Assembly: GCA_029547025.1 (NCBI GenBank)
Contig: JAKPQA010000226.1
Span: 26,586-90,585, forward strand
Direction: 5' to 3'
Source of the DNA: Armatimonadota bacterium
Lineage (GTDB): Bacteria > Armatimonadota > Zipacnadia > UBA1398 > JAKPQA01
Length of the DNA stretch: 64,000 nt
This document shows, piece by piece, positions 1 to 64,000 of the stretch. Within the stretch, counting starts at the first letter, position 1. The number at the start of each line of letters is the position of its first letter. A program made the translations under genes and the position numbers. The notes beneath the pieces are model-generated. The model ran no database searches, was not told the origin of the DNA, and saw only the letters and a program-made list of their open reading frames with translations.

Positions 1-59
1 CGCGTCCGCCTCGCCCGTGCGAGGTGGGCCACTACTGAGCCGATGGGGGACGCCCGCCG

Positions 60-1373
60 TTGACCGAAGCCTACGCCGCACTCTCACCCGTCCTGCTCCT
101 GTTGACCTTTGGGCTGTTCGTTGCGCTGATGTACGCCCGAGTCATGCCGGCCCTCGTCGCTCTCCCCGCCATGGCGGTGGCGCTATCCATCGCCGGGGGT
201 ATGCCGTGGCAGCGGATCGTCACAGTCACACTCTCCGAAGGCGCACTCCGGCTTCATGCCGCCTATGCCGCCGTCATTTTCGGCGCGGTGCTGTCGCAGG
301 TGGTGCAGCGGGCGGGCGTGGCCGAAGCCATCGTCAAGTGGGCCGCCGAGCTCAGCGGAGAGCGGCCTCTTCTGGTCACCGCCGTGACGGCGGGTGTGAC
401 GATGGTGCTCTTCACCGCTCTCAGCGGGCTGGGCGGCGTCATCATGGTCGCCAGCATCGCGTTTCCGATCCTCCTCGCCATCGGCGTCCGCCCGCTGTCC
501 ATCGCCGGTTCCTTCCTGATCGCCGTGGCGATCGGAGGGTTGATGAACGTGGGCAACTGGCAGTTCTTCATCGAGACCTTCGGTGTGCAGCAGTCCACGC
601 TGCTGAGTTTCGCAGCGGCGATGATGGTCGTGAGTGTCATGGGGCTGACGGCCTTCCTTTGGGTCGACGTGGCGCTGGGGGGCCGCCGGAAGCTGTGGGC
701 GACCCAGTCATTTGCCCCGCGCCGCGAGGTGCCCCCGCTGGCCTTCCTCACCCCGGTGGTGCCCATCGTGTTGGTGGCGGGGTTCACCTGGGGGGGGCAG
801 CTTCGGAGGCTTCCCGACTTCTTCGAGTTCCCGCCAATCGCCGCCATGGCGTGCGGGATCCTCTGGGGTGTCGCCACGGCGAATGGTGGCGGCAAGGGGC
901 GCACGCAACTGGTAGCCGCCTCGGCGACGGAGGGGATCCGGGATGCGGCACCGGCGATCGGGATCATGATTGGCATCGGCATGGTTGTGAATGCCGTGAT
1001 GGACCCGAGCGTGGCGGGGAAGCTTCACCCGTGGCTGTCGCGGCTCTCGTTGCGGTCCCCCGTGGCCTACGTGCTGGCCTTCGGACTCGGGGCGCCCCTG
1101 GCGCTTTATCGCGGCCCGTTGAACCTGTTCGGTCTGGGAGCGGGCATCGCGGTGCTGCTGAGGGACGCGGGTGTGGTCCCCGCCCCGGCCATCGCGGCGG
1201 CACTGCTAGCGGTGGGCCAGGTGCAGGGGATCTGTGATCCCACGAACACGCACAACGTGTGGGTCTCGGATTACCTGGGCCTGGATGTCCATGATGTCAT
1301 GAAGCGCACTCTGCCATACGCGTGGGCCATGGCGCTGGGCGGGCTCGTGTTCGCCGCCTGGCGGTTCCTGTAG
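60..1373 (+). CDS. Ion-transporter (IT) superfamily permease, GntP/CitMHS-like organic-acid transporter
   Basis: 437 aa, about 11-12 hydrophobic segments, IT-like helix pattern, C-terminal GICDPTNTHNVW; TTG start; substrate unknown. Confidence 0.7.
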   Translation: MTEAYAALSPVLLLLTFGLFVALMYARVMPALVALPAMAVALSIAGGMPWQRIVTVTLSEGALRLHAAYAAVIFGAVLSQVVQRAGVAEAIVKWAAELSGERPLLVTAVTAGVTMVLFTALSGLGGVIMVASIAFPILLAIGVRPLSIAGSFLIAVAIGGLMNVGNWQFFIETFGVQQSTLLSFAAAMMVVSVMGLTAFLWVDVALGGRRKLWATQSFAPRREVPPLAFLTPVVPIVLVAGFTWGGQLRRLPDFFEFPPIAAMACGILWGVATANGGGKGRTQLVAASATEGIRDAAPAIGIMIGIGMVVNAVMDPSVAGKLHPWLSRLSLRSPVAYVLAFGLGAPLALYRGPLNLFGLGAGIAVLLRDAGVVPAPAIAAALLAVGQVQGICDPTNTHNVWVSDYLGLDVHDVMKRTLPYAWAMALGGLVFAAWRFL

Positions 1374-1469
1374 GGACAAGGGCACCGCATGGCCCAGAGC
1401 GCCGCAACCGCACCCGGCGCTGATCACCTCGGGGCCGGCGTTGCGCGCCTTGGCGGTCGACCCAACTCG

Positions 1470-2291
1470 CTAGGGAAGCACACGAGCCAAGCTGTCGATA
1501 AGATCCGGGAGGCCGGGGCATGAGAGGAACTCGACGAAACGGTCCAGAGCCTCGGCGGACATACGAGCTCCCGCGTGCGGCGGGAAGAGGGCCACGAGGC
1601 GGCTCACGAAGCCCGACGCCCGGGCCTGAAGCTCAGCGGGGCTGAGGGCCGCCGACTCGAGGAGGATGGCGCGCACCTGCGCCCGGTCGGGCGCAACGAC
1701 ATTGCCGGCCTCGTCCTCGGCGGTCGCCTGGTCGACGAGGGCGTCGGTGATCTCGTCGATGGACTTGCCGCGCTCCGCCTGGGGGATCCGCGAAAGCTCA
1801 TCGACACGCTGGCGGGCTGTGCGCTCGGGCACGAACTCGCCGAAGCAGTCACATCGCTGGATGTCGGTCAGGACCGCATAGGCGCTGGCCGCCTCTTCGC
1901 GGAGGCTCTCGACACCCGCTTCGGCCTCCTGCTCCGCGGCTTCCAGACGTTCGCGGACCGAGTCGAAGCGGCGATCGGCTCGTTCGAGGTCGCCGGACTG
2001 GTACGCCCGCAGGAGCTCGCGGAGAGCCGGGACGGCATCGGTAAGCTGTTGGTCGTGTCGCGCCTCGATGGCTCTCATTTTGGGTCCAATGTCCTCGGCC
2101 TTCCTGCGCAGGGCAGCTCGCTGGGCAGCCGTGGGCTGCATCTGGACGAGCAGGCGGACCGCATGCACCTGGCGCAGCAGGTCCTCGACCTCAGCGGCCG
2201 ACTGGCGGCCCCCTTCGGCCTGCGCCCCGGCACGGGCCGAAGGGAGCCCGGCGAGCAGCGCCACACAGAGGAAGTTGCGCCAGTGCTTCAT
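1470..2291 (-). CDS. Exported all-helical hypothetical protein
   Basis: ATG with GAGGAGG upstream; signal peptide MKHWRNFLCVALLAGLPSARAGA; helical/coiled body; QPTAAQ is a weak resemblance to the LTxxQ motif of Spy/CpxP. Confidence 0.7.
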   Translation of the reverse strand: MKHWRNFLCVALLAGLPSARAGAQAEGGRQSAAEVEDLLRQVHAVRLLVQMQPTAAQRAALRRKAEDIGPKMRAIEARHDQQLTDAVPALRELLRAYQSGDLERADRRFDSVRERLEAAEQEAEAGVESLREEAASAYAVLTDIQRCDCFGEFVPERTARQRVDELSRIPQAERGKSIDEITDALVDQATAEDEAGNVVAPDRAQVRAILLESAALSPAELQARASGFVSRLVALFPPHAGARMSAEALDRFVEFLSCPGLPDLIDSLARVLP

Positions 2292-2336
2292 CGATGGTCC
2301 TCCTCGGATTCGCTGGCCGCCGGAGCGCCGGCGGAC

Positions 2337-5126
2337 CTAGTCCGGGCTCGAAGGCGGAAGGGCCGCGGCGCGCAGCATGACGCGCAGGTCCTCCACATCG
2401 CCCCCGGCGAGCATCACGTAGGTCTGCCCCCGATCGATGGGGACGGCGATGGCATTGGAGCCATCTGCCGGCGGACGGCCGATCTCGTTGCCTACTTCAT
2501 CGAGGATTCGAGGGACGACCGGCCCCGGGGGCGTGATGACCACGCGCCGGGCGGGGGCATGGAGCGGGATGGGCCAGATGGCGGCGACAGCGGAGTCACC
2601 GCAGTCGAACAGGTAGGCCTGGACGACACCGGCGACCACCTCGCGCCCGGCCGGGCGCGGGTGAGGGCCCAGCAGTGACGCCAGGGCAGCCACCGCTGCG
2701 AAGGTCTTTCGAGGCTGTCCGTCCCACTCGAAGAGCGGATCCGTGAAGGATGCGGACAGGTTCGCCCATTCGGGGAAGGCCTGGAGGTAGACGCGTGTCG
2801 CGCCCTGACTGAGCATGGCCACCATGGCTTGGACCGTGAAACTGGCCGCCTCGCGCTCCGAAGCGACACTGCCGAGCAGGGGCAGCGGCAGAGCCAGCGG
2901 CCCGGGATCGTCGTCGGCATAGTAGCCGAACTCGGTGACCCAGATCGGCCGCTGCACGCCGCGCTCGCCTCCGAGCGCCGGGCTGTTGGCCATGGCGCTG
3001 AAGTCGGAGAAGAGCCGGGCCAGGTTCTCGGGGCTCATGTCTCTGGGATAGGCATGGACGTTGAGCGCGTCGGCGAAGGCCCCCAGTCCGAGCGCCAGGA
3101 CTTCGCGGTACAGGGGGAGTGCGCCCCGGCCGGGGCGAGGCAAGGTGCCGAGGCCCGCCACCAGAACTGCCCCCGGATCGGCCTCGCGGCACGCGGCCGT
3201 GGCCGAGCGGGCCAGGTTCACGTACTGCTCGGGACGGTAGAGGGTCCCCGGCAGGCAGTAGGAGCTGACCAGGGGTTCCTGCAGGACCTCCCACGCCCGG
3301 ATCCGGCCCGCGTAGCGACCGGCGGCGGTATGGAGGAATGCAGCGAAGGCCCCGGGGTCGTCAGGGAGCAGGCTCTGCCGCCCCAGCTCGAGGGGCACCC
3401 CAGCGGAACGGATCTGCTCTTCGGTGGCCTGGTTGGCCCAGGGGGCCGAGGGGAACGGGACGCACGCCAGGATGTCCTGGCCCAGACCGGCCAGCAGGTC
3501 GACGAGGCGGTCAGCCCCCGAGAAGTCGGCCTGGCCCGGCTCGGGCTCGATCTGAGCCCAGTTGAGTGCGAGGGTTCGGCTCGAGAGCAGCCCGGCCATC
3601 CGGCCGGCCTGGATTCGCTCGGGGTATGGATAGCCGCGGCTCACTCCGAAGGGGGATGCGGCCGAATCGGCCGTCATGGGGTAGGCAGGCACGCGCGCCA
3701 CACGCGCGAGCTGGGTGGGCTCGCCCTCCGCGAGCTTCACGCTGGCGGAGACGCGGAAGACGCCGTTGGGCGTCCCCTGGAGTTCGTAGTTCACCGATCC
3801 CATGGCGCCGGGGGGGACATCTGCGGGCAGGTCCCGCTGATCGACCAGATCACCAAAGTAGTCGATGGTCCGGACATGGACCGACCCGGCGAACGGCGCG
3901 TCGTCGTAGTTGAAGACATCTACCCGCACCGCCAGTGGCTGGCCGGCGGGGCCGATCCATGCGCCTCCCACCGGGGAGAGGGCCAGCTCGACCGGGTACC
4001 GGGAAACGTAGCGTTCGGGCGGGTCGGCCGGGGCCACGACGACGCTATCCACCCACAGAGTGGGGCCGGCGTGGTCGGGCGGCGGCGCACTGGGTTGGGC
4101 CACGAGGAACGCGAGGTCGCTGGGCGGCGTGAGTGTGCCGCGGTAGCGACACCACGTGGGGCCGGCCATAACCACCTCACCCGAGCGCGCCACACTCTGA
4201 TCGAGGAACACCATACCGATCTGCACCGGCAACTGAGCGCCATCGGTCTTGAGGTACAGGGAGTAGGAGTAGGGCTTACCCGGCTGAAGGCGGAGCCATC
4301 CCAGGGTCGCGAGTTGGAGATCGGTGGCGGGGGCGACGGTCGGCCTGGGATAGTCGGACACCACCATGGGTAGTGCGTCGGCAGACCACCGAAGGCGGTA
4401 GCTGGCCTGACCGTGGACCGCCGTCGAGCGATCGATGTCGCCGACCAGGCCGCCATAGCCCAGGGTCGCCCAACCCGCCCCTCCCAGCTCGAAGCTGCCG
4501 TTGTAGACCAGATTCGGCCGATCCTCGGCGGGCCAGATGTTGTGGTCGGACGGCTGGAGCTCCTCGAGAGACACGTCGTCGAGACGAAGCTCACCCGGTC
4601 CCTCGAAGGCGATGCTGAGCATGCCGGGCGACGCAGCATCGGTGGTTCGCACGTATGCCGCGCGGCGACCCCAGTCGGGTGTGATGTTCGGGATCAGGGC
4701 CGTGGTGCCGCAGACGAGTCCCGTCCGGCCATCCAGCAACTGGATGCGCAGTTGGGTCACATCGGCGCCCCGGGCGAGGAGGGTCACGCGGTACCAGGCC
4801 ATGGCCTGTAGTGGCCGGGTTACCGTGGTCACGACGGCGGTATAGCCCGGCTGCTCCTCGCGGTGCCAGACGGCGAGGCAGTGTCCGCCGTCGGGGGTCT
4901 CCTCGAGCAACATGCCCGAGCCGCCGGCGTCCGACCGCAGGTCCCACAGGTCGGGGCGCTTGTCGCCATCCACATCGCGTTCCATGGAGCCGTTGCGTAC
5001 CAGGTTCACCGCGGACGGGATCTGAGCGTGGCCCGGGGCGGCACCGAACGCGCACGCCACGACGAGCAGAGCCATGGCGATGGGGCGCGGCGGCCACGGA
5101 GGTGGGGGCACCTCCCTCGCCGTCAT
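2337..5126 (-). CDS. Secreted multidomain clan GH-A glycoside hydrolase (GH39-like) with two N-terminal CBM4/9-type modules
   Basis: Signal peptide; two NLVxNGSxE module starts (NLVRNGSME, NLVYNGSFE); TIM barrel with WEVLQEP (acid/base) and IWVTEFG (nucleophile); ATG at 5126 overlaps the upstream TGA (ATGA), so the ORF-track start at 5207 is probably too long. Confidence 0.75.
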   Translation of the reverse strand: MTAREVPPPPWPPRPIAMALLVVACAFGAAPGHAQIPSAVNLVRNGSMERDVDGDKRPDLWDLRSDAGGSGMLLEETPDGGHCLAVWHREEQPGYTAVVTTVTRPLQAMAWYRVTLLARGADVTQLRIQLLDGRTGLVCGTTALIPNITPDWGRRAAYVRTTDAASPGMLSIAFEGPGELRLDDVSLEELQPSDHNIWPAEDRPNLVYNGSFELGGAGWATLGYGGLVGDIDRSTAVHGQASYRLRWSADALPMVVSDYPRPTVAPATDLQLATLGWLRLQPGKPYSYSLYLKTDGAQLPVQIGMVFLDQSVARSGEVVMAGPTWCRYRGTLTPPSDLAFLVAQPSAPPPDHAGPTLWVDSVVVAPADPPERYVSRYPVELALSPVGGAWIGPAGQPLAVRVDVFNYDDAPFAGSVHVRTIDYFGDLVDQRDLPADVPPGAMGSVNYELQGTPNGVFRVSASVKLAEGEPTQLARVARVPAYPMTADSAASPFGVSRGYPYPERIQAGRMAGLLSSRTLALNWAQIEPEPGQADFSGADRLVDLLAGLGQDILACVPFPSAPWANQATEEQIRSAGVPLELGRQSLLPDDPGAFAAFLHTAAGRYAGRIRAWEVLQEPLVSSYCLPGTLYRPEQYVNLARSATAACREADPGAVLVAGLGTLPRPGRGALPLYREVLALGLGAFADALNVHAYPRDMSPENLARLFSDFSAMANSPALGGERGVQRPIWVTEFGYYADDDPGPLALPLPLLGSVASEREAASFTVQAMVAMLSQGATRVYLQAFPEWANLSASFTDPLFEWDGQPRKTFAAVAALASLLGPHPRPAGREVVAGVVQAYLFDCGDSAVAAIWPIPLHAPARRVVITPPGPVVPRILDEVGNEIGRPPADGSNAIAVPIDRGQTYVMLAGGDVEDLRVMLRAAALPPSSPD

Positions 5127-7855
5127 CGATTGGGCTTGCCGTGCCATCGGATCTGCACCACCTGTCGGTCGGTCAAGCCCGCGATCCTGACCGTGCTCGC
5201 ATCCCACTCATAGTCCAACGGGCGCGCCACTCCGAACTCGCTGACGGCCCGCACGGAAGCCGGAGGCCCCTTCCGGCCACAGTCGACCGCGAACCCTCCG
5301 CCCAACCCGGTGCCGTGGATGTCCACTCCGCCCTCGACGGGCACCAGCTGGGCGATCGCGAACCGTTGAACATCATGCACAACCCACTCGCCCAAGGCAA
5401 TCCCGCCGCGGTCCTCGGGCAGAGCGTCGGTTCCGGCGGGAAGCTCTCGGAGGAAGGTGATGGCGTTGCTGAAGAGCAGGGGCAGGCCCTCGCGATCATA
5501 GGCTTCGGCGCGGACCGCCGTGCCGCGCTTCGGGATCCGCAGGTCGAGGGCCGCAGCGAACGGGCCCCCGCCAGTCGGGACGCGCCCCGCCGCAACGCGC
5601 TCGCCGGCCGCCACCCAGACCAGCTCCGCATCGGGTGGCAGCCCTTGGGCGTTCAGCGTGAGGGTGCACCAGTCCCGATCGGTAAGCACGACGCTGCCGG
5701 CCCCAAAGCCTCCCGGAGACGCGGTGATCTCGATGGGGCCGTTGGCGGCGAGGGGGTCACCGAACCAGGCGTGGCCGGCTCGGACAGACTGGAGCACGGC
5801 TGACAGGCTCGCCTCGGGCGAGCGGACCCAAGTGACGAAGGTCCCCTCGCGGGGACTCTCGCCGCCCGTGCTGTCACCCGAGACCCCGATGCCCACCACA
5901 CCCAACCCCTGAGCGAGACAGCTGTCCCAGAACGCCAAGTCGTCGTCGAGCCGCGGGGGGCGGCCGGACCGAGGGCTGATCTCGAACAGCCGCGCACCGT
6001 ACAAGCCGGCGCGCTGCCAGGACACGGCGGCCGGCCCGAGTGCCTGATCGGGGGGTCCGGCGCCCGCCCCATGGGGATTGGACAGCACCAGGGCCCCGGC
6101 GTTGCTGGCAGACCGCGCGGTGGCCCTGGCCCAGTGGGCTGGCTGGTCTTCGGGCACGGCCTCGATGGGCTCGGTCCCTCCTCCCAGGAGGACGAACTGG
6201 GGCGAGTAGTAGGCCGCGGCCACGGCCGCATCGGTCACCAGGTTGGGGTAGTGCCGGAGCCAGGCGCGCCGGACCTGGTCGAGAGCATCGCCCGAGAGTT
6301 CGGCGGAGATCCGTATGGCGTCGAGGAAGAGCCGCCCACCCTGTTGGCCGGTCAGCACCGAGAGCACCACATCGGTGATGGCGTTGTCGGTCCCGGCGGT
6401 GAAGCGGCGCTCGGCGTCGTCGGTGAGGGGCAGCTCGACATGGTTCCACTGACCCGGGGTCCAGGGGAGACTGATCCACGGGCCGTCGCCCTGGGGGCGC
6501 AGTGAACCGTTGCCTCCCACGGCATAGGTCAGCGCATCCCTGTGCCCATCGACCTGGGAGGAGAAGGCGAAACGAAGGATTATGCAGGCGTCCGGGGGCA
6601 CGTCTTCGGGGTAGACCCAGAGGGAGACGGTGACCCGGGCGGCGAGGGGGTAGTGCAGGCGATCCCGGGCGGTCTCCCAGCGGAGGGCCAACTCCCGAGG
6701 CGCCGCGGTCTCGGCGGCGGCGAAGCGCACTTCGAGGGAGCGTTCTCCCGCGTAACACCGCTCGTCCGATATCCGAGGCGTGTCGAACCCCGGCGAGTGC
6801 CCCAGTTCGGTCCAGTGCTCGACCAGGGTCTCCCTGCCGACTGAACGGACCTCCTGGAGGTAGTCGCCCTCGAAGTCGGAGGTGGACGCGTAGGAGTGCC
6901 GAAGGAGTCGCCAGTCCTCGTCGACGGCGACGAGAAGGTCGGTTCCCGAGGCCGCGGCTCGCCACATCTGTGCGTCCATGCTGGCATCGGAGAGACCGAA
7001 GCACGTCCGGGCATGGAACTGGCAGGCAACGACTCCGGGCATGCCGGGGACGTGAGCCACATTGTTCCCCTCTCGGGTCTCGGCGACCCGGTTGGCGGGG
7101 TCGGCCACGACGAAGGCTCCGCCCTGGCCCACGGGTGCCGAGAGGGGAATGGATCGCGTCATCGAGGCGCCGGGCTCGAGTCCGTCGACCACGGATTCGA
7201 CGCCGAGGGGGGCGGAGGGCGATGGTCCCAGAAGGTCGCTGAGTCGCACTCGGCAGGGGAGCTGCAGTGCGGGCCGCGCGCCCAGCCACACTCTGTGGGG
7301 CTCGAACTGGCCCTCGGTGTGCCCGCGGAAGAGGATCAGCGGATCCTGGGGGGGCGCATAGTTCAGGAGCAGGGCCAGGCACTTGTCGGCATCGTAGCCG
7401 CTCGCCTGGCAGTTCACGGCGCCGTCGGCTCCCGCGTACACAATGTCGGGGGGCGCGAAGGAAGACTCGGACAGGCGGTACTCGCCCAGGTCGCTCAACT
7501 GCATCTCGAACCCACCACGGCGGAACCCGGGGCCGCCGGCCCATCGCACCCGGAGCAGAGCGGTGCCGGGCTCTTCTCCGGGCTCGGCCCAGAGAGCCCA
7601 GCCGGGACCGTCGTTTGGCCCGAAGGTGTGGCGGCCCGCCCTCTGGAGGCCCGAGGAGGGCAGAGGCATACCGAGGACATGAATGTCGAACGCGCCGGCC
7701 GGGGCGGTGCCCAGATTGGTGACGGTCACGACCAGTGGACCGCCCGAGGGGGGCGACTCAGGCCGAACCACGGCCAGATCCGGCAGATCCGGGCGTCCAA
7801 GCCCGGGCCCGGCGGAGACGAGGAGGACAGCTAGGACCCAATAGACCGAACCCAC
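5123..7855 (-). CDS. Secreted CARDB + PHP-like (CehA/McbA-type) protein with inserted beta-sandwich modules
   Basis: Signal peptide; CARDB halves PDLAVV..VTVTNLGTAPAGAF and VVADPANRVAETREGNN; PHP-like QFHARTCFGLSDA; C-terminal AVRAGH..F and VRAEAY..LLFSNAI typical of CehA/McbA proteins. Confidence 0.62.
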   Translation of the reverse strand: MGSVYWVLAVLLVSAGPGLGRPDLPDLAVVRPESPPSGGPLVVTVTNLGTAPAGAFDIHVLGMPLPSSGLQRAGRHTFGPNDGPGWALWAEPGEEPGTALLRVRWAGGPGFRRGGFEMQLSDLGEYRLSESSFAPPDIVYAGADGAVNCQASGYDADKCLALLLNYAPPQDPLILFRGHTEGQFEPHRVWLGARPALQLPCRVRLSDLLGPSPSAPLGVESVVDGLEPGASMTRSIPLSAPVGQGGAFVVADPANRVAETREGNNVAHVPGMPGVVACQFHARTCFGLSDASMDAQMWRAAASGTDLLVAVDEDWRLLRHSYASTSDFEGDYLQEVRSVGRETLVEHWTELGHSPGFDTPRISDERCYAGERSLEVRFAAAETAAPRELALRWETARDRLHYPLAARVTVSLWVYPEDVPPDACIILRFAFSSQVDGHRDALTYAVGGNGSLRPQGDGPWISLPWTPGQWNHVELPLTDDAERRFTAGTDNAITDVVLSVLTGQQGGRLFLDAIRISAELSGDALDQVRRAWLRHYPNLVTDAAVAAAYYSPQFVLLGGGTEPIEAVPEDQPAHWARATARSASNAGALVLSNPHGAGAGPPDQALGPAAVSWQRAGLYGARLFEISPRSGRPPRLDDDLAFWDSCLAQGLGVVGIGVSGDSTGGESPREGTFVTWVRSPEASLSAVLQSVRAGHAWFGDPLAANGPIEITASPGGFGAGSVVLTDRDWCTLTLNAQGLPPDAELVWVAAGERVAAGRVPTGGGPFAAALDLRIPKRGTAVRAEAYDREGLPLLFSNAITFLRELPAGTDALPEDRGGIALGEWVVHDVQRFAIAQLVPVEGGVDIHGTGLGGGFAVDCGRKGPPASVRAVSEFGVARPLDYEWDASTVRIAGLTDRQVVQIRWHGKPNR

Positions 7856-7985
7856 CGCGGTTCCTCACGGGTTGATTGCGAGGATCAGAACCCACGCGAT
7901 GTCTTCACTTGCGGCCCGCGACTCCCTGCTTCGCAGAACCAGAAGGACGGCAGGGCGCGCGGACTCACGACCGAGAGGTGCGCCC

Positions 7986-9020
7986 ATGCGCTTCATTCAG
8001 GCACGGTTCGGCCATGCAGCACGCGTTGCCTTCATGGTGGTTGGACTGCTGGGATTCGCGGGACCTTCGCACGGCTATGTGGGCGACTATGAGTCGACGT
8101 ACTGGCGGGCGTGGATCATGGTGAGCCAGGGCAAGTGGAGCGATGCGGCCAAGTCCGCCCGGATCTCGCTCGCCCACATGGCCAAGCGGTATGGCATCGT
8201 GGAGGCCCAGATGGCCCGGTTCGAGGAGCGCGCGGCGACGGCCAGCCCCGAGGACCGGGCCGCGCTCAGGCAGGAACTGGGGTTCCTGGCCAAGCGCCTG
8301 GCGTGGATGGACGTCCGAAAAAACGGAAACGAATGGATCGTGGCCGAAGCTGAGAAGCCCGGCGCGGGCGTGCTCCCGTACATCCAGGAGGACGCGGCGC
8401 TGGTGGTGTCGCTGTACCAGCAGGCCACGCTGTACCAGGTTCGGGCGGCCAACTACGAGCAGCGGCGCGGACGGTTCGACGAGGCGGATGCGTACCATCA
8501 GGAGGCCCTGCGGCGTTGGGACGACGCTGCCAAGCAGATGGGCGATCGCCTGGCGGCCCTGCGGGCTCAGGTGTCGGGGCGGGAGCCGTCAGCCGCCGAG
8601 GCGGCACGGCTCGCGTTCCTTGAGGAGTGGGCCGGTCGGTACGCGGACACGGCCACGGGACTCCGTTCGGAGTATGAGCGGCTGCGCGACCCGCGGGCGC
8701 TGGTGGCGAATGGTCTGTTCTACCGCCAGCGCGCGCGGCTCTATGAGGATGACCCGGACAGCGAGTTCCGCTCGACCTACCGAGCGCGCGTTCAGTTCTA
8801 CTTCGACAAGGCCCTGTGGCGGTGCCGGCAGCTGCTCGATCGGCGGGATGCGGATCCCTCGCTGAAGGCGCTGGAGTCCTCGCTCGACAAGGAGCAGCCC
8901 GACCCGGAAGGCGAACCATGCCCCGCTTCGTACTATGACGCGGTCACGGAGGAGTACAAGATGTACACCTACTTCTACGAGTTCTGGCGCGAGGGAGCCA
9001 CCGGCATCAGCATCGACTAG
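7986..9020 (+). CDS. Exported helical (TPR-like) hypothetical protein
   Basis: GAGAGGTG RBS before ATG 7986; signal peptide ending PSHG; Ala/Arg/Glu/Tyr-rich helical repeats. Confidence 0.7.
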   Translation: MRFIQARFGHAARVAFMVVGLLGFAGPSHGYVGDYESTYWRAWIMVSQGKWSDAAKSARISLAHMAKRYGIVEAQMARFEERAATASPEDRAALRQELGFLAKRLAWMDVRKNGNEWIVAEAEKPGAGVLPYIQEDAALVVSLYQQATLYQVRAANYEQRRGRFDEADAYHQEALRRWDDAAKQMGDRLAALRAQVSGREPSAAEAARLAFLEEWAGRYADTATGLRSEYERLRDPRALVANGLFYRQRARLYEDDPDSEFRSTYRARVQFYFDKALWRCRQLLDRRDADPSLKALESSLDKEQPDPEGEPCPASYYDAVTEEYKMYTYFYEFWREGATGISID

Positions 9021-9125
9021 GTGGAGAGGGACCGGAACTCCATCGGCCGAAGTGAACTCTGATAGTGTGGCCCCCCGGGCTGTGCGGCTCGGCGGGGCCA
9101 GGACGAGGTGTGTGAGGCAGTGGCC

Positions 9126-10289
9126 ATGAGACCGGGGGCGCGGCCCGGCCCGGTGGGGGCGAGTGGGCCCCCGAAACTCAGATCGTCCTTCTGGGACAGC
9201 CCGGCGGGCTTGCTGCTCTACAACGGTGCCCAACAAGCGGCGCGAGTGGCGTTGGTCGCGGTGGGCCTCTCCCTGGTCTTCCTGGGGTGGGGGGTGCTCG
9301 GCGGGCACCTGGTGAACGCGCAGTTCGCGGACTCGCCGGACACGGCGCAGTTCCGGCTGTGGTCGACGGTGTTCTGCTATGGCTGCCTTCTGCTCGCCGT
9401 CTCGGTAGTGATTCGCTATCACCAGGAAGACGGCTACATGATGAGCCTGCTCGGGCTGGGGGCCTTCGCGACTTTCGGCGTTCCCTTCCTGCTCAACAGC
9501 ATGCTCGGCGCGTTGAACGCCGATCTGTCGTCCCATGCGGGCGCCGATGCGGTGAATGACGCGGGGCGAGCGTCGGGTATCGCCATCTTCATCCTGGTGG
9601 GCGCGCGATTTCTGGTTTATGGGGCGCTCCGATTGATGGCGGCCGCCGCGCACAAGGTGGAGCCGGCGCCCGAGGGGTTCGAGGTCCTGGTGGAGAAGTC
9701 AGGCGGGCAGGCTGCCCGTCCGGCACCGGGTAGCCCTCGCACCTTCGCGGCCTGCTGGGAGTTGCCATTCTGCAGTGAGTATGTGCGGTCCACGTGTCCC
9801 CGCTTCGCGGAACGGAAGTCCTGCTGGAAGCGCAAGAGTGGGTGTCACTGTGATGTGGATCTGCTGGGGGCGGCGCTGGGGCTGGATGCCGTGGAGAAGG
9901 GCCTCCGGTCGGCCAATCGCATCACGCGTCAGGCGTTGCAGGATGCGTCGGGGCGCAAGATCGCCTGCGGTGAGTGCCGGATCTTCATCGAGCACCAGCG
10001 CCGGAAGTTTCGCCTGCTCTCCGCCTTCGCTCTGCCGGTGACGATCCTGCTGCTTCTGGCACTCCGGCCTCTGATCGGGCAGCTCTGGGGCGCGGCTGTG
10101 GTGGGCCTGGCGCGTGTGACGCAGGTGGTGGCCTTCTCGTCGCCGGGCACGGAGCGGGCCACGCAGCTGGTGACCGACCTACAGTCTGAGGCCATGGTCT
10201 GGGCGATCGTTGTGATCTCGGGGCTGTTCTTGCTGAGCGGCGTGGCGCGGCTGATCGAGTGGCTCGTGCTGCAGGTGAAGGTGATTTAG
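9126..10289 (+). CDS. Multi-pass membrane protein with a cytoplasmic Cys-rich (two CW dipeptides) domain
   Basis: About 5 N-terminal and 2 C-terminal TM segments flank CWELPFC-x7-CP-x7-CW-x5-CHC...CGEC; GAGG before ATG 9126. Confidence 0.75.
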   Translation: MRPGARPGPVGASGPPKLRSSFWDSPAGLLLYNGAQQAARVALVAVGLSLVFLGWGVLGGHLVNAQFADSPDTAQFRLWSTVFCYGCLLLAVSVVIRYHQEDGYMMSLLGLGAFATFGVPFLLNSMLGALNADLSSHAGADAVNDAGRASGIAIFILVGARFLVYGALRLMAAAAHKVEPAPEGFEVLVEKSGGQAARPAPGSPRTFAACWELPFCSEYVRSTCPRFAERKSCWKRKSGCHCDVDLLGAALGLDAVEKGLRSANRITRQALQDASGRKIACGECRIFIEHQRRKFRLLSAFALPVTILLLLALRPLIGQLWGAAVVGLARVTQVVAFSSPGTERATQLVTDLQSEAMVWAIVVISGLFLLSGVARLIEWLVLQVKVI

Positions 10290-10305
10290 GGGCTGCCAGG
10301 CGTCC

Positions 10306-11625
10306 GTGGGGGCGGCGCTTGGGTCGAGGGTGGGGACGCGGGTGCACGGACCGACGCGGTGCGTGATCTTGGGGGGCGGGCAGGGGCGCCGGCTCTATCC
10401 TCTCACGGCTCAGCGCGCGAAACCTGCGGTGCCGCTGGCCGGCAAGTACCGGCTCATCGATGTGGCAGTGAGCAACTGCCTGAACTCGCGGCTTCACCAG
10501 ATCTATGTGCTGACCCAGTTCAACTCGGTATCGCTGAATCGGCACGTGACGAACACCTATCGATTCGACTCATTCTCGGGTGGATTCGTCCAGATTTTGG
10601 CTGCCGAGCAGACCACCGAGAACATGGACTGGTACCAGGGCACGGCCGACGCGGTGCGGCAGAACCTCAGGCATCTGGAGCTCGAGTCGGCGGGTACCGT
10701 GGTGATCCTCTCGGGCGATCAGCTGTACCGGATGGACTTCCGGCGGATGCTCAGCGCGCACCGTGCGTACGACGCGGACATCACCGTGGCCGCGACGCCT
10801 GTGCACGCCGATGCGGCCCGGCGCTATGGTGTGCTGCGGACGGATGCCGACGGGTGGATCCGCGAGTTCGTCGAGAAGCCGACGGATGCGGAGACTCTGG
10901 ACCGGCTTCGCGTGCCGCCGGAGACTCTCGAGGCCTCGGGGGTGGAGGCGGGTGACCGGACTCATCTGGCCTCGATGGGGATCTACGTCTTCAACCCGCG
11001 GGTGCTCGAGGAGGCGCTGGCCGACGAGTCGCACTCCGATTTCGGGAGCCAGGTCATTCCGGCTGCCATCGGGAGGCATCGAGTGCTGGCGTTCGTGCAC
11101 GATGGCTACTGGGAGGACATCGGGACCGTCGAGTCGTTCTACCTGGCCAACCTGGCGCTTACGGACACGGTGCCGGCGTTCAACTTCTTCGACGAGGAGG
11201 CGCCCATCTATACCAATCGTCGGGGGCTACCGTCATCGAAGATTAACGCGTGCACCATGTCGCACTGCGTCATCTCCGAGGGCTGCATCATCGACGACTC
11301 GACGCTCTCGCGGTGCGTGGTCGGGCTCCGGTGCGTTATTGGCTCGGGCTGTGACATTCGTGACTCCATACTGATGGGATCAGATTACTACGAGCGGGCA
11401 CGTACCGAGCGCGACGCTCGTGGGACGGATATTCCCGCGTTGGGGATCGGCAAGAACGCCGTCATCCGCCGAGCCATCGTGGACAAGAACGCACGCATCG
11501 GTGAGGGCGTGCGGCTGGTGAACGAAGCCGGGGTACGCGAAGCGTCAGGCGAGAACTACGTGATCGTCGATGGGATCATCGTGATTCTGCGTGGCGCCGT
11601 GGTCCCCCCGGGCACCGTCGTGTGA
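10306..11625 (+). CDS. glgC: Glucose-1-phosphate adenylyltransferase
   Basis: ILGGGQGRRLYPLT, RAKPAVP, WYQGTADAV, FVEKP, YWEDIGT and C-terminal beta-helix; the start could be GTG 10306 or 10342. Confidence 0.95.
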   Translation: MGAALGSRVGTRVHGPTRCVILGGGQGRRLYPLTAQRAKPAVPLAGKYRLIDVAVSNCLNSRLHQIYVLTQFNSVSLNRHVTNTYRFDSFSGGFVQILAAEQTTENMDWYQGTADAVRQNLRHLELESAGTVVILSGDQLYRMDFRRMLSAHRAYDADITVAATPVHADAARRYGVLRTDADGWIREFVEKPTDAETLDRLRVPPETLEASGVEAGDRTHLASMGIYVFNPRVLEEALADESHSDFGSQVIPAAIGRHRVLAFVHDGYWEDIGTVESFYLANLALTDTVPAFNFFDEEAPIYTNRRGLPSSKINACTMSHCVISEGCIIDDSTLSRCVVGLRCVIGSGCDIRDSILMGSDYYERARTERDARGTDIPALGIGKNAVIRRAIVDKNARIGEGVRLVNEAGVREASGENYVIVDGIIVILRGAVVPPGTVV

Positions 11626-11674
11626 GGCACCGTCTTGGCGTCACTGCGCTTTCGGGGCCACGGGCCCAGATCCC

Positions 11675-13921
11675 TCAGAACCCACCGCCGGAGGGTAGCG
11701 TCGTGTCCACGAGGCTGCTCGACGACCCGGAGAGGAGTGAGCTGCCTGTCTTGAAGGAGGGGAACGCCTTCAGCGTGAGTCCAAACTCGAACTGGTTCCG
11801 TGGGATATCATAACTTAGGGAAGAGTAGAAGTCATGGTGCTCCCACGTGAGTCGGAACTTGCTTGTACTGAACTCGCTCCTGCCGCCGTCGAATCTCGCC
11901 TGCCATTCGAGCCGCCAGTTCCGGTGGAGGGACACATCGAACTGGGAGCTCACGGTGCTCAGCTGGTTCTCATATAGGTTGTAGAGCCCGCTGAGCGACA
12001 GGTAGTAGCGGTTGATCTTCGTGTAGTTGTAGCTCACGTTCAGGGTACGCCACCGGTGGTTCTGGAGGTCATAGCCCGTACTGGCCGTGAGATTGGACAG
12101 CCCCTTCCGGCGGTTGAATGACATTCGGATGTCGCCCCAGCGGCCGGCCTGGATGTCGTAGGACGAGGACACGTCCGCCTGTGTGCCCTGTTCCGGGGTG
12201 AGCCTGAGGGCGGCGCGGACCGAGTGCTGCTTGGTAGCGTAGTCCTGCCGGAATGGCGTGTAGCCATCGTAGGTCTTCCAGTTCCAGGCCAGGTCTAGCG
12301 CCGCGGCCGTGCCGAACTTGCTCCGGACCGTGGCCTGGGAGCCGAGGGTGTAGAGGGCCTCGTCGGAGCGGTAGATGCGCTGCTGGAAAGCTCCCGCCAG
12401 GGTGGCCGTGGTGCTCTTGCCGATCTTGATGGGGCTGTAGGAGCCCTCCAAGTCCATGGCCAAGCGCAGGCGGTCGATCTCGTTGGCGGTATCGACGAAG
12501 CGGCCCAGGCTCAGCTTGCCGCGGCTGGTGAATGATTGGAGCTCCAGCCCCCAGTCACGGAAGTCGATGCTGGCGGTTGCGTTGGGTCGGCGGTCCAGGC
12601 TGGAGTAGCTGTCGTCGCCCGTGTACTCCGTACCATCGAGGTCAAACCGGCGGTCATAGATGACATCGAAGTCGGCCACGCCGGTGGGTTGGCGGAACTC
12701 CAGGTTCGCGGTGAGCTCGCGGTCGTAGAGCCCGTCGCCCACGTCGTACGACGAGTACTGAAGCGCGGCCTCCGCGTTCGCCTTCTGCGTTTCGCCCCAG
12801 AGCTCCCGGGCCAGGGTCACCGCCGCCGTGGTGTTGGAGCGCGTCTGTGTGGTCGTCGTCGTGTTCTGCGTGTAGTTCGCCGTCAGACTTGTTCGTCCCA
12901 CATTACGGGACAGGCTCAGGTTGGCGGCCTGTGTGGTGCTCTGGGTGCTGACCGCGGCACTTGATTGCCGCAAGTCATAGCTGCCGGTCAGGTTGGTGCT
13001 CTGGCCGAAGCGCTGCGAATGGGAGAGGCGGCCCGTGAAGTTGCGGCTCAGGGTGCCATAGGTGATCAGGGATGAGCCATAGCCGCTGTTCCCGAGCTCG
13101 TATGCGTACTCATGGCTGATCTTCGTCCCCTGCAACTCCGTAACGCGGACATCGATGGCCCCGTTGGAGTTGTAGAGGTAGCGGGTCTCACCCCATAGGC
13201 CCTCGTAGCTGTTCTGGCCGATGGTTGGGAAGATGTCACCCCGAGTGAACCACCGGGTACGGATCGAGAAGCCCGGGAACCAGAAGAAGGTGTGCCCCTT
13301 GGCCTTCAGCTTGATGGCGGACGTCTCGACGTGCTTCCCGCGACGGTAGACGCGCACGCGACGGGCGGACGCGCCCAGGTGTGGATCGCGGTACCGGTCG
13401 CAGGGCGTCACGAACGCATCATGGATGACCAGCTCCTCGAGGTCACCCTCGAGCCGGTCACCCCAGACGTAGATGGGTGCGCTGACCTCACTGCCGAAGA
13501 AACTGGGCGGCAACTCCAGGCGGCACTCTTTGGCCCGGTAGGTGGCATTCGTGAAATCGACCCACACCCACACGGCCTCGATGACCTGGTCCTGCCACTG
13601 CACACGAACATGCCCGGTGAAGACGGCCTGGTTCTTGCCGGTCTCGAATGTGCAGTTGTCGGCCGTGATGACAGAGTCCTGGTAAGTAATCTCGACACTG
13701 CCACTATAGACAATGGTATCGCGCTCTGGCACGAGTTGGATGTACATGGCTTTGGCGTCGACAGCGGACGAGGTGCTGGCCGAGGGCGCCGTGGCACCGG
13801 CTGGCGGCTCCAGGGGCGGTGCGGCCTGTGGCCCGATGAAGTAGTCCTCGCCGGCCCCCTGCGCGAACGCACCGGCGACGGCCACACCAGCGGCCGCCGC
13901 CATCAGGGTCCACCGGACCAT
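11675..13921 (-). CDS. LptD/OstA-like outer-membrane beta-barrel protein
   Basis: Signal peptide; OstA-like jelly-roll (TIVYSGSVEITYQDSVITAD, VFTGHVRV); FVTPCD..PH..ASARRV; long amphipathic Tyr/Ser/Thr-rich beta-strand C-terminus ending in Phe. Confidence 0.7.
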   Translation of the reverse strand: MVRWTLMAAAAGVAVAGAFAQGAGEDYFIGPQAAPPLEPPAGATAPSASTSSAVDAKAMYIQLVPERDTIVYSGSVEITYQDSVITADNCTFETGKNQAVFTGHVRVQWQDQVIEAVWVWVDFTNATYRAKECRLELPPSFFGSEVSAPIYVWGDRLEGDLEELVIHDAFVTPCDRYRDPHLGASARRVRVYRRGKHVETSAIKLKAKGHTFFWFPGFSIRTRWFTRGDIFPTIGQNSYEGLWGETRYLYNSNGAIDVRVTELQGTKISHEYAYELGNSGYGSSLITYGTLSRNFTGRLSHSQRFGQSTNLTGSYDLRQSSAAVSTQSTTQAANLSLSRNVGRTSLTANYTQNTTTTTQTRSNTTAAVTLARELWGETQKANAEAALQYSSYDVGDGLYDRELTANLEFRQPTGVADFDVIYDRRFDLDGTEYTGDDSYSSLDRRPNATASIDFRDWGLELQSFTSRGKLSLGRFVDTANEIDRLRLAMDLEGSYSPIKIGKSTTATLAGAFQQRIYRSDEALYTLGSQATVRSKFGTAAALDLAWNWKTYDGYTPFRQDYATKQHSVRAALRLTPEQGTQADVSSSYDIQAGRWGDIRMSFNRRKGLSNLTASTGYDLQNHRWRTLNVSYNYTKINRYYLSLSGLYNLYENQLSTVSSQFDVSLHRNWRLEWQARFDGGRSEFSTSKFRLTWEHHDFYSSLSYDIPRNQFEFGLTLKAFPSFKTGSSLLSGSSSSLVDTTLPSGGGF

Positions 13922-14255
13922 TCCCGCTGTCCATCGGCCTCTCACGCCTGGTACGCCCGTCCGTCAGCTGCGCCCCGCCCGCGGAGCGGTATCAAGCCCA
14001 GTCACCGCCTGGAAGCATCAGGCGAGCCGGCCGCGCCGGTGGGCTCCTGTCGCATATACGCATGCCCGCACGCGCGCCTTCAGGGGGCCGGGCGCGCCGC
14101 CACCACCTGGCTTCCGGGCCCGGCATGCTTCACCCTTCAGGTGCATTGGCGGTCGCTCGGGCCCGGGTGGTGGTCGGAATGGCCGTACGCCGCCCACGTG
14201 GTTACTCCCATGGCGCCGCTCCGCAGCCAGCCCCACGTGCCGCTGGAGCCCCACG

Positions 14256-15278
14256 TTACCGCCAACGCCCTTCTTTGGGGGGCCTCCGCACACCCAGCAT
14301 GTCGACGAATGTCTCGATACGGATCCGGGTCGCGCCATCGACGGGCCCCGGCCGGTCGCCCTCGAGGGTGAGGATGGGCACCGGCAGGTGCCGTCGTAAC
14401 AGCAGGTCGGCGATCTGGCGGAAGCAGAAACTCTGAACATAATGAATAAGTCCATCGATACGGCGCACCGCGATCTGAGCGCCGATGTCATCCAGTCGAG
14501 GACCTACCCCGTAGGGGTACGTGTACTGGAGGTACTGGTCTACCAGATCCCTGGCGGGGAAGGGCATGGCGAACTGGCGGGGTACCTCCGCAAAGACGAC
14601 GCGGGCGCCCGCCTCCTCGACGCAGTCGTGCAGGCCATCGATCATGGGTGGCACGCCGAGCAGCCCGATGCGGGGGCCGGCGTCGCCGGCTGGATCCTCC
14701 GTGTGCCGCAAGATACCCAGCAGCCGCTCCGCGAACTGCTCTGGGTTGCCGCACATATCGGAGCACGAGACCAGTGCCCAGTGGGCTTCGGCTCCACCGA
14801 TGCGGCCTTCGGCCCAGGCGACCCGGTCGATCTCCAGCGCCATGCTTCGGACGGCATCGAGGCGGTTCTTGGCGGCCCGCACGGCATCGGGCGTGGCCCC
14901 GCAATAGGCGGCCAGTGCGGAGATCTCTCGCGCCAGCGGCTCGGGTTGCCGGCTCTGCGGGAATGCGAAGGGGATCGTCTCGATGCCATCATCGCGCAGC
15001 ACTTCGCCGAGGGCGTGAGTTTGCGAGCAGTCACCCTCGGAGACGATGATCACCCGCCGGAGCCCCGACCGGTGTGCGGCGGTGTAGATGCCTTTGATCC
15101 AGGCGCAGCAGTTGCGGGGGAACCCTTGCGACTCGGCCCACTCCACCCATGCGAGCGGGTCCTCCGAGCCCACGAAGACGTTGTTGAGGTCCACCGGGAT
15201 GCGGCCCGCGGCGTAGAGGACCTCACTGGGGACCGTGCTCGTGATGCCGATGCGCGGGTCGTCCGGTCCCGTTGTCAC
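14256..15278 (-). CDS. 2-hydroxyacyl-CoA dehydratase (HgdB/FldB-like) family Fe-S protein
   Basis: IGITSTVPSEVLYAAG, NCCAWIKG, GDCSQT, DGLIHYVQSFCFR, PILTLEGD..TRIETF; GTG 15278 lies just after the queE stop, so the track start at 15560 is an overextension. Confidence 0.85.
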   Translation of the reverse strand: MTTGPDDPRIGITSTVPSEVLYAAGRIPVDLNNVFVGSEDPLAWVEWAESQGFPRNCCAWIKGIYTAAHRSGLRRVIIVSEGDCSQTHALGEVLRDDGIETIPFAFPQSRQPEPLAREISALAAYCGATPDAVRAAKNRLDAVRSMALEIDRVAWAEGRIGGAEAHWALVSCSDMCGNPEQFAERLLGILRHTEDPAGDAGPRIGLLGVPPMIDGLHDCVEEAGARVVFAEVPRQFAMPFPARDLVDQYLQYTYPYGVGPRLDDIGAQIAVRRIDGLIHYVQSFCFRQIADLLLRRHLPVPILTLEGDRPGPVDGATRIRIETFVDMLGVRRPPKEGRWR

Positions 15279-15279
15279 G

Positions 15280-16077
15280 CTAGGCCAGGCCGAGGAACCG
15301 GTGGCACTGAGGGATGACCCGGACATCCCGCACCTCCCGGGCGGCCGCCTGCGCCAGGACCCAGAGCCGCTGGGGGTCGATGAGCAGCCCACCATCAGGG
15401 CCGGTCGCCGGTTGCAGGATGCACGGGATCGACGGATCGACCTCATTGACGATCGCGCAGCCCTGGAGCACTTCGCCCAGGGGGGTCTTCTGCACGACGA
15501 CCATCTTGACGAACACCTCGGCGGAGCAGGCCTCGCGGAGGCAGAGCAGGTGGTCGGCATCGCGCCAGGGCTCGCCGGTGGCGGACGGCAGTTTGATGTC
15601 CATGGCGATCCAGCTCACGACAGGTGCCAGGAGTCGCATGCCCTCGGGCAGCGTTCCGTTTGTTTCAAGATAGCAACTAAATCCTAGTGACCCGAGGTGA
15701 CCCACGAGCGGGCGCAGCGGGCCAGCGTGAAGTAGTGGCTCGCCCCCGGTCAGCGCGACGGAGTGGTGAGGGCCGGCGGCGGCCTCAGTCTCGCGCACCA
15801 GGTCGACCATGTTCGCGAGGCTGATGGGGTTGGGGTATACGCGTGGCTCGGAAGAGGGTCGGAGCACCGTGCAAGTCGCCAGGTCGGCCCGTCGGGAGCG
15901 GCGCGTGTCGCAGTACTCGCACATGAGGTTGCATCCGCAAAGGCGGACGAAGACCTGCCGGATGCCGACATATGGCCCCTCCCCCTGAATCCCGCTGAAG
16001 ATCTCGTCCACGGGCAGAGTGAAGGGGTCGCGTCGCGCGTCGGGTTCGGCTATGGACTCGAGCTCAGTGTCAGCCAT
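15280..16077 (-). CDS. queE: 7-carboxy-7-deazaguanine synthase (radical SAM)
   Basis: EIFSGIQGEG, FVRLCGCNLMCEYCDT, TGGEP, LETNG, VRVIPQCHR; adjacent to queD. Confidence 0.9.
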   Translation of the reverse strand: MADTELESIAEPDARRDPFTLPVDEIFSGIQGEGPYVGIRQVFVRLCGCNLMCEYCDTRRSRRADLATCTVLRPSSEPRVYPNPISLANMVDLVRETEAAAGPHHSVALTGGEPLLHAGPLRPLVGHLGSLGFSCYLETNGTLPEGMRLLAPVVSWIAMDIKLPSATGEPWRDADHLLCLREACSAEVFVKMVVVQKTPLGEVLQGCAIVNEVDPSIPCILQPATGPDGGLLIDPQRLWVLAQAAAREVRDVRVIPQCHRFLGLA

Positions 16078-16126
16078 ACGCCCCCTACCGCCATCGCCAT
16101 GGCGCTCCCCACGGCGGTGGAACCTC

Positions 16127-16516
16127 CTAGTTGCCGATGAACACCGCCACGGCTCCTGGGCTCTCCGAGACCTCGACACGCGCGAGCCGGACAGTTGACG
16201 GAACCGCGCCGTCCGCCGCCAGCTCGGAGGCGAGACGGGCGTGCACGGCTCGGGCGATGACCTCAGCCGTGGGGTTCGGCGCCAGCTCCGGCAGCGGAAG
16301 GTCGTTCAGCAGCTGGTGGTCCAGCTCGTCGAGGACGCGTTTGAGGCAGGCTCGAAGCGTCGCGAAGTCGACCAGCATGCCCAGGGAGTCGAGCTCGTCG
16401 CCAGCGACGACGGCGCGCACGAGGTAGGTGTGCCCATGCAACCGGGCGCACTTCCCCGAGTAGCCATCGACCCGATGGGCCGAGTGGAAGTGATCTTCGA
16501 CCGCCAGTTCGTACAT
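16127..16516 (-). CDS. queD: 6-carboxy-5,6,7,8-tetrahydropterin synthase
   Basis: FHSAH, GKCARLHGHTY, GMLVDF, LDHQLLND, NPTAE, VEVSES. Confidence 0.92.
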   Translation of the reverse strand: MYELAVEDHFHSAHRVDGYSGKCARLHGHTYLVRAVVAGDELDSLGMLVDFATLRACLKRVLDELDHQLLNDLPLPELAPNPTAEVIARAVHARLASELAADGAVPSTVRLARVEVSESPGAVAVFIGN

Positions 16517-16558
16517 AGCCTCCGGACGGAGCCGAAGCTCCCTTTCGCCCAGCATCGA

Positions 16559-16774
16559 TCAGCCCGTTGGGGCATCGTCTTTGGGGCCCTCTGTGGGCTC
16601 CGGCGGATCCTGCGAGCTCTTCTTGAACTCCTTGATGCCGGTGCCCAGTCCCCGCATGAGCTCCGGGATCTTGCGCGCGCCGAACAGCAGGACCACGAGA
16701 AGCAGGATGATCAGGAGTTCGCTCGAGCCCACGAAGCCGACGCCGAGGACGGAGTCGGTCAGGATGCGTAGCAT
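16559..16774 (-). CDS. tatA: Twin-arginine translocase TatA/TatE subunit
   Basis: ELLIILLLVVLLFGARKIPELMRGLGTGIKEFKK. Confidence 0.92.
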   Translation of the reverse strand: MLRILTDSVLGVGFVGSSELLIILLLVVLLFGARKIPELMRGLGTGIKEFKKSSQDPPEPTEGPKDDAPTG

Positions 16775-16802
16775 TGGGTTGCCTCCTTGGGCGAACGCCC
16801 CG

Positions 16803-17882
16803 TCAGCGCTCCGAGGGGCGAGCCGGTCTCTCGACAGCGCGGAGGAGCCGGTTGACCTGTTCCTCCGTGCCGACGAGGATCAGCTGGTCTCCTTCGGAGA
16901 TGATGGTGGAGCCGGATGGGTTGATGATCGGCTCGCCCCAGGGTTTGCCGACCCCGACGATGCGGACGTCGGTCTGCGTCTCCTCCTGCATCTCGGCAAG
17001 TGACATGCCAATGAGGTGGGAGCCTAAGGGAACCGTAACCTCATTCAGCCGGAAGGAGCCCGACCCCCCCGCGGCCATGACCTGCAGAAACGAGTGGACG
17101 CCCGGTCGAAGCAGGGCGGCCGCCATCTGAAAGCCTGCGGTCCGGTAGGGGCAGATCACCACATCAGCGCCGGCTCGGGCCAGAAGAGCCTCTGACGGCT
17201 CGTCGGTGGACCGTGCCACGACCCTCGCGTCGGGAGCCATCTCCTGAAGCGTGAGGGCGAGCATGAGGTTCTCGGCGTCGGTGTCCAGCGCGCACACCAC
17301 CCCTGCCGCTCGCTCGACACCGGCCTCAGAGAGGACCTCGGGAACGGTGGCGTCGCCGCATATGATGGTAACATCGGCCAGGTCGTCGGGCAAGTTGTCG
17401 GGCGGGTGCTCGTCGATGGCCACGCACGTGGCTCCTTGCTGGAGCGCCGAGCGAACTGCGGCCATTCCCATTCGACCGAAGCCGCACACCACGATGTGGT
17501 CTTTGAGCCTGGACAAGCGCCGCCGCAACCTCCGCGTCACGATGGCCCCGTGCAGGTGACCCTCGACGACGAATGATGTGATGGTGCCCAGCACTAGAGC
17601 GCCCACCACGACGCTGACGATGACCAGCACGATGGTGAACTCCTGCCCGACCGGATCCAGCGTTCGGACCTCGCCGAACCCGACGGTGGTCATCGTGATG
17701 ATCGTCATGTACAGGGAATCCAGAAAGGGCCAACCCTCGGCGCACATGTAACCGAAGGTACCGAAGGCCAGGACCAGCACGGCCAGGACCAATGGGCGCC
17801 AGAAGAGGGCGGAAACGCGGCCTCCGCCGGATCCGACATGCAGCCGGCGCGTGTGGCTCGCGAGCCCGCGACTCCGCGTCAC
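16803..17882 (-). CDS. Potassium channel with TrkA-N/TrkA-C (RCK) domains
   Basis: Two TMs around the filter TTVGFG; HIVVCGFGRMG Rossmann motif; TrkA-C IINPSGSTIISEGDQLILVG; start uncertain. Confidence 0.9.
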   Translation of the reverse strand: MTRSRGLASHTRRLHVGSGGGRVSALFWRPLVLAVLVLAFGTFGYMCAEGWPFLDSLYMTIITMTTVGFGEVRTLDPVGQEFTIVLVIVSVVVGALVLGTITSFVVEGHLHGAIVTRRLRRRLSRLKDHIVVCGFGRMGMAAVRSALQQGATCVAIDEHPPDNLPDDLADVTIICGDATVPEVLSEAGVERAAGVVCALDTDAENLMLALTLQEMAPDARVVARSTDEPSEALLARAGADVVICPYRTAGFQMAAALLRPGVHSFLQVMAAGGSGSFRLNEVTVPLGSHLIGMSLAEMQEETQTDVRIVGVGKPWGEPIINPSGSTIISEGDQLILVGTEEQVNRLLRAVERPARPSER

Positions 17883-17924
17883 GGTAGCTCACCCGCACAC
17901 CGGTGGGGGCCCACACCCATCGCT

Positions 17925-18692
17925 TCAGACGCTGCCCTGGGATGTCTCTGTGGTCTCGGTAGCGCTGTCAACCTCTCCCATGATGGCGTCCAGGGACTTG
18001 GTTGCCTGGCTGGGCTCCTCGGTCGTCATGCCGAGCTGCCGCGCGTATTCCTCATAGCGTTGCTCTGCCTCTTGGTCCATGGCATCGATGCTGATGTCGA
18101 CCATCTGGGCACCAACGCTCTCCTGCGCGATCTCGGTGCGCGCCTCGGCGCGGGCCAGGTCCTCGTCGATCTTCTGGGTCATTTGGTCGAGGACCTGGTT
18201 GTCGTCACCGACCTCGAAACTCATCATCAGACTCGCCATCTGCCGCTGCATCTCGGCGCGCTTGGCGCGGGAGATCTGGCGCATGGACTCCTGGATCTCC
18301 TGCTGGATCTTGCGCTCGTAAGACAGACGGGCGCGCTTCACCTGCTCCGAGTTTTGCTTGGCCTGGGCCAGTTGCTGCTCGGTCTCGGCCAGATCGAGCT
18401 TGGTGGTCTCGAGCTGCGAGATCAGCGACTTGGCAATCTCCTTGCGCGAGGGGCCGAGCTTGACCGCGGCCACGACCTGCTTCTCGAGGTCTGCGGCCTT
18501 CTGACGGAGGCGCTCGGCCTGCATCGCGAGCATCTTCTCAAGCTTCACCACCTCAGCGGTCTGGCGGTTGAACTCGGGGATTCGCGATCGCAGATCGTCG
18601 ATGTGCTGGCGGAGGATGAGCTCCGGGTCCTCGGCGCGGCGGACCAACCACCCAAACATGGCGCGCACGACCCTGGCGAGACGCTTGAACAT
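17925..18692 (-). CDS. pspA: PspA/IM30 (ESCRT-III-like) family protein
   Basis: MFKRLARVVRAMFG..AEDPELILRQ N-terminus followed by a long coiled coil. Confidence 0.88.
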   Translation of the reverse strand: MFKRLARVVRAMFGWLVRRAEDPELILRQHIDDLRSRIPEFNRQTAEVVKLEKMLAMQAERLRQKAADLEKQVVAAVKLGPSRKEIAKSLISQLETTKLDLAETEQQLAQAKQNSEQVKRARLSYERKIQQEIQESMRQISRAKRAEMQRQMASLMMSFEVGDDNQVLDQMTQKIDEDLARAEARTEIAQESVGAQMVDISIDAMDQEAEQRYEEYARQLGMTTEEPSQATKSLDAIMGEVDSATETTETSQGSV

Positions 18693-18838
18693 GCGTGTGC
18701 CTCCGTAATCGGGATGGGGCTAGACCGCTCGCGGCCGCGAGCCCCAGTCAGACGAGACGCCGACCCCACCGTCCAGTTTCGGATCGACCCCGGCCCGAGT
18801 CCGATGAAGTCGACGGTCCCGGTGGATCCAAAACCGCA

Positions 18839-19660
18839 CTAGCGGGAGGTGACGCTCTCGCGGACCCTCAGCACTGCCTCGAGCATCTCGGGCAGCTCCG
18901 CCAGCGCCACCATGTTTGGCCCGTCGCACAGGGCATGATCCGGATCATCATGAACTTCCAGGAAGAGGGCGTCGATTCCTACCGCCGTAGCCGCGCGGGA
19001 CAAATGCGCCACGAAGCGCCGGTCGCCGCCCGAGACGGTGCCGCCCGCGCTGGGGAGCTGCACGGAGTGGGTGGCGTCGAACACCACCGGGTACCCCAGC
19101 TCTCTCATGATCACCAGCCCGCGCATGTCGACGACCAGGTTTCCATAGCCGAAGACCGAGCCACGCTCGCACAGGAGAACGCCTCCCGTTCCTCCTGCTT
19201 CCACTTTGCGGGCGGCCTGGACCATGGTCTCGGGGCTCACGAACTGCCCTTTCTTCACATTGACGGGACGACCGGTGGCACCAGCGGCCACGAGCAGGTC
19301 GGTCTGTCGGCACAGGAATGCCGGGATCTGGAGGAGGTCGACGACGGCGCCGGCGGCCGTGGCTTCCGGTGGACTATGCACATCGGTAAGTGTTGGAACT
19401 CCACACTCGGTGCGGACCCGGGCCAACACCGATAGGCCCGCCTCGAGGCCCGGTCCGCGGTAGGAGTCGACTGAAGTTCGGTTCGCTTTGTCGTACGATG
19501 CTTTGAAAACGAACGGCATCGCCAGGCGCTGGGCGACCTCGCGCAGCGCGTCCGCCATCCGCAGGCAGTGATCGACGGACTCGATGACGCAGGGCCCCGC
19601 CAGGAGGGCGAGCGGGTGCCCGGGACCGATGGCGACGGGGCCGACCCGGACCGGGTTCAT
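18839..19660 (-). CDS. kdsA: 3-deoxy-D-manno-octulosonate 8-phosphate synthase
   Basis: [55 protein letters not shown]. Confidence 0.97.
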
Positions 19661-20418
19661 CGCCGCCCCTCCTCAGCCAGACGGCGGGCCATGAGCTCCC
19701 GGGCCCGCCGCAGGTCGCTCTCGGTGTCGACTCCGATGGATTCGTGCTGGGTGAGGCCGACCCAGATGCGATAGCCGTTCTCGAGGGCCCGGAGCTGCTC
19801 GAGCTGCTCGGCGCGCTGCAGGGGTGTCTGGGGGAGCGACGGGTAGCGCAGGAGGAAGTCACGTCGGTAGCCGTAGAGGCCCAGGTGCTTCCAGACGGGG
19901 CAGCGGTCCTCGGGAGACTCGGAACGCTGGTGCGGTATGGTGGCTCGGGAGAAATAGAGCGCATAGCCGCGCTGGTCGACGACCACTTTGACCGTGGACG
20001 GATCATGGAGCTCCTCGGGCGCAATGGGCGCGCGCAGAGTCGTCATCGCCAACTGGGCATCGGCGCCGAAGGGCTCGACGAGTTGCCGGATCATGTCGGC
20101 CTCGATGAAGGGCTCATCGCCCTGGATGTTGACGACCACATCCAAGTCGATGTCCGCAGCGACTTCGGCGATGCGGTCGGTGCCGGTGGGATGGTCGGGC
20201 CGCGTGAGCACCACCTCGCCTCCGTACGAACGCACCACGCGGGCGATTCGCTCGTCGTCCGTGGCCACGATGACCCGGTCGAGGACTCCGGTGGCGCAGG
20301 CGCCTTCCTGCACCCACTGAATCATGGGCTTCCCGCAGATATCGAGGAGGGCCTTGCCGGGGAGCCGGGTCGATGCGAAGCGGGCCGGGATGATGCCGGC
20401 AGCGGTGAGGGGAGCGAT
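19657..20418 (-). CDS. kdsB: 3-deoxy-manno-octulosonate cytidylyltransferase
   Basis: [53 protein letters not shown]; stop overlaps the kdsA ATG (ATGA); no canonical start near the homologous N-terminus (see findings). Confidence 0.93.
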
Positions 20419-20420
20419 GT

Positions 20421-23400
20421 CTATGCCTCCTTGCTGGCGATGCGGTCGCGATAGGCCCGCAATGCGGCAGCGGCTTTGGTTCGGGCAGCCGACCCGTCCG
20501 CCGCGTGCTCCTCCTCCTGGGTGACCACATACTCGGCCATGGCCGCGAAGAGGAGCCCGAGAGGCGGCGGATCGGACATTCCCTTCGAGCTCAACTCGTC
20601 CACAACCTGCAGCAGACGTCGCCAGTGGTCGAAGCACCGGAGCATGGCACGGGCGCGCTTGGCGGGGGTGCCGGCGTCGTCGAGGCCGGCCAGAGCCCCA
20701 TCCAGGCCATCGGTGAGGTTCCGGCGCTCCTCGTCGGAGAGCTCGTAGATCTTCCGGACGGCGCGCCCGATCAGTTCGGCGAAGCTGATCGATGGGCCCT
20801 CGGTGCTGGCCGAGATCTTCTCTTCGGAGTCATCTGCGGGGCCCGCCGAGGTGGTGTACGCGACGACCTGGCCCATCAGGTCGCGAACGGAACCGGCTTC
20901 GCCAGAAGCGGCCACGGGCACGATGTCCTCTCCGGACGTGTCTTCGTCGGCCGGCATCACCGAGGCGTAGGAGTCGAACCGGATCTCGAGCCCGCCGAAG
21001 GCACTGCTGAGACCCACGCGCTCGCGTGCGTCGGTGCTCTCGACGGCACGCGCGCAGGCCATCGTGGCGTCGCGGGAGCCCCGTACCAGGTCGGCCATGG
21101 CCGTCGAGAGCGCGGGTCCGCCCTCGACATGGACCGTGTGTTCGGCATCCATGTCCGCCGCCAGGACGCTGTAGCCACGAGAGCCGCGGATGATGTTGTC
21201 GAGAGAGAACACGGCGCTATCGGCCATCTCGCCAACGACTCGGAGCAGCTCATTGTCGCGGGCCCGGACGGGGGTCACAGGGCCGTGGCGCTTGGCACGG
21301 CCGAGGGTGATCTCTTCGGCATCCGGGCTCTCGGACGGAGCGAGCACGGATTCATCACGCGCCAACTCGGCCAGTGGCGACCCGCGCTTCTGGAGTGAGA
21401 CACCGAAGGCGGCGCCGGCTCGCTCTTCGCGTTCGCGGCGGTCCATTTCCCGCGCCGCGAGGCTCCGGGCACTGCGCTCGGACACCTCATGCACCAGGTC
21501 ACGCAGGAGCTGGTCGGTCTCGGGCCGGGCCGTGCGAGCCAGCTGGATTCGTGGGGTCTTGGGCGGGGCAGGTCCTTGCTTCGGGGCGGGTCCCTGCTTT
21601 GGGGTAGGCCGGGCCGCGGGGGTCGCCGCAGGCCGAGTCGGCGCGGTTCCGCGCCCCTTGGGTGGCGCGGCTGGCGCGGTCAGGAACGAGCGACGACGCA
21701 CCGGCGGCCGCTGCTTGCGCGCCATGGCAATCGCTGCGTAGACGGCTTCCCAGCGCTGCCCGAGTCCGTACTCGTCGGCCAGGAGGCCCCCGGATGGCCT
21801 CGCGGCGCGGCCGACCGCCGCGGACGGGGCCAGCGTCTCCGCGACGAGGACCGCTACCGGTAGGCGGGCGGGCGCGGGCAGGTCCGGTGCCGGGTACGTC
21901 CGTGCCACCTCAACGTCGGTCAATGGGGTGCCCAGAGCGGCGCGACAAGCTCGGGCTTCGGCTGGTGGCGCTAGCTCATCAGCCCGCAGGAGCGGGACCG
22001 GCCGCCGCAACACTACAGCGACAGGCGGCCGAGGGTAGAGGGCCGCGATCTCGGCCGCGGTGCGGGCCGCGCCGAGCTCGCGCGATGGGGATCGAGGGAC
22101 CGCCCCGAGCTTCCGAGCCAGACCCCGGACCGGGCCATTCGCCGCGAAGAACGCGGACCCGTCCACCGGCGCCTCGGCGTGGAGTAGCGGGATCCGCCGG
22201 CGCGTGACCACGTCGACATCAGCTGGCGGGTAGAGCAGCTCGGTCTCGCCTGCCAACAGCGGGTTCTGCCGGCCGTCGGCCCGGCCGCGCTGCTGCGGCG
22301 GCCGGTCGCCGCAGCTCCGACGCGCGAGCTCATCGGGAAGGAGCACCATAATGCGGCGCCGGACCACGAGATCGATGGGCGCCATGGGGTAGAGGCGGGC
22401 GACCTCATCGGCCACCGCGGGGCCGGCCACGGCGGCGGCAGACCCCGCGGCCTGCCGCACGGCGGAACTGGCCAGAGCCAGCTCCTCATCGAGGACCAAC
22501 TCGAGGGCCTCCCGCTCGACGGGGCCAGGCTCGGGGAGCTCCGAGGCGTCCGGCTCGGCCCGTTCGGCCCGCTCCGCGCCCGCCGCCCCCCCGAACAGCT
22601 GCGCCAATCGCGAGGCGGCTCCTTCGTCCTCGACAACGACCGGCGCCACGTCGAAGCCGAGCATCGACGCCGCCGCTCGACCGACCCACGCGGGAGACAC
22701 CCCCACACCGTCTTCGCTGCGGGCTTCCTCTGCCGACTCGGTGGCCCGCAGTGCGCTGGCAACGAGCTCGCCGAGACCCTTCTCGACCACAGGCTCCGCG
22801 CCGAACGGAGCCTCCTCGTCGTCGGCAGCGGGCGACGGTGTGGTGGCCCGCGGCTCTTCTGCGAGCGCCCCAACCGGCTGGGGTTCGGGCTCGGGCTCAG
22901 CGACGGGCAGGGGCTCGGGCTCCTGCTGGGCCACCTCGAGCGGCTGGGGTTCGGGCGAGGCGCCCGATGGCTTGGTCTCGCCCTGGGCCCTTGCTTCATC
23001 ATGCTCGAGAGGCTCGTCCAGGTCTTCGGCGCCCCGCGCGCGCTTCTGGGCGAGCTCGGTCCGGCGCTGACGCTGCAGCGCGGCGAGGAACGACTGGAGA
23101 TCGAACTCCTCGGATGCCCCGGAGGCCTCGGCAGGCTGAGACGGGGACGCCGCGGTCGAGTTCGAGTCCGCGAGCGCCTCCTGGTCCGCGTCCTCCTCCC
23201 ACGCGTCATCGCCCGGCTGGTCGACCAAGGGCACGTCACCGACCCGGGGAACGTGGCGCGGAACCGGCTTTGGAGCTGGGGAAAGCACGACGCCGGAGGG
23301 GCATGCGATGCGCGGCCCAATGTTCGGCCGCACGCTGGCCAGGGCATCGAGCAGGGCAACAGCTGAGGGGTATCGCTCTTCGGGGCGGAGCGAGAGGCAG

Positions 23401-24104
23401 TGCCGGAGGATATCGTCGGTGACGGAGTCGCCGGTCTCGGGCATCCAGTCGGCGAGGGGGCGTCCGGACCCCAATGCCTCGAGAACGCTGTGAACGCCGA
23501 AGCTGCCGCGCGCCATCCGCATGAGCAACAGGCCCAGGGAGAAGACGTCGCCGGATGGCGACGGAGAGGCACCGTTCAGCACCTCGGGCGCCATACAGTC
23601 CTCGGGCGGTGCCGAGACGTTGTCCTCGTCGTCCGGTGCGGGCAGGAGAGGGGACTTGAGCAGACCGATGTGCGTCACACGCACGTCGCCTCTGGCCGTC
23701 AGGAACACATCGGTGGGTCGGATGCCAATGGCCAGTAGGGGGGGCGAGACCTGGTGGCAGGCGGCGACCAGGTCGGCCACTTGGTGCAGGATCGCGAGGG
23801 CCTGATCGCGGCCGATGCCCTCCTCATCCAGCACGTGGGACAGATGCCGCGGGCCGAGGTCCTCCTCCACAGAGAACGGGATCCTCTCGACGAAGCCGAC
23901 TTCGATGATCGGGTTGAGCCGGGGATGCCCGACTTTCGCGAGCGCCTTGGCCGATGTCGTGAAGTGGGCCACCCACTCGGGGTCCTGAGCCAGCTCCGGG
24001 CGGAGGACTCGGACGACGAACGGCTTCCGCGCGCTGTCGACGCCCCGGTAGGCGTACGCGGCCGGGCCCACGCCGACGCGGCCGGCGATCTTGACCTTGC
24101 CCAC
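20421..24104 (-). CDS. 1227-aa protein: N-terminal Hanks-type pseudokinase, acidic/Pro-rich linker, internal repeats, C-terminal helical domain
   Basis: Kinase subdomains recognisable (MAPE, DVFSLG, RPEERY) but catalytic motifs degenerate; no TM or signal peptide. Confidence 0.8.
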   Translation of the reverse strand: MGKVKIAGRVGVGPAAYAYRGVDSARKPFVVRVLRPELAQDPEWVAHFTTSAKALAKVGHPRLNPIIEVGFVERIPFSVEEDLGPRHLSHVLDEEGIGRDQALAILHQVADLVAACHQVSPPLLAIGIRPTDVFLTARGDVRVTHIGLLKSPLLPAPDDEDNVSAPPEDCMAPEVLNGASPSPSGDVFSLGLLLMRMARGSFGVHSVLEALGSGRPLADWMPETGDSVTDDILRHCLSLRPEERYPSAVALLDALASVRPNIGPRIACPSGVVLSPAPKPVPRHVPRVGDVPLVDQPGDDAWEEDADQEALADSNSTAASPSQPAEASGASEEFDLQSFLAALQRQRRTELAQKRARGAEDLDEPLEHDEARAQGETKPSGASPEPQPLEVAQQEPEPLPVAEPEPEPQPVGALAEEPRATTPSPAADDEEAPFGAEPVVEKGLGELVASALRATESAEEARSEDGVGVSPAWVGRAAASMLGFDVAPVVVEDEGAASRLAQLFGGAAGAERAERAEPDASELPEPGPVEREALELVLDEELALASSAVRQAAGSAAAVAGPAVADEVARLYPMAPIDLVVRRRIMVLLPDELARRSCGDRPPQQRGRADGRQNPLLAGETELLYPPADVDVVTRRRIPLLHAEAPVDGSAFFAANGPVRGLARKLGAVPRSPSRELGAARTAAEIAALYPRPPVAVVLRRPVPLLRADELAPPAEARACRAALGTPLTDVEVARTYPAPDLPAPARLPVAVLVAETLAPSAAVGRAARPSGGLLADEYGLGQRWEAVYAAIAMARKQRPPVRRRSFLTAPAAPPKGRGTAPTRPAATPAARPTPKQGPAPKQGPAPPKTPRIQLARTARPETDQLLRDLVHEVSERSARSLAAREMDRREREERAGAAFGVSLQKRGSPLAELARDESVLAPSESPDAEEITLGRAKRHGPVTPVRARDNELLRVVGEMADSAVFSLDNIIRGSRGYSVLAADMDAEHTVHVEGGPALSTAMADLVRGSRDATMACARAVESTDARERVGLSSAFGGLEIRFDSYASVMPADEDTSGEDIVPVAASGEAGSVRDLMGQVVAYTTSAGPADDSEEKISASTEGPSISFAELIGRAVRKIYELSDEERRNLTDGLDGALAGLDDAGTPAKRARAMLRCFDHWRRLLQVVDELSSKGMSDPPPLGLLFAAMAEYVVTQEEEHAADGSAARTKAAAALRAYRDRIASKEA
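21829..22406 (-). repeat. Four copies of a ~28-aa protein repeat E-x3-[LT]YP-x5-6-[VA]-x-R-x-[IPL]-x-[LV]L-x-[ADE]E
   Basis: EVARLYPMAPIDLVVRRRIMVLLPDELA; ETELLYPPADVDVVTRRRIPLLHAEAPV; EIAALYPRPPVAVVLRRPVPLLRADELA; EVARTYPAPDLPAPARLPVAVLVAETLA. Confidence 0.8.
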
Positions 24105-24402
24105 CGTCTGTGCCGGCCGGATGGGCGGCCGGAGCCCGAAGATGACGGACAGCGTTCTCCGCTCCAGTGGGTAGTCAGCCCCTCAGCGGCCGTTACGCCG
24201 TCTCGCGATGCCGCGGTGGGGGCTCTACCATGCCGCCCGGCGCCTGCTGTGACGCAGCAGCCAACGCCCGGGCCTCAGGTCCATTCTACCTCGTGGGCTC
24301 GGGCCCATCACCGCCCTTGGTGGCGGGGATTGGCGAAGGCTTGGGGCAGGACCCGACCGAACCTATGCCCCGTGTGGGCCATGACCTTGGGGGGCACTGG
24401 AC

Positions 24403-26004
24403 TTGGGTGAATCCGCACAAGGCGACACTCCTGCGAAGCTGCCTGTGCCGGCGTGGGTGTGGGTCGCGCCGGTGGCCGCCTTGGTATTTACACACGCGAC
24501 AGTACGCAAGGTGGACTCCTTTGATGACGGCTGGTGGCACCTTCGGAACGGGCAGGTCATCGTGGAGGAGCGCCGGATACCGACTGTCGATGAGTACTCG
24601 TACACCAAGAGAGGCCAGCCCCGGGTCCCTCACGAATGGCTGTCGGAAGCGACTCTCTACCTCTCGATGAAGCTCGCCGGGTTCCCCGGCATCATGGTCT
24701 GGCGCGGTGTCATTGCGGCGTCGACCACGATCCTGGCCGCGTGGTTCCTACTCCTGCGCGGGATGCGCTCGGCGCCGTTAGCGGTGTTCTTCCTGATGCT
24801 CGGTGCGGCCATCTCCGTACCCGAGTGGCTTGAGCGACCCAAGATCGCGGCGCCCATGTTTTTCATCGCCGCCCTGCTGCTGCTCGAGCTGTGCGAACGC
24901 CGCCGGAGATGGGCCTGCTATGGTCTGCCGGTCCTGATGCTGCTCTGGGCGAACAGCCACGCGAGTTTCATCGCAGGTGCGGGCTTGATTGGACTTCGGC
25001 TGGCGTGCGCGTGGACGGAAGAGCGGGCTGGTTTGGCCGAGAAGGCTTTCTGCGGTTACCTGATGCCTTGGGCGGCGCTGGCGCTGCTGGCACCGGTGGT
25101 CTCGCCAGGGGGGCTCGCGACGATTCAGAATCCGCTCACCTATCTGAGCGGGTCGACCTCGTGGGGGCTCGAGGAGTTCCAGGAGTGGGCGTCGCCCAAC
25201 TTCCACAAGCCGCACGGGTTGATGTTCGAGGCCGGCCTCATGGTTGTGTTGATCAGTCTGGCCCTATCGCCCAAGAGACCGCGGCTGTACGATCTGCTCG
25301 TCGTGTTGGTGACGACGCATCTGCCCCTGCAATCGGTTCGGCACTATGCCATCTTCGGAGCGGGTGCGATGCCCGTGGCGGCCGGATATGCCGATGCCGC
25401 AGCGGCGCGGTTGGCCGAGTGGGGTGGGGTGGCCAATCTGCGGGCCTCGCTGGATCGACTCCGCGCCCGAGCGGGACGAATGGGACGGCGGGTGTGGGGG
25501 GGCGTCTCTGTGGCCCTGACGGCCGCCCTGGTGACGGTGGCCATCCCAAAGGACGGGTCCTTTGAGCGTTGCGTGATCACCGAGGAGCTGCCCGTCCAGG
25601 CGCTGAAGGTGGCCCTGGCCACACCACACAGCGGCCATCTCTTCAACCAGTATGAATGGGGCGGCTACATCATCTGGGCCGCCGGAGACCGGCTCCCCGT
25701 CTTCATTGACGGTCGCGCCGACATGTATGGCGAGAGGCACTATCGGGAGTACCAGGCGGCGATCGATGGTGGCCCGCTGTGGCGCCAGGTGTTCGCCAAG
25801 TATGATATTGGGATAGTCATCATCACCCAGGGGTCGCCGCTGACACTGCAGCTCGAGAACGAACCGTCGTTTCGCCGCGTCTATGGAGACGAGATATCGA
25901 TGGTGTACGTGAGGGAAGAGCCGATGAAGCGGCTTTCCCGCGCGGACGCAGGCATGGCCATGGGTCATGCTGCCGCCGATCATCTGGGGGGGCCGGGATG
26001 TTGA
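24403..26004 (+). CDS. GT-C-fold-like polytopic membrane protein (putative lipid-donor glycosyltransferase)
   Basis: DDGWWHL-x2-G-x2-I..D-x-YSYT..HEWL in the first external loop; about 11 TMs; LWANSHASF; EFQEWASP; C-terminal soluble domain FNQYEWGGYIIW..VFIDGRADMYG; start uncertain. Confidence 0.72.
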   Translation: MGESAQGDTPAKLPVPAWVWVAPVAALVFTHATVRKVDSFDDGWWHLRNGQVIVEERRIPTVDEYSYTKRGQPRVPHEWLSEATLYLSMKLAGFPGIMVWRGVIAASTTILAAWFLLLRGMRSAPLAVFFLMLGAAISVPEWLERPKIAAPMFFIAALLLLELCERRRRWACYGLPVLMLLWANSHASFIAGAGLIGLRLACAWTEERAGLAEKAFCGYLMPWAALALLAPVVSPGGLATIQNPLTYLSGSTSWGLEEFQEWASPNFHKPHGLMFEAGLMVVLISLALSPKRPRLYDLLVVLVTTHLPLQSVRHYAIFGAGAMPVAAGYADAAAARLAEWGGVANLRASLDRLRARAGRMGRRVWGGVSVALTAALVTVAIPKDGSFERCVITEELPVQALKVALATPHSGHLFNQYEWGGYIIWAAGDRLPVFIDGRADMYGERHYREYQAAIDGGPLWRQVFAKYDIGIVIITQGSPLTLQLENEPSFRRVYGDEISMVYVREEPMKRLSRADAGMAMGHAAADHLGGPGC

Positions 26005-26711
26005 ACACTCCACGCACGAGCGCGAGTGCTCTGCTGATCGCGCTGGGGCTGGCCGCCGCGGTTCTGGCCGCCATGACAGGCTGCCCCTCACCGGTGATCG
26101 TGCCGGCAGCCGTGTCGACGGTGACCCTCGACGTTGCCGCCATCCTGACGGGCACGTCGGACAGCACGAGGATCGACTCGCTCCACATTTGGCCTCAGGG
26201 CGCGGGCACGAGCCTCTACTTCCCAGAGGATGGCGCGGCATTCACCATCGTGAACGCCGACGGGATTGATGGCGACACGGTGCCGGCCGTGGCGCAGCTC
26301 AAGGGGATCGCGGCCGAGGAGCCACTGGATATCCGGTGGACGGGGCGCGCGAGCGTGACACTGAAGTCACGAGTGGACCGAGACCCGATGCGGCTTCTGG
26401 ACGGCTTCGGGAACTCGCTACCCATCGGCGCCATCACAGTATCATTCGACGTCCTTGCACTGGGCCAGACGAACCTGAGCCCCGAGTGGCGGCTCAGGCT
26501 CCCGATGAACGGTGCACCGGCGTCGCTGGCCAACGCTACGTTCTTCGACGTGCCCACCAAGACGCAGGTGAACCTGACGGTGAACAGCACGTCGGTCGGG
26601 ACAGCTGCGACGACCACGCAAGTGGCGGATCTGACCTTCGCCGGCCCCGCAACAGGCACGGTACGCCCCATCAGCAGCGCGACAGTGAGCTTCACTCACG
26701 TGGAGCCGTAG
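25998..26711 (+). CDS. Hypothetical lipoprotein, Ser/Thr-rich beta domain
   Basis: Hydrophobic leader ending in lipobox AMTG-C; start overlaps the upstream stop. Confidence 0.75.
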   Translation: MLNTPRTSASALLIALGLAAAVLAAMTGCPSPVIVPAAVSTVTLDVAAILTGTSDSTRIDSLHIWPQGAGTSLYFPEDGAAFTIVNADGIDGDTVPAVAQLKGIAAEEPLDIRWTGRASVTLKSRVDRDPMRLLDGFGNSLPIGAITVSFDVLALGQTNLSPEWRLRLPMNGAPASLANATFFDVPTKTQVNLTVNSTSVGTAATTTQVADLTFAGPATGTVRPISSATVSFTHVEP

Positions 26712-27294
26712 CGGTACCGGGTAGCGCTCTGAGGACGCGCGCCACGGCTTCGGGCCCCTCGGACTTCGGTACCAGGACCACCCCGCCTATCCCGGACAGG
26801 TCCTCGACGACCCGGGGGTCGTTGGCGTGCTCGGAGAACACGACGATGGGCGCATCGAGCACGGGCGCGGTGCCGTCCCCGCTGGACCTGCGCTGCTCGC
26901 ACGAGAGCAGCAACCGGCTGAAATCGAGCCAGGCGTGGCGCGCGTTCTCCCGCTCGGCGGACGCAGCTGTTGAGGAGGCCAGGGCCTGGATCAGGTCATA
27001 CAGGAGGCAGTCGTAGAAGCGGGTTCGGACCCGGTCGGAGCCCTTGAGCCACCGGACCAGATCGACACCCACCATCTCATCGCGGCCGTGGAGGTGACCC
27101 GGAGGGCGGAGGGACAGGTCGGTGACGAGAGCGACCAGCCTGCCCTCATCGTGGGTATGGGCGACGGCTCTCAGCGCGTCGCGAATGCCGTAGAAGGCGA
27201 GGTACGAAAGGCCGAGGCCCTCGACGGCGCGCTGGATGCTGATCTCGGGTTGTAGCTCATCGGTGATGTGAATGACCACGCCGGGCAACGCCAT
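26692..27294 (-). CDS. Stand-alone response-regulator receiver domain with a large internal insertion
   Basis: VIHITDE (acidic pocket), LVTDLSL (phospho-Asp), GVDLVRWLK, PIVVFS, VPKS (conserved Lys). Confidence 0.65.
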   Translation of the reverse strand: MALPGVVIHITDELQPEISIQRAVEGLGLSYLAFYGIRDALRAVAHTHDEGRLVALVTDLSLRPPGHLHGRDEMVGVDLVRWLKGSDRVRTRFYDCLLYDLIQALASSTAASAERENARHAWLDFSRLLLSCEQRRSSGDGTAPVLDAPIVVFSEHANDPRVVEDLSGIGGVVLVPKSEGPEAVARVLRALPGTATAPRE

Positions 27295-27479
27295 GGGACT
27301 TCACCCTTCCGCTTCCGTGCCCCGTGCTCCCTCAGCTAGCGGGATTCGGAGCGCGAGGCGGCGGGCCCTGCCGATCCACCAGCCGCCGGCATGGGCGGTA
27401 CGCGAAGCGGCCCGGGCGCCCGGTCATGTCACGGCCAGGTCCCGGGCCGCACGACGGCGGAGCCCAGCGAGCCGATCGC

Positions 27480-27737
27480 TCAGTAGAAGGCGCGATCCCG
27501 ACGCTCGATGCCCCGGGTGATGGGGCTCTTGGGCTTGACAGTCAGGTGGCCCGCCATTTCACGAACCACCCGAGCCTGTGCCAGCCCGGCGTAGCTCACG
27601 TCGAGGTAGCGTGCCACGGCGCTGAGCACGGCGGAGTCCGAAGCACACCGGGTCAAGCGGAGGTCACCGACGGGCACATCGTGCTCCAGCCCATACAAGC
27701 GAATGCGTACCAACGGATCCCCTGCACGAACGTTCAT
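27480..27737 (-). CDS. Small hypothetical protein (85 aa)
   Basis: GGAGG RBS 8 nt before ATG; high-GC third codon positions; globular-looking sequence. Confidence 0.7.
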   Translation of the reverse strand: MNVRAGDPLVRIRLYGLEHDVPVGDLRLTRCASDSAVLSAVARYLDVSYAGLAQARVVREMAGHLTVKPKSPITRGIERRDRAFY

Positions 27738-28060
27738 CTCGGTTCCCTCCTAGAACTGCCCGGGTCTAGGCGGCGCCCGGGGGCTACCGCCTCACTCCCC
27801 CCCACCACATCCCCACCTCGGATGGACAGTTGGACGCTTCGGCGCGGGGCGTGGTTCGAGCCAGAGCCAACTTATCTTTGCCTGCACCACGGCCGGAACA
27901 CGGGGCCGGGTCGCGTGTCCAAAAGCGCCCGAACGGCGCTCGGCGACGGTGCGCGTCGTGCGCCCCCGTACCTGTGGCACTCCTCTTCTGTCGTGTCCCG
28001 GCGGCTCGGACTAAAGGGGTCATCGGCCCGGAGAGCGAACGGGAGGCGGCGGCCAGGCGC

Positions 28061-28094
28061 AAAAAAACGCGAGGAGCTTTTGAGGGCTCCTCGC
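28061..28094 (-). terminator. Intrinsic (Rho-independent) terminator on the minus strand
   Basis: Minus strand GCGAGGAGC-cctcaaaa-GCTCCTCGC-g-TTTTTTT: perfect 9-bp stem followed by 7 T. Confidence 0.8.
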
Positions 28095-28170
28095 AGCCTA
28101 GAGGAGTAAGCCAGTGAAGCGGGGAGTCAGGCCGCTTCATCTAGTACAACGTTTGGGCGCGCCAAATGTT
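28061..28170 (-). ncRNA. Candidate small RNA or attenuator leader (three hairpins ending in the terminator)
   Basis: Stems 28148-28156/28162-28170 (8 of 9 bp), 28115-28122/28132-28139 (8 bp), 28069-28077/28086-28094 (9 bp); no minus-strand CDS upstream to terminate. Confidence 0.4.
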
Positions 28171-28208
28171 TCAAGTCTGGCGCAGTTCTTTCGTGGGCGG
28201 TGCCCTAG

Positions 28209-30737
28209 ATGTCGCCCAATCGCCGTCCGTCTGGCGTGATCCCGTCCATGGCGCGAGCAGCCCACTCTGCGGTCGTACCCCTGGCGGTGTGCCTGGCCCT
28301 GGGCCCATGGCTTCGCCCGGCCTCCGGTGCTGAGCATCTGGGGACCGCGTCGGTACTCGCCTACACGTCCGAAATCGACGGGACCCGGCAGGAGTACGGC
28401 GCCTTCGTTCCGGCGGTAGGCCCGCCCCGGCCCGAGGGATATCCGGCGTGCCTTCACTACCACGGCTATGGGTGGAATGTGTCGGCCGGCTTTTCGGACT
28501 TCCAAGAGCGGTGGGCGTACGACCACGGATGGATCCTGGCCAACGTGAATGGCCGCGGGCCGACCTTCTACGATGGCATTGGCGAGAACGATGTCTTCCG
28601 TGTGCTGCAGGACCTCGATGGTCGCTTCGGCATCGACAAGCGCCGGGTCTACGCCACCGGCGGCAGCATGGGTGGGACGGGTGCGTACCGCCAGGGGGTG
28701 CGCTGGCCGGACAGCTTCGCGGCCGTGGTGGGTGTCGACGGGTGGTCTGACTTCCGGCTGTTCCACTGGCACTGGTACGGCCCGACGTATGCCCCCTCGG
28801 GCATCGAAGAGTTCCGGCGCCCGCTGCTCGAGGCGATCAGCTCGAGCTACATCGCCCCCCGCGCGCGGACGGGGAACATCGGCCTCGTGACCGATCTGCT
28901 CGATACGGTGGTCTGGCCCGGCGAGGGGCAGCTTCTGGATGAGTCGCTGGACATCTTCGAGCGCGAGTCGCCCCATGAGTATCTCCACTCGGCGACGGAG
29001 AACCCCACTATCGGCCACGGAGGCGGGTTCCGGATCGAGGAGATCTACCGCTATTTCCTCGACAAGACGTCGCTCGAGCGCCCGGCGGGGATTCGAGTCG
29101 TGACGACCCAGCTGAAGTACGGCGGGCTGCACTGGGCCGCCATCGAGGAGTTCATCCAGCCAGGCGTCCGCGCCGACTTGGTGGTCGATGCCTCTGGCGG
29201 CACCGTGTTCGTGCAGGCGACGAACGTGGCCGGATTCGCCGTCAACCTGCCCAACAGCCCGGTCGCGCAGCACGATTCGGTCCGCATCGTTGTCAACGGC
29301 GAGCTCGCGTACACCGGCCGACCCGAGGTTGTGACGCTCGCTCTGGCCGATCCGCGCGACGCGGCCTCGGGCTGGCGCCGGGCGTCAGACGCTCCGGCGT
29401 TGCGGAAGACCGCGGCACTCGAAGGACCGATCGGGCACGCGTTCACGAGGCCCTTCGTGCTGGCTTACGGGACTGCGGGCACTCCCGAAGAGACCCGGCA
29501 GAACCGCGAGGAGGCGGAGCAGTTCGCCGAGAGCTGGACACGGTACTACGTCCGCTACCCGGCCGTTCGTGCCGTTCGGGACGTCGACGTGCTCGCTGAC
29601 CAGGTCCGGGGAGCCAGCCTGATTCTGTTCGGCACCGAGGAGAGCAACCGGCTGCTCCGCGAAGCCGCAGCGCGCTATGTGCTGCCCGTGCGGGTGTCAA
29701 GGGAGGGCATCGATGTTCGTGATGCCCGGTACGGCGATCGATGTTACCGCGGCGCCGGGTTCGGGACCTTCTTCGTATATCCCAATCCGTTGTCTGCCTT
29801 CCGCACGTACATGGTGGTGGCGCACGGGCGGTACCCGACACTGCCCGACGGCCAGCGGCCCCAGGGTCTCGGGTATGACCTTGAGAAGCTCCCCTGGACG
29901 TGGCCCGACTACGTGGTCTTCAACGGCGATCCGGCTAGGCTGCCCTATGTGGGCAACGTCAATGACAAGGCCGAGGTACTGTGCTATGAGACCGCCTACT
30001 TCGTCGAGGCCGGCTACTTCGACCAGCGCTGGCAACTCATGCGCGACCTGGAGCTCGGCTGGGTGAACCAGGACCCCGACGCGGGCGCCGCGCGGCGGCT
30101 TCACGTGGGCGAGCTTGCCGTTGATGCCCGCCGCGAGGGTATCGGGTGGGTCGGGGAGGCGGCCCTGCGGGCCGTGGACGAGTCCGGGGCGCCCATGGAA
30201 GCCGTGCGCGTTGCCGTCGAGTGGTCGGGCAGCGCCCGCGTCTCCGATGCCGGTGTGACGGGTGCGGACGGCTGGGTGCGCTTCCAGTGCGGACCCGTGA
30301 CCATACCTCGTGGCACGTTTACCTGCCGCGTTCTGAGCATGATGGGCACCGACGCCACCTATGACTGGTCCAGGAACGCGCGACACCAGGCGTCGCGCGG
30401 GTTTGGACACGCGCGCGATGTCCGCGTGTGGTTCCACTCGCCACTCGACGCCGTGAGGCTGGGGTCCGTCCAGCGGGTCGACATCGGCGTCGCGAACCAC
30501 GGTGACGCGGCCGCGGAGTGCACGGTGAGGCTCATCGCGGGACAGGGCGAAGTCGATCCCCACGCACAGACCGTTCGGCTGGCCGCGGGAGAGAGCCGAG
30601 CCGTCACGTTCTGGTGGAGCACGGGTGGCCTCGAACCGGGGCAGGTCCGGTTACGGGCCCAGGCCGAACTCCACGGGGGAACTGACTCAGTTCCCGATGA
30701 CAACGAGCAGGAGCGGGCGGTGCGGCTCTCCCTGTGA
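28209..30737 (+). CDS. Secreted alpha/beta-hydrolase (S9/esterase-like) with C-terminal Ig-like and CARDB domains
   Basis: Signal peptide; CLHYHG, NVNGRG, YATGGSMGGTG nucleophile elbow, DLLDTVV, IGHGG; C-terminal CARDB (VANHG..DSVPDDNEQ). Confidence 0.8.
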   Translation: MSPNRRPSGVIPSMARAAHSAVVPLAVCLALGPWLRPASGAEHLGTASVLAYTSEIDGTRQEYGAFVPAVGPPRPEGYPACLHYHGYGWNVSAGFSDFQERWAYDHGWILANVNGRGPTFYDGIGENDVFRVLQDLDGRFGIDKRRVYATGGSMGGTGAYRQGVRWPDSFAAVVGVDGWSDFRLFHWHWYGPTYAPSGIEEFRRPLLEAISSSYIAPRARTGNIGLVTDLLDTVVWPGEGQLLDESLDIFERESPHEYLHSATENPTIGHGGGFRIEEIYRYFLDKTSLERPAGIRVVTTQLKYGGLHWAAIEEFIQPGVRADLVVDASGGTVFVQATNVAGFAVNLPNSPVAQHDSVRIVVNGELAYTGRPEVVTLALADPRDAASGWRRASDAPALRKTAALEGPIGHAFTRPFVLAYGTAGTPEETRQNREEAEQFAESWTRYYVRYPAVRAVRDVDVLADQVRGASLILFGTEESNRLLREAAARYVLPVRVSREGIDVRDARYGDRCYRGAGFGTFFVYPNPLSAFRTYMVVAHGRYPTLPDGQRPQGLGYDLEKLPWTWPDYVVFNGDPARLPYVGNVNDKAEVLCYETAYFVEAGYFDQRWQLMRDLELGWVNQDPDAGAARRLHVGELAVDARREGIGWVGEAALRAVDESGAPMEAVRVAVEWSGSARVSDAGVTGADGWVRFQCGPVTIPRGTFTCRVLSMMGTDATYDWSRNARHQASRGFGHARDVRVWFHSPLDAVRLGSVQRVDIGVANHGDAAAECTVRLIAGQGEVDPHAQTVRLAAGESRAVTFWWSTGGLEPGQVRLRAQAELHGGTDSVPDDNEQERAVRLSL

Positions 30738-30767
30738 CGGGCGTGCCGTCAGGCAGGAGGTCTGGTC

Positions 30768-32090
30768 GTGAGGCGACTCGCCCTGGTGGCAGCCTTGGTG
30801 GGTCTCGGTCTGGCAGTCTCAGACGTTGCCGCGCAGGTCAGTGTGGGCGTGTCCGAGGAGCCGGCGGAGACCGAGGTCGTTGTGTACGCCGGCCGTAACG
30901 CGACACTGGTGCGACAGCAGCGCGAGCTTCCGCTGGTCGCGGGCGACAACACGGTCGAGTTCCGGTGGCGGGATGTCACCATCGACCCGGCCTCGATTGC
31001 CCTCGATCCCGGCCCGGATGCCGAAGTGGTGTCCAGCGTGTTCCCGGCGGGCCTGGATCGGGTGCTGCGGTTCACGGTGCGGTCAAGCCGGGCCGGCGTC
31101 ATGCCCGCCCGGCTGTCGTATCTGGCCACGGGGTTTGACGCGCGGGTCGTCTATCGGGCTCAACTTGCGGCGGATGGTGCGTCGATCGACCTCGTCGGGC
31201 TGATCGAGCTTCGGAACAGCACGCCCGATGATATCGAGCGGGCACGCCTGCGGGTCGTCATTGGCGATGTGCGCTTCGTTGAGGACGTCGGAGTAGCGGC
31301 GAGCCGCAAGCTCATCCCCGATCCGCCACCACCGGCGCCGCCACCGGCCGAGCCCGTGACGCCGGCGGTGCCCCCGAAACCACCCAACCCGTGGGAGCTC
31401 CCGGCCCTGGGCGGCATCCCACCGATCCCGGTGGCCGCCCCCCAGGCACTGAACACGCCCGCGGGCGGGCAGTACTGGATCTACACGGTGCGAGACGTGC
31501 AGCGCCTGGTCACCGGCGAGGCCCGCGAGTTCGAGTTCCTGCGCGCCACGGCGGTGCCTGTCAGGGTGGTGTACCGCATCAACCAGTGGGCCTACAACGG
31601 GCAGCCCCGGCGCGTGTTGGTTGTGAGGAACGATCCGGCTCTGGGGCTCGGACTGGCCCCCCTGCCCGGGGGCCATGTGTGGCTCCTGGCACCCGGCGAT
31701 GCGACGGCCGGCCCGCTGCTCGAGGGCGATCTGGCCCAGATCGCGCCCGGCCAGGAGGCGGAGCTCGACACCGGGCCGAGCCGCCTGGTCACTGCCAGAC
31801 GCACCCTGATGAACTACTCGCTGGCGAGCCTGCAGTACGACCCGACGGGCGCCATCTCCGGCTATGACCGCCAGGAGGAGTACCGCCTGGAGCTCCGCAG
31901 CGTGTCGGGTAGTCCCGTGGCGGTCGAGGTGTTCGAGGACATTCCGGGTGTCTGGACACTGAGGACCGCGGAGGCCTTCAGCAAGGTCAACGACAGTACC
32001 GTGGTGTTCCCAGTGACGCTGGCTCCCGGCGAACTACGGACGCTGAGCTTCACCATTGTTCGGCGCGAGGGAACGAGGGTGCGCGGATGA
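30768..32090 (+). CDS. DUF4139-family secreted protein
   Basis: Signal peptide; VVVY..ATLVRQQREL..GDN..IDPASI; LSYLATG; EEYRLELR..VEVFEDIP..W..VTLAPGE..LSFT. Confidence 0.75.
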   Translation: MRRLALVAALVGLGLAVSDVAAQVSVGVSEEPAETEVVVYAGRNATLVRQQRELPLVAGDNTVEFRWRDVTIDPASIALDPGPDAEVVSSVFPAGLDRVLRFTVRSSRAGVMPARLSYLATGFDARVVYRAQLAADGASIDLVGLIELRNSTPDDIERARLRVVIGDVRFVEDVGVAASRKLIPDPPPPAPPPAEPVTPAVPPKPPNPWELPALGGIPPIPVAAPQALNTPAGGQYWIYTVRDVQRLVTGEAREFEFLRATAVPVRVVYRINQWAYNGQPRRVLVVRNDPALGLGLAPLPGGHVWLLAPGDATAGPLLEGDLAQIAPGQEAELDTGPSRLVTARRTLMNYSLASLQYDPTGAISGYDRQEEYRLELRSVSGSPVAVEVFEDIPGVWTLRTAEAFSKVNDSTVVFPVTLAPGELRTLSFTIVRREGTRVRG

Positions 32091-33223
32091 ACGGAGCCGC
32101 AAGAGACGTGAGATGGGTCGCGCGTGTGGTCGCTGCCGCGGTCGTGGCTCTCGCGGCGGGGACCGTATACGCCTCGGTATCGCTGACGAGCCAGGCGCAG
32201 CGGGGCCCGATCCGGCTGCTTCTGACGGCGCCGCCTCGGGCTCTGGTGATCGAGCAGCGAACGGTCCAGCTGGCGCCCGGCCCGAATCGCCTGACGGTAC
32301 AGTGGGACCGGGCTCGCGTGGACCGGGCTTCGGTCTTCCTGCGCGCGCCCGAGGCGGGTGATGGCATCGACCTCAGTGGCGCCATCTTCCCGCGGGGCAT
32401 GGACAACGCCGTGTGCTGGGACGTGGTCGCGACGCGCGCGCAGCCGGTGACGCTCGAGGCCCTCTACCGGCTCGATGGGCTGACCTGGGCGCCCGAGTAC
32501 CGCATCGAGATGACCGCCGGGGCGGAGCAGGGCGCGTTCCGTGCCACGGCACTGCTGGCCAACAACACGGGTGATGATCTGCCCTCGGCCCCATACTTCG
32601 TGGGCGATCAGTGCATCGGCGAGCAGCCGCTGGCCAACGGCGAGACAGTGAGGCTCGGGTTCTTCGAGCGGCCGGCTCTGGCCCTGGCTCCTCAGACGGT
32701 GTTCGATGCGAGCCGGTATGGCAATGCCGTGGTGCTACGAGCGCGGCTGACTAACACCGCGGAGAGCGGGCTCGGGTGCGCGGCGCTCCATCGGGGCAGA
32801 GTGCGGACCTATCTGCGGACCGAGGAAGGTGCCCTAGCCCTGTCGGGCGAGGACGAACTGCCGGACCTGCCCATCGGGTGCACAGCCGATGTGTTTCTGT
32901 GCTACCAGGATGATCTCCGAGCCACGCGTTCCGAGTTGCCCTCGACTGACGTGAACGTTCGGCGCGACAGCCGGGGGCGAACGGTGGTCTATGACTCAGA
33001 CCAGAACCGCCGGATCGAGCTCGAGAACCCGCGGCCACACCCGGTGGCGATCCGGGTGATCGAGCATGCCGATGGGCAGTGGCAGATCGGACGGTCGACT
33101 CACGCCTACACCCGGACCGATGCGACGACGCTGGAGTTCACCGTCGACGTGCCGGCGGCCGGCGAGACCAATGGCAAGGCCGTCCTGGAGTACCGCCTCA
33201 GGCGACAGAACCTGGCGCCATAG
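32087..33223 (+). CDS. DUF4139-family secreted protein (second paralogue)
   Basis: Signal peptide; VIEQRTVQLAPGPN..VDRASV; YRLDGLTWAPEYR; IELEN..IRVIEH..W..LEFTVDVPA; ATGA overlap with the upstream gene. Confidence 0.75.
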   Translation: MNGAARDVRWVARVVAAAVVALAAGTVYASVSLTSQAQRGPIRLLLTAPPRALVIEQRTVQLAPGPNRLTVQWDRARVDRASVFLRAPEAGDGIDLSGAIFPRGMDNAVCWDVVATRAQPVTLEALYRLDGLTWAPEYRIEMTAGAEQGAFRATALLANNTGDDLPSAPYFVGDQCIGEQPLANGETVRLGFFERPALALAPQTVFDASRYGNAVVLRARLTNTAESGLGCAALHRGRVRTYLRTEEGALALSGEDELPDLPIGCTADVFLCYQDDLRATRSELPSTDVNVRRDSRGRTVVYDSDQNRRIELENPRPHPVAIRVIEHADGQWQIGRSTHAYTRTDATTLEFTVDVPAAGETNGKAVLEYRLRRQNLAP

Positions 33224-33416
33224 GGCACAGGCTCCCCCTGGGCGGTCATTGGGGGCTCCAGTGGCCCGAGGTTGGGGCGTGCGGATCGGGCGCGTTGGGG
33301 GCCCACCACGCTGGGGGACGCGTGGTTCCCCCCATGGCGCCCCTCCGCAACCAGGCTGATGGGCCACGGGAGCCCTCAGTTACCGCCAATGCCCCTGTGC
33401 GGCCTCTCCACCGGAC

Positions 33417-33452
33417 GGGCGGTGCGGTGTACGGGGCTTCCGCGCACCGCCC
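33417..33452. terminator. GC-rich hairpin between convergent operons (possible terminator)
   Basis: GGGCGGTGCG (33417-33426) / CGCACCGCCC (33443-33452), a perfect 10-bp stem, 32 nt past the GH95 stop; no U-tract. Confidence 0.4.
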
Positions 33453-33484
33453 AGGCCTCAGTCGCCACCAACCAACAGGCTCCC

Positions 33485-36100
33485 CTACTCGAGGGTCGGG
33501 TACACCCGGTAGAGTGCTCCGCGCTCCGTGTCGAAGGCCCGGAGGCCCGGCCCGAGGCGCTCGCAGTCGACCAAGCCCGACGGCCCCAGCACCCGCGCGT
33601 CGTCGGCGGAGCGGAGCACACAGCGGCGGCCCAAGTCGCTGCGAAGGTTCGCGCGCGTGAGCTGTCCGCGGCTCCAGGCGATGTCGACCTCGAATCCATC
33701 GCGGGCGCGGAGACCGCGCACCGAGCCTTCGGGCCAGGCACTGGGGAGCGCGGGCAGGAGGTGAAGCTCGCCCGCATGGCTCTGCAGGAGCATCTCGGCC
33801 ATGCCGGCGGCGACACCGAAGTTGCCATCGATCTGAAACGGTGGATGGGCGCACAGCAGGCTGGTGTAGACACCGCCGCCGTCCGAGTAGTTGAACCCCT
33901 GATCGCCCGTGAGCCGCAGGAAGTTCCTCAGCAGGCGATAGGCGTGATCGCCATCGTACAAGCGGGCCCAGAAGCATACTTTCCATGCCATGGACCAGCC
34001 CGTGCCCGAGTCGCCACGGCGCTCGAGACTGCGACGAGCCGCCTCGAACAGCTCGGGGGTGCCCTCGCGCGTGAACTGCCAGCCAGGATGTAGCCCGTAG
34101 AGGTGCGAGCAGTGCCGGTGGGTGGGCTCGGGCTCATCGTAGTCCTCCGCCCACTCGCGGAGGCGGCCGTCACGTGTGATGCCCGGCCACAGCAGGCGCC
34201 CGCGGGCCGTGAGCGAGCGTTCGCGCAGGTCGGCGTCGCGTCCGAGGATCTGGGAGGCATCGGCGAACTCACCCAGGAGTTCCCACACGATCTCCTGGTC
34301 CATGCTGGGGCCCATACTGAGGCATCCGACGGTCCCATCGGCGGTGCGGAAGCTGTTCTCGGGCGACGTCGCCGGGCCGGAGACGAGCCGGCCGGTCTTG
34401 GGATCCTCTGAGAGCCACGACAGGAAGAAGCGCGCCGCCTCGCGCAGCAGTGGGTAGACGCGGCGGAGGTAGCTTGTATCGCCCGTGAAGCGGTAGTGCT
34501 CCCACAGGTGCTGGCACATCCATGCACCGGCGGTGGGGTTCGCGCCCCAGACCAGCCCCTCGCCGGGACTGGTGTAGCCCCAGACGTTCGTGATGGTGTG
34601 AGCAACCCAGCCGGGCATGCCGTACTGGATCCGCGCGGTCCTCTGCCCCGGCTCGAGCAGTGAGAGCATGAGGTCCGTCAGAGGCTCTGTGCACTCGGAC
34701 AGGTTGGTGGTCTCGGCCGGCCAGTAGTTCATCTGCAGGTTGATGTTGATGTGGTAGTCACAGTTCCAGGGCGTCTGGATCCCCGTGGCCCAGATGCCTT
34801 GCAGATTGGCGGGCAGGTCGCCGGGGCGTGAGCTCGATATGAGCAGGTAGCGACCATACTGGAACAGCAAGGCGGCCAGCTCTGGGTCATCGCCGGTCGC
34901 GCTGAATGCGGCCAGCCGGTCGTTCGTGGGTAGATCCGAGGACGCCGACCGCGCCAGATTCAGCTCGACTCGCCCAAAGTATTGCTGGTGATCCGCCGTG
35001 GCATCCCCGCAGAGCCGGGCATACGGTGTGGCGGCGGCCCTCTGGAGTGTCTCACGGGTGGCAGTCTCGGGCGAGCTGCCCCGGTACCGCGGCGGGTCGA
35101 GCCGATAGTCGGTCGCCGCAGCCAGAATGAGCGTCACAGCGTTCGCATCCACAATGCGAAGCCGGTCGTCTTCGGCCTGAACCGTTCCGCCCTCGAGCAC
35201 GACCCGCAGGCGAGCCACATAGCGAATGCCCGATGTGCCCTCGGCCCCGTCGTAGAGCTGACCGGACATCACCAGGCCGTTTTCGCCCTCGGGGGCTGTC
35301 GAGTAACGTTCCGGGCGATCCAGCCGCACGGCGAGCGAGAGAGCCCCGGGCCGGTCACACGTGAGGCGCACGACCAGTGCTTGGGCAGGCGCGCTGGCGA
35401 AGACCTCTCGGGCGAACCCGATGCCGCCAGAGCGGTAGGAGACGCGGGCCACCGCCCGACGCAGGTCTAGTTCCCTGCGATAGCCCTCGATACGTCGGTC
35501 GGGGGTGTCGATATCGAGCCACAGGTCGCCCAGGGTCTGGTAGCAGCCAAACGGTACGGTGGCGCCGCTTCCGAAACCGGTGCCCGGCCCCTTGCACACC
35601 AGGGATCGACCGGCCCGCTCTTCGGCGGCACGCTGGTCGCCGGCCTGCAGCAGTCGTCGGATCTCGGGCAGCGCCCTCTCGGCCTCGGGATTGTCGGCGT
35701 CCTGAGGGCTACCAGCCCACATCGAGTCCTCGTTGAGCTGGATGCGCTCGTGGCCGATGCCGCCAAACACCATGGCGCCGAGGCGTCCGTTGCCCACGGG
35801 CAGGGCGTCAACCCACGCGTCGTCGCCCGGCGCGTCCGGGCCGGCTCCCGTCTGCCTGGCGGCGTGGGCGGGACGTCGGTACCACAGAGTCAGCCGCTCA
35901 ACCGGCCGCGGCGACTCACCCACGAATTCCCACGGGATCCCGGGACCAACGCCTGCGGCGGTCTCGTCTGTCATCCAATCGCCTACTCTCGTGCGGGCGT
36001 CGGCGCCCCATGCCGAGTGGCCCAATGGGCCCGAGAGCCACGCCACTACGGGCGCCAACAACAGGATCATGACACGGGGGGAATCAGCGGTGCGCCGCAT
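33485..36100 (-). CDS. GH95 alpha-L-fucosidase/alpha-L-galactosidase
   Basis: [84 protein letters not shown]; GGAGG before ATG 36100; signal peptide. Confidence 0.95.
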
Positions 36101-37526
36101 CGTTGCGCCCTCCCTCGTCCGGCTGACACCCGTCGCCCACGGCCGTCGCCTCGAAGACCGCCTGGCGCAGACCCGCCGGCGCACCAGCGAGGAAGCGCTC
36201 CATGAGCGGTCGCAGGTCACCGGGCTCTCGCGCCTCGAAGCGCAGTGTGATGACCGGCTCCGTGACCGAGACGCGGGCCAATCCCCAGCCCTCGGCGAAG
36301 TCAGCTCGAACGCCATCCACGTCGCTGAGCCGCACGCCGGTCTGGGCCCTGAGGGCCTCTCGGATCGCGCGGATGACGGCACCTCGATCGCCCTCGCAGC
36401 CGATTCGCAAGTCGGGCGTCGTCGCATAGCGCGGCACGGCCGCCGAGAGCGCTGAGAGCGGCTTCCCCGATCGAAGCACCAGGGCGGCGACGCGGAGCGT
36501 CGAGTACAGCGCATCGTCACCCCCGTGGAGCTCGTGGTAGAACAGGTGCCCACTGGCCTCGCCGCCGAATGCGGCATGGCGCTCGATCATCGCTGTCTTG
36601 ATGTAGGTGTGCCCCGACTTCTGGACGACGGGTACGCCACCGGCCCGCTGCACGGCTTCACGCACGATGGCCGAGCACTTCACATCGTAGACCACCGCGC
36701 CGCCCGGATGGCGGTCGAGTGCATCACCCGCCAGGAGGGCCACCAGCACGTCATTGGGCACGGGGCTGCCTTGATCATCAATAACCGCGATCCGATCGCC
36801 ATCGCCGTCATAGGCCACACCGAACGCGGAGCCGGTCTCACGAACCGCGCCGATGCAGGGCTCGAGCGCTTCACGCAACGCCACATTCGAGGGTCGGTGC
36901 GGGAATGTGCCGTCGGGCTCGGTGAAGCGCTCGACGACATCGAAGCCCAGGGCGCGCAGTACCGGTGGAGCCGTGGGACCAAAGCATCCGCTCCCACAGT
37001 CGACCACGACGCGCAATCCCGCCGCCGACTCGGAGAGCAGCCCACGAGCCATCTGTCGGATCGACTCCTCGTAGGAGGGCAGCGCGTCGTGCATGCGAAG
37101 CCCACCACTGACCATCCCAGGGGCCGGGCGATGACCCATGCGATGGCGCAAGTCATCGATCTGTCCTGGCGTGATGGGCAGGTGGCCCAGTATGGGCTTG
37201 AAGCCCGCATACTCGGGAGGGTTGTGCGACGCCGTCACCATGATGCCGGCGTCGATGCCGAGGTCGTGCCGCGCGTGGTAGTAGACTGGGGTGGGTATCT
37301 GCCCACACGACACCACGTCGGCCCCGGCTTGCCGGAGCCCGTCGCACAGTGCGGCCATCAGGACCGGCGTATGGGTGCGGTAGTCGCCGGCAACGACAAC
37401 GGGCCCACGCCCGGCCACGGACCCGACAGCCAGACCCAAGTCCCTGGCGAAGAGCTCGGTGATCTCGTGACCGTAGACACCCCGGATATCGCAGTCAAGG
37501 AAGGGATCCAAGGAGACGGCCCCCAC
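36084..37526 (-). CDS. Phosphomannomutase/phosphoglucomutase
   Basis: DIRG, VTASHNP (phospho-Ser), DGDGDR (metal), GEASGH (sugar). Confidence 0.93.
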
Positions 37527-37532
37527 GAGAGG

Positions 37533-38990
37533 CTAGAGATAGCCCAGCTCGCGACAGCGTTCCCTGAGCTGGTCCAGCTTGTCAGCATAGCACGGTCCGA
37601 GGGCCGCGTCTGGCTCGACGCGCTTCGCGATGCGGACCATGGCGCGTGCGGCGGCGGTCAGGCCATCGAACAGCGTTCGCGATGCCGCAAGGAGGGCAGA
37701 CCCCATGGCACCGTCGGCCACGGCCGGACGCTCGAGCGAACGCTGGAGTACATGGGCGCGCACTTGCAGCCAGATGTCGCTTCGTGACCCACCTCCGGTG
37801 GCTCGGATCGTGCCGCCTACCATCGCGCCGAGGTCGGTCAGGGAGTCGAGACACCAGCGTTCGACCAAGGCAACACCCTCCAGGTGCGCGGCGAACCACT
37901 CGGCATCGGAACGCGCCTGGCCGAGCACGAATCCTTCAGCCGTGGGGCATTCGAAGGGCGCGCGTTCGCCTCGGCGCACCAGCGGATAGGCGACCAGGGC
38001 CGTCGGCAGACAGGCTACTGCGGCTTGGTCGAGTTCGGCCAGGTCACGATCCGCGAAGCGCGCGACGAGGCACTCGCCACCGACGTTGCTGGCACCGCCG
38101 GGCAGCCAGTGGCCTTCGGGATGCCGGTGGCAGTAGTAGCGCCCGGCGGCGTCGTGCACGATGGTCTCGGAGACGCCGCGCAGGACCAGAGTCGTGCCGA
38201 GCGTCGAGTTCCACTCACCCGGCGCGCTGGCGCCCGAGGCGACGAAGCAGGCGGTGCCGTCGGTGGCCCCGGCAACCACCATGGTCCCCGGTCTGAGCCC
38301 CGTCTCGCTGCACGCCGGCTCCCAGACGGGCCCGATGGGGTCGCCGGGCGAGACCACGTCGGGCAACTTGCCGCGCGGGATTCCGAGCGCGTCCCAGAGG
38401 AACGACGGCCAGGCACCCGTCTCGAGGTCGACACCCGACTTGAGGGCGGTGGAGGTGTCGGTCACGTCGAAGCGGCCCGTCAGCCGGCCGACGATGTAGT
38501 CGGTGGCGTGGATGAGCCGGGCCGCGCGCTCGAACACCTCCGGTTCGTGGCGTCTGAGCCAGAGCATCTTGGGCAAGGCGAATGCGGGCGGAAAGCGGTA
38601 CCCGAGCCGACTGGCCAGTTCCTGACCCGCCTGCTGGACCTCATCGGCCAGATCGGTTCCTGCCCGGCCGTCGTTGTACATGATCGCCGGACGCAGGGGG
38701 CGCCCGGCCGCGTCGATGGGGACGAAGGTGCCCGATGTCGAGTCGACGGCGATCGCCCGCACGTGGACTGCGCCGAGTCCCACAACCACCTGACGGAGGC
38801 AGAGGGCCGCGGCCTCCCACCACGCCTCGGGCCGCTGCTCGACCAGCGGCTTGGGCAGCTCGACCACGGCATCCCGGAGCGATTCGGAGGCCGACGCCAG
38901 CACCTGGCCCTGTGCCGTCACCGCCACGGCCCGGGCGCCCTGGGTGCCGACGTCGAGTCCGATCACGCACTCCCCGGCGCTACGAGTCAC
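37533..38990 (-). CDS. FGGY-family carbohydrate kinase (D-ribulose/xylulose kinase-like)
   Basis: [59 protein letters not shown]; GTG 38990. Confidence 0.9.
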
Positions 38991-40164
38991 CCAGGCACGT
39001 CCCCACGAGCCGGGCGGTCTCGAGCAGGGGGTGGTCGAGCGGGACGAGTTTCCGCTTCCCGGCCACATCCTCGAGCGGGACGGGCACGCACTGGTCGCCG
39101 CGCGCGGCCACCATCACGCCGAACTGGCCCGCATCCAACAGCTTCGCTGCGGCGACACCAAGACGCGTGGCCAGCAAGCGGTCGAAGGGTGAGGGGGTCC
39201 CGCCGCGCTGAAGGTGCCCGAGCACCGTGACGCGCGATTCGAGGCCCGTCATCTCCTGGAGGCGGGCGGCGATGCGCGCGCCCACGGTACCGGGCAAGGC
39301 GTCCTCGGCCGGCTTGACGTCGATTGCCGCGTGGCGCGACGGAGTCCTACGTTTGGCCGCACCAGCCTTCGCCTTGTCCTTCGGGGCCTTGTCCGCGGCG
39401 GCGGCTGCCCGGGCGCGCTCCATTGCCGCTGCGTCCTCCTTGCTGAGTGCGCCCTCGGCGAGTGCTACAATACTAAACCGCTTGCCCTTGCGATTGCGGC
39501 TCACCACGCTGGCGGCCACGGCCTCCAAGTCGTAGGGGATCTCGGGGATAAGGATCACGTCCGCCCCGCCGGCGACGCCCGCGCCCAGGGCCAACCAGCC
39601 CGTGCGATGGCCCATGATCTCCACCACCATCAGGCGATGGTGGCTCTCCGCCGTGGTGTGCAACCGGTCGATGGCCTCGGCGGCGATGGTCATGGCCGTG
39701 TCATAGCCGAAGCTCACGTCGGTCTCTGCCACATCGTTATCGATGGTCTTCGGGAGCGTGAGCACGGGGATCTGGCCCGCCCTCATCAGGTGCAGCGCGT
39801 TCTTCTGCGTGCCACCCCCACCCAGACAGACCAGGCAGTCGAGGTGCATTCGCTTGAAGTTCTCGACCGCCACACTGGTCATGTCGACGAACTGATCCGG
39901 CCCGACCGGCATCCGCTGCGGCTTGTCTCGGCTGGTCCGGAGTACCGTGCCGCCGAGTGTCAGAATCCCCGAGAGCTGGTCGCTGTCCATGAGCTCGCCA
40001 CGGTTCTCGACGAGCCCCCGAAAGCCGTCCCGGATGCCCACAACCTCCATGCCGAACCGCCCCATGGCGGCTTTGCCCACGGCACGGATGGCCGCGTTCA
40101 GCCCGGGGCAGTCACCGCCAGAGGTGAGTACTCCGATACATCGAGCGCCCTTCGCCTTCGCCAT
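38980..40164 (-). CDS. pfkA: PfkA-family 6-phosphofructokinase (group III type)
   Basis: [54 protein letters not shown]. Confidence 0.9.
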
Positions 40165-40207
40165 CGCGGACAACCCCCAGTGCCTGTGGGTGCGTAACTG
40201 GGCCCAA

Positions 40208-41809
40208 TCAGGCCCGCAGGCTGTACTGTTCCAGGATTCGCCTCAGGTTCCCACCCAGGATGAGCTCCTTCTGGTCCTCCGACAGCCGCGCGAACAGGAT
40301 CGGTCCCAGACCCCACGTGACGGGCAGGTCCTGCAGATCGGAACCGAACAGCAGGCGGTCAGCGCCGATGGCGGCGACCACATCCTCGCACGCCCGGGGC
40401 GGGATCAGTGGACATGAGCACACGAACAGGTTGGGGTACCTGGCCATGATGTCCGCATAGGCCGTCGTGCAGTGCCCCGTGATGAAGCACGCATCCGGGT
40501 AGGTCGAGACCAGACGCTCCATCTGCTGCGTCGAGCCCCAGCTGTGGTTCAGGATGATCTGACGGTGCTCATGAGCCCACCGGCACGCCACATCGATGTG
40601 AGGGCCTTCCTCGGGGTAGCCCTGGTAGTAGGGGATTAGCTTGATGCCGCGGAAGCCCAGGGCGGCACAGCGTTCGAGCTCGGCGGTCATCTCCTCCGGC
40701 CCTCGGTGCGGGTTCAGGAGCGTGAGCCCGACGAAGCGATCAGGATAGGCCGCCAAAGCCTCGGCCACGCGGTCGTTGCCGTGCACCTCATCCGACCCGA
40801 CACCGGCGAAACTGAACAGGAGCACGCGCTCGACTCCCAGGCGATCCATCTCGGCAATGGTGCCTTCGAGCGTACCGTCGGGCACATGGTAGTGGCTGAA
40901 ACGCCCACCATAGTGCCCGTGGCAGTCCATGAAGGTCATGCTCTCAGGGCGTTTCCCGGTGCGGCCGAACTGTGCGAACGCGTCCTCGGCCGGCGGGACC
41001 CAGGCGGGCTCGTGCCGTGCGCCGCACCACTCAATGAGCTCCCGCAGGTTGTCGCCAGCGATCCTGCGCTTCGCCCCGTCATCGATCTCGGCACAGGATA
41101 GGGCTGCCAGGGTCATGTGTGGCCCAAACGTTGGCCAGTTCGATCCAAACAACAACCGCTCGGGCCCCCACGTACGCGTGATGTACTCGATGCCCCGGTA
41201 GAGCCAGTAGCCGCTGAGTTCGATCCTCAGGTTGGGGCAGGCGTCGAAGGCGCGGTAGACCGTCCGCATGGCGCGACGGATGCGGAACTCGCTGACGATG
41301 ACCGGCAGGCGGGGCCACCGGCGGCACAGAGCCACCACCTTGTCCCATTCGGTCTCGTCCCACTCCGGGTGCGCACCAGCCCCGATGTCGTTTGGGTTGA
41401 TGAACACCGGCGTGCCGGCTTCGGCCAGCGGCTCGAGCAGTGGATCCACGCACCAGTCGGCCAGACTGAACCGGTACTGGCGCGGGTAGAGAAAGAGCGC
41501 TCCCACCCGCTCCTCCCTCATGCGCCGCAGCATCTCGTCGGGCGGGGGCATCTCGCCGGTACCGGCGGCGGGCAGCGCCGACCATGCCGGATGCAGGCGT
41601 GGGCTCTGAGCGCATGTGGACAGCACGCGTTCGTTGCCATCGAACGGATGGTTCAGGCGGCTGAGGCTGTCGACCACCAGTGCCTCGGCGATGCCATAGT
41701 GGTCCATCTCGGCCAGGAGGTCACTGGCCGTGCAAGGAGCCCCGGGCCCCTGATACAGCTGGCGACCGACGACGCAGTTCGCGTCGAACGGCCGGTAGTC
41801 AATCGGCAC
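40208..41809 (-). CDS. Tandem (double) amidohydrolase-2 family protein
   Basis: Two homologous barrels, each ending in RLLFGS[N/D]..ILG/IAGxN; the second keeps DCHGH..H..H..D. Confidence 0.85.
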
Positions 41810-41822
41810 TCGACCCACCCTC

Positions 41823-43613
41823 TCAGAAGGCCCACTCGCCGAAGCACATGGGCTCGACAAAGCCATCGACCACCGTTGACCACGCGCTCAGCTCGCGGTC
41901 AGGTATGCGCGCGCGGCAGACGTTCGCGCGGCGCGTCTCACCCGGCTCCGGCTTGCCGCCCAGAGCCGTCCAGGGGATCACCAACTCAGCCGTCCATGCG
42001 GTGTCCCCTATGCGCGTCCCGCTCTGCCACTCGGCATTCCAGCCGGCGCTGTCCGGTCCGCCCTCGGCGGACTCGGCATCCCACTGGACGTTCGCCGGGT
42101 TGAGGATGAAATGGGCGTAGGGGGTGGGCTGGGCGGTGCGGCTCAGGAACAGCTCGACCGTATCGCCGTACCAGAGGTCGCTGTCACGGCCGCCACCGCC
42201 AATGCGGATGGCCTCGATCCGGGGCTCGCTGCACTCAACCGCCAGGTACAGCGCCTCATCGTCATGTGCGACCCGGGCGATCGTGGCTGCGCCTGGCTGA
42301 CGGTCGTCGCCGTGACTCGCGTTGAGGAGAAAGGGTTCGAGCGGTGGGACGTCCCCCCAGACCGGATCAGACAGGTCGCCGTCAGGCACGGGCTTGGCGG
42401 CGCCGGCCGGTAGAGGCCGAACGGTCGTCGACCGGCGCTCGATGCGGGCCTGCACTGCCTCGGCCCTCTGCCGTTCGGCTTCCCTGAGCATCGCGTCGAC
42501 GCTGAAGCCCAGTGGTTGGCCGCGGGTGATCTTGTCGCGCGCGGACTGCAGAGCGGTGTCCAACCCATCGGGGAACTCGCCGGTCCACCAGTTCATCTTC
42601 TCGCTGTAGTACCAGGTGTACTCGTCGCAGGTGTAGAGGGCCCAGTAGACGTTATGCTCCATCCACCTGAGACGGTCCTCAGGTGAGAGATAGTGCGCGA
42701 GGAACTGCTCGGGCGGCGTGCGGGTGTCCATGAGCTGGTCGAAGTACACGGCCATGCCTGCACGCTGGTGCCCGTGAAACCGGTCCCAGAGCTCCGGCGC
42801 CACGAGCCCAAGAGCCTGCTGACGCATCAGGTGGTAGGCACGAAAGTAGCTCTCGACGGCCGTGTAGTAGTAGGCGCTCTCATTGCCGTCGATGAGCACC
42901 ACATCGGGAGCGGCGGCCTCGATCATCCCGTTGATGAACGCCGGGTAGAGGCCATAGCCGTCATTCCGCAGTACCTCCATGCGCCGCTCGAAGCTGGGGT
43001 CGGTCAGACCATGACCCAGGAACGTGAACTCGAACAGCGTGAGCAGCTTCATTCCCGGGTAGCCGCCCTGAAGAGCCCGCACGAACTGGGCACCGCGCTT
43101 GCGGACCTGGGCATAGGTCTCGGCAAAGCTCGGTCCGCCCTCCTTGGCCACGAAGGCCCACGGGTTCTCGCCGTAGGGCTCAGGGTCGAAGCACAGCCCC
43201 ACACACCGAGCCGCCCGGGCCGCCCTGGAAGACAGCCGCGCGTTCGCCTCGATAACCGCCCACTGATCGTCGTTGAACCAGTCCATTCCCCACTGGTTCG
43301 CCGCGTAGAGCATCAGGAAGTTGTCGGTGAACTTGCCCCACTCAATGGCGGCCAGATCTTCGAGCTGCGGCTGCAGGTCGGCCTCGGGCCATGGCCGCGT
43401 GTCGAAGGCGTGGTTGTAGTCCCTGAGGCGAAAGATGAGGCCATCGAAAGGCCTCCGCTCCATCTCGCGGATGTTCTGGCGGATGTAGTCAGGGTAGGGG
43501 ACATCCCAGCCGTACTCGATGAGCTTCTTCTGGGGCAGTCCCTGGCCGACGGCAGCCGATGCGGCAACCGCCAACGCGACGACAGGCAGCAGGATCCGAG
43601 CCACGGTTCTCAC
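41823..43613 (-). CDS. Secreted protein: uncharacterised N-terminal barrel-like domain + C-terminal CBM9/DOMON-like sugar-binding domain
   Basis: Signal peptide; KKLIEYGWD N-domain; C-domain PDGDLSD..W, HDDEALYLAV, DTVELFL, WTAELVIPW, RANVCR. Confidence 0.75.
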   Translation of the reverse strand: MRTVARILLPVVALAVAASAAVGQGLPQKKLIEYGWDVPYPDYIRQNIREMERRPFDGLIFRLRDYNHAFDTRPWPEADLQPQLEDLAAIEWGKFTDNFLMLYAANQWGMDWFNDDQWAVIEANARLSSRAARAARCVGLCFDPEPYGENPWAFVAKEGGPSFAETYAQVRKRGAQFVRALQGGYPGMKLLTLFEFTFLGHGLTDPSFERRMEVLRNDGYGLYPAFINGMIEAAAPDVVLIDGNESAYYYTAVESYFRAYHLMRQQALGLVAPELWDRFHGHQRAGMAVYFDQLMDTRTPPEQFLAHYLSPEDRLRWMEHNVYWALYTCDEYTWYYSEKMNWWTGEFPDGLDTALQSARDKITRGQPLGFSVDAMLREAERQRAEAVQARIERRSTTVRPLPAGAAKPVPDGDLSDPVWGDVPPLEPFLLNASHGDDRQPGAATIARVAHDDEALYLAVECSEPRIEAIRIGGGGRDSDLWYGDTVELFLSRTAQPTPYAHFILNPANVQWDAESAEGGPDSAGWNAEWQSGTRIGDTAWTAELVIPWTALGGKPEPGETRRANVCRARIPDRELSAWSTVVDGFVEPMCFGEWAF

Positions 43614-43756
43614 AGGGCCACTCCCTCCTCACGAGTGCTCAAGCGCGCGGCTGTTCCCCCCAATCGCTTGCCCGACCTGTGCCGTTCGAGACTCGCTACC
43701 GCGGCCCTCGCCGTGACCTTCTGGCGTCTGGACCCGCAACCGTCGAGGGAGCTCAC

Positions 43757-45241
43757 CTACTCACACGCAACCGGGTCCTTCGGCTCGATGACATGAACCC
43801 GCGCGGCGTCCCCGAACGTGGCGGGCTTTTCCGGGTTGCCGGCCTGCATGGCCGCCGCATCGCCGGCCAGCACGATGAGGAGGGCATCGGGCCGCCAATG
43901 TTCCCGCGCGACACGGAGCAGGTCGGCCCGAGTCACCGCCGCGATCTCGTCGCGGACCCGGCTGTAGAAGTCGAGGGGGACCTCGGCGCGCTCGAGCGCG
44001 GCCAGGTTCGCGATCACGTCATAGGGCGTCGAGAAAGCGTCGGGGAATGTCCCGAGGAATGCATCTTTGGCGATGGTCAGTTCCTCATCCGTGACCTCCT
44101 CCGCACGGATGCGGTCGATCTCCTCTCGCACCAGGGACACGACATAGGCGGCGTTGTTGGCCCCACAGCTGAAGGAGACGCCCACGGCGCCCCGGCGCCC
44201 GTACGGGGCCTCCACCGTCGAACTGATGGCGTATGTGAGACCTTCATCCCCGCGCACCCGTCGTGCGAGTCGATCGGAGAGCCCGCCACCGCCGAGCACG
44301 TAGTTGAGGACTCGCAGCGGGACGAAGTCAGGATCGTGCCGCTCGATGCCCAGGTGGCACATCTGGCCCTGGGCCTGGGGGCCGGCCTTATTGAGCAGGT
44401 ACGTCGCCGGCGTGGCGGCGCCGGGCAGCTCGAGCCGCTCGTCGCGATCCGGCATGGTGGCACCGGTGGGCACGAACTCGGCCAACGCGTCCGACAGTTT
44501 GTCCAGCATCTCTTCCCGGGCAAAGTCGCCTGATACGGTCAGGATGGCCTTGTTGGCACCCACGAAGTTCTTGTGGAACGCGATAAGGTCATCGCGCGTG
44601 ATGCCCATAACCGACGCGCCTGTGACCGTCCTGCCGGGCGGGGCATCGCCGTAGAGCAACTTCGGGAGACGCGCGCCCAGCAGCGAGGCCGGGCTGTCGT
44701 ACCGGTGGCTGAGGGTCTCCAGCGCCTCCTCGCGCTCGCGACGGATCTTGTCCTCCTCGAAGGCCGGTCGCAGGAGGATGTCGGCAAGCAAGCCCAGCAC
44801 CTCGTCCGTGTCACGCGACAGGCACCAGCACGAGGCGGTGCCCTCGTACAGGCCGGCACTGGTCCCGATCTGAGCCGAGAGGAACTCCAGCCTCTCGTCG
44901 ACCTGGTCGGCCGTCATCCGGGTGGTACCGCCGCTGCGGAGTAGGGCATAGGTCAGGCCGGCCAGCCCCTCCTTGCCCGGCGGGTCGAAGTAGCTTCCGC
45001 CGATCCACGAGAGCGAGAGCTGGAAGGTCGGGAGCGTATGGTCCTCCTGGATGTAGACCACCAACCCGTCCCTGAGCTCGACCCGAAACTGTTCGGCCGA
45101 CGGTGGGTCGAACCGCAGTTCGGGAAACACCAGCTGGCTGGGATGGTCGACGATGGGCTGGGCGGCGACCAGTGAGGTGAGAAGGCACAGCGAGATGGTG
45201 ACTAGAGCAGTGAGTTGGGGGGATCGCTGGCGGGCCGTCAT
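43757..45241 (-). CDS. M16B peptidase, non-catalytic subunit
   Basis: No HXXEH; carries RVRGDEGLTY (R/Y pair); signal peptide; ATG 45241 overlaps the upstream TGA. Confidence 0.88.
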   Translation of the reverse strand: MTARQRSPQLTALVTISLCLLTSLVAAQPIVDHPSQLVFPELRFDPPSAEQFRVELRDGLVVYIQEDHTLPTFQLSLSWIGGSYFDPPGKEGLAGLTYALLRSGGTTRMTADQVDERLEFLSAQIGTSAGLYEGTASCWCLSRDTDEVLGLLADILLRPAFEEDKIRREREEALETLSHRYDSPASLLGARLPKLLYGDAPPGRTVTGASVMGITRDDLIAFHKNFVGANKAILTVSGDFAREEMLDKLSDALAEFVPTGATMPDRDERLELPGAATPATYLLNKAGPQAQGQMCHLGIERHDPDFVPLRVLNYVLGGGGLSDRLARRVRGDEGLTYAISSTVEAPYGRRGAVGVSFSCGANNAAYVVSLVREEIDRIRAEEVTDEELTIAKDAFLGTFPDAFSTPYDVIANLAALERAEVPLDFYSRVRDEIAAVTRADLLRVAREHWRPDALLIVLAGDAAAMQAGNPEKPATFGDAARVHVIEPKDPVACE

Positions 45242-46758
45242 TGCGCGCCACCTCCTGGCGAGGCTTGACCCGCGGGCATGGGTTTTGTGGTCACCCACCC
45301 AACGGTGCTGTTGTCCCGGATCAAGTACTTCTTGGCAACTTCGGCAACCTGGTCGGCTGTGACCGCTTTGATCTTCGCCGGGGCCTCGATGACCTCACGC
45401 CAGTCGATGATGGCGTCCATCACGGCGAGTTGCATGGCGAGGCCATCGTTGGACCGGAGACCGCCGATGAACTCCGCGTCGGCCGCGTTCTTCACTCGCT
45501 GCATCTCGTCGCCGGTCGGCGGCTCGGACTTGAGGCGGTCGATCTCGGCCACCAGTGTGTCCTCCACCCTCTGGTGCGTGTTCGGCCCCTTGGGCATCGC
45601 GATGAGTGTGAAAGTCCCGGCATGGGCCGACCCATCCATGTTCGCGGCCACGCTGAACGCAATGTCGTCGGCGAGCACCAGGCGCTTGTGCAGTCGCCCG
45701 GACCGGCCATTGAGCACGTCGGCGGCGATGCTCAGCGGGTAGAAGTCCGGGTGTTGGCGGGGCGGCACATGGTAGTTAATGGTCACAACTGGGCGTGCCA
45801 TGGTCGAGACCTCGATCCGCCGAGGGCCGTGCTGCGTGGGCTCCTGGGTGATCAGGTCGGCGATCGGCTTCGGGCTCCGCGGGACCCGACCGAAATAGCG
45901 TTCCGCCATGGCGAAGGTCGCCTCAGGCTCCAGGTCGCCCACAAGCACCAGGGTGGCGTTGTTCGGGGCATAGTAGGTGGCGAAGAAGTCGGCGGCCTGC
46001 TGACGCGTGATCCGCTGGATGTCGTCGGCCCATCCGCCCACCGGGCGGCCATACGGGTGTGCGGTGAAGTAGACCGACAGCATCTCCTCGCGGAAGTACC
46101 CATACGGGTTGGCGTCGACGCGCATCCGCCGCTCATCGGCCACCACGTCCCGCTCGACGTAGAACTCGCGCAGTACCGCATTCGACATTCGGTCCGAATC
46201 CAACCACATGAACAGCTCGAGCTTGTTCGAGGGCACGTTGACCATGAACACCGTCAAGTCGGTTCCCGTGCCGGCATTCAGGCCTGTGGCACCGTGGCGC
46301 TGGTAGAGATCGGTTAGCTCATCGGTGTCGATCAGCTGGCGCTCGCGGGCGAGCTCGGACTCATACTCCCGCCTGAGCGCATCGATCTTCGCCAACGCCT
46401 CCGGGGTGCCTTGGCGCTTCAGGTCCGCTATCTGCCCCATCAACTCATCGATACGCTCAATGATGGGCGCCTCGGCGGCCGCGTCCTTGCAGCCGATCAC
46501 CTTCGTGCCCTTGAACATCATGTGTTCGAACAGGTGAGCGATCCCCGTCAGCCCGGCCGGGTCATTCACCGCCCCGACTCGATAGACGAGGCGGCAGCTG
46601 ATTCGGGGCGTGTGGTGGCGCTCGACCACGAGCACCTTCATCCCATTGCTCAGAACCTTCTCTTTGACATCGAGCTGCACGTCTTGGGCCACAACCGGCC
46701 GCAGCCATAGCAGCACCACGACCAGCGCGCCTGTGGGCGCGAAGCGCTTCCACCGCAT
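45238..46758 (-). CDS. M16B peptidase, catalytic subunit
   Basis: GIAHLFEHMMFKGT (HXXEH), ERDVVADERR, HPYG, YYAPNNATL; signal peptide; GGAGGA RBS. Confidence 0.92.
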   Translation of the reverse strand: MRWKRFAPTGALVVVLLWLRPVVAQDVQLDVKEKVLSNGMKVLVVERHHTPRISCRLVYRVGAVNDPAGLTGIAHLFEHMMFKGTKVIGCKDAAAEAPIIERIDELMGQIADLKRQGTPEALAKIDALRREYESELARERQLIDTDELTDLYQRHGATGLNAGTGTDLTVFMVNVPSNKLELFMWLDSDRMSNAVLREFYVERDVVADERRMRVDANPYGYFREEMLSVYFTAHPYGRPVGGWADDIQRITRQQAADFFATYYAPNNATLVLVGDLEPEATFAMAERYFGRVPRSPKPIADLITQEPTQHGPRRIEVSTMARPVVTINYHVPPRQHPDFYPLSIAADVLNGRSGRLHKRLVLADDIAFSVAANMDGSAHAGTFTLIAMPKGPNTHQRVEDTLVAEIDRLKSEPPTGDEMQRVKNAADAEFIGGLRSNDGLAMQLAVMDAIIDWREVIEAPAKIKAVTADQVAEVAKKYLIRDNSTVGWVTTKPMPAGQASPGGGAQ

Positions 46759-47232
46759 ATGATGTCCTCCCCGGGGAATCCTCAGCGGGTCGACGGCGAC
46801 CCCCTCGACCGGCCGGCACCGATGCAGGCAAGTCTACCGCGGTTGGGCGGGACTGCGCCAGAAACATACCGCCCCAAGCACTACCGTTTCGCCCCTGAGG
46901 GCGATCCGGATGGGGCCATCCCCGCTTCACGGGGCCCTTCGACTTCGCCCCTCCCCAGTGGTTCGGAGGACCCTCAGACCGGCTGCACAGGGGAGTCGGC
47001 CACGGCCGGTGCGCCGCTGTCCGACCCGAAGCCGTCTGTGCCTGAGGAGGCTGGCAGCCTGGCTGGCCGCCAGGTGGAAGAACGCGAATGCCCTGTGCAG
47101 AAAGTGGCGCGGAGCGCTCGCCGGTGGCGAACGCCCCGCCCGTGGGTGGTAGACCCACTCGAGCCGGCAACACGGTGTCGGCGTGGCGGGTCCCGTCTCG
47201 GCACCGCGCCCGTGACAGGCCCGGGGCCGGTA

Positions 47233-47566
47233 CTAGTCCCTTGGGAGAGGGTCACGCACTTGTGTGGCTATCTGCTTGTCATCGCGGCCCATGTGATTCA
47301 CGAGCCACTGGGCTCTGCCGAACTGCGTCACACGCGCCAGTTCCTTGGCCGCTCCCTCCCCCACGAACGAATCCACCAGTCGACGGAGCGGTGCGGCAAA
47401 CGCCCGGTGCCTCTCACAGTGCTCCTGGGACCGTGGGTGCGCCGTCTGCCGCATCCGCGACTCGTGAGTCTAGACGCGATCGCGGACGTAGTCATTCCGG
47501 AATCACATCAGCCGGCGGGCCCCGATCTCAGTTGCCATGGCGTGGGTCCACTCGATCCCCGCCCAC
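47233..47566 (-). pseudogene. Decayed bacteriohemerythrin gene
   Basis: One frame reads GIEWTHAMAT..LM*FRNDYVRDRV*THESRMRQTAHPRSQEHCERHRAF..QWLVNHMGRDDKQIA with TGA at 47503-47505 and TAG at 47470-47472. Confidence 0.7.
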
Positions 47567-47645
47567 TCACCGACCTCGCCGAACTGAGCGCGTTTGGCTG
47601 TTCTCCGCCGGAGCCCTGCCGCGCGAACCACTCGCGCGGTATGCT

Positions 47646-48518
47646 CTAGCGTGCCGTCGCCGACGGAGTACCCTCGGGTTCGGCGCCAGCAGCTCCCGGG
47701 CGACCCACCAGTTCGGCCCGGACGTCCCGAAGCTCGACTGCTTTGAACAGGCGCTCGCCCCGCGCGGGTGCGAGCCGTGCCCCGATGGTCCCCGAAGCCT
47801 GCCGGATCTCGCCAGTGTCCGCGAAGACCTCCACCACAAGCTCGGGTGCGACCACACCCTCGATGTCACGGCCGCCCATTCGGCCCTGAACCGGCACTTG
47901 GGCCATCGAGTGGATCGCCAGCACGGTGCGGTCATCGATGCGCGCCTCGCCCAGACACTCGTTGCGCGTCAGCAGTCGTATGGCGTTGCCGCGGGCATCC
48001 ACACTCGCGATGTCACCCGACCACGTGCTCCCGGCCTTGAGCCCCTTGTTGGGGAAGTCCACCAGCGTCGACAGGTGGATCAGTATGGTCCGTAAGTCGA
48101 GCTCGTCTCGCTTCGCGGCGAGTCTCGGGTCGACGACCACCTCACGGATGCAGTGGTCCCGCCCCACTTTGACGACCAGGGTCTCACCGACGCAGTCTAG
48201 CCCCGTGCGACTCCCCAGGACCTCGTAGAAGCCCGAGCGAACATGCAGGCCCAATGTGGCCGTCTCCGCGTCGATGCCCAGCACCGCCACACGGAAATCT
48301 GCCTCGGCTCTCAGAGCGAAGTCGTTCAGTTCGTTGTAGACCAACGAGCCGGCCAACGACAGGTGGAAATCCTGGACGTGGCCAACGATGGGCCGGTAGA
48401 CGAGTCGTACGCGCTGGGCGGTGCGCTCCACCTCGGGGAGGTCCGACTGCGCCACTGAAGCGCGTCCCGGCCACAGTGTACAAAGGAGCGCGCCGAACGC
48501 CAGCCATCGGGCCGCCAT
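47646..48518 (-). CDS. Exported beta-rich hypothetical protein (DUF6263-like)
   Basis: Signal peptide from ATG 48518; RVRLVYRP..G start and FPNKGLKAGSTW motif; family call tentative. Confidence 0.65.
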   Translation of the reverse strand: MAARWLAFGALLCTLWPGRASVAQSDLPEVERTAQRVRLVYRPIVGHVQDFHLSLAGSLVYNELNDFALRAEADFRVAVLGIDAETATLGLHVRSGFYEVLGSRTGLDCVGETLVVKVGRDHCIREVVVDPRLAAKRDELDLRTILIHLSTLVDFPNKGLKAGSTWSGDIASVDARGNAIRLLTRNECLGEARIDDRTVLAIHSMAQVPVQGRMGGRDIEGVVAPELVVEVFADTGEIRQASGTIGARLAPARGERLFKAVELRDVRAELVGRPGAAGAEPEGTPSATAR

Positions 48519-48589
48519 ACCACCACCCCCACCCCAGTCATGCCACAGCCTGTCATCCTTCCCCAACCCAGACCAGTGGAATGTAGTTC

Positions 48590-50143
48590 CTATGCGCCCT
48601 CGGTCGCATCGCTCCCCGGCCTGCCGGACTCGAACCACCCCGCCAGCGCATTGAGCCCGAGCCCGACGACGAACGCGACCACGTTTCCGATCACCGCAAA
48701 CAGCAGGAAGTTGACCACCTTGAAGTAGCTCACCCAGAACAGGCACAGCCCCCCCGCGATGAACCCGGTGATGGCAGCCCACGGTCGCACTCGGATCCTC
48801 ATCAGAGCCAGGACCATCAAGGCCAGAACGCCGTTAGTTGAGTAGGCCATGATCTGATTCCACACAGGCTGAGCTTCTTTGATGTCCTTGAGCAGAACCG
48901 CTGTGGCCGTGGCCAGGACGCCCCAGGCCACGGTGAGCCAGCGGGCCACGGTTAAGTAGTGCGGGTCGCTCCTGCGCCGCTTGCCGAACCGCTTGTAGAA
49001 GTCCTCTACGCACACCGTGGCTGCCGAGTTGAGGCTACCGGAGACGGTGGACTGGGCCGCCGCGAATATGGCGGCGATGACCAGGCCCGCCACACCCATG
49101 GGAAGCCGGCTCACCGCGAAGTACGGGTAGACCGCGTCCCACTTACCCTCTCGGGCCAGAGCGAAGACGTTCGGGTCCGGGTTACGGAAGTAGAAGACGA
49201 ACAGGGCCGTGCCCATGAAGTAGAACAGGTAGGCCAGAGGGATGTACCCGAGGATGGCGATCCATACGCTCCGGTTGGCCTTGGCCGTCGACGATGTCGC
49301 CATATACCGCTGAGTCATGTCCTGCTGCGTTCCGAAGATGCGGATCGTTTGGACCAGTGTTTCGAGGATGAACCACAGCGTGACGGGCTTCCTCAAACTC
49401 AGCTCCAGGTCGAGCATCTGGAACTTGCCATGCTCAGCGGCGATCTGCAGGAAGCCGCCTCCAGGAGAGCCCGAGTGGGCGAACAACGCATAGCCCAGAC
49501 TGAACAGGGCGCCAGCGACGAGAACGAACACCTGAACCGCGTCGGTCCAGATCACGGCCTCGGTGCCGCCCAGGGTCGTGTAGATGATGACCACCAACCC
49601 CATGGTGAGGATGGTGGCCGTCAAGTCGAACCCCGTCACCTTGGCCAGTGCCAGAGACGGCAGGTAGATGGTGATGCCCAGACGTCCCACGGTGAGGAGC
49701 AGGAAGCACGACGACGCCAGGATCCGGCACGCCACGTGGATTCGGCGCTCCAGCAGTTCATAGACGCTAATGACGCCCGCCTCGCGATAGCGCGGCAGGA
49801 TCCACCGGGTGATGACGATCGCCGTGACGACCAGGAACGGGAGCTGGATCGTGTAGAGCCAGTTCCACTCCTGGTCCAAGTCGGGCTTGAAGTAGCGATC
49901 TTTGAAGCTGATGCCCGACAGCGCCATCATGGTCATGGCCGAGAGATACGTGCCGAGCAGCGAGAGGCCCACCAGCAGCGACCCCAGCCGCCCCTCGGCG
50001 ATGAAGAACCCTCGCGACGTCTTCACACCCCGACCGATATGGCCTCCGAAGACGAGGACGGCCACCAGGTAGGCGATTACCACAGCCCAGTCGGCGGTCT
50101 CGAACCTTGGAGCGACGAACTGCGGAATCTCAGTGGCGGGCAT
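48590..50143 (-). CDS. Sodium:solute symporter (SSS) family transporter
   Basis: FFIAEGRL, GLSLLGTYLSA, SVYELLERR, YTTLGGTEAVIWTDAVQ, QRY, AAIFAAAQST..LNS. Confidence 0.93.
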   Translation of the reverse strand: MPATEIPQFVAPRFETADWAVVIAYLVAVLVFGGHIGRGVKTSRGFFIAEGRLGSLLVGLSLLGTYLSAMTMMALSGISFKDRYFKPDLDQEWNWLYTIQLPFLVVTAIVITRWILPRYREAGVISVYELLERRIHVACRILASSCFLLLTVGRLGITIYLPSLALAKVTGFDLTATILTMGLVVIIYTTLGGTEAVIWTDAVQVFVLVAGALFSLGYALFAHSGSPGGGFLQIAAEHGKFQMLDLELSLRKPVTLWFILETLVQTIRIFGTQQDMTQRYMATSSTAKANRSVWIAILGYIPLAYLFYFMGTALFVFYFRNPDPNVFALAREGKWDAVYPYFAVSRLPMGVAGLVIAAIFAAAQSTVSGSLNSAATVCVEDFYKRFGKRRRSDPHYLTVARWLTVAWGVLATATAVLLKDIKEAQPVWNQIMAYSTNGVLALMVLALMRIRVRPWAAITGFIAGGLCLFWVSYFKVVNFLLFAVIGNVVAFVVGLGLNALAGWFESGRPGSDATEGA

Positions 50144-50298
50144 CCGGGTCCTCCCGTTCGCGCCCTGGGCGCGTCGCGGCCGCTGTTCCGGGGCAGCCGA
50201 CTTGGCCCCTCCCCGTTCCAGACACACAAGCCTGCAGAAGCACTCGCCGCCACCGCCCATCGTCGGCCATCTGCCTTGAGCGCTGGGCGGGTGCCATA

Positions 50299-50304
50299 TA
50301 AGGT
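50299..50304 (+). promoter_or_regulatory. Possible -10 box (TAAGGT, TANNNT) of a leaderless transcript
   Basis: Lies 6 nt before ATG 50311 in an AT-rich patch (CATATAAGGT); no SD visible. Confidence 0.35.
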
Positions 50305-50310
50305 AGCGGC

Positions 50311-51204
50311 ATGGAACCGGCCGGCCATATCATCTCGGTGTCACGGCGGACGGACGTCCCTGCGCATTACGCCGAGTGGTTTCTTGCGCGGGTGCGGCAG
50401 GGCTTCTGCGAGTACGTCCATCCTTTCTCCCGAAAGCGTTTTCGGGTTAGCCTGCGCCCGGCCGACGTCCTTGGCATCGTTTTCTGGTCGCGCGACTACC
50501 GGCCGATGCTGCCTCACCTGGCCGCACTGCTCGAGCAGTACGTGTTCTACTGCCACCTGACCTTGACCGGTCACGGTCCGGCCCTGGAGCCCAACGCCAT
50601 GCCGCTGGAAACCGCCATCGCAGCCGCTCGCGACGTGGCTCGGCTGATCGGGCCCGAGAAGCTCGTTTGGCGGTTTGACCCGGTCGTGTTCACCCAGTCG
50701 GGTAGTGCGGACGATACGCTCGCGCGCATGAGGCATCTCGCCCACGAACTCGAGGGCGCAACACGCCACTGCGTCATCAGTCACATGTCGCCGTACCGTC
50801 GCCAGGCGCGGGCGTTCGCCGAGCGAGGCCTCACGTGGGACGAGCCTTCGCCCGAGCTCCGGCGCGAGGTTGCGGCCCGGCTCGCCGAAGTGGCCTCGCA
50901 GCATGGCATGACGCTCTCCGTCTGCTGCAATGCCGATGTGGTGGGGCCGGGCGTGTCGGCCGCATCGTGCGTGAGCGCCCACCGGCTGCGTTCACTGGGG
51001 GCGCTGATCCCCGAAGGCTGGCCTCGGGGTCCGAGCCGCGCCTCCTGTGGATGCGACCGCTCGGTGGACATCGGGGCCTACGACACCTGCCCAAGCGGTT
51101 GCGCGTACTGCTATGCGAACCAGGACCACGCCCGCGCCGCAGCCTATCACCGAGCACACGATGCCTCGTGGCCGAGCCTGGTGCCTCCGGCGGAGGGGAC
51201 CTGA
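50311..51204 (+). CDS. DUF1848 family protein (radical-SAM-like, C-terminal Cys triad)
   Basis: IISVSRRTDVPAHYAEWF, IVFWS, LVWRFDP, DIGAYDTCPSGCAYCYAN. Confidence 0.9.
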   Translation: MEPAGHIISVSRRTDVPAHYAEWFLARVRQGFCEYVHPFSRKRFRVSLRPADVLGIVFWSRDYRPMLPHLAALLEQYVFYCHLTLTGHGPALEPNAMPLETAIAAARDVARLIGPEKLVWRFDPVVFTQSGSADDTLARMRHLAHELEGATRHCVISHMSPYRRQARAFAERGLTWDEPSPELRREVAARLAEVASQHGMTLSVCCNADVVGPGVSAASCVSAHRLRSLGALIPEGWPRGPSRASCGCDRSVDIGAYDTCPSGCAYCYANQDHARAAAYHRAHDASWPSLVPPAEGT

Positions 51205-51207
51205 GCG

Positions 51208-52005
51208 ATGGCGGTCCCGCAGATCGAGTTCGCGGGCCTCGTCGTCTCGCGCCTGATGGTGGGCGGGAACCCCTTCAGCGGGAACTCACATCAGCCGGGC
51301 AGTGCAAGCCGGGAGATGCGCGACTACTTCACGACGGCGCGGATCATTGAGGTCCTCGCTCGTTGTGAATCATTGGGCATCACGACCTTCGTGGGCCGTG
51401 CCGATGCCCACATCATCCGAGTGTTGCATGAGTACTGGAATGCGGGCGGCCGGGTCGCCTGGATTGCGCAGACGGCGCCGGAGATGCGCTCGGTCGATGA
51501 GAACATCCGGCGGGCCGTTGGCGAGGGGGCCCGAGCCGTCTACATTCATGGGGGCTGGTTCGACGAGCGCTGGGAAGCGGGTGACCTGGCTGATGTCGAC
51601 CGGGCGCTGGCGACCATTCACGGCCTGAGCGTCCCGGCCGGTATCGGGGGACACATCCCCGAGTACCACCTCGCCGCCGTGGGCCAGCTCGCTGCCGACT
51701 TCCACATGGTCAGCTGCTACCGCTGCGGCAGCATCCATGCTGCGAAGGGTGAGACATTCGATCCCGCCGACTTCGCCCCCGCTCTGGCGGCCATGGGCCA
51801 GCTGCCGCGGCCCTGCATCGCCTTCAAGCTTCTGGGCGCCGGGCGCTTCGACCCGGCCGTGCAGATCCCAGCCGCGCTGCGGGCGATCAAACCCACCGAC
51901 GCCATCCTCGTCGGCTTCTACCCCAAGCACCAGCCGCGGCAGGTGGAGGACGTGGTGGCACTGGTGCAGCGCGGAGTCGCGGTCCCGGGCGTCGAGCCGT
52001 CGTGA
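51208..52005 (+). CDS. Aldo/keto-reductase-like TIM-barrel protein
   Basis: VSRLMVGGNPFSG, YIHG, GIGGH, AFKLLGAGR; short for an AKR. Confidence 0.65.
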   Translation: MAVPQIEFAGLVVSRLMVGGNPFSGNSHQPGSASREMRDYFTTARIIEVLARCESLGITTFVGRADAHIIRVLHEYWNAGGRVAWIAQTAPEMRSVDENIRRAVGEGARAVYIHGGWFDERWEAGDLADVDRALATIHGLSVPAGIGGHIPEYHLAAVGQLAADFHMVSCYRCGSIHAAKGETFDPADFAPALAAMGQLPRPCIAFKLLGAGRFDPAVQIPAALRAIKPTDAILVGFYPKHQPRQVEDVVALVQRGVAVPGVEPS

Positions 52006-53240
52006 CCGGGCTTGCCGTCGAGAGACAGCGGCGGCGCAACTTCGCCCTCCATGTGTGGGAGGGCGCCATCTACTTCGCCGGCGTCGAGTTCGCGAGTGCC
52101 ACATCGATCATTCCGGTGCTCCTCGAGCGCCTCGGTGCCTCCCGCGCGATCATCGGCCTCGCCGCGAGCTTCACCTATGTTGGCACGGCTGCTCAGATCC
52201 TGGGCGTGCCTGCGATGGAGGCGATACCCCGTCGCAAGCGCGTGCTGGTCCGCCTGGGTCTCTTCATGCGGTTGCCCTACGCCGTGATGGCTGTGGCCGT
52301 AGTGCTGCTCGCCACCCGAGCCCCGAGGGCCTGCATCGCCACGGTGCTATGGCTGACTCTAGTCACCAGCCTCGCCGGGGGCCTGACCACCCCGGCCTGG
52401 CTGGACCTTATCCGCAGCACCATCCCCCGAGCCCGGCTGTCATCGCTGTTCGGTCTCCGGCACGCATTGGGGGGCGCGCTCATCGCCGGCACGGGGGCCA
52501 CTGCGACGCTGGTTCTCACCACGCTGGCGTTTCCCGCGAGCTTTGCGGTCCTCTTGGGCTTGGCCTGCGCGGTGACTATGATCTCCTGGGCCCTGTTCGC
52601 AAACGTTCTCGACTCGCCACCTCACCGGCCCAGCCGCACTCGTCCCGGATTCAGGGCTCATATGCTTCAGCTCGTGGCTGACGTGCGTGGCGATGTCGTT
52701 TTCCTCAGACTGCTTCTCGCTCGGTGCCTCTACCTGGTGGGACGGGCGGGCGAGGCTTTCTACACCGTCTGTGCCCTCGAGCGGTTCCACAGTCGGGACG
52801 CCGCGGCGGGCACCTTCATGCTGACCATGGCCCTGGCCCGCTGCGCGAGTGCTCTGTTGTTCTCGAAGCTGACCGATCACATCGGACGACGCGCGACCGC
52901 CGCGCTCTCGTCGGTGCTGGGCGCGGCAGCGGGCATCCTGGCCATCGTGGCGCCCAACGAGAGCGCCTTCCTCGGGGTCTTCGCGCTGGCCGGGGTCTGC
53001 TTCAGCACGGGGCAGATCGCCGGGACGTCGCTCATCATGCAGCTCGCTCCCCGCGAGGGGAGCGTGGGCTTCTTCAGCATGCTTCTGATGGGCCAGATCC
53101 CTGTGATGATTGCGGCCCAGATTGGAGGAGGGTTCCTGGTGGACCATGCCGGCTTCCCGGCCCTTTTCTCGAGCACGGCCGTCGCGGGGCTCCTCGGGGC
53201 CGTCGCGTATGCGGCACTCCCATCCAGGGAGGACGCATAG
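52002..53240 (+). CDS. MFS transporter
   Basis: 12 TMs in two halves; LTDHIGRR loop motif; GTGA overlap with the upstream gene. Confidence 0.9.
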   Translation: MTGLAVERQRRRNFALHVWEGAIYFAGVEFASATSIIPVLLERLGASRAIIGLAASFTYVGTAAQILGVPAMEAIPRRKRVLVRLGLFMRLPYAVMAVAVVLLATRAPRACIATVLWLTLVTSLAGGLTTPAWLDLIRSTIPRARLSSLFGLRHALGGALIAGTGATATLVLTTLAFPASFAVLLGLACAVTMISWALFANVLDSPPHRPSRTRPGFRAHMLQLVADVRGDVVFLRLLLARCLYLVGRAGEAFYTVCALERFHSRDAAAGTFMLTMALARCASALLFSKLTDHIGRRATAALSSVLGAAAGILAIVAPNESAFLGVFALAGVCFSTGQIAGTSLIMQLAPREGSVGFFSMLLMGQIPVMIAAQIGGGFLVDHAGFPALFSSTAVAGLLGAVAYAALPSREDA

Positions 53241-53281
53241 CTCTGAGCCGCCGGGTCCCCCACCGCGCCTCGGCCCGCGGT

Positions 53282-54523
53282 CTATTCCCCATCGCCCTGC
53301 GGGCCGACCGACGCCAGCCACGCCCTTGCCCTCCCCGCGTCACTGAGCTCGCCCGCGAGCTGGGCGACGCGGGTCTCGCGCAGGAGGCGTCCGATCTCGG
53401 CTCCCTGGGCGCCTGTGAGGGCGATGACCTCGGCACCCGAGACCAGCGGGGCCTCGGAGAGCCTGGGCGCCACCACGCTTGCCACGGTGTCCGCGAGCGC
53501 GAGGGCGTTCGCGGCTTCAGTGGGCCGCGCGGCGGCACGGAGCACGAGACCCCTGAGTGCCGCCTCGCCATGATCCGCGCAGAGCTCCGCCGCCGACCGA
53601 GCCAGACTGGCCGGGGCCTGCGGGAGGCCACCGTCGGCAACCCGATGGATCGCGCGGATCGACCGCAGGACACGCTCCGAGAGCCGCAGCACTTGGGCGA
53701 CCCGCCGGAGCCCTGCCGGCGACGCGCCGTGGAGGAGTGCGGCCAGCGCCATGGCGTGGTCTACCCGGAGGCCCAGGGGCGCGCTCGCCGCCACACAGCG
53801 TGCGAACCGGACCGCCGCCGCCGAGGCCTCCAGGCCGGCCAACCCCACAATGGGCCCGAGTACGCCCACATCCGCCATCTGGCGCAGCAGCGCGTCAGCC
53901 TGCACGAGACCCAGCACCCGGAGCAGCTCGTCGCGGATCCGCTCTCCGGCGGGCTCGACCGCACGGTGCGCCGCCAGGCGTATGGCGGACAGTGTGTCCG
54001 GCTCGATCTGAAGGCCGAGTTCGCCCCCGAGCCGGAACGCGCGGATCAGCCGCAGTGGGTCGTCGTCGAAAGCCCGCGGCCCTGCCATTCGGAGCACACC
54101 GGCTTCGAGGTCCGGCTGACCGCCCAGGGGATCCAGCAGCGCGTCCGACGCATCCGGCGCCAGCGGCTGGGCCATGGCATTGCAGGTGAAGTCGCGCCGC
54201 GTCAGATCCTCAACGATCGTGTTGCCTCGAAGGCCGCAGACGTCCAGAACCAGGCGCCCCGCGCCATCGGACCCAGGCGCGAACACGATGCGTAGCGTGG
54301 GCGGGGCGTCATGGAGACGTACGCACGGCACGCCGGCCGCGGCAGCGTAAGCGAAAGCGAGCTCGGTTGCCGAGGGCGGGACCACGACGTCTACATCGTC
54401 TGATGCACGGCCGAGCAGCCGATCCCGAACGAAACCCCCCACCAACCAGGCGGCGCAGCCCCGGACCCGGCACAGCTCGATGAAGCGCCAGGCCCGCGGA
54501 TCGAGCTCCGTCGACGGGCCCAA
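53282..54523 (-). CDS. Class II tRNA nucleotidyltransferase, predicted CC-adding type, without HD domain
   Basis: LVGGFVRD..DDVD, EDLTRRDFTCNAM, DPLGGQPDL, DDPLRLIRAFR, GERIRDEL; short flexible loop. Confidence 0.85.
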   Translation of the reverse strand: MGPSTELDPRAWRFIELCRVRGCAAWLVGGFVRDRLLGRASDDVDVVVPPSATELAFAYAAAAGVPCVRLHDAPPTLRIVFAPGSDGAGRLVLDVCGLRGNTIVEDLTRRDFTCNAMAQPLAPDASDALLDPLGGQPDLEAGVLRMAGPRAFDDDPLRLIRAFRLGGELGLQIEPDTLSAIRLAAHRAVEPAGERIRDELLRVLGLVQADALLRQMADVGVLGPIVGLAGLEASAAAVRFARCVAASAPLGLRVDHAMALAALLHGASPAGLRRVAQVLRLSERVLRSIRAIHRVADGGLPQAPASLARSAAELCADHGEAALRGLVLRAAARPTEAANALALADTVASVVAPRLSEAPLVSGAEVIALTGAQGAEIGRLLRETRVAQLAGELSDAGRARAWLASVGPQGDGE

Positions 54524-54529
54524 GCCCCC

Positions 54530-55267
54530 TCACCCCACGGTCTTTCGTGCCACCGCGATCAGCCGGGGGGAATCGAGTGTCGGCGGCAACCCATCGAACC
54601 CGCCATACCACGACTCGGCTTCGAGACCCACCCGGCGAAGCAGCACACCCAGCTCGGTTGGTGTGTACGCTCGGATGCTCGTATCCCTCTCGATTCTCCC
54701 TTCAGCGGTCAGATAGGTGACGTGGGAGCCAATTCGGCCGGCGATGAGGTCGTATTGCCGTGCATCCAGCAGCAGCCCACACGGCACCTCGTGCCAGTCT
54801 CGGGGACGGTAGTTGCGCGCCAGCCAGAACGGGCTCATGGTGTCGAGTAGGAGCGCGGCGCCGGGCTTCAGCGCTCCAGCGATGGCCCGCAGGAACTGCT
54901 CATTCCCGGCCTCATCCATGTAGCCAAAGGCGGTGAACATGTTGATCGCGGCGTCGAACTCGGCGTCGAACCGCATCTCGCGGACGTCCTGGTGGACGTA
55001 GCGCACCACGGGCTCCTGAGCCTGCCCGCGAACGAGACTCGCCGCGGACTGGTCGACACCGACGACGTCGAAGCCGCGCCGGGCGAGTTCCCGGCAGTGC
55101 CGGCCCTCTCCGCAGCAGGCGTCCAGAACCCGCGCGCCGGGCGCCAGCTGCAGGGTCTGGACGATGAAGTCCACCTGCTCGGCCGTCACTTGCGCCGAAG
55201 CGGCCGCGCCCACCCAGTTATCCAGGTACCAGTCGTCGAAGAAGGACCTCCACCAGTCGTCTGCCAT
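54530..55267 (-). CDS. Class I SAM-dependent methyltransferase
   Basis: VLDACCGEGRH, VVGVDQS, QDVREM, FDAAINMFTAFGY, LKPGAALLLD. Confidence 0.92.
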   Translation of the reverse strand: MADDWWRSFFDDWYLDNWVGAAASAQVTAEQVDFIVQTLQLAPGARVLDACCGEGRHCRELARRGFDVVGVDQSAASLVRGQAQEPVVRYVHQDVREMRFDAEFDAAINMFTAFGYMDEAGNEQFLRAIAGALKPGAALLLDTMSPFWLARNYRPRDWHEVPCGLLLDARQYDLIAGRIGSHVTYLTAEGRIERDTSIRAYTPTELGVLLRRVGLEAESWYGGFDGLPPTLDSPRLIAVARKTVG

Positions 55268-55270
55268 CGG

Positions 55271-57664
55271 CTACCTCCCCCGCAAGATGACCCACATGCG
55301 GCCCGTGCGAGCGCCATCGCGAACGTGCGAGTAGAACAGGTCGGGCCGGCACGAGGTGCACAGCCCGGCCTCCATGATGCCGCGGCGCGGGACCCCCGCT
55401 TCCGCCAGCTGGGCAGCGTTCTCCGCCGTCAGATCGAGGGCGTGTCCGTCGCCGTCAGGTTTGAGAAGGTATCGTCCGGAGCCCGGCGGCTGCTTAAGGG
55501 GATGCTCGGCCTCCTGCGGGATGTAGTAGCAGCACGGCCCGATGCAGGGGGAGAGGAACGCGGCGCAGTCCTCGGGCCGGGTGCCAAAGTGCCGACCCAT
55601 CGCCTCGAGCAACCGGAGTGCCATGCCGGCCGCGGCGCCCCTCCAGCCCGAGTGCGCGGCCCCGCGAGCTCCTGTCCGGAGGTCATGCACCAGGACCGCC
55701 TGGCAATCGGCCACCTGGATGGCCAGCGCGGGCCCCTCCGCCGAGGTTACCATCGCGTCCGCCTCGCCGAGCGAGGACTCGAGGCATGACACACCCGGAT
55801 CGACCCGCAGCACATCGGTGCCATGCACCTGCCGCGCGAACGCAACGGGTCCCCCCAGGGCCTCGATGACCCGCCTCCGGTTCTCGATGACACACGCGTC
55901 GTCGTCCAACACCGCGAGCGAGAGGTTCAGGCTGGCGTAGGGGCCCTCAGAGACACCGCCGCGGCGGCAGGTTACCACCACCTCGGCCCCACCCAGGTCG
56001 TACCGCAACAGGCTCGGGCCCTCGCCGACCGACGGAACGGAGGGACCCCGACCCGCGCAGGGGGCGTCACCGGGCGGGCCCCCCCACGCCCGCTGCCAGC
56101 GCCGCCAGAGCACCTCGCGAGCCACTCCCGTGTCGATGATCTCCCACGGAAGTGCCTCGTCGCGGCCGCGCGCGCGGGTTGCCTCGGCAACCAGGTCGAT
56201 GCCACTAAGCCTCGCGGCTCGGACGTAGTCGGCATAGGTGCCGTCGGTCTCGCTGACCCGGCACAGAACTTCACCCCAGCGCCGATCACCCCGTGCCAGC
56301 GCGGCCTCCACGATCGACCACTTGGCACCCTCGCCCGAGACCTTGGGCGACCCGGCGATCCCGTGTGCGCCGCGTCGCACCTCGGCCAGCTTCGCCCGCA
56401 GCGCCTCCGGGGGAGCCATGGCCACCCACTGAAGCGGTGTGCCTGGCTTGGGGACAAACGAGTTCACGCCCACGCTCACACGGAGTCCTCGCGCCGCCTC
56501 GGCGACCTCGCCGGCCAACTCGAGCAGCCGGTCTACTTCGTCGTCGCCAGCCAGTGGGAGGCCGACCATGAAGTAGAGCTTCAGCCGGGCGAACCCGGCG
56601 CGCGTCGACCTCTCGGCCATGCGGAGCAGGTCATCGGGTGAGAGTCCCTTCCGGACGGCGCGCGCCACTCGCGGATCGCCCGTCTCCGGGGCCAGGGTCA
56701 GTGTGCGCTGTCCGCACTGCGCCAGTGTTCGCAGCACCCGATCCGAGAGCGGCTCTGAACGGCTGGCCGAGATCGAGATCTGCTTCCCCTGGGCGGCCAA
56801 GTCCACGATGATGCGCTCGATGTCCGGATGGTCGGAGGCGGCGGCCCCCAGAAGACCGACCCGGCCGAACGGTTGGGCCAGAGCGATGATCTGGTCGGCC
56901 GGCCGGAACCGCAGGGGCCCGAAGCACGTGGGGACCACGCAGAACAAGCACCCGCGGCCACAGCCGCGCGACACCTCGACGAGCCCCAGATCGGCGAACT
57001 CCGTGTGCGGCGTGAGGATGGTCGTCGCGGTGTCGTGCACCGTGAGATCGCCGGCCACGCGCCGCCGGATCGGCCCGTCCCGTGGGAGTGACGGCACGTA
57101 CACGCCCGGGATGCCCGCCAGGGCCCGCAGCACATCGCCTCGGGCGGCCCCGGCCATGCCGCGTAGCGCCGCCAGCACCTCGGGGATCATCTCGTCACCC
57201 TCGCCGACGCAGACGAAGTCCACGAGGTCCGCCAAAGGCTCGGGGTTGATCGAGCAGCAGGCGCCGCCGACGGCCACGAGGGGCCATCGCTCATCGCGTT
57301 CCGCCTGGCGGAGCGGAACACCACTGAGGGCGAGTATGCGCGCGACGTTCACGTAGTCCAGCTCATAGGAGACGCTGAAAGCGAGGAGATCGGCATCGGC
57401 GGGCGCCATACCGAAGTCCAGGGTGCGGAGCCGACGCGGAGACCGAGAGACATCGGCATCGGGCAGGAACAGCCGGTCACACGACCAGCCCGCCGTCTCG
57501 GCCGCAATCTGGCGGATGGTCTGGAAACCAAGGTTCGACATGCCCAGGCGGTAGAGGTTGGGGTAGGCGAGCACCATCACGCGCCCGGCGGCCGCGCGCT
57601 TCTGGGGCCGAAGCCAGGTCTCCTGAAGATGTGGTGCCCTCTTGCGCACGGCGCTCCGTCCCAT
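55271..57664 (-). CDS. Fusion: B12-binding-like/radical SAM (COG1032 type) + YfiH/PgeF (DUF152) purine nucleoside phosphorylase domain
   Basis: N: YPNLYRLGMSNLG, AFSVSYELD, VGGACCSINPEP, EVSRGCGRGCLFC, TLAPETG, LKLYFMVGLP, FVPKPGTPLQW. C: GPYASLNLS, QVHG, QVADC, AHSGWRG, SPCIGPCCY, CTSC..FYSHVRDG..GRM. Confidence 0.88.
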   Translation of the reverse strand: MGRSAVRKRAPHLQETWLRPQKRAAAGRVMVLAYPNLYRLGMSNLGFQTIRQIAAETAGWSCDRLFLPDADVSRSPRRLRTLDFGMAPADADLLAFSVSYELDYVNVARILALSGVPLRQAERDERWPLVAVGGACCSINPEPLADLVDFVCVGEGDEMIPEVLAALRGMAGAARGDVLRALAGIPGVYVPSLPRDGPIRRRVAGDLTVHDTATTILTPHTEFADLGLVEVSRGCGRGCLFCVVPTCFGPLRFRPADQIIALAQPFGRVGLLGAAASDHPDIERIIVDLAAQGKQISISASRSEPLSDRVLRTLAQCGQRTLTLAPETGDPRVARAVRKGLSPDDLLRMAERSTRAGFARLKLYFMVGLPLAGDDEVDRLLELAGEVAEAARGLRVSVGVNSFVPKPGTPLQWVAMAPPEALRAKLAEVRRGAHGIAGSPKVSGEGAKWSIVEAALARGDRRWGEVLCRVSETDGTYADYVRAARLSGIDLVAEATRARGRDEALPWEIIDTGVAREVLWRRWQRAWGGPPGDAPCAGRGPSVPSVGEGPSLLRYDLGGAEVVVTCRRGGVSEGPYASLNLSLAVLDDDACVIENRRRVIEALGGPVAFARQVHGTDVLRVDPGVSCLESSLGEADAMVTSAEGPALAIQVADCQAVLVHDLRTGARGAAHSGWRGAAAGMALRLLEAMGRHFGTRPEDCAAFLSPCIGPCCYYIPQEAEHPLKQPPGSGRYLLKPDGDGHALDLTAENAAQLAEAGVPRRGIMEAGLCTSCRPDLFYSHVRDGARTGRMWVILRGR

Positions 57665-57765
57665 TCAGTCGGGCGTCTCTCCAGAGTAGGCTGGCACCTG
57701 GCGCCCGGCAAGGGGCTGCGGGGCCCGCCCGCGAAGGATAGGGACCCGGGCCGCGACATCACGCG

Positions 57766-58590
57766 TTGATTCGCGTAGGTCGGCCGTTCGGACCGACGTC
57801 ATTCCGGAAGGGGGTGGCCCCGCTGCGACCGGTCTGGCTGATCGCGATCATCCTGCCGCTTCCCGTAGCAGCAGACTCACCTGAGCGATCCCTTGGTCCC
57901 GTCGAGACCCGCCCGGCCACGGCGTACGTCTCGCGATTGCTGAGCCCCGCGCGCCCGGTTGCCTCGGGGAAGCGGCTGGATCTCTGGGTCGCCCGCGAAC
58001 TCTCGCCGCTCTTCGATGGTGAGCTGGTCGCCGAGGAATGGCGCGGTGCCCTCGAGCTGAACGTCCCCTGGGCGACCCAGGAGACGACGGCGAAGGGGTT
58101 CCCGCCGCGGGTGGTGTTCTGCCTGGCCCGACAGCGGGATGCCGATGGCTTACTGCTCGGATGCATCGTGCAGGATGCGACACGCGAGACCACGTTGGCG
58201 CCACGGCCCCAACCGGCTTCGGCCGAGGGCGCGACGGCCCCGACGGATGAACTGTCTCGCTGGGCGGGGGTCGATCATCTGTTCGTCGGCCTGTACGCCA
58301 AGGGCGCAGAACGTCCCGTATTGGCGAGCCTCCGCCTGTGCCGCGGCGCCACGGTGGCGGAGGACGGCCTACTCGTGCGACAGGGCGCCGTGGGAGAGAT
58401 TGCGGAGACCGGTTGGGCGGCCGAGCTCCAGCTCTCGAGTGGCGCCCTGGACATTGCCGACGGAGACGAGGTCGGCCTATTCGTCCAGGTCCATAACGGG
58501 GCCGGGCCTGACGCCGCCTGGCCCGCGGGTGCCCGGGCTGACGACCCGGCCACCTGGGGGCGCATGGTCACCCGCCGGCCCGGCGGCTAA
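57766..58590 (+). CDS. Probable exported protein with a CBM9/DOMON-like C-terminal domain
   Basis: Hydrophobic leader (alternative GTG start at 57814); GWAAELQL..GDEVGLFVQV..WP..DDPATWG. Confidence 0.6.
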   Translation: MIRVGRPFGPTSFRKGVAPLRPVWLIAIILPLPVAADSPERSLGPVETRPATAYVSRLLSPARPVASGKRLDLWVARELSPLFDGELVAEEWRGALELNVPWATQETTAKGFPPRVVFCLARQRDADGLLLGCIVQDATRETTLAPRPQPASAEGATAPTDELSRWAGVDHLFVGLYAKGAERPVLASLRLCRGATVAEDGLLVRQGAVGEIAETGWAAELQLSSGALDIADGDEVGLFVQVHNGAGPDAAWPAGARADDPATWGRMVTRRPGG

Positions 58591-58671
58591 CGCCCCGGCT
58601 CCGCGTCGCCCAGCGGCAGGCCCTCCGCCACGATGCGCCGAAGTCACGCTCGGAACAGCTAGGGAGGGACC

Positions 58672-60945
58672 ATGGTGACGGGACTGTTGGCAGTGGCCTT
58701 GGTGGGGCTGGTCGTGGCCGGATCCGGTGCCTTCGGGATGACTCTTGCCCATGACGGCAAAGCGAAGTGCCCCATCGTGGTGGCGCGGAGCGCCATCGCT
58801 GCCGAACGGACGGCGGCCCAGGACCTGGCGTCGATCCTGCACCAGGTCACGGGGGCAACGTTCGAGATCCGCGCCCCCGGCGAGGTGGCCGAGGGCGAGC
58901 GCCAGATCATCGTGGGTCCCTCGGCGCGCACGCGGCACCTCGCGCCCGATGTCGATGTCGCGGCATTGGGCTCCGACGGGATCGTCATCCGCACCGTGGG
59001 CGACCGGCTCCTGCTGTTTGGCGGGCGCCCTCGCGGGACCATCTATGCCGTCAACACCTTCCTCGAGGATGTGGTGGGATGCCGATGGTGGACGTCCGCC
59101 GAGAGCACGATCCCGAGGAAGCCCACGCTCGAGGTCGCGGGGCTCCACACGGTCTACACGCCGAAGCTGTTCAGCCGCGAGGTGTTCTTCAAGGACGCCT
59201 TCGAGCCCGTGTTCGCGAACCGGCTGAAGACCAACGGGCACTTCTCGCCGATCCCGCCGGAGCGGGGTGGGCATGTAGAGCTCATCGGCTGGTGCCACAC
59301 TTTCTGGCCTCTGCTGCCGCCGGAGAAGTACTTCGCCCAGCACCCAGAGTGGTACAGCGAGATCAACGGGAAGCGCACCTATGAGGGCGCACAGATCTGC
59401 CTCACCAACGAGGAAGCGCGGAAGGAGCTCACCCGCAATGTGCTCGCGCTTCTCCGGGCCCAGCCTGACGCCCGGCTGATCTCGGTGTCCCAGAACGACT
59501 GGGGCGGGCAGTGCCAGTGCGCGGCGTGCCGGGCGGTGGAGGCCGAGGAAGGCTCGCCCTCGGGCCCGATCATCCGCTTTGTCAACGCCGTGGCCGAGGA
59601 CGTCGAGCGGGAGTTCCCCGATGTGCTGGTCGAGACCCTGGCCTATAGCTATACGCGCAAGCCGCCGGCGAAGGTGCGCCCGCGCGACAACGTGGTGGTG
59701 CGGCTGTGCAGCATCGAGTGTGACTTTTCGAAGCCGCTCTCGAGCGAGGCCAACCAGGACTTCCTGGCGGACATCGAAGCCTGGGGAGCCATCGCGAAGA
59801 ACCTCTATATCTGGAACTACGTAGTCAACTTTGCCAACTTCCTGTGGCCCCATCCGAACCACAAGTCGTGGGCCGACGACGTCCGGCTCTTCGTCGATCA
59901 CGGCGCGGTGAGTGTCTTCGAGCAGGGCGACGCCTACTCTCACGGTGGCGACCTCAACGAGCTGCGGGCCTGGGTGATGGCACACCTGCTGTGGGATCCC
60001 TCGCGCGACAACGACGCGCTCATCGCCGAGTTTGTCGAGGGCTACTACGGCCCCGCGGCGCCCCACCTCATGCGCTACCTCGACATCATGGATCGCGCCG
60101 TCCAGGACTCGCGGACGCGACTGACGTGCTTTGTGCCGACTACCACCGGCTGGCTGAGCCTTCCGGCGCTGAATGAAGCCACCCAGGCCCTCCGGGACGC
60201 CCTGGCCGCCGTCGGGGCCGACGCGACGCTCAACGCGCGGGTGCGGCGGTTCAGCCTGCCCGTGCAGAACGTGTGGCTCAGCCGGTACCACGAGCTCAGG
60301 CGGGAGGCCGAGGCCACAGGGCAGCCCTTCCTCGGTCCCGACAACGCGGCCGACGGTTACGCGGCCTTCGAGGCGGCACTGACCGAGTTCGGCACGGAGT
60401 TCTACGGCGAGGGCCGACCGCTGGATGGCTACCTGCCCGCGCTCAAGCGCCGATGTGCCCCGCGTAAGGAGCCGACACCCCCGGACGAGTGCGCCGGGCT
60501 GGCCGATGACCAGTGGCTGGACGTCCAGGACACCGAGTTCATGCTCCACGGCGCCGGACAGCTCTCGGACTTGGTCGATGATCCGGCCGCGTCCGACGGC
60601 GGCGCCGCCTGGATGCCGGGCCGCATCCCCGATTGGGCCGTCCAGTGGCACCCGCAGCAGGCGAGCCTGTTCGGCCAGCGGTGGCACGTGTACGTCGTCG
60701 CACGATGCGATCCGGCCGCCGACCAGGGCAGCGCATTCCAGATCGGCCTGTACGACGGCCCGAACCGTATCGGGCTCGCCCAGCAGACGGTGTCGCTTGC
60801 CGACGCCGGTGACGGCGCGTATCACACCTATGACCTGGGCGTTCACGAGCTCCAGCCTGGCCGGTATGTGTGGGTGGCTCCGCCGAACAGCACCGTGGTG
60901 AACGCGGTCTACGTCGACCGCGTGTTCGTGGTGCGTGAGCCGTAG
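58672..60945 (+). CDS. DUF4838 domain protein (GH67-like N-domain, putative carbohydrate-active) with C-terminal CBM-like module
   Basis: Signal peptide; ERTAAQDL..DGIVIR..GTIYAV..GCRWW, CHTF, HPEWY, QICLTN, SQND..CQC..C, TLAYSYT, YIWNY, RAWVMAHLLWDP. Confidence 0.88.
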   Translation: MVTGLLAVALVGLVVAGSGAFGMTLAHDGKAKCPIVVARSAIAAERTAAQDLASILHQVTGATFEIRAPGEVAEGERQIIVGPSARTRHLAPDVDVAALGSDGIVIRTVGDRLLLFGGRPRGTIYAVNTFLEDVVGCRWWTSAESTIPRKPTLEVAGLHTVYTPKLFSREVFFKDAFEPVFANRLKTNGHFSPIPPERGGHVELIGWCHTFWPLLPPEKYFAQHPEWYSEINGKRTYEGAQICLTNEEARKELTRNVLALLRAQPDARLISVSQNDWGGQCQCAACRAVEAEEGSPSGPIIRFVNAVAEDVEREFPDVLVETLAYSYTRKPPAKVRPRDNVVVRLCSIECDFSKPLSSEANQDFLADIEAWGAIAKNLYIWNYVVNFANFLWPHPNHKSWADDVRLFVDHGAVSVFEQGDAYSHGGDLNELRAWVMAHLLWDPSRDNDALIAEFVEGYYGPAAPHLMRYLDIMDRAVQDSRTRLTCFVPTTTGWLSLPALNEATQALRDALAAVGADATLNARVRRFSLPVQNVWLSRYHELRREAEATGQPFLGPDNAADGYAAFEAALTEFGTEFYGEGRPLDGYLPALKRRCAPRKEPTPPDECAGLADDQWLDVQDTEFMLHGAGQLSDLVDDPAASDGGAAWMPGRIPDWAVQWHPQQASLFGQRWHVYVVARCDPAADQGSAFQIGLYDGPNRIGLAQQTVSLADAGDGAYHTYDLGVHELQPGRYVWVAPPNSTVVNAVYVDRVFVVREP

Positions 60946-60956
60946 GAGGGCGTCCG

Positions 60957-62288
60957 ATGCGCGGTGTGATCCTGGCGGCCACGGTGGTCTTCGGCCTGGC
61001 ACTCACCAGCGGATGCCGCAAGGCTGGCCCGCCTCCTGCCGGGGAGAGGCCCCTCCCGTCCGGCCCTCGCGCCGGGGCCGGCGGGTCGCTCACGGTGTGG
61101 GACTGGCTGTCGGCCGATCCCTCGCAAGGCGTCGGCCACTGGCTCATCGATGTCGACAAGGCCTTCGAGAAAGCGCACCCGGGCGTGAGGGTCAACCATG
61201 TCGCCCAGTCACACACGGAGTATTACCAGATCCTCAAGGCGGCCGAGGCCGCCGCGGGGGAGGCCGGCGGGCCCGACGTGGTGATGATCCACCAGGGCAG
61301 CCGCGTACTCGACCACAAGGCCAGCCTGGTTCCGCTGGACCGCTACCTGAAGCCCGAGCTGAGGAAAGCCATCGTCGGGTGGGAGCTCACCAGCGAGGGC
61401 CTCTCGGCAGACGGGACGCCCTATGCCGTCCCTGTCGCCGTCCAGGGGAACGCGTGGTACTACAACAAGAGCATCCTGACCAAGGCGGGCGTCGACCCGG
61501 AGGCGCCACCGGCGACGTGGGATGAGTTCCTCGCCGTCTGCGATAAGGTGAAGGCCTCGGGCGTCGCCCCCATCGCCTGCGGGGAGAAGGAGGGCGACTG
61601 GGCCGACTGGTTCCTCAACTCCTCGAGCTTCCTCGAACTGAGCGCTGATGAAGCCGCGAAGCTGCAGCGCGGCGAGATGGCGTGGACTGACCCCAAGGTG
61701 GCTGCTCTGTTCACCCGCCTCGAGCAGCTTGGGAAACGCGGCATGTTCCAGGAGGGCTTCCTGTCGACCCCACTCTTCCCGGACGCCGGCGAGGTGTTCA
61801 TGCGCGGCGAAGCCGCTTTCTGCCTGGGGTTGTTATCCGACGTCGCGCACTGGAAAGAGTTCGGCGAGATCCTGGGCGAGGGCAACCTCGGCGTGATGCC
61901 CTGCCCGGGGACAGGGATGATTCCGGTGGGCGGCGGCTTCGCCTATGGCATCACGTCGTGGTCGCAGCAGCCCGATCTGGCCTTCGAGTACATCACGCTG
62001 ATCGTCAGCGACGCGAACGCCAATGAGTTCCTGAAGCAGGCGGGCTCCTTCCCCGCGAACCAGAACTTCGACCCGCGGCTCATCGCGGACCCGAACGCCA
62101 AGATCATCGCGAGCTGGCTGGCCGAGAAGCGCGTGGCAGCGCCGCTCACGGGTAAGATCCCCACCGAGGTGGTGGAGTCCATCAAGCGCGAGGGGCAGCG
62201 CATCCTGAGTGGTCAGACGGACGTTCCCGGCGCCCTGAAGGCCATCGAGGCGACGGCAGCGCGAACGAAAGCCGGCCGGGCCAAGTAG
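60957..62288 (+). CDS. Sugar ABC transporter substrate-binding lipoprotein (CUT1)
   Basis: Lipobox LTSG-C; LTVWDW, FEKAHPGVRV, YAVP..WYYNK..PPATWDEF. Confidence 0.92.
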   Translation: MRGVILAATVVFGLALTSGCRKAGPPPAGERPLPSGPRAGAGGSLTVWDWLSADPSQGVGHWLIDVDKAFEKAHPGVRVNHVAQSHTEYYQILKAAEAAAGEAGGPDVVMIHQGSRVLDHKASLVPLDRYLKPELRKAIVGWELTSEGLSADGTPYAVPVAVQGNAWYYNKSILTKAGVDPEAPPATWDEFLAVCDKVKASGVAPIACGEKEGDWADWFLNSSSFLELSADEAAKLQRGEMAWTDPKVAALFTRLEQLGKRGMFQEGFLSTPLFPDAGEVFMRGEAAFCLGLLSDVAHWKEFGEILGEGNLGVMPCPGTGMIPVGGGFAYGITSWSQQPDLAFEYITLIVSDANANEFLKQAGSFPANQNFDPRLIADPNAKIIASWLAEKRVAAPLTGKIPTEVVESIKREGQRILSGQTDVPGALKAIEATAARTKAGRAK

Positions 62289-62292
62289 CCCC

Positions 62293-63168
62293 ATGCGCGC
62301 GCAACGCCGTTCGGCGATGGTTTTCGCGTTCCTGTTTCTGGCGCCGGCCGCGGCCCTGCTGCTGACATTCCGCGTCGTGCCCGCCGCCGGGGCGCTGTGG
62401 CACTCGTTCACCGAGTGGGATGGTGTCGCTCCCGCGACCTATGTGGGCGGCGCGAACTTCGCTCGGCTTGTGGGCGACAACACCTTCTGGCGCGCGGTGC
62501 TGAACAACCTCGTGCTGGTCCTCTGCGTCCCTATGTGGCTGGGCGTGTCGTTGGTGCTCGCGCTGCTCATCCACCAGCAGGTGCCCGGCTGGCGCTTCTT
62601 TCGCGCCACTTTCTTCCTGCCGTCGGTCCTGTCTCCCGTGATCATCGGGACGCTGTTCTCCGCGATCCTCCGGCGCGATGGGCCCGTGAACCGCGGGCTC
62701 GAGACGGCTGGTCTCGGCGCTCTGGCGCACGACTGGCTGGCGGAGCCCGCCACGGCCCTGCCCACCCTGGTGATGGTGATCCTCTGGGGCGTCTTCGGGA
62801 TGGGTGTCATCGTGTTCCTGGCCGGCCTGTCGGCGGTGCCGAGCGAGATCCTCGAGGCCGCCCGGCTCGATGGTGCACGCGGGTGGACCTTCGTGCGGTA
62901 CATCATCGTCCCGAGCCTACGACATGTGATCGAGTTCTGGGCGGTGAACCTCGTGGTGTGGTCCTTCACCAGCCTGTTTGCGTTCGTCTACGTCATGACG
63001 GGCGGCGGGCCCGGCTACGCCACCATGCTGGTTGAGTACCAGCTCTATCTCGAAGCATTCCAGTTCAACCACATGGGCTACGCCTGCGCGTTAGGGAGCG
63101 CGCTGTTCCTGATGGTCCTGGGCGTGGTGCTGATCCAGATCCGCCTCATGACCGGAGGCGATGACTGA
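62293..63168 (+). CDS. Sugar ABC transporter permease
   Basis: YVGGANFARL, FFLPSVLS, FLAGLSAVPSEILEAARLDGA, GGGPG. Confidence 0.95.
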   Translation: MRAQRRSAMVFAFLFLAPAAALLLTFRVVPAAGALWHSFTEWDGVAPATYVGGANFARLVGDNTFWRAVLNNLVLVLCVPMWLGVSLVLALLIHQQVPGWRFFRATFFLPSVLSPVIIGTLFSAILRRDGPVNRGLETAGLGALAHDWLAEPATALPTLVMVILWGVFGMGVIVFLAGLSAVPSEILEAARLDGARGWTFVRYIIVPSLRHVIEFWAVNLVVWSFTSLFAFVYVMTGGGPGYATMLVEYQLYLEAFQFNHMGYACALGSALFLMVLGVVLIQIRLMTGGDD

Positions 63169-63988
63169 GATGCGGCGGCTGGCCCGCCTGGCGATGGTCG
63201 CCGCTCTCGGCGCCATCAGCGCATCGACCATCTATCCGCTGGTCTTCATGCTGCTATCGGCGCTGAAGAGCAAGCGGGAGTATCTGCTCAACCGTTACGG
63301 CCTACCGCATGAGCCAACGCTCGTCCACTTCGCGAACGCATGGACGTATGGCGACATGGGGCAGTACCTGGCCAACTCGGCCATCGTCGTGTCTGCGGGT
63401 GTGCTGCTCTCGTGGGTTGTGTGCGGCCTGGCGGCCTATGCCCTCTCGCACCTACGCTTCCCGGGCCGCAGAGCCGTGTTCCTGGCCATCCTCGGCACGA
63501 TGGTGATCGCGCCCCAGGTGATCATCATCCCACTGTACGTGACACTGATCCGCTGCCACCTGCACGACCAGCACTCGGGGCTGATCCTCGTCTACGTGAC
63601 CTTTGCGACGCCATTCGGCACATACCTACTGACGGCCTACTATCGGGCCGTGCCGGCCGAGCTGGTCGAGGCCGCCCAGGTTGACGGTGCGAGCCACGCT
63701 CAGATCCTGTGGCGAATCATGGTGCCCATCGGGCGTCCAGCGTTCCTGACGCTGGGCATCTTCAACTTCCTCTGGATGTGGAACGAGCTGCTGTTCGCGC
63801 TGCTGATTCTCCAGAAGGACACGGCGCGAACGCTCATGGTCGGCGTGGCCAACCTGCGAGGTCAGTACACCACCAGCATCCCACTGATGTCCGCCGGGCT
63901 GTTCCTGGCGGCGCTGCCGGTATTGATCGTGTTCTTCGTTTTCCAGTCCCAGATCCAGAAAGGCATGACCATGGGGGCGGTGAAGTAG
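63161..63988 (+). CDS. Sugar ABC transporter permease
   Basis: AAYALS..FPGR, VPAELVEAAQVDGAS, FLWMWNELL..TLMVGV. Confidence 0.95.
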   Translation: MTEMRRLARLAMVAALGAISASTIYPLVFMLLSALKSKREYLLNRYGLPHEPTLVHFANAWTYGDMGQYLANSAIVVSAGVLLSWVVCGLAAYALSHLRFPGRRAVFLAILGTMVIAPQVIIIPLYVTLIRCHLHDQHSGLILVYVTFATPFGTYLLTAYYRAVPAELVEAAQVDGASHAQILWRIMVPIGRPAFLTLGIFNFLWMWNELLFALLILQKDTARTLMVGVANLRGQYTTSIPLMSAGLFLAALPVLIVFFVFQSQIQKGMTMGAVK

Positions 63989-64000
63989 GGCAGGGCGGTG

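Follow-up and report, generated by a model that had tools for sequence, protein, structure and literature searches.

The PsK gene of the 64,000-nucleotide window, by which we mean the whole stretch of DNA analysed here, codes for a Hanks-type pseudokinase that is cytoplasmic and belongs to a small family not classified before. PsK is proposed as an operonic partner of kdsB, as the two genes are located close together on the same strand in all five loci with an assembled junction; genome G002 lacks PsK. KdsB, a CMP-Kdo synthetase, activates Kdo, a sugar of LPS. We proposed that PsK is a non-catalytic partner or positioner that tunes or localises the CMP-Kdo supply, with KdsB as the prime candidate, and we give this model about an even chance. 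To our knowledge, bacterial pseudokinases have been catalogued but roles are known for almost none of them, MviN in cell-wall precursor export being the one worked example, and we know of no protein-level regulator of KdsB, an essential LPS enzyme. The features of the locus are summarized in Table 1.

Table 1 Features of the PsK–kdsB locus (positions in the window).
Feature	Position	Strand	Remark
pspA (PspA/IM30 family)	17925..18692	-	linkage limited to this lineage
kdsA	18839..19660	-	4-nt overlap with kdsB
kdsB (CMP-Kdo synthetase)	19657..20418	-	putative ATC start at 20416-20418, 2 nt past the PsK stop
PsK (pseudokinase gene)	20421..24104	-	1227 aa, GTG start; orthologue P0002 78% identical; whole-gene dN/dS 0.20
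Conserved orphan C-terminal region, residues 858-1227	20424..21533	-	dN/dS 0.03-0.17
Shine-Dalgarno AAGGAGG for kdsB, within the last PsK codons (K-E-A-stop)	20426..20432	-	same in orthologue
C-terminal tail motif W...LF..[LM]AE[HY]V	20508..20645	-	weakly common to orthologues of other families
Basic Pro/Arg/Lys-rich tract, residues 766-857, net charge +15, contains PKQGPAPKQGPAP	21534..21809	-	
Four 'E-x3-LYP...V-x-RR...LL' repeats, residues 561-765	21810..22424	-	4/4 present in orthologue; dN/dS 0.31
Acidic Glu/Pro/Ala-rich linker, residues 263-560, net charge -38	22425..23318	-	dN/dS 0.20-0.42
Short (GAGCCN)n repeat within the acidic linker	22876-22922		~107 aa longer in orthologue
Hanks-type kinase-fold domain, residues 1-262, catalytically degenerate	23319..24104	-	dN/dS 0.097
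HIG (residues 145-147) versus DFG	23664..23672	-	DPS, DAS or DMS in orthologues
Catalytic loop AIGIRPTD (residues 125-132) versus HRDxKxxN	23709..23732	-	HRD Asp lost and Asn replaced by Asp in 6/6 family members
Arg32 codon, in place of β3 (VAIK) Lys	24009..24011	-	from alignments; f2 and f3 orthologues retain Lys
Divergent intergenic region between PsK and the gene of a GT-C-like membrane protein, presumed promoter region	24105..24402	.	

The kinase-like domain forms the N-terminus of the protein itself and was the only domain found in PsK by the Pfam search. Its score against the Pkinase profile (PF00069; 30.5 bits, E = 3e-7) just missed the cut-off of 31.7 bits, and the scores of its orthologues (33.6–58.5 bits) exceeded it. 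The domain matched PknA (4ow8) in sequence with an E value of 1.4e-12, and an AlphaFold2 model of residues 1–262 (pLDDT 83.6, pTM 0.84) retrieved PknA in a Foldseek search (TM 0.78, E = 7e-16). The profile match and the predicted structure thus assigned PsK to the Hanks-type (eukaryotic-like) kinase fold. PsK was then aligned with 30 kinases, among which the columns conserved in at least 90% were K32, E51, H125, D127, K129, N132, D145, and F146; PsK has R, S, A, G, R, D, H, and I at these columns, respectively. It has therefore lost the β3 Lys (R32), the αC Glu (Ser), the HRD Asp (G127), the catalytic-loop Asn (Asp), and the DFG Asp (H145), while the structural residues H117, P173-E174 (APE), D186, and R244 are retained. 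A first-pass annotation of the window had described a retained kinase fold with altered catalytic motifs, and every motif that it quoted was present in the alignment. By sequence, a kinase fold counts as a pseudokinase when it lacks the β3 Lys, the HRD Asp, or the DFG Asp; all three are replaced in PsK, which is accordingly classified as one, as the annotation had done. A metagenome orthologue from an independent assembly bears the same catalytic substitutions. From these residues, we infer that the G000-type PsK protein has no phosphorylation capacity, and it probably does not bind ATP. The highest mean hydropathy over 19 residues (Kyte-Doolittle) was 1.38, which agreed with the earlier reading that the protein has no transmembrane segment.

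The selection on the gene was evaluated by using the 78%-identical metagenome orthologue as the reference for PsK, kdsA, and kdsB. The dN/dS was 0.097 in the kinase domain, 0.026 and 0.075 in residues 858–1110, and 0.167 in the tail; those of the neighbours kdsB and kdsA were 0.109 and 0.085, respectively, indicating that the folded parts of PsK are constrained as strictly as the two enzymes. The annotation had asked whether dN/dS falls below 1, and the value of 0.10 in the kinase domain answered this. PsK is under purifying selection and is a real gene. The sub-threshold Pfam score and the low-complexity middle, which is overlapped by many spurious open reading frames, might be taken as signs of a decaying former kinase gene or of an annotation artefact in a GC-rich genome. 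This reading is effectively refuted by the low dN/dS in the kinase domain and the last 370 residues (0.03–0.17 in the folded parts), the 3.7-kb frame unbroken in two independent assemblies, the orthologues in three families, and the confident prediction of a kinase fold. Since all the catalytic residues are gone and selection is undiminished, the conserved function of PsK cannot need those residues. The metagenome orthologue P0002 has an ATG one codon upstream of the equivalent of the GTG start. A promoter scan of the intergenic region upstream of PsK found no sigma-70 consensus site, and a terminator scan yielded four terminator-like matches, a number at chance level, all inside genes.

Behind the kinase domain, the low-complexity, relaxed part had been overestimated in the annotation at about 850 residues: it comprises about 600 (263–857), and residues 858–1227 are strongly conserved. 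No further copy of the 'LYP' repeat region was found in its own genome. The C-terminal region appears to be an orphan. A HMMER search of the last 309 residues against 1.84 billion representative proteins retrieved nothing but the query's own sequence, in a record of 388 aa, and the same residues gave no match in 40 relatives; likewise, neither Pfam searches with three sub-segments of PsK nor PDB profile searches with C-terminal alignments gave a match. The AlphaFold2 model of residues 858–1227 was unusable (pLDDT 40.6), and a Roadblock/LC7-like fold guessed for residues ~950–1050 found no support. Comparison of the C-terminal regions between PsK families by hhalign recovered only a weak tail motif of 46–48 columns (E = 8e-5, probability 61%; E = 5e-4 in a second comparison).

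Distant orthologues of PsK (35–40% identity) were confined to three families of the same order. Among 79 genomes of the class, the PsK family profile scored 205–538 bits in G000, G001, G004, and G005, and at most 117 bits with every other kinase; in a 401-genome sample of the phylum, genomes outside the order yielded no match at E ≤ 1e-36. The orthologues form one clade (support 100/100, stem 1.36 changes per site). The PsK family has a single origin, at the root of one order. The G001-type protein is compact, with 596 aa, and the assemblies of G004 and G005 have gaps in the EP repeats. Searches with the full-length protein and the kinase domain in a word index of 5.8 billion proteins yielded one close orthologue, the rest being ordinary kinases of at most 33% identity, and patterns from the two-sequence alignment of PsK had no match in genome and metagenome collections. 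The family is tiny and known from metagenome assemblies only, and the reach of the finding is limited to one order of uncultured bacteria, in which one member apparently does without the gene. This member is G002 (98% complete, same genus as G004), which has no PsK beside kdsB or elsewhere; a CRISPR-like array occupies the PsK position next to kdsB. Unless the assembly missed the gene, PsK is dispensable in at least one lineage.

The orthologues also indicated the order in which the residues were lost. The HRD Asp is missing in all six family members, where the position reads AIG, LGG, or YAI, and all members have an acidic residue at the position of the catalytic-loop Asn (RPTD or GPRD). To judge from the aligned sequences, the common ancestor of the family already lacked the αC Glu as well as two residues of the catalytic loop, the Asn and the HRD Asp. 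On the other hand, both the β3 Lys and the DFG Asp are still present in the sister families f2 and f3 (AVKVL/DPS and VIKIL/DMS), so the complete catalytic loss appears recent in the present lineage, to which the K-to-R change in β3 and the D-to-H change in DFG are limited in the alignment. The annotation's own refuting condition, orthologues with K/D/D retained, thus holds in part: of the degenerate motifs whose conservation it proposed to check, only the three ancestral losses are shared among orthologues. A K/R-S-P behind the HIG/DxS position is conserved. The kinase active site was eroded stepwise under steady purifying selection, the base first and the nucleotide and metal ligands later in one branch, and the family is a natural experiment on the purpose for which a kinase fold persists after the loss of catalysis.

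Kinase folds can also catalyse non-canonical reactions, as in SelO, SidJ, and the sugar kinases WaaP and KdkA. PsK, above all in the sister families, might likewise bind a nucleotide and either act as an unconventional enzyme or sense ATP or CTP to gate KdsB. The Lys and D-x-S retained in f2 and f3, the acidic residue of all members at the Asn position, the fairly intact Gly-rich loop of G001 PsK (GGGRSSF), and the nucleotidyltransferases on both sides of f3 PsK are consistent with this idea, and for certain bacterial 'pseudokinase' families, ATP binding by another route has been predicted (PMC12599244). However, the catalytic base of the HRD motif is missing from every PsK member, the Lys, αC Glu, HRD, Asn, and DFG Asp are all lost here under undiminished selection, and PF06293 (Kdo/WaaP kinase) gave no match at E ≤ 1. 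We therefore regard an enzyme or sensor as improbable.

The junction of PsK and kdsB was conserved in all the loci that were assembled. The distance from the PsK stop to kdsB was 0–20 nt on the same strand in five of five loci: a 4-nt GTGA overlap in G001, abutting genes in G003, and 18 nt with a ribosome-binding site GAGGAGG in G004. A canonical start codon of kdsB is absent from G005, G000, and the JGI orthologue; upstream of kdsB in the JGI orthologue there is an in-frame stop and no in-frame ATG, GTG, or TTG. Position 1 of the Pfam CTP_transf_3 profile falls on residue 7 of KdsB when translation starts at the ATC. The true start of kdsB is therefore most likely, as far as can be read from the sequence, the ATC 2 nt after the PsK stop and not the ATG 95 nt downstream, which makes the abutment noticed in the first-pass annotation tighter than the standard ORF call implied.

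The annotation had placed PsK at the head of a kdsB-kdsA-pspA run. Its expectation of conserved kds synteny was borne out, as PsK directly precedes kdsB in three families of the order, but the kdsA-pspA part is limited to this genus-level lineage, and a link of PsK to pspA or envelope stress was without support. kdsA is located beside kdsB in this lineage and outside the order, and not in families f2 and f3. A search with KdsA yielded matches of at most 62% identity, scattered among many phyla. The gene order is rfaE2-like, kdsB, kdsA outside the order and rfaE2-like, PsK, kdsB in f3, where PsK has an LPS-core nucleotidyltransferase gene on either side. PsK was inserted between the gene of a RfaE-II-like cytidylyltransferase and kdsB, in a cluster for LPS-core sugar activation. 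The genes around the pair differ between families, and the pair alone is conserved.

This gene order could also have arisen without any role in Kdo metabolism. PsK may be a real non-catalytic scaffold, for example an allosteric partner or a substrate of an active Hanks kinase, that was carried along after insertion into an essential, constitutively transcribed operon, the translation of kdsB having later become dependent on PsK. The genome encodes seven intact Hanks kinases, its active kinases including one of 613 aa on contig C6, and pseudokinases are commonly paired with active paralogues (PMC12599244). In an alignment of KdsB from genomes with and without PsK, no sequence feature co-varied with PsK, and KdsB thus has no PsK-specific features; furthermore, kdsB is kept in G002 and the flanks of the pair vary between families. 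Against this, the pair has remained within 0–20 nt while the kinase domain diverged to 35–40% identity and the surroundings were reshuffled, and in f3 PsK sits between the two nucleotidyltransferase genes. We consider such a passenger somewhat unlikely. It was also noted that co-transcription alone can preserve gene order, which counts against a partner model, as do the lack of PsK-tracking features in KdsB, the absence of PsK from G002, and the lack of a recognisable fold in the C-terminal module.

In the partner model that we favour, PsK would act without catalysis, with a folded head of kinase shape at one end, a conserved C-terminal module at the other, and between them a long Pro-rich spacer, acidic and basic, of variable length. 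PsK would bind or position a partner, for which KdsB is the prime candidate because the translation of kdsB is apparently linked physically to where the PsK reading frame ends; a role as scaffold or regulator of KdsB is plausible from the gene order alone. The likely effect would be that the CMP-Kdo supply is tuned or localised for LPS core assembly, and the active Ser/Thr kinases of the cell may control PsK by analogy with the control of the MviN pseudokinase domain for peptidoglycan. A stricter version, which we hold to be doubtful, makes PsK an obligate co-translated partner: ribosomes ending PsK would re-initiate on kdsB, which has no canonical start of its own, and thereby set the stoichiometry of PsK and KdsB; KdsB would be held by the kinase-shaped head or by the orphan tail; and the long charged Pro-rich spacer would either bring KdsB to where the LPS core is assembled or allow Ser/Thr phosphorylation to turn the Kdo supply on and off. 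If true, PsK would be the first point of Hanks-type control reported in LPS synthesis and an LPS counterpart to the PknB–MviN–FhaA switch of peptidoglycan. In any case, the PsK family offers KdsB as a concrete candidate partner for a separate pseudokinase, and the PsK–kdsB coupling suggests that the synthesis of outer-membrane sugars may be under a non-catalytic form of control not studied so far.

PsK was finally compared with known systems. The MviN/MurJ pseudokinase domain of M. tuberculosis (ActPs3, PDB 3UQC) also has a Hanks fold without catalytic motifs; phosphorylated by PknB, it recruits FhaA and is thought to be a docking platform and not an enzyme (PMC12599244). Both are tied to the synthesis of an envelope polymer precursor, in the case of PsK by gene order only. 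However, the MviN domain is fused to a membrane flippase for peptidoglycan, whereas PsK is soluble, separately encoded, and coupled to a cytoplasmic LPS enzyme. The substituted motifs differ (AIG/R/HIG versus LSID/T/Y--), and PsK, from another phylum, has in addition the 600-aa spacer and the orphan C-terminal module. Unlike the actinobacterial ActPs3 members, which are MurJ/MviN fusions with VALT and LSIDHP, PsK has VVRV and AIGIRPTD and no transmembrane segment. The GLW, CP1, DYD, and DLHK families resemble PsK as conserved bacterial kinase folds that appear dead by sequence. PsK shares the β3 Arg and the lack of an αC Glu with DYD, and a cytosolic location with CP1 and DLHK, but it comes from another phylum, has no PQQ domain, and has a fixed partner gene, kdsB, which is not reported for those families. 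GLW proteins have GLW for HRD, Leu or Trp at β3, and a C-terminal transmembrane segment, whereas the PsK family has AIG, LGG, or YAI, Arg or Lys, and no such segment. CP1 (COG3899) has an AAA_16-type ATPase, and no ATPase domain was found in PsK with Pfam or NCBIfam at E ≤ 1 to 10. DYD proteins are membrane-associated and keep the Asn and DYD; PsK has HIG, Asp for Asn, no HRD Asp, and no transmembrane segment. DLHK proteins keep the HRD Asp and Asn and carry helicase/DNA2 domains, all of which PsK lacks. The HRD Asp, kept in DLHK and DYD, is lost in every PsK member. The Kdo/WaaP LPS-core kinases (PF06293; KdkA, WaaP) likewise combine a protein-kinase-like fold with a location among LPS-core genes, but they are active sugar kinases with intact catalytic Asp residues, and PsK lacks both the profile match and the base. 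The best sequence and structure matches were M. tuberculosis PknA (4ow8) and PknB (1mru) and S. pneumoniae StkP (23–28% identity). In PsK, all the catalytic and nucleotide- or metal-binding residues of these kinases are replaced, and the TM helix and PASTA or other sensor domains are absent; what PsK has in common with them is the bilobal fold together with the APE motif, αF Asp, and αH–αI Arg.

The kinase-like head of the pseudokinase encoded in the window (PsK, residues 1-262) matched the Pfam Pkinase profile with an E-value of 3e-7 and 30.5 bits, slightly below the cut-off of 31.7 bits, and gave E-values of 7e-14 with NCBIfam PknB-type and 1.4e-12 with M. tuberculosis PknA. The AlphaFold2 model of the head, based on a 31-sequence alignment, was confident (pLDDT 83.6, pTM 0.84) and superposed on PknA, PknI, Nek7, PAK1, and CDK2; the top match was 4ow8 (TM 0.78, E 7e-16). 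Alignment with 30 ordinary kinases indicated that the near-invariant catalytic columns K32, E51, H125, D127, K129, N132, D145, and F146 were replaced by R, S, A, G, R, D, H, and I, respectively, and that the structural invariants H117, APE (P173-E174), D186, and R244 were retained. PsK possesses no hydrophobic segment (19-residue Kyte-Doolittle hydropathy means peak at 1.38), and it lacks a leader because the protein opens with the kinase domain. The first-pass annotation, which had described a kinase fold with altered catalytic motifs and no transmembrane segment, was thus correct.

A search of 5.8 billion proteins yielded only one close relative, P0002 from a JGI metagenome contig, which shares the substituted motifs and neighbour genes of PsK (identity was 78% overall and 90-91% in the kinase domain). 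Nei-Gojobori dN/dS values between the window genes and this orthologue locus were 0.097 for the kinase domain, 0.026 for residues 858-940, 0.075 for residues 941-1110, 0.167 for the tail (residues 1111-1227), and 0.20-0.42 for the linkers and repeats; those of kdsB, kdsA, and pspA were 0.109, 0.085, and 0.031, respectively. Constraint on the adjacent essential enzymes is matched by that on the dead head and on the orphan C-terminal region. The expected dN/dS below 1 was therefore observed, and these values in the head and C-terminal region effectively ruled out a decaying gene.

Distant orthologues were sought upstream of kdsB in related genomes. In the closest, G001 (same order, another family), the gene at this position encodes 596 aa: a kinase-like domain with 38% identity to that of PsK (E 7e-37), then an acidic linker rich in E/P and a short helical tail. 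A family profile built from three domains and run over 79 genomes of the class scored 538 bits in the window's own genome, 490 in G001, 208 in G004, and 204 in G005, and at most 117 for every other kinase; among 401 sampled genomes of the phylum, no match at E<=1e-36 lay outside the order. G003 holds the C-terminal part, on a contig that stops within the gene. P0114, a partial NCBI protein (473 aa) 63% identical to the G001 protein, is an extra member of that branch. Its source label, 'Dehalococcoidia bacterium', does not agree with the LPS-bearing lineage to which its relatives belong, and its 1.7-kb contig may be mis-binned.

When 15 active kinases from the own genome and from elsewhere in the class were included in a tree, the six PsK-family sequences formed a single clade (support 100/100, stem 1.36 changes per site), in which the G001-type family (f2) was sister to the window lineage (f1) plus the G004/G005 family (f3). 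All six lack the HRD Asp (AIG, LGG, YAI, or YAV) and the αC Glu at the aligned position, and carry Asp for the catalytic-loop Asn (RPTD or GPRD). The β3 Lys (AVKVL, ALKVL, VIKIL, VLKTL) and the DFG Asp (DPS, DAS, DMS) persist in f2 and f3. Recent decay had been the alternative should orthologues retain the β3 Lys, HRD Asp, and DFG Asp: two of the three are retained in f2 and f3, and the HRD Asp is missing throughout. Given the tree, loss of the catalytic base dates to the common ancestor, and K-to-R and D-to-H are derived in the window lineage, to which complete motif loss is specific. The family as a whole is old and, by definition, dead. Selection did not change once the nucleotide and metal ligands had gone, so these are probably dispensable for the conserved function.

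Features of PsK and related loci.
Feature	Position	Strand	Remark
PsK gene	20421-24104	minus	longest frame at the site, 1227 aa, GTG start
kdsB ATC start with AAGGAGG	20416-20432	minus	counterpart L001 about 13995-14010
Acidic, Glu/Pro/Ala-rich segment	PsK residues 263-560		net charge -38
Four YP...RR...LL repeats	PsK residues 561-765		net charge +5
Basic, Pro/Arg/Lys-rich segment	PsK residues 766-857		net charge +15
Ordinary composition	PsK residues 858-1227		net charge mixed (-2, -16, -1 by sub-region)
CRISPR-like array directly upstream of kdsB, G002	L106:174-447		contig start; 4 copies of 37-nt direct repeat (CCCTAGCACGCCGCCCTGATGAACAAGGGATTGAGAC)
Split PsK gene, G004 and G005	L123 end, L126 start; L124 start, L125 end		(EP)n repeats
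Pyruvate kinase gene upstream of PsK locus, f2 and f3	L103:6989-8680 (G001); L123:3406-5223; L124:1992-3452
Weak kinase-fold match, own genome	C336:9622-10044	plus	681-aa frame
Intact kinase gene, own genome	C336:8336-9058

The PsK stop adjoins kdsB, as initially noted. The junction in the window reads AAG GAG GCA TAG AC ATC: a perfect Shine-Dalgarno (ribosome-binding) AAGGAGG lies inside the last three PsK codons, and ATC follows 7 nt past it and 2 nt past the stop. Read from ATC, residue 7 of KdsB falls on position 1 of the Pfam CTP_transf_3 profile; the metagenome call (222 aa, internal ATG) would drop the conserved N-terminal nucleotide-binding motif IIPARxxSTRLPGK. The orthologue conserves ATC and the Shine-Dalgarno sequence and has no in-frame ATG, GTG, or TTG upstream of kdsB, the frame holding a stop instead. 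Hence, translation of kdsB in the window seems to begin at a non-canonical ATC and is most likely coupled to PsK termination. The genes overlap in G001 (TGA with the kdsB GTG, GTGA), abut in G003, and are separated by 18 nt including GAGGAGG in G004; in G005, the stretch from the stop to the conserved VIPARF motif contains no canonical start.

Downstream of PsK, kdsB, kdsA, pspA, and a TrkA-like gene share its orientation; a gene for a GT-C-like membrane protein lies upstream, divergently. The proposed kdsB-kdsA-pspA envelope run is thus present, but gene-order comparison found kdsA and pspA behind kdsB only in the window lineage. Class members outside the order (L104, L108, L109) carry a conserved cluster of an rfaE2-like cytidylyltransferase (rfaE-domain-II-like, TNGCFDxLHxGH), kdsB, and kdsA, which seems ancestral for the class. 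Since f3 has rfaE2-like, PsK, and kdsB, PsK was inserted into an LPS-core sugar-activation cluster. A pyruvate kinase gene lies upstream in f2 and f3; the G001 copy, the only one scanned with Pfam, has a C-terminal 2x[4Fe-4S] ferredoxin-type domain (PK + PK_C + Fer4). Its substrate/product pair, PEP/pyruvate, touches KdsA chemistry.

A short (GAGCCN)n DNA repeat within the acidic tract has grown in P0002 into 75-nt units (~107 aa extra), and pure (EP)n coding runs break the assemblies of G004 and G005, splitting the gene over two contigs in each. Gene callers would give two fragments, and synteny surveys would miss the gene. The last 309-370 aa had no homologue among 1.84 billion representative proteins, Pfam, and PDB, and structure prediction for the C-terminal region reached only pLDDT 40.6. 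The C-terminal regions of the three families are linked only by a tail motif of 46-48 columns, W...LF..AE[HY]V (hhalign E 8e-5 to 5e-4, probability 33-61%). In G002 (98% complete, same genus as G004), a CRISPR-like array with repeats spaced 72-77 nt apart occupies the site where congeners have PsK, and no family member was found elsewhere in that genome. No KdsB feature tracking PsK presence was found either. These absences and the tail-motif link argue for caution; the scaffold role of PsK is a proposal drawn from gene order only.

Taken as a whole, the comparisons support the first-pass interpretation in part: PsK is a true pseudokinase under selection, and its link to kdsB is conserved and most likely coupled in translation. 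It represents a new family, narrow in distribution, of a known protein kind with an unusual fixed partner. None of the seven bacterial pseudokinase families catalogued in a 2025 review (ActPs1-3, GLW, CP1, DYD, and DLHK; PMC12599244) agrees with PsK in motif, domain partner, membrane anchoring, or phylum. Its closest functional counterpart is the pseudokinase domain of MviN, which is phosphorylated by PknB and recruits FhaA to restrain peptidoglycan synthesis (PMC12599244). The LPS-core kinases WaaP and KdkA have the fold and genomic theme in common with PsK; unlike PsK, they are active enzymes, and their profiles found no match in it. The own genome has a further kinase-fold match, very weak at 25.6 bits, directly downstream of an intact kinase gene; this too may be a degenerate kinase with an active partner.

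Follow-up and report, generated by a model that had tools for sequence, protein, structure and literature searches.

A radical SAM enzyme and a PgeF/YfiH domain joined in one protein of an Armatimonadota bacterium

The 'ylm' cluster, ftsZ-ylmD(pgeF)-ylmE-sepF, closes the dcw cluster in Gram-positive bacteria. The physiological role of bacterial PgeF (also YfiH or YlmD) is that of a UDP-MurNAc-Ser/Gly amidase (PNAS 2025, PMC12280929). Editing requires H71, D89, D106, C107 and H124 (PMC8844914 and PMC12280929), and the substrate is recognized through Q69 and R235, which contact the amino-acid moiety, and through W127, R128, Y227 and R228, which contact UDP-MurNAc. A second kind of activity is known in the family: in vitro, FAMIN acts on MTA as well as on 5'-deoxyadenosine (5'-dAdo), which it cleaves to adenine and deoxyribose-1-phosphate, and MTA is also cleaved by YlmD/YfiH (PMC6978800). 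The PNP activity of bacterial PgeF, however, needs >500-fold more enzyme, is independent of the triad and has no phenotype, while vertebrate DUF152 homologues are devoid of the peptidoglycan-editing activity of the bacterial ones (PMC12280929).

The PgeF domain analyzed here shares the triad, D89, D106, Gln69, W127, R128 and R235 with the known PgeF/YfiH/YlmD proteins (YfiH of E. coli, YlmD of G. stearothermophilus; PDB 6t0y/1t8h/7f3v); unlike them, it is covalently attached to a radical SAM enzyme of 545 residues and has Val in place of Arg228. FAMIN/LACC1 likewise combines the DUF152 fold and the triad with an added N-terminal region, but that region is unrelated to the radical SAM half described below. 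On the radical SAM side, the closest described proteins are those of the B12-binding family TIGR03960, found with TIGR03936/DUF2344, which have the same succession of Radical_SAM_N2 domain, core and C-terminal helices and the same CX3CX2C motif. The nearest solved radical SAM structures, those of MgmA, AprD4, MiaB/RimO, CysS and OxsB, also place a Rossmann-like N-domain ahead of the radical SAM barrel.

Layout of the fused gene and its radical SAM half

In the window, that is, the whole stretch of 64,000 nucleotides under analysis, one ORF on the minus strand (55271..57664, ATG start, TAG stop) encodes 797 aa; other gene callers start it at GTG 57647-57649 (792 aa) or at ATG 57575-57577 (768 aa). 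A preliminary description had read this frame as a radical SAM enzyme joined to YfiH/PgeF, and the Pfam matches, which far exceed chance, and the motifs, which are in place, bear it out. Reading along the minus strand, the protein starts with a Rossmann/B12-binding-like domain (57092..57529; Pfam Radical_SAM_N2, residues 46-191, 129.9 bits), followed by a radical SAM core (56513..56980; Pfam Radical_SAM, PF04055, residues 229-384, 70.3 bits) that carries the CX3CX2C motif as CGRGCLFC (56939-56962, residues 235-242), and by a helical extension at the C-terminal end of that enzyme (56075..56512, residues 385-530), where the TIGR03960 profile is matched up to position 580 of 605. A Gly/Pro/Ser-rich linker of ~25 residues (56012..56089, residues ~526-551) leads to the PgeF/YfiH/YlmD domain (55274..56011; Pfam Cu-oxidase_4, that is, DUF152, PF02578; residues 565-793). 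This last match reaches 219.1 bits (E 7e-65, for a PF02578 cut-off of 22.9), and its motifs QVHG, ADC and AHSGW lie at residues 612-615, 652-654 and 670-674. The radical SAM half is complete and TIGR03960-like, and the PgeF/YfiH domain is likewise complete.

Although TIGR03960-like, the radical SAM half does not belong to TIGR03960 proper. It scores 291.6 for a cut-off of 462.3, its alignment covering positions 32-580 of the 605 in the profile, and its subfamily forms a clade separate from true TIGR03960 (SH-aLRT 100). The genome has a true TIGR03960 copy elsewhere (C39), which scores 744 and adjoins DUF2344 and RNase E/G; these two are the only informative neighbours of that locus, where no cell-shape genes were found. 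The sole DUF2344 gene of the genome is thus next to the C39 paralogue and not next to the fused ORF and, unlike true TIGR03960, the subfamily of the window is without a DUF2344 partner and has ftsZ or pgeF as neighbours. Across 47 family members, C235, C239 and C242 are the only invariant Cys, and no cysteines for an auxiliary cluster are conserved among them. The B12-binding match (PF02310) stays below its cut-off (28.3 bits versus 32.1). By fold (Foldseek), the enzyme resembles MgmA, AprD4, MiaB/RimO, CysS and OxsB (probability 1.0, TM 0.5-0.64, identity 13-18%), and its N-domain those of MgmA, AprD4, MiaB and CysS, but these are generic matches at the level of the class, which include B12 users (MgmA, CysS, OxsB) as well as non-users (AprD4, MiaB); searched for a clue to the substrate, the fold comparison gave class-level matches only. 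The N-terminal half has a single cluster and looks like an active radical SAM enzyme; its subfamily, a sister to TIGR03960, is uncharacterized.

Reality, rarity and origin of the fusion

As stated in the preliminary description, the Gly/Pro linker holds a run of seven G (G7, 56079-56085; G on the minus strand, C on the plus strand). If two genes had been joined by a miscounted homopolymer, this is where it could have happened, since an additional G would bring in TGA 56067-56069 as a stop in the radical SAM frame, and one ENA contig of the window's species is indeed frameshifted. However, that contig reads G7 in the fused frame, and what shifts its frame is the loss of 1 nt from GGG 55944-55946. 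It was considered as a proof of two genes and rejected: with its break within the PgeF domain, this contig is not evidence for separate genes. At least four independent assemblies of the window's species share the frame across G7 (797 aa in NCBI/ENA, 792 aa in Logan, 768 aa in JGI, with three contigs), and it is further supported by a 358-aa NCBI fragment extending across the linker. In a second species (77% identity), the two halves are also fused, in at least 18 contigs and with a different linker sequence. This confirms that the fusion of the radical SAM and PgeF in one protein is genuine and no assembly artefact, a possibility to which we attach practically no probability.

Compared with the 77% relative, at a dS of ~0.7, the radical SAM half had a dN/dS of 0.18 and PgeF one of 0.23. 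Purifying selection therefore acts on both halves (dN/dS ~0.2), whereas the linker evolves fast (dN 0.57 against the same relative) under relaxed constraint. Only one 50% cluster among 1.84 billion representatives carries the fusion, and no further radical SAM::PgeF architecture turned up. In the searchable literature, no description of a radical SAM-PgeF fusion was found; searches on radical SAM together with YfiH, YlmD, DUF152, LACC1, UDP-MurNAc, ftsZ or dcw brought up only the PgeF and FAMIN papers as relevant, and those on TIGR03960, DUF2344 and TIGR03936 nothing relevant. The fusion is rare, recent and confined to one small lineage, but real.

Separate genes, which the preliminary description had raised for relatives, were found in distant ones only (at most 54% identity), while the 77% relative is fused. 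In the 54% relative, a radical SAM gene of 525 aa overlaps a pgeF of 266 aa by 11 nt, and the two genes are separate and adjacent in the same-order genomes (G001-G004) and in one of the same class (G010). The fusion would thus have arisen from two adjacent, translationally coupled genes of the cell-division or 'ylm' neighbourhood, when the stop/start overlap between them was lost to give a single bifunctional protein. In the window, the pair has moved out of the 'ylm' cluster and become a single fused gene, with a methyltransferase gene and a PolyA_pol gene downstream of it.

The adjacency extends well beyond the class of the window, where it is also found. Among 80 named loci of the radical SAM gene, pgeF is the only recurrent downstream neighbour, being placed directly downstream in 18 of them (Chloroflexota, Negativicutes), in the order radical SAM-pgeF-ylmE(YlmE/YggS)-sepF-proC. 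In 24 other loci (Desulfobacterota), the radical SAM gene comes 5-431 nt after ftsZ. With respect to the Gram-positive 'ylm' cluster, an extra radical SAM gene fills the slot between ftsZ and pgeF. The association is facultative: the radical SAM is also present in ~10 of 13 related genomes without pgeF, and pgeF occurs without this radical SAM subfamily in most bacteria. As each occurs without its partner, neither protein needs the other. Phyletic co-occurrence was considered as support for an obligate coupling and rejected, the radical SAM being present in most relatives regardless of pgeF. Adjacency and welding, taken together, hint at a role of the orphan radical SAM subfamily in the cell wall or division. 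Gene order in dcw/ylm often means co-regulation and not shared chemistry, which speaks against a cell-wall or division reading.

AlphaFold2 (AF2) models predict a confident fold for both domains, N-domain included, and a disordered linker (pLDDT 35-40 at residues 531-548). The pTM is 0.91 for the radical SAM domain alone, compared to 0.70 at full length, and no interface between the halves is confidently predicted. With a disordered tether of ~25 residues and no confident interface, the fusion would chiefly enforce 1:1 co-expression and proximity. PgeF is elsewhere fused to PolyA_pol, to Methyltransf_28 and to MurL, each of these fusions being a singleton. The one with MurL (P0204) is independent and adjoins a MurD-like ligase; like the fusion in the window, it is a rare joining of PgeF with a neighbouring enzyme, but its partner is a known peptidoglycan-precursor epimerase, whereas that of the window is an orphan radical SAM.

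These observations bear on the possibility of an accident, in which operon neighbours sharing growth or division co-regulation would have been joined by a frameshift and tolerated, while being biochemically unconnected. The linker and the lack of a confident predicted interface would fit an accident, as would the wide occurrence of each gene without the other and the singleton fusions of PgeF to whatever adjoins it (PolyA_pol, Methyltransf_28, MurL); furthermore, the ancestral 11-nt overlap makes the joining a one-step event. Against this, three phyla and no fewer than three deep branches of the radical SAM tree have kept the adjacency, far longer than random neighbours tend to last, and the fusion itself has persisted to dS ~0.7 under constraint on both halves. 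We regard an accident as rather unlikely.

The PgeF half and the by-products of the radical SAM

The His-Cys-His triad, announced as intact from QVHG, ADC and AHSGW, was found so by motif and by residue mapping. In terms of E. coli PgeF, Q612 corresponds to Q69, H614 to H71, D636 to D89, D653 to D106, C654 to C107, H671 to H124, W674 to W127, R675 to R128 and R789 to R235; the catalytic residues H71, D89, D106, C107 and H124 are therefore all kept. The position of Y227 is occupied by His, as in active YlmD. The UDP-stacking R228 is replaced by Val (V781), as it is in P0003 and P0004; since Arg228 is Val in the clade of the window, the substrate could be different in its nucleotide moiety. The best solved match of the domain is YlmD (E 7e-38), and its score for the equivalog TIGR00726 is marginally below the cut-off (138.7 versus 141.15), for a domain embedded in a fusion. 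It is the sole PF02578 copy of the genome, which also encodes MurC. Over the PgeFs linked to the radical SAM, editing residues are conserved in 22-23 of 23, the purine-contact Arg (R59 of YlmD) is kept in 12 of 23 and the gatekeeper His47 in 4 of 23; in the window, this Arg is present as R596 and the His47 position is Ala. For the combined radical SAM/PgeF alignment, a verified version (A8) with fewer radical SAM rows was used.

On these residues, the PgeF half most likely retains the editing activity of its family. The Cys-His-Asp amidase would strip wrongly added L-Ser or Gly from UDP-MurNAc, and this editing would keep the errors of MurC out of peptidoglycan.

The preliminary description had instead proposed that the PgeF half acts as a nucleoside phosphorylase or deaminase, clearing the 5'-dAdo (or MTA/SAH) released by the radical SAM and relieving product inhibition. 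The activities of FAMIN on 5'-dAdo and of YlmD/YfiH on MTA in vitro (PMC6978800) make this conceivable, R596 would provide the purine contact, and the facultative co-occurrence would suit an accessory role; moreover, a SAM methyltransferase is encoded in the operon, and a singleton Methyltransf_28::PgeF fusion exists. However, conservation is strongest on the residues for UDP-MurNAc-amino acid and not on the purine Arg and gatekeeper His, and the bacterial PNP activity is weak, triad-independent and without phenotype (PMC12280929). The genome already encodes a bona fide MTAP and two paralogues. Further points against it are that the linkage is to one radical SAM subfamily of ftsZ/ylm context and not to radical SAMs at large, that a single radical SAM::PgeF architecture was found, and that ~10 related genomes have the radical SAM without pgeF. 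Built-in removal of these by-products is thus poorly supported and, in our opinion, decidedly unlikely: the comparative evidence does not favour the idea of a 'self-cleaning radical SAM'.

Local operon and the process the two halves may share

Downstream of the fusion, a class I SAM-dependent methyltransferase of 245 aa (54530..55267, minus strand) starts 3 nt past the fusion stop, and a PolyA_pol-family nucleotidyltransferase of 413 aa (53282..54523, minus strand) follows 6 nt past the methyltransferase. Apart from the window's species, only the 77% relative has the methyltransferase at that position; the PolyA_pol gene comes after pgeF in the 54% relative as well. On the upstream flank, a divergent ORF of 274 aa with no family match (57766..58590, plus strand) has kept its place in both relatives, with identities of 68% and 33%. 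No cobalamin or SAM riboswitch, nor any other Rfam family, was found in the window or in the 5' region, and a promoter and terminator scan of 52800-58800 gave nothing above shuffled expectation.

This tight three-gene operon, with its spacers of 3 and 6 nt, could be taken for a module of RNA or nucleotide modification, in which the radical SAM, the PgeF-type hydrolase, the methyltransferase and PolyA_pol would act on tRNA or on another RNA or nucleotide. In its favour, the 54% relative has PolyA_pol after its pgeF, and P0203 carries PolyA_pol fused to PgeF. RNase E/G is a neighbour of the canonical TIGR03960 paralogue, MiaB, RimO and MtaB have folds similar to that of the radical SAM, and the UDP-binding site is altered by the change of R228 to Val. 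Yet the links with PolyA_pol and the methyltransferase are limited to close relatives of the window and absent from the pairs of the same order or of other phyla, P0203 itself heads ylmE-sepF-proC, that is, the same division cluster, and the fold similarity is generic (TM 0.5-0.64). We give this module very little probability. The linkage of the canonical paralogue to RNase E/G and the two downstream genes of the operon, which point towards RNA, nevertheless count against a cell-wall or division reading.

We lean, by a little over even chances, towards a genuine bifunctional protein, in which an editing PgeF and a radical SAM would take part in the same cell-wall-precursor or division-linked process. 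A fusion under selection, together with the order ftsZ/radical SAM/pgeF/ylmE/sepF found across phyla, provides 'Rosetta-stone' grounds for this hypothesis, and we infer that the radical SAM partner acts in the process of PgeF. A wider proposal, which seems unlikely to us as it stands, is that the short TIGR03960-like radical SAMs as a group would be an unrecognized, widely conserved part of the division machinery or of the cytoplasmic metabolism of peptidoglycan precursors, physically coupled to PgeF in this lineage because both would act on one UDP-MurNAc-linked substrate pool. They might, for example, introduce a modification by radical chemistry, or provide a second step of quality control, which would then be resolved by the PgeF amidase. 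If true, a radical SAM step would be recognized for the first time in the Mur pathway or the division cluster.

PgeF has only recently been established as a proofreading amidase of peptidoglycan precursor synthesis, and the TIGR03960-like radical SAMs form a large group of orphan enzymes. The fused protein is a natural single-polypeptide construct with which the hypothesis of a role in the cell wall or division may be tested.

Structure and reality of the fusion

The single frame previously noticed to join a radical SAM enzyme to a YfiH domain is present: an ORF of 797 codons (55271-57664, minus strand) carries three domains above the Pfam cut-offs, Radical_SAM_N2 (residues 46-191, 129.9 bits), Radical_SAM (residues 229-384, 70.3 bits) and Cu-oxidase_4, that is, PgeF/YfiH/DUF152 (residues 565-793, 219.1 bits). 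Every motif cited at that stage was found in it, and the 7-nt G run was located in the linker, at 56079-56085. Scores against NCBIfam were below cut-off both for TIGR03960 (291.6 bits, cut-off 462.3) and for PgeF TIGR00726 (138.7 bits, cut-off 141.15).

The reality of the fusion was judged from independent assemblies and from the members of the protein's 90% cluster. An NCBI/ENA version (797 aa, 3 contigs), a Logan assembly version (792 aa), a JGI version (768 aa, 3 contigs) and an NCBI fragment of 358 aa spanning the linker were encountered, and the linker is identical in all of them. One ENA contig of the same species has ORFs of 573 and 212 aa in place of the fusion. The 573-aa product stays in the fused frame across both linker and G7 run and departs from it only beyond ...GGVSE; deleting 1 nt from GGG 55944-55946, within the PgeF domain, recreates it exactly, truncating the fusion after residue ~573 and leaving a 212-aa PgeF fragment. 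Since the break lies inside the PgeF domain, and the G7 run is read in the fused frame, this contig corresponds to an error or a pseudogene variant, and was rejected as a two-gene arrangement.

The same fusion was found in a second species, 77% identical, as a 792-aa protein with a linker of different sequence, on contigs (3 + 15) from ENA, Logan and JGI. At a dS of about 0.7 between the two species, the radical SAM half gave a dN/dS of 0.18 and PgeF one of 0.23; the linker had diverged much more (dN 0.57). When 1.84 billion representatives were searched exhaustively with HMMER, the protein of the second species was the single other full-length two-domain protein, all remaining matches (450-630 aa) having the radical SAM part alone. 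Among long proteins of any kind with a PgeF domain, a further search yielded four architectures only: radical SAM-PgeF, confined to the clusters of these two species, and three singletons, PolyA_pol-PgeF, Methyltransf_28-PgeF and PgeF-MurL. The first two singletons each come from one JGI contig: PolyA_pol-PgeF (633 aa) is first in a ylmE-sepF-proC-yggT-lspA-PseudoU_synth_2 run (locus L119, 778-6140), and the Methyltransf_28 (NDUFAF7-like) protein has 624 aa (locus L120, 759-2633).

The objection that close relatives might show two genes does not hold for the 77% relative, but does for the next species (54% identical) and for more distant ones. In the 54% relative, radical SAM (525 aa) and pgeF (266 aa) are distinct genes that overlap by 11 nt, stop over start, and separate but adjacent genes were also seen in four genomes of the same order and in one genome from another family of the class. 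This distribution indicates that two translationally coupled neighbours were joined recently, within a restricted lineage. We conclude that the fusion of these two neighbouring genes of the dcw/ylm cluster is genuine, under selection and very rare.

The radical SAM half and its place beside ftsZ and pgeF

A true TIGR03960 protein (605 aa, 744 bits) is encoded on another contig of the genome, followed on the same strand by DUF2344 and RNase E/G (G000:C39:19919-24164; locus L122, 9905-14164); the fused radical SAM is thus a paralogue. Named reference genomes were scanned for its subfamily, giving 80 loci. Representatives sampled from these scored mostly 350-470 bits with TIGR03960, below the family cut-off, and formed a clade (SH-aLRT 100) sister to true TIGR03960. 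Where the radical SAM falls in this tree, together with the best named relatives of KdsA, tentatively suggests that the organism belongs to the Armatimonadota. The AF2 model of the radical SAM domain is confident (pLDDT 91.3, pTM 0.91), and the nearest solved folds, MgmA, AprD4, MiaB/RimO, CysS and OxsB (TM 0.5-0.64), have in common with it only a generic architecture, a Rossmann/B12-like N-domain and a radical SAM barrel. The CX3CX2C triplet provides the sole invariant cysteines, so that an auxiliary cluster is not indicated.

In four related genomes, the short paralogue is interrupted by one in-frame stop codon (TAG or TGA; G005:C194:3158-4729; G006:C128:7169-8653; G021:C124:10493-12058; G028:C303:16740-18236), and that of genome G008 is divided between two frames. 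Such copies may be pseudogenes, or may reflect sequencing errors or recoding.

At 18 of the 80 loci (Anaerolineae, Caldilineae, Dehalococcoidia, Pectinatus, Acidaminococcales and one uncultured), pgeF lies directly downstream on the same strand; it alone recurs in that position, and past it come YlmE/YggS, SepF and ProC. At 24 other loci (22 Desulfobacterota, 1 Ignavibacteria, 1 uncultured), ftsZ lies directly upstream, at 5-431 nt. The subfamily is therefore placed after ftsZ and before pgeF, where the dcw/ylm cluster ends, an arrangement for which a literature search found no description. The canonical paralogue thus keeps RNA-processing company, and the short one that of ftsZ and pgeF.

Probable editing and proposed by-product clearance by the PgeF half

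Bacterial PgeF is a cytoplasmic amidase that strips L-Ser or Gly misligated to UDP-MurNAc by MurC; H71, D89, D106, C107 and H124 are each essential for editing, Q69 and R235 recognise the amino acid, and W127, R128, Y227 and R228 hold UDP-MurNAc (PMC8844914; PMC12280929). All are retained in the fused domain except Y227, which is His as in the active YlmD, and R228, which is Val there as well as in the 77% relative and the unfused 54% relative. Over 23 radical-SAM-linked PgeFs (E. coli numbering), the five essential residues and W127 were conserved in 23/23, and Q69 in 22/23. The fused domain is the only PF02578 copy in the genome, where MurC and the mur cluster are present. The PgeF half is most likely still a peptidoglycan-precursor editing amidase. 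The PgeF-MurL protein (MurL_N + MurL_epimerase_C, 752 aa; locus L121, 6001-9553, with a MurD-like ligase directly after it on a 129-kb contig) is a second, independent PgeF fusion whose partner is a peptidoglycan-precursor enzyme, and again ties PgeF to Mur chemistry.

The preliminary description had instead proposed that the PgeF domain removes 5'-dAdo, MTA or SAH for the radical SAM half. FAMIN does cleave 5'-dAdo and YlmD/YfiH cleave MTA, both in vitro (PMC6978800), the purine contact is kept as R596, and a SAM methyltransferase is next in the operon. However, the PNP activity of PgeF needs >500-fold more enzyme and survives mutating all editing residues (PMC8844914; PMC12280929), and, among the 23 PgeFs, the purine-contacting Arg (YlmD R59; E. 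coli R51) is found in only 12 and the gatekeeper His (YlmD His47) in 4. Moreover, the genome encodes a bona fide MTAP and two paralogues, PgeF linkage is limited to one radical SAM subfamily, itself in a division context, and neither large search found another radical SAM-PgeF architecture. We consider clearance distinctly improbable.

Operon context and coupling

The fusion is followed, at 3 nt, by a generic class I SAM methyltransferase (54530-55267, minus strand), then, at 6 nt, by a PolyA_pol-family nucleotidyltransferase (53282-54523, minus strand). The methyltransferase occupies this position in two species only, the window's and the 77% relative, the 54% relative being without it there. 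The PolyA_pol protein is far under every CCA/PcnB equivalog cut-off (best 88.8 vs 290), and another PolyA_pol gene of the genome (G000:C314:18600-18980, in a 946-aa frame) matches more strongly, so the one in the operon may be specialised, for example as a CC- or A-adding enzyme. Divergent from the fusion, a 274-aa ORF (57766-58590, plus strand) without match among Pfam and NCBIfam profiles is kept at the same position in both relatives (68% identity in the 77% relative, 33% in the 54% relative). It is adjoined by a 757-aa protein (58672-60945, plus strand) with a strong DUF4838 match (342.7 bits), which appears unrelated to the fusion.

The short paralogue was found in about 37 of 41 genomes of the class, including about 10 of the 13 without pgeF, so the coupling between radical SAM and PgeF is facultative; in the window's family, the pair lies outside the ylm cluster. 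In the full-length model, both domains are well folded, but residues 531-548 form a disordered tether and pTM is down to 0.70, so that no fixed interface is predicted between the halves. Together with the methyltransferase and PolyA_pol context, these observations keep two rivals live: an accidental fusion of co-regulated neighbours, which seems rather unlikely, and an RNA-directed module, less probable even than clearance. We favour the selected joining of cluster neighbours. The radical SAM half remains an orphan enzyme; its conserved place beside ftsZ and pgeF says most about what it may do, and the fusion matters mainly through the hypothesis it generates for this radical SAM family.
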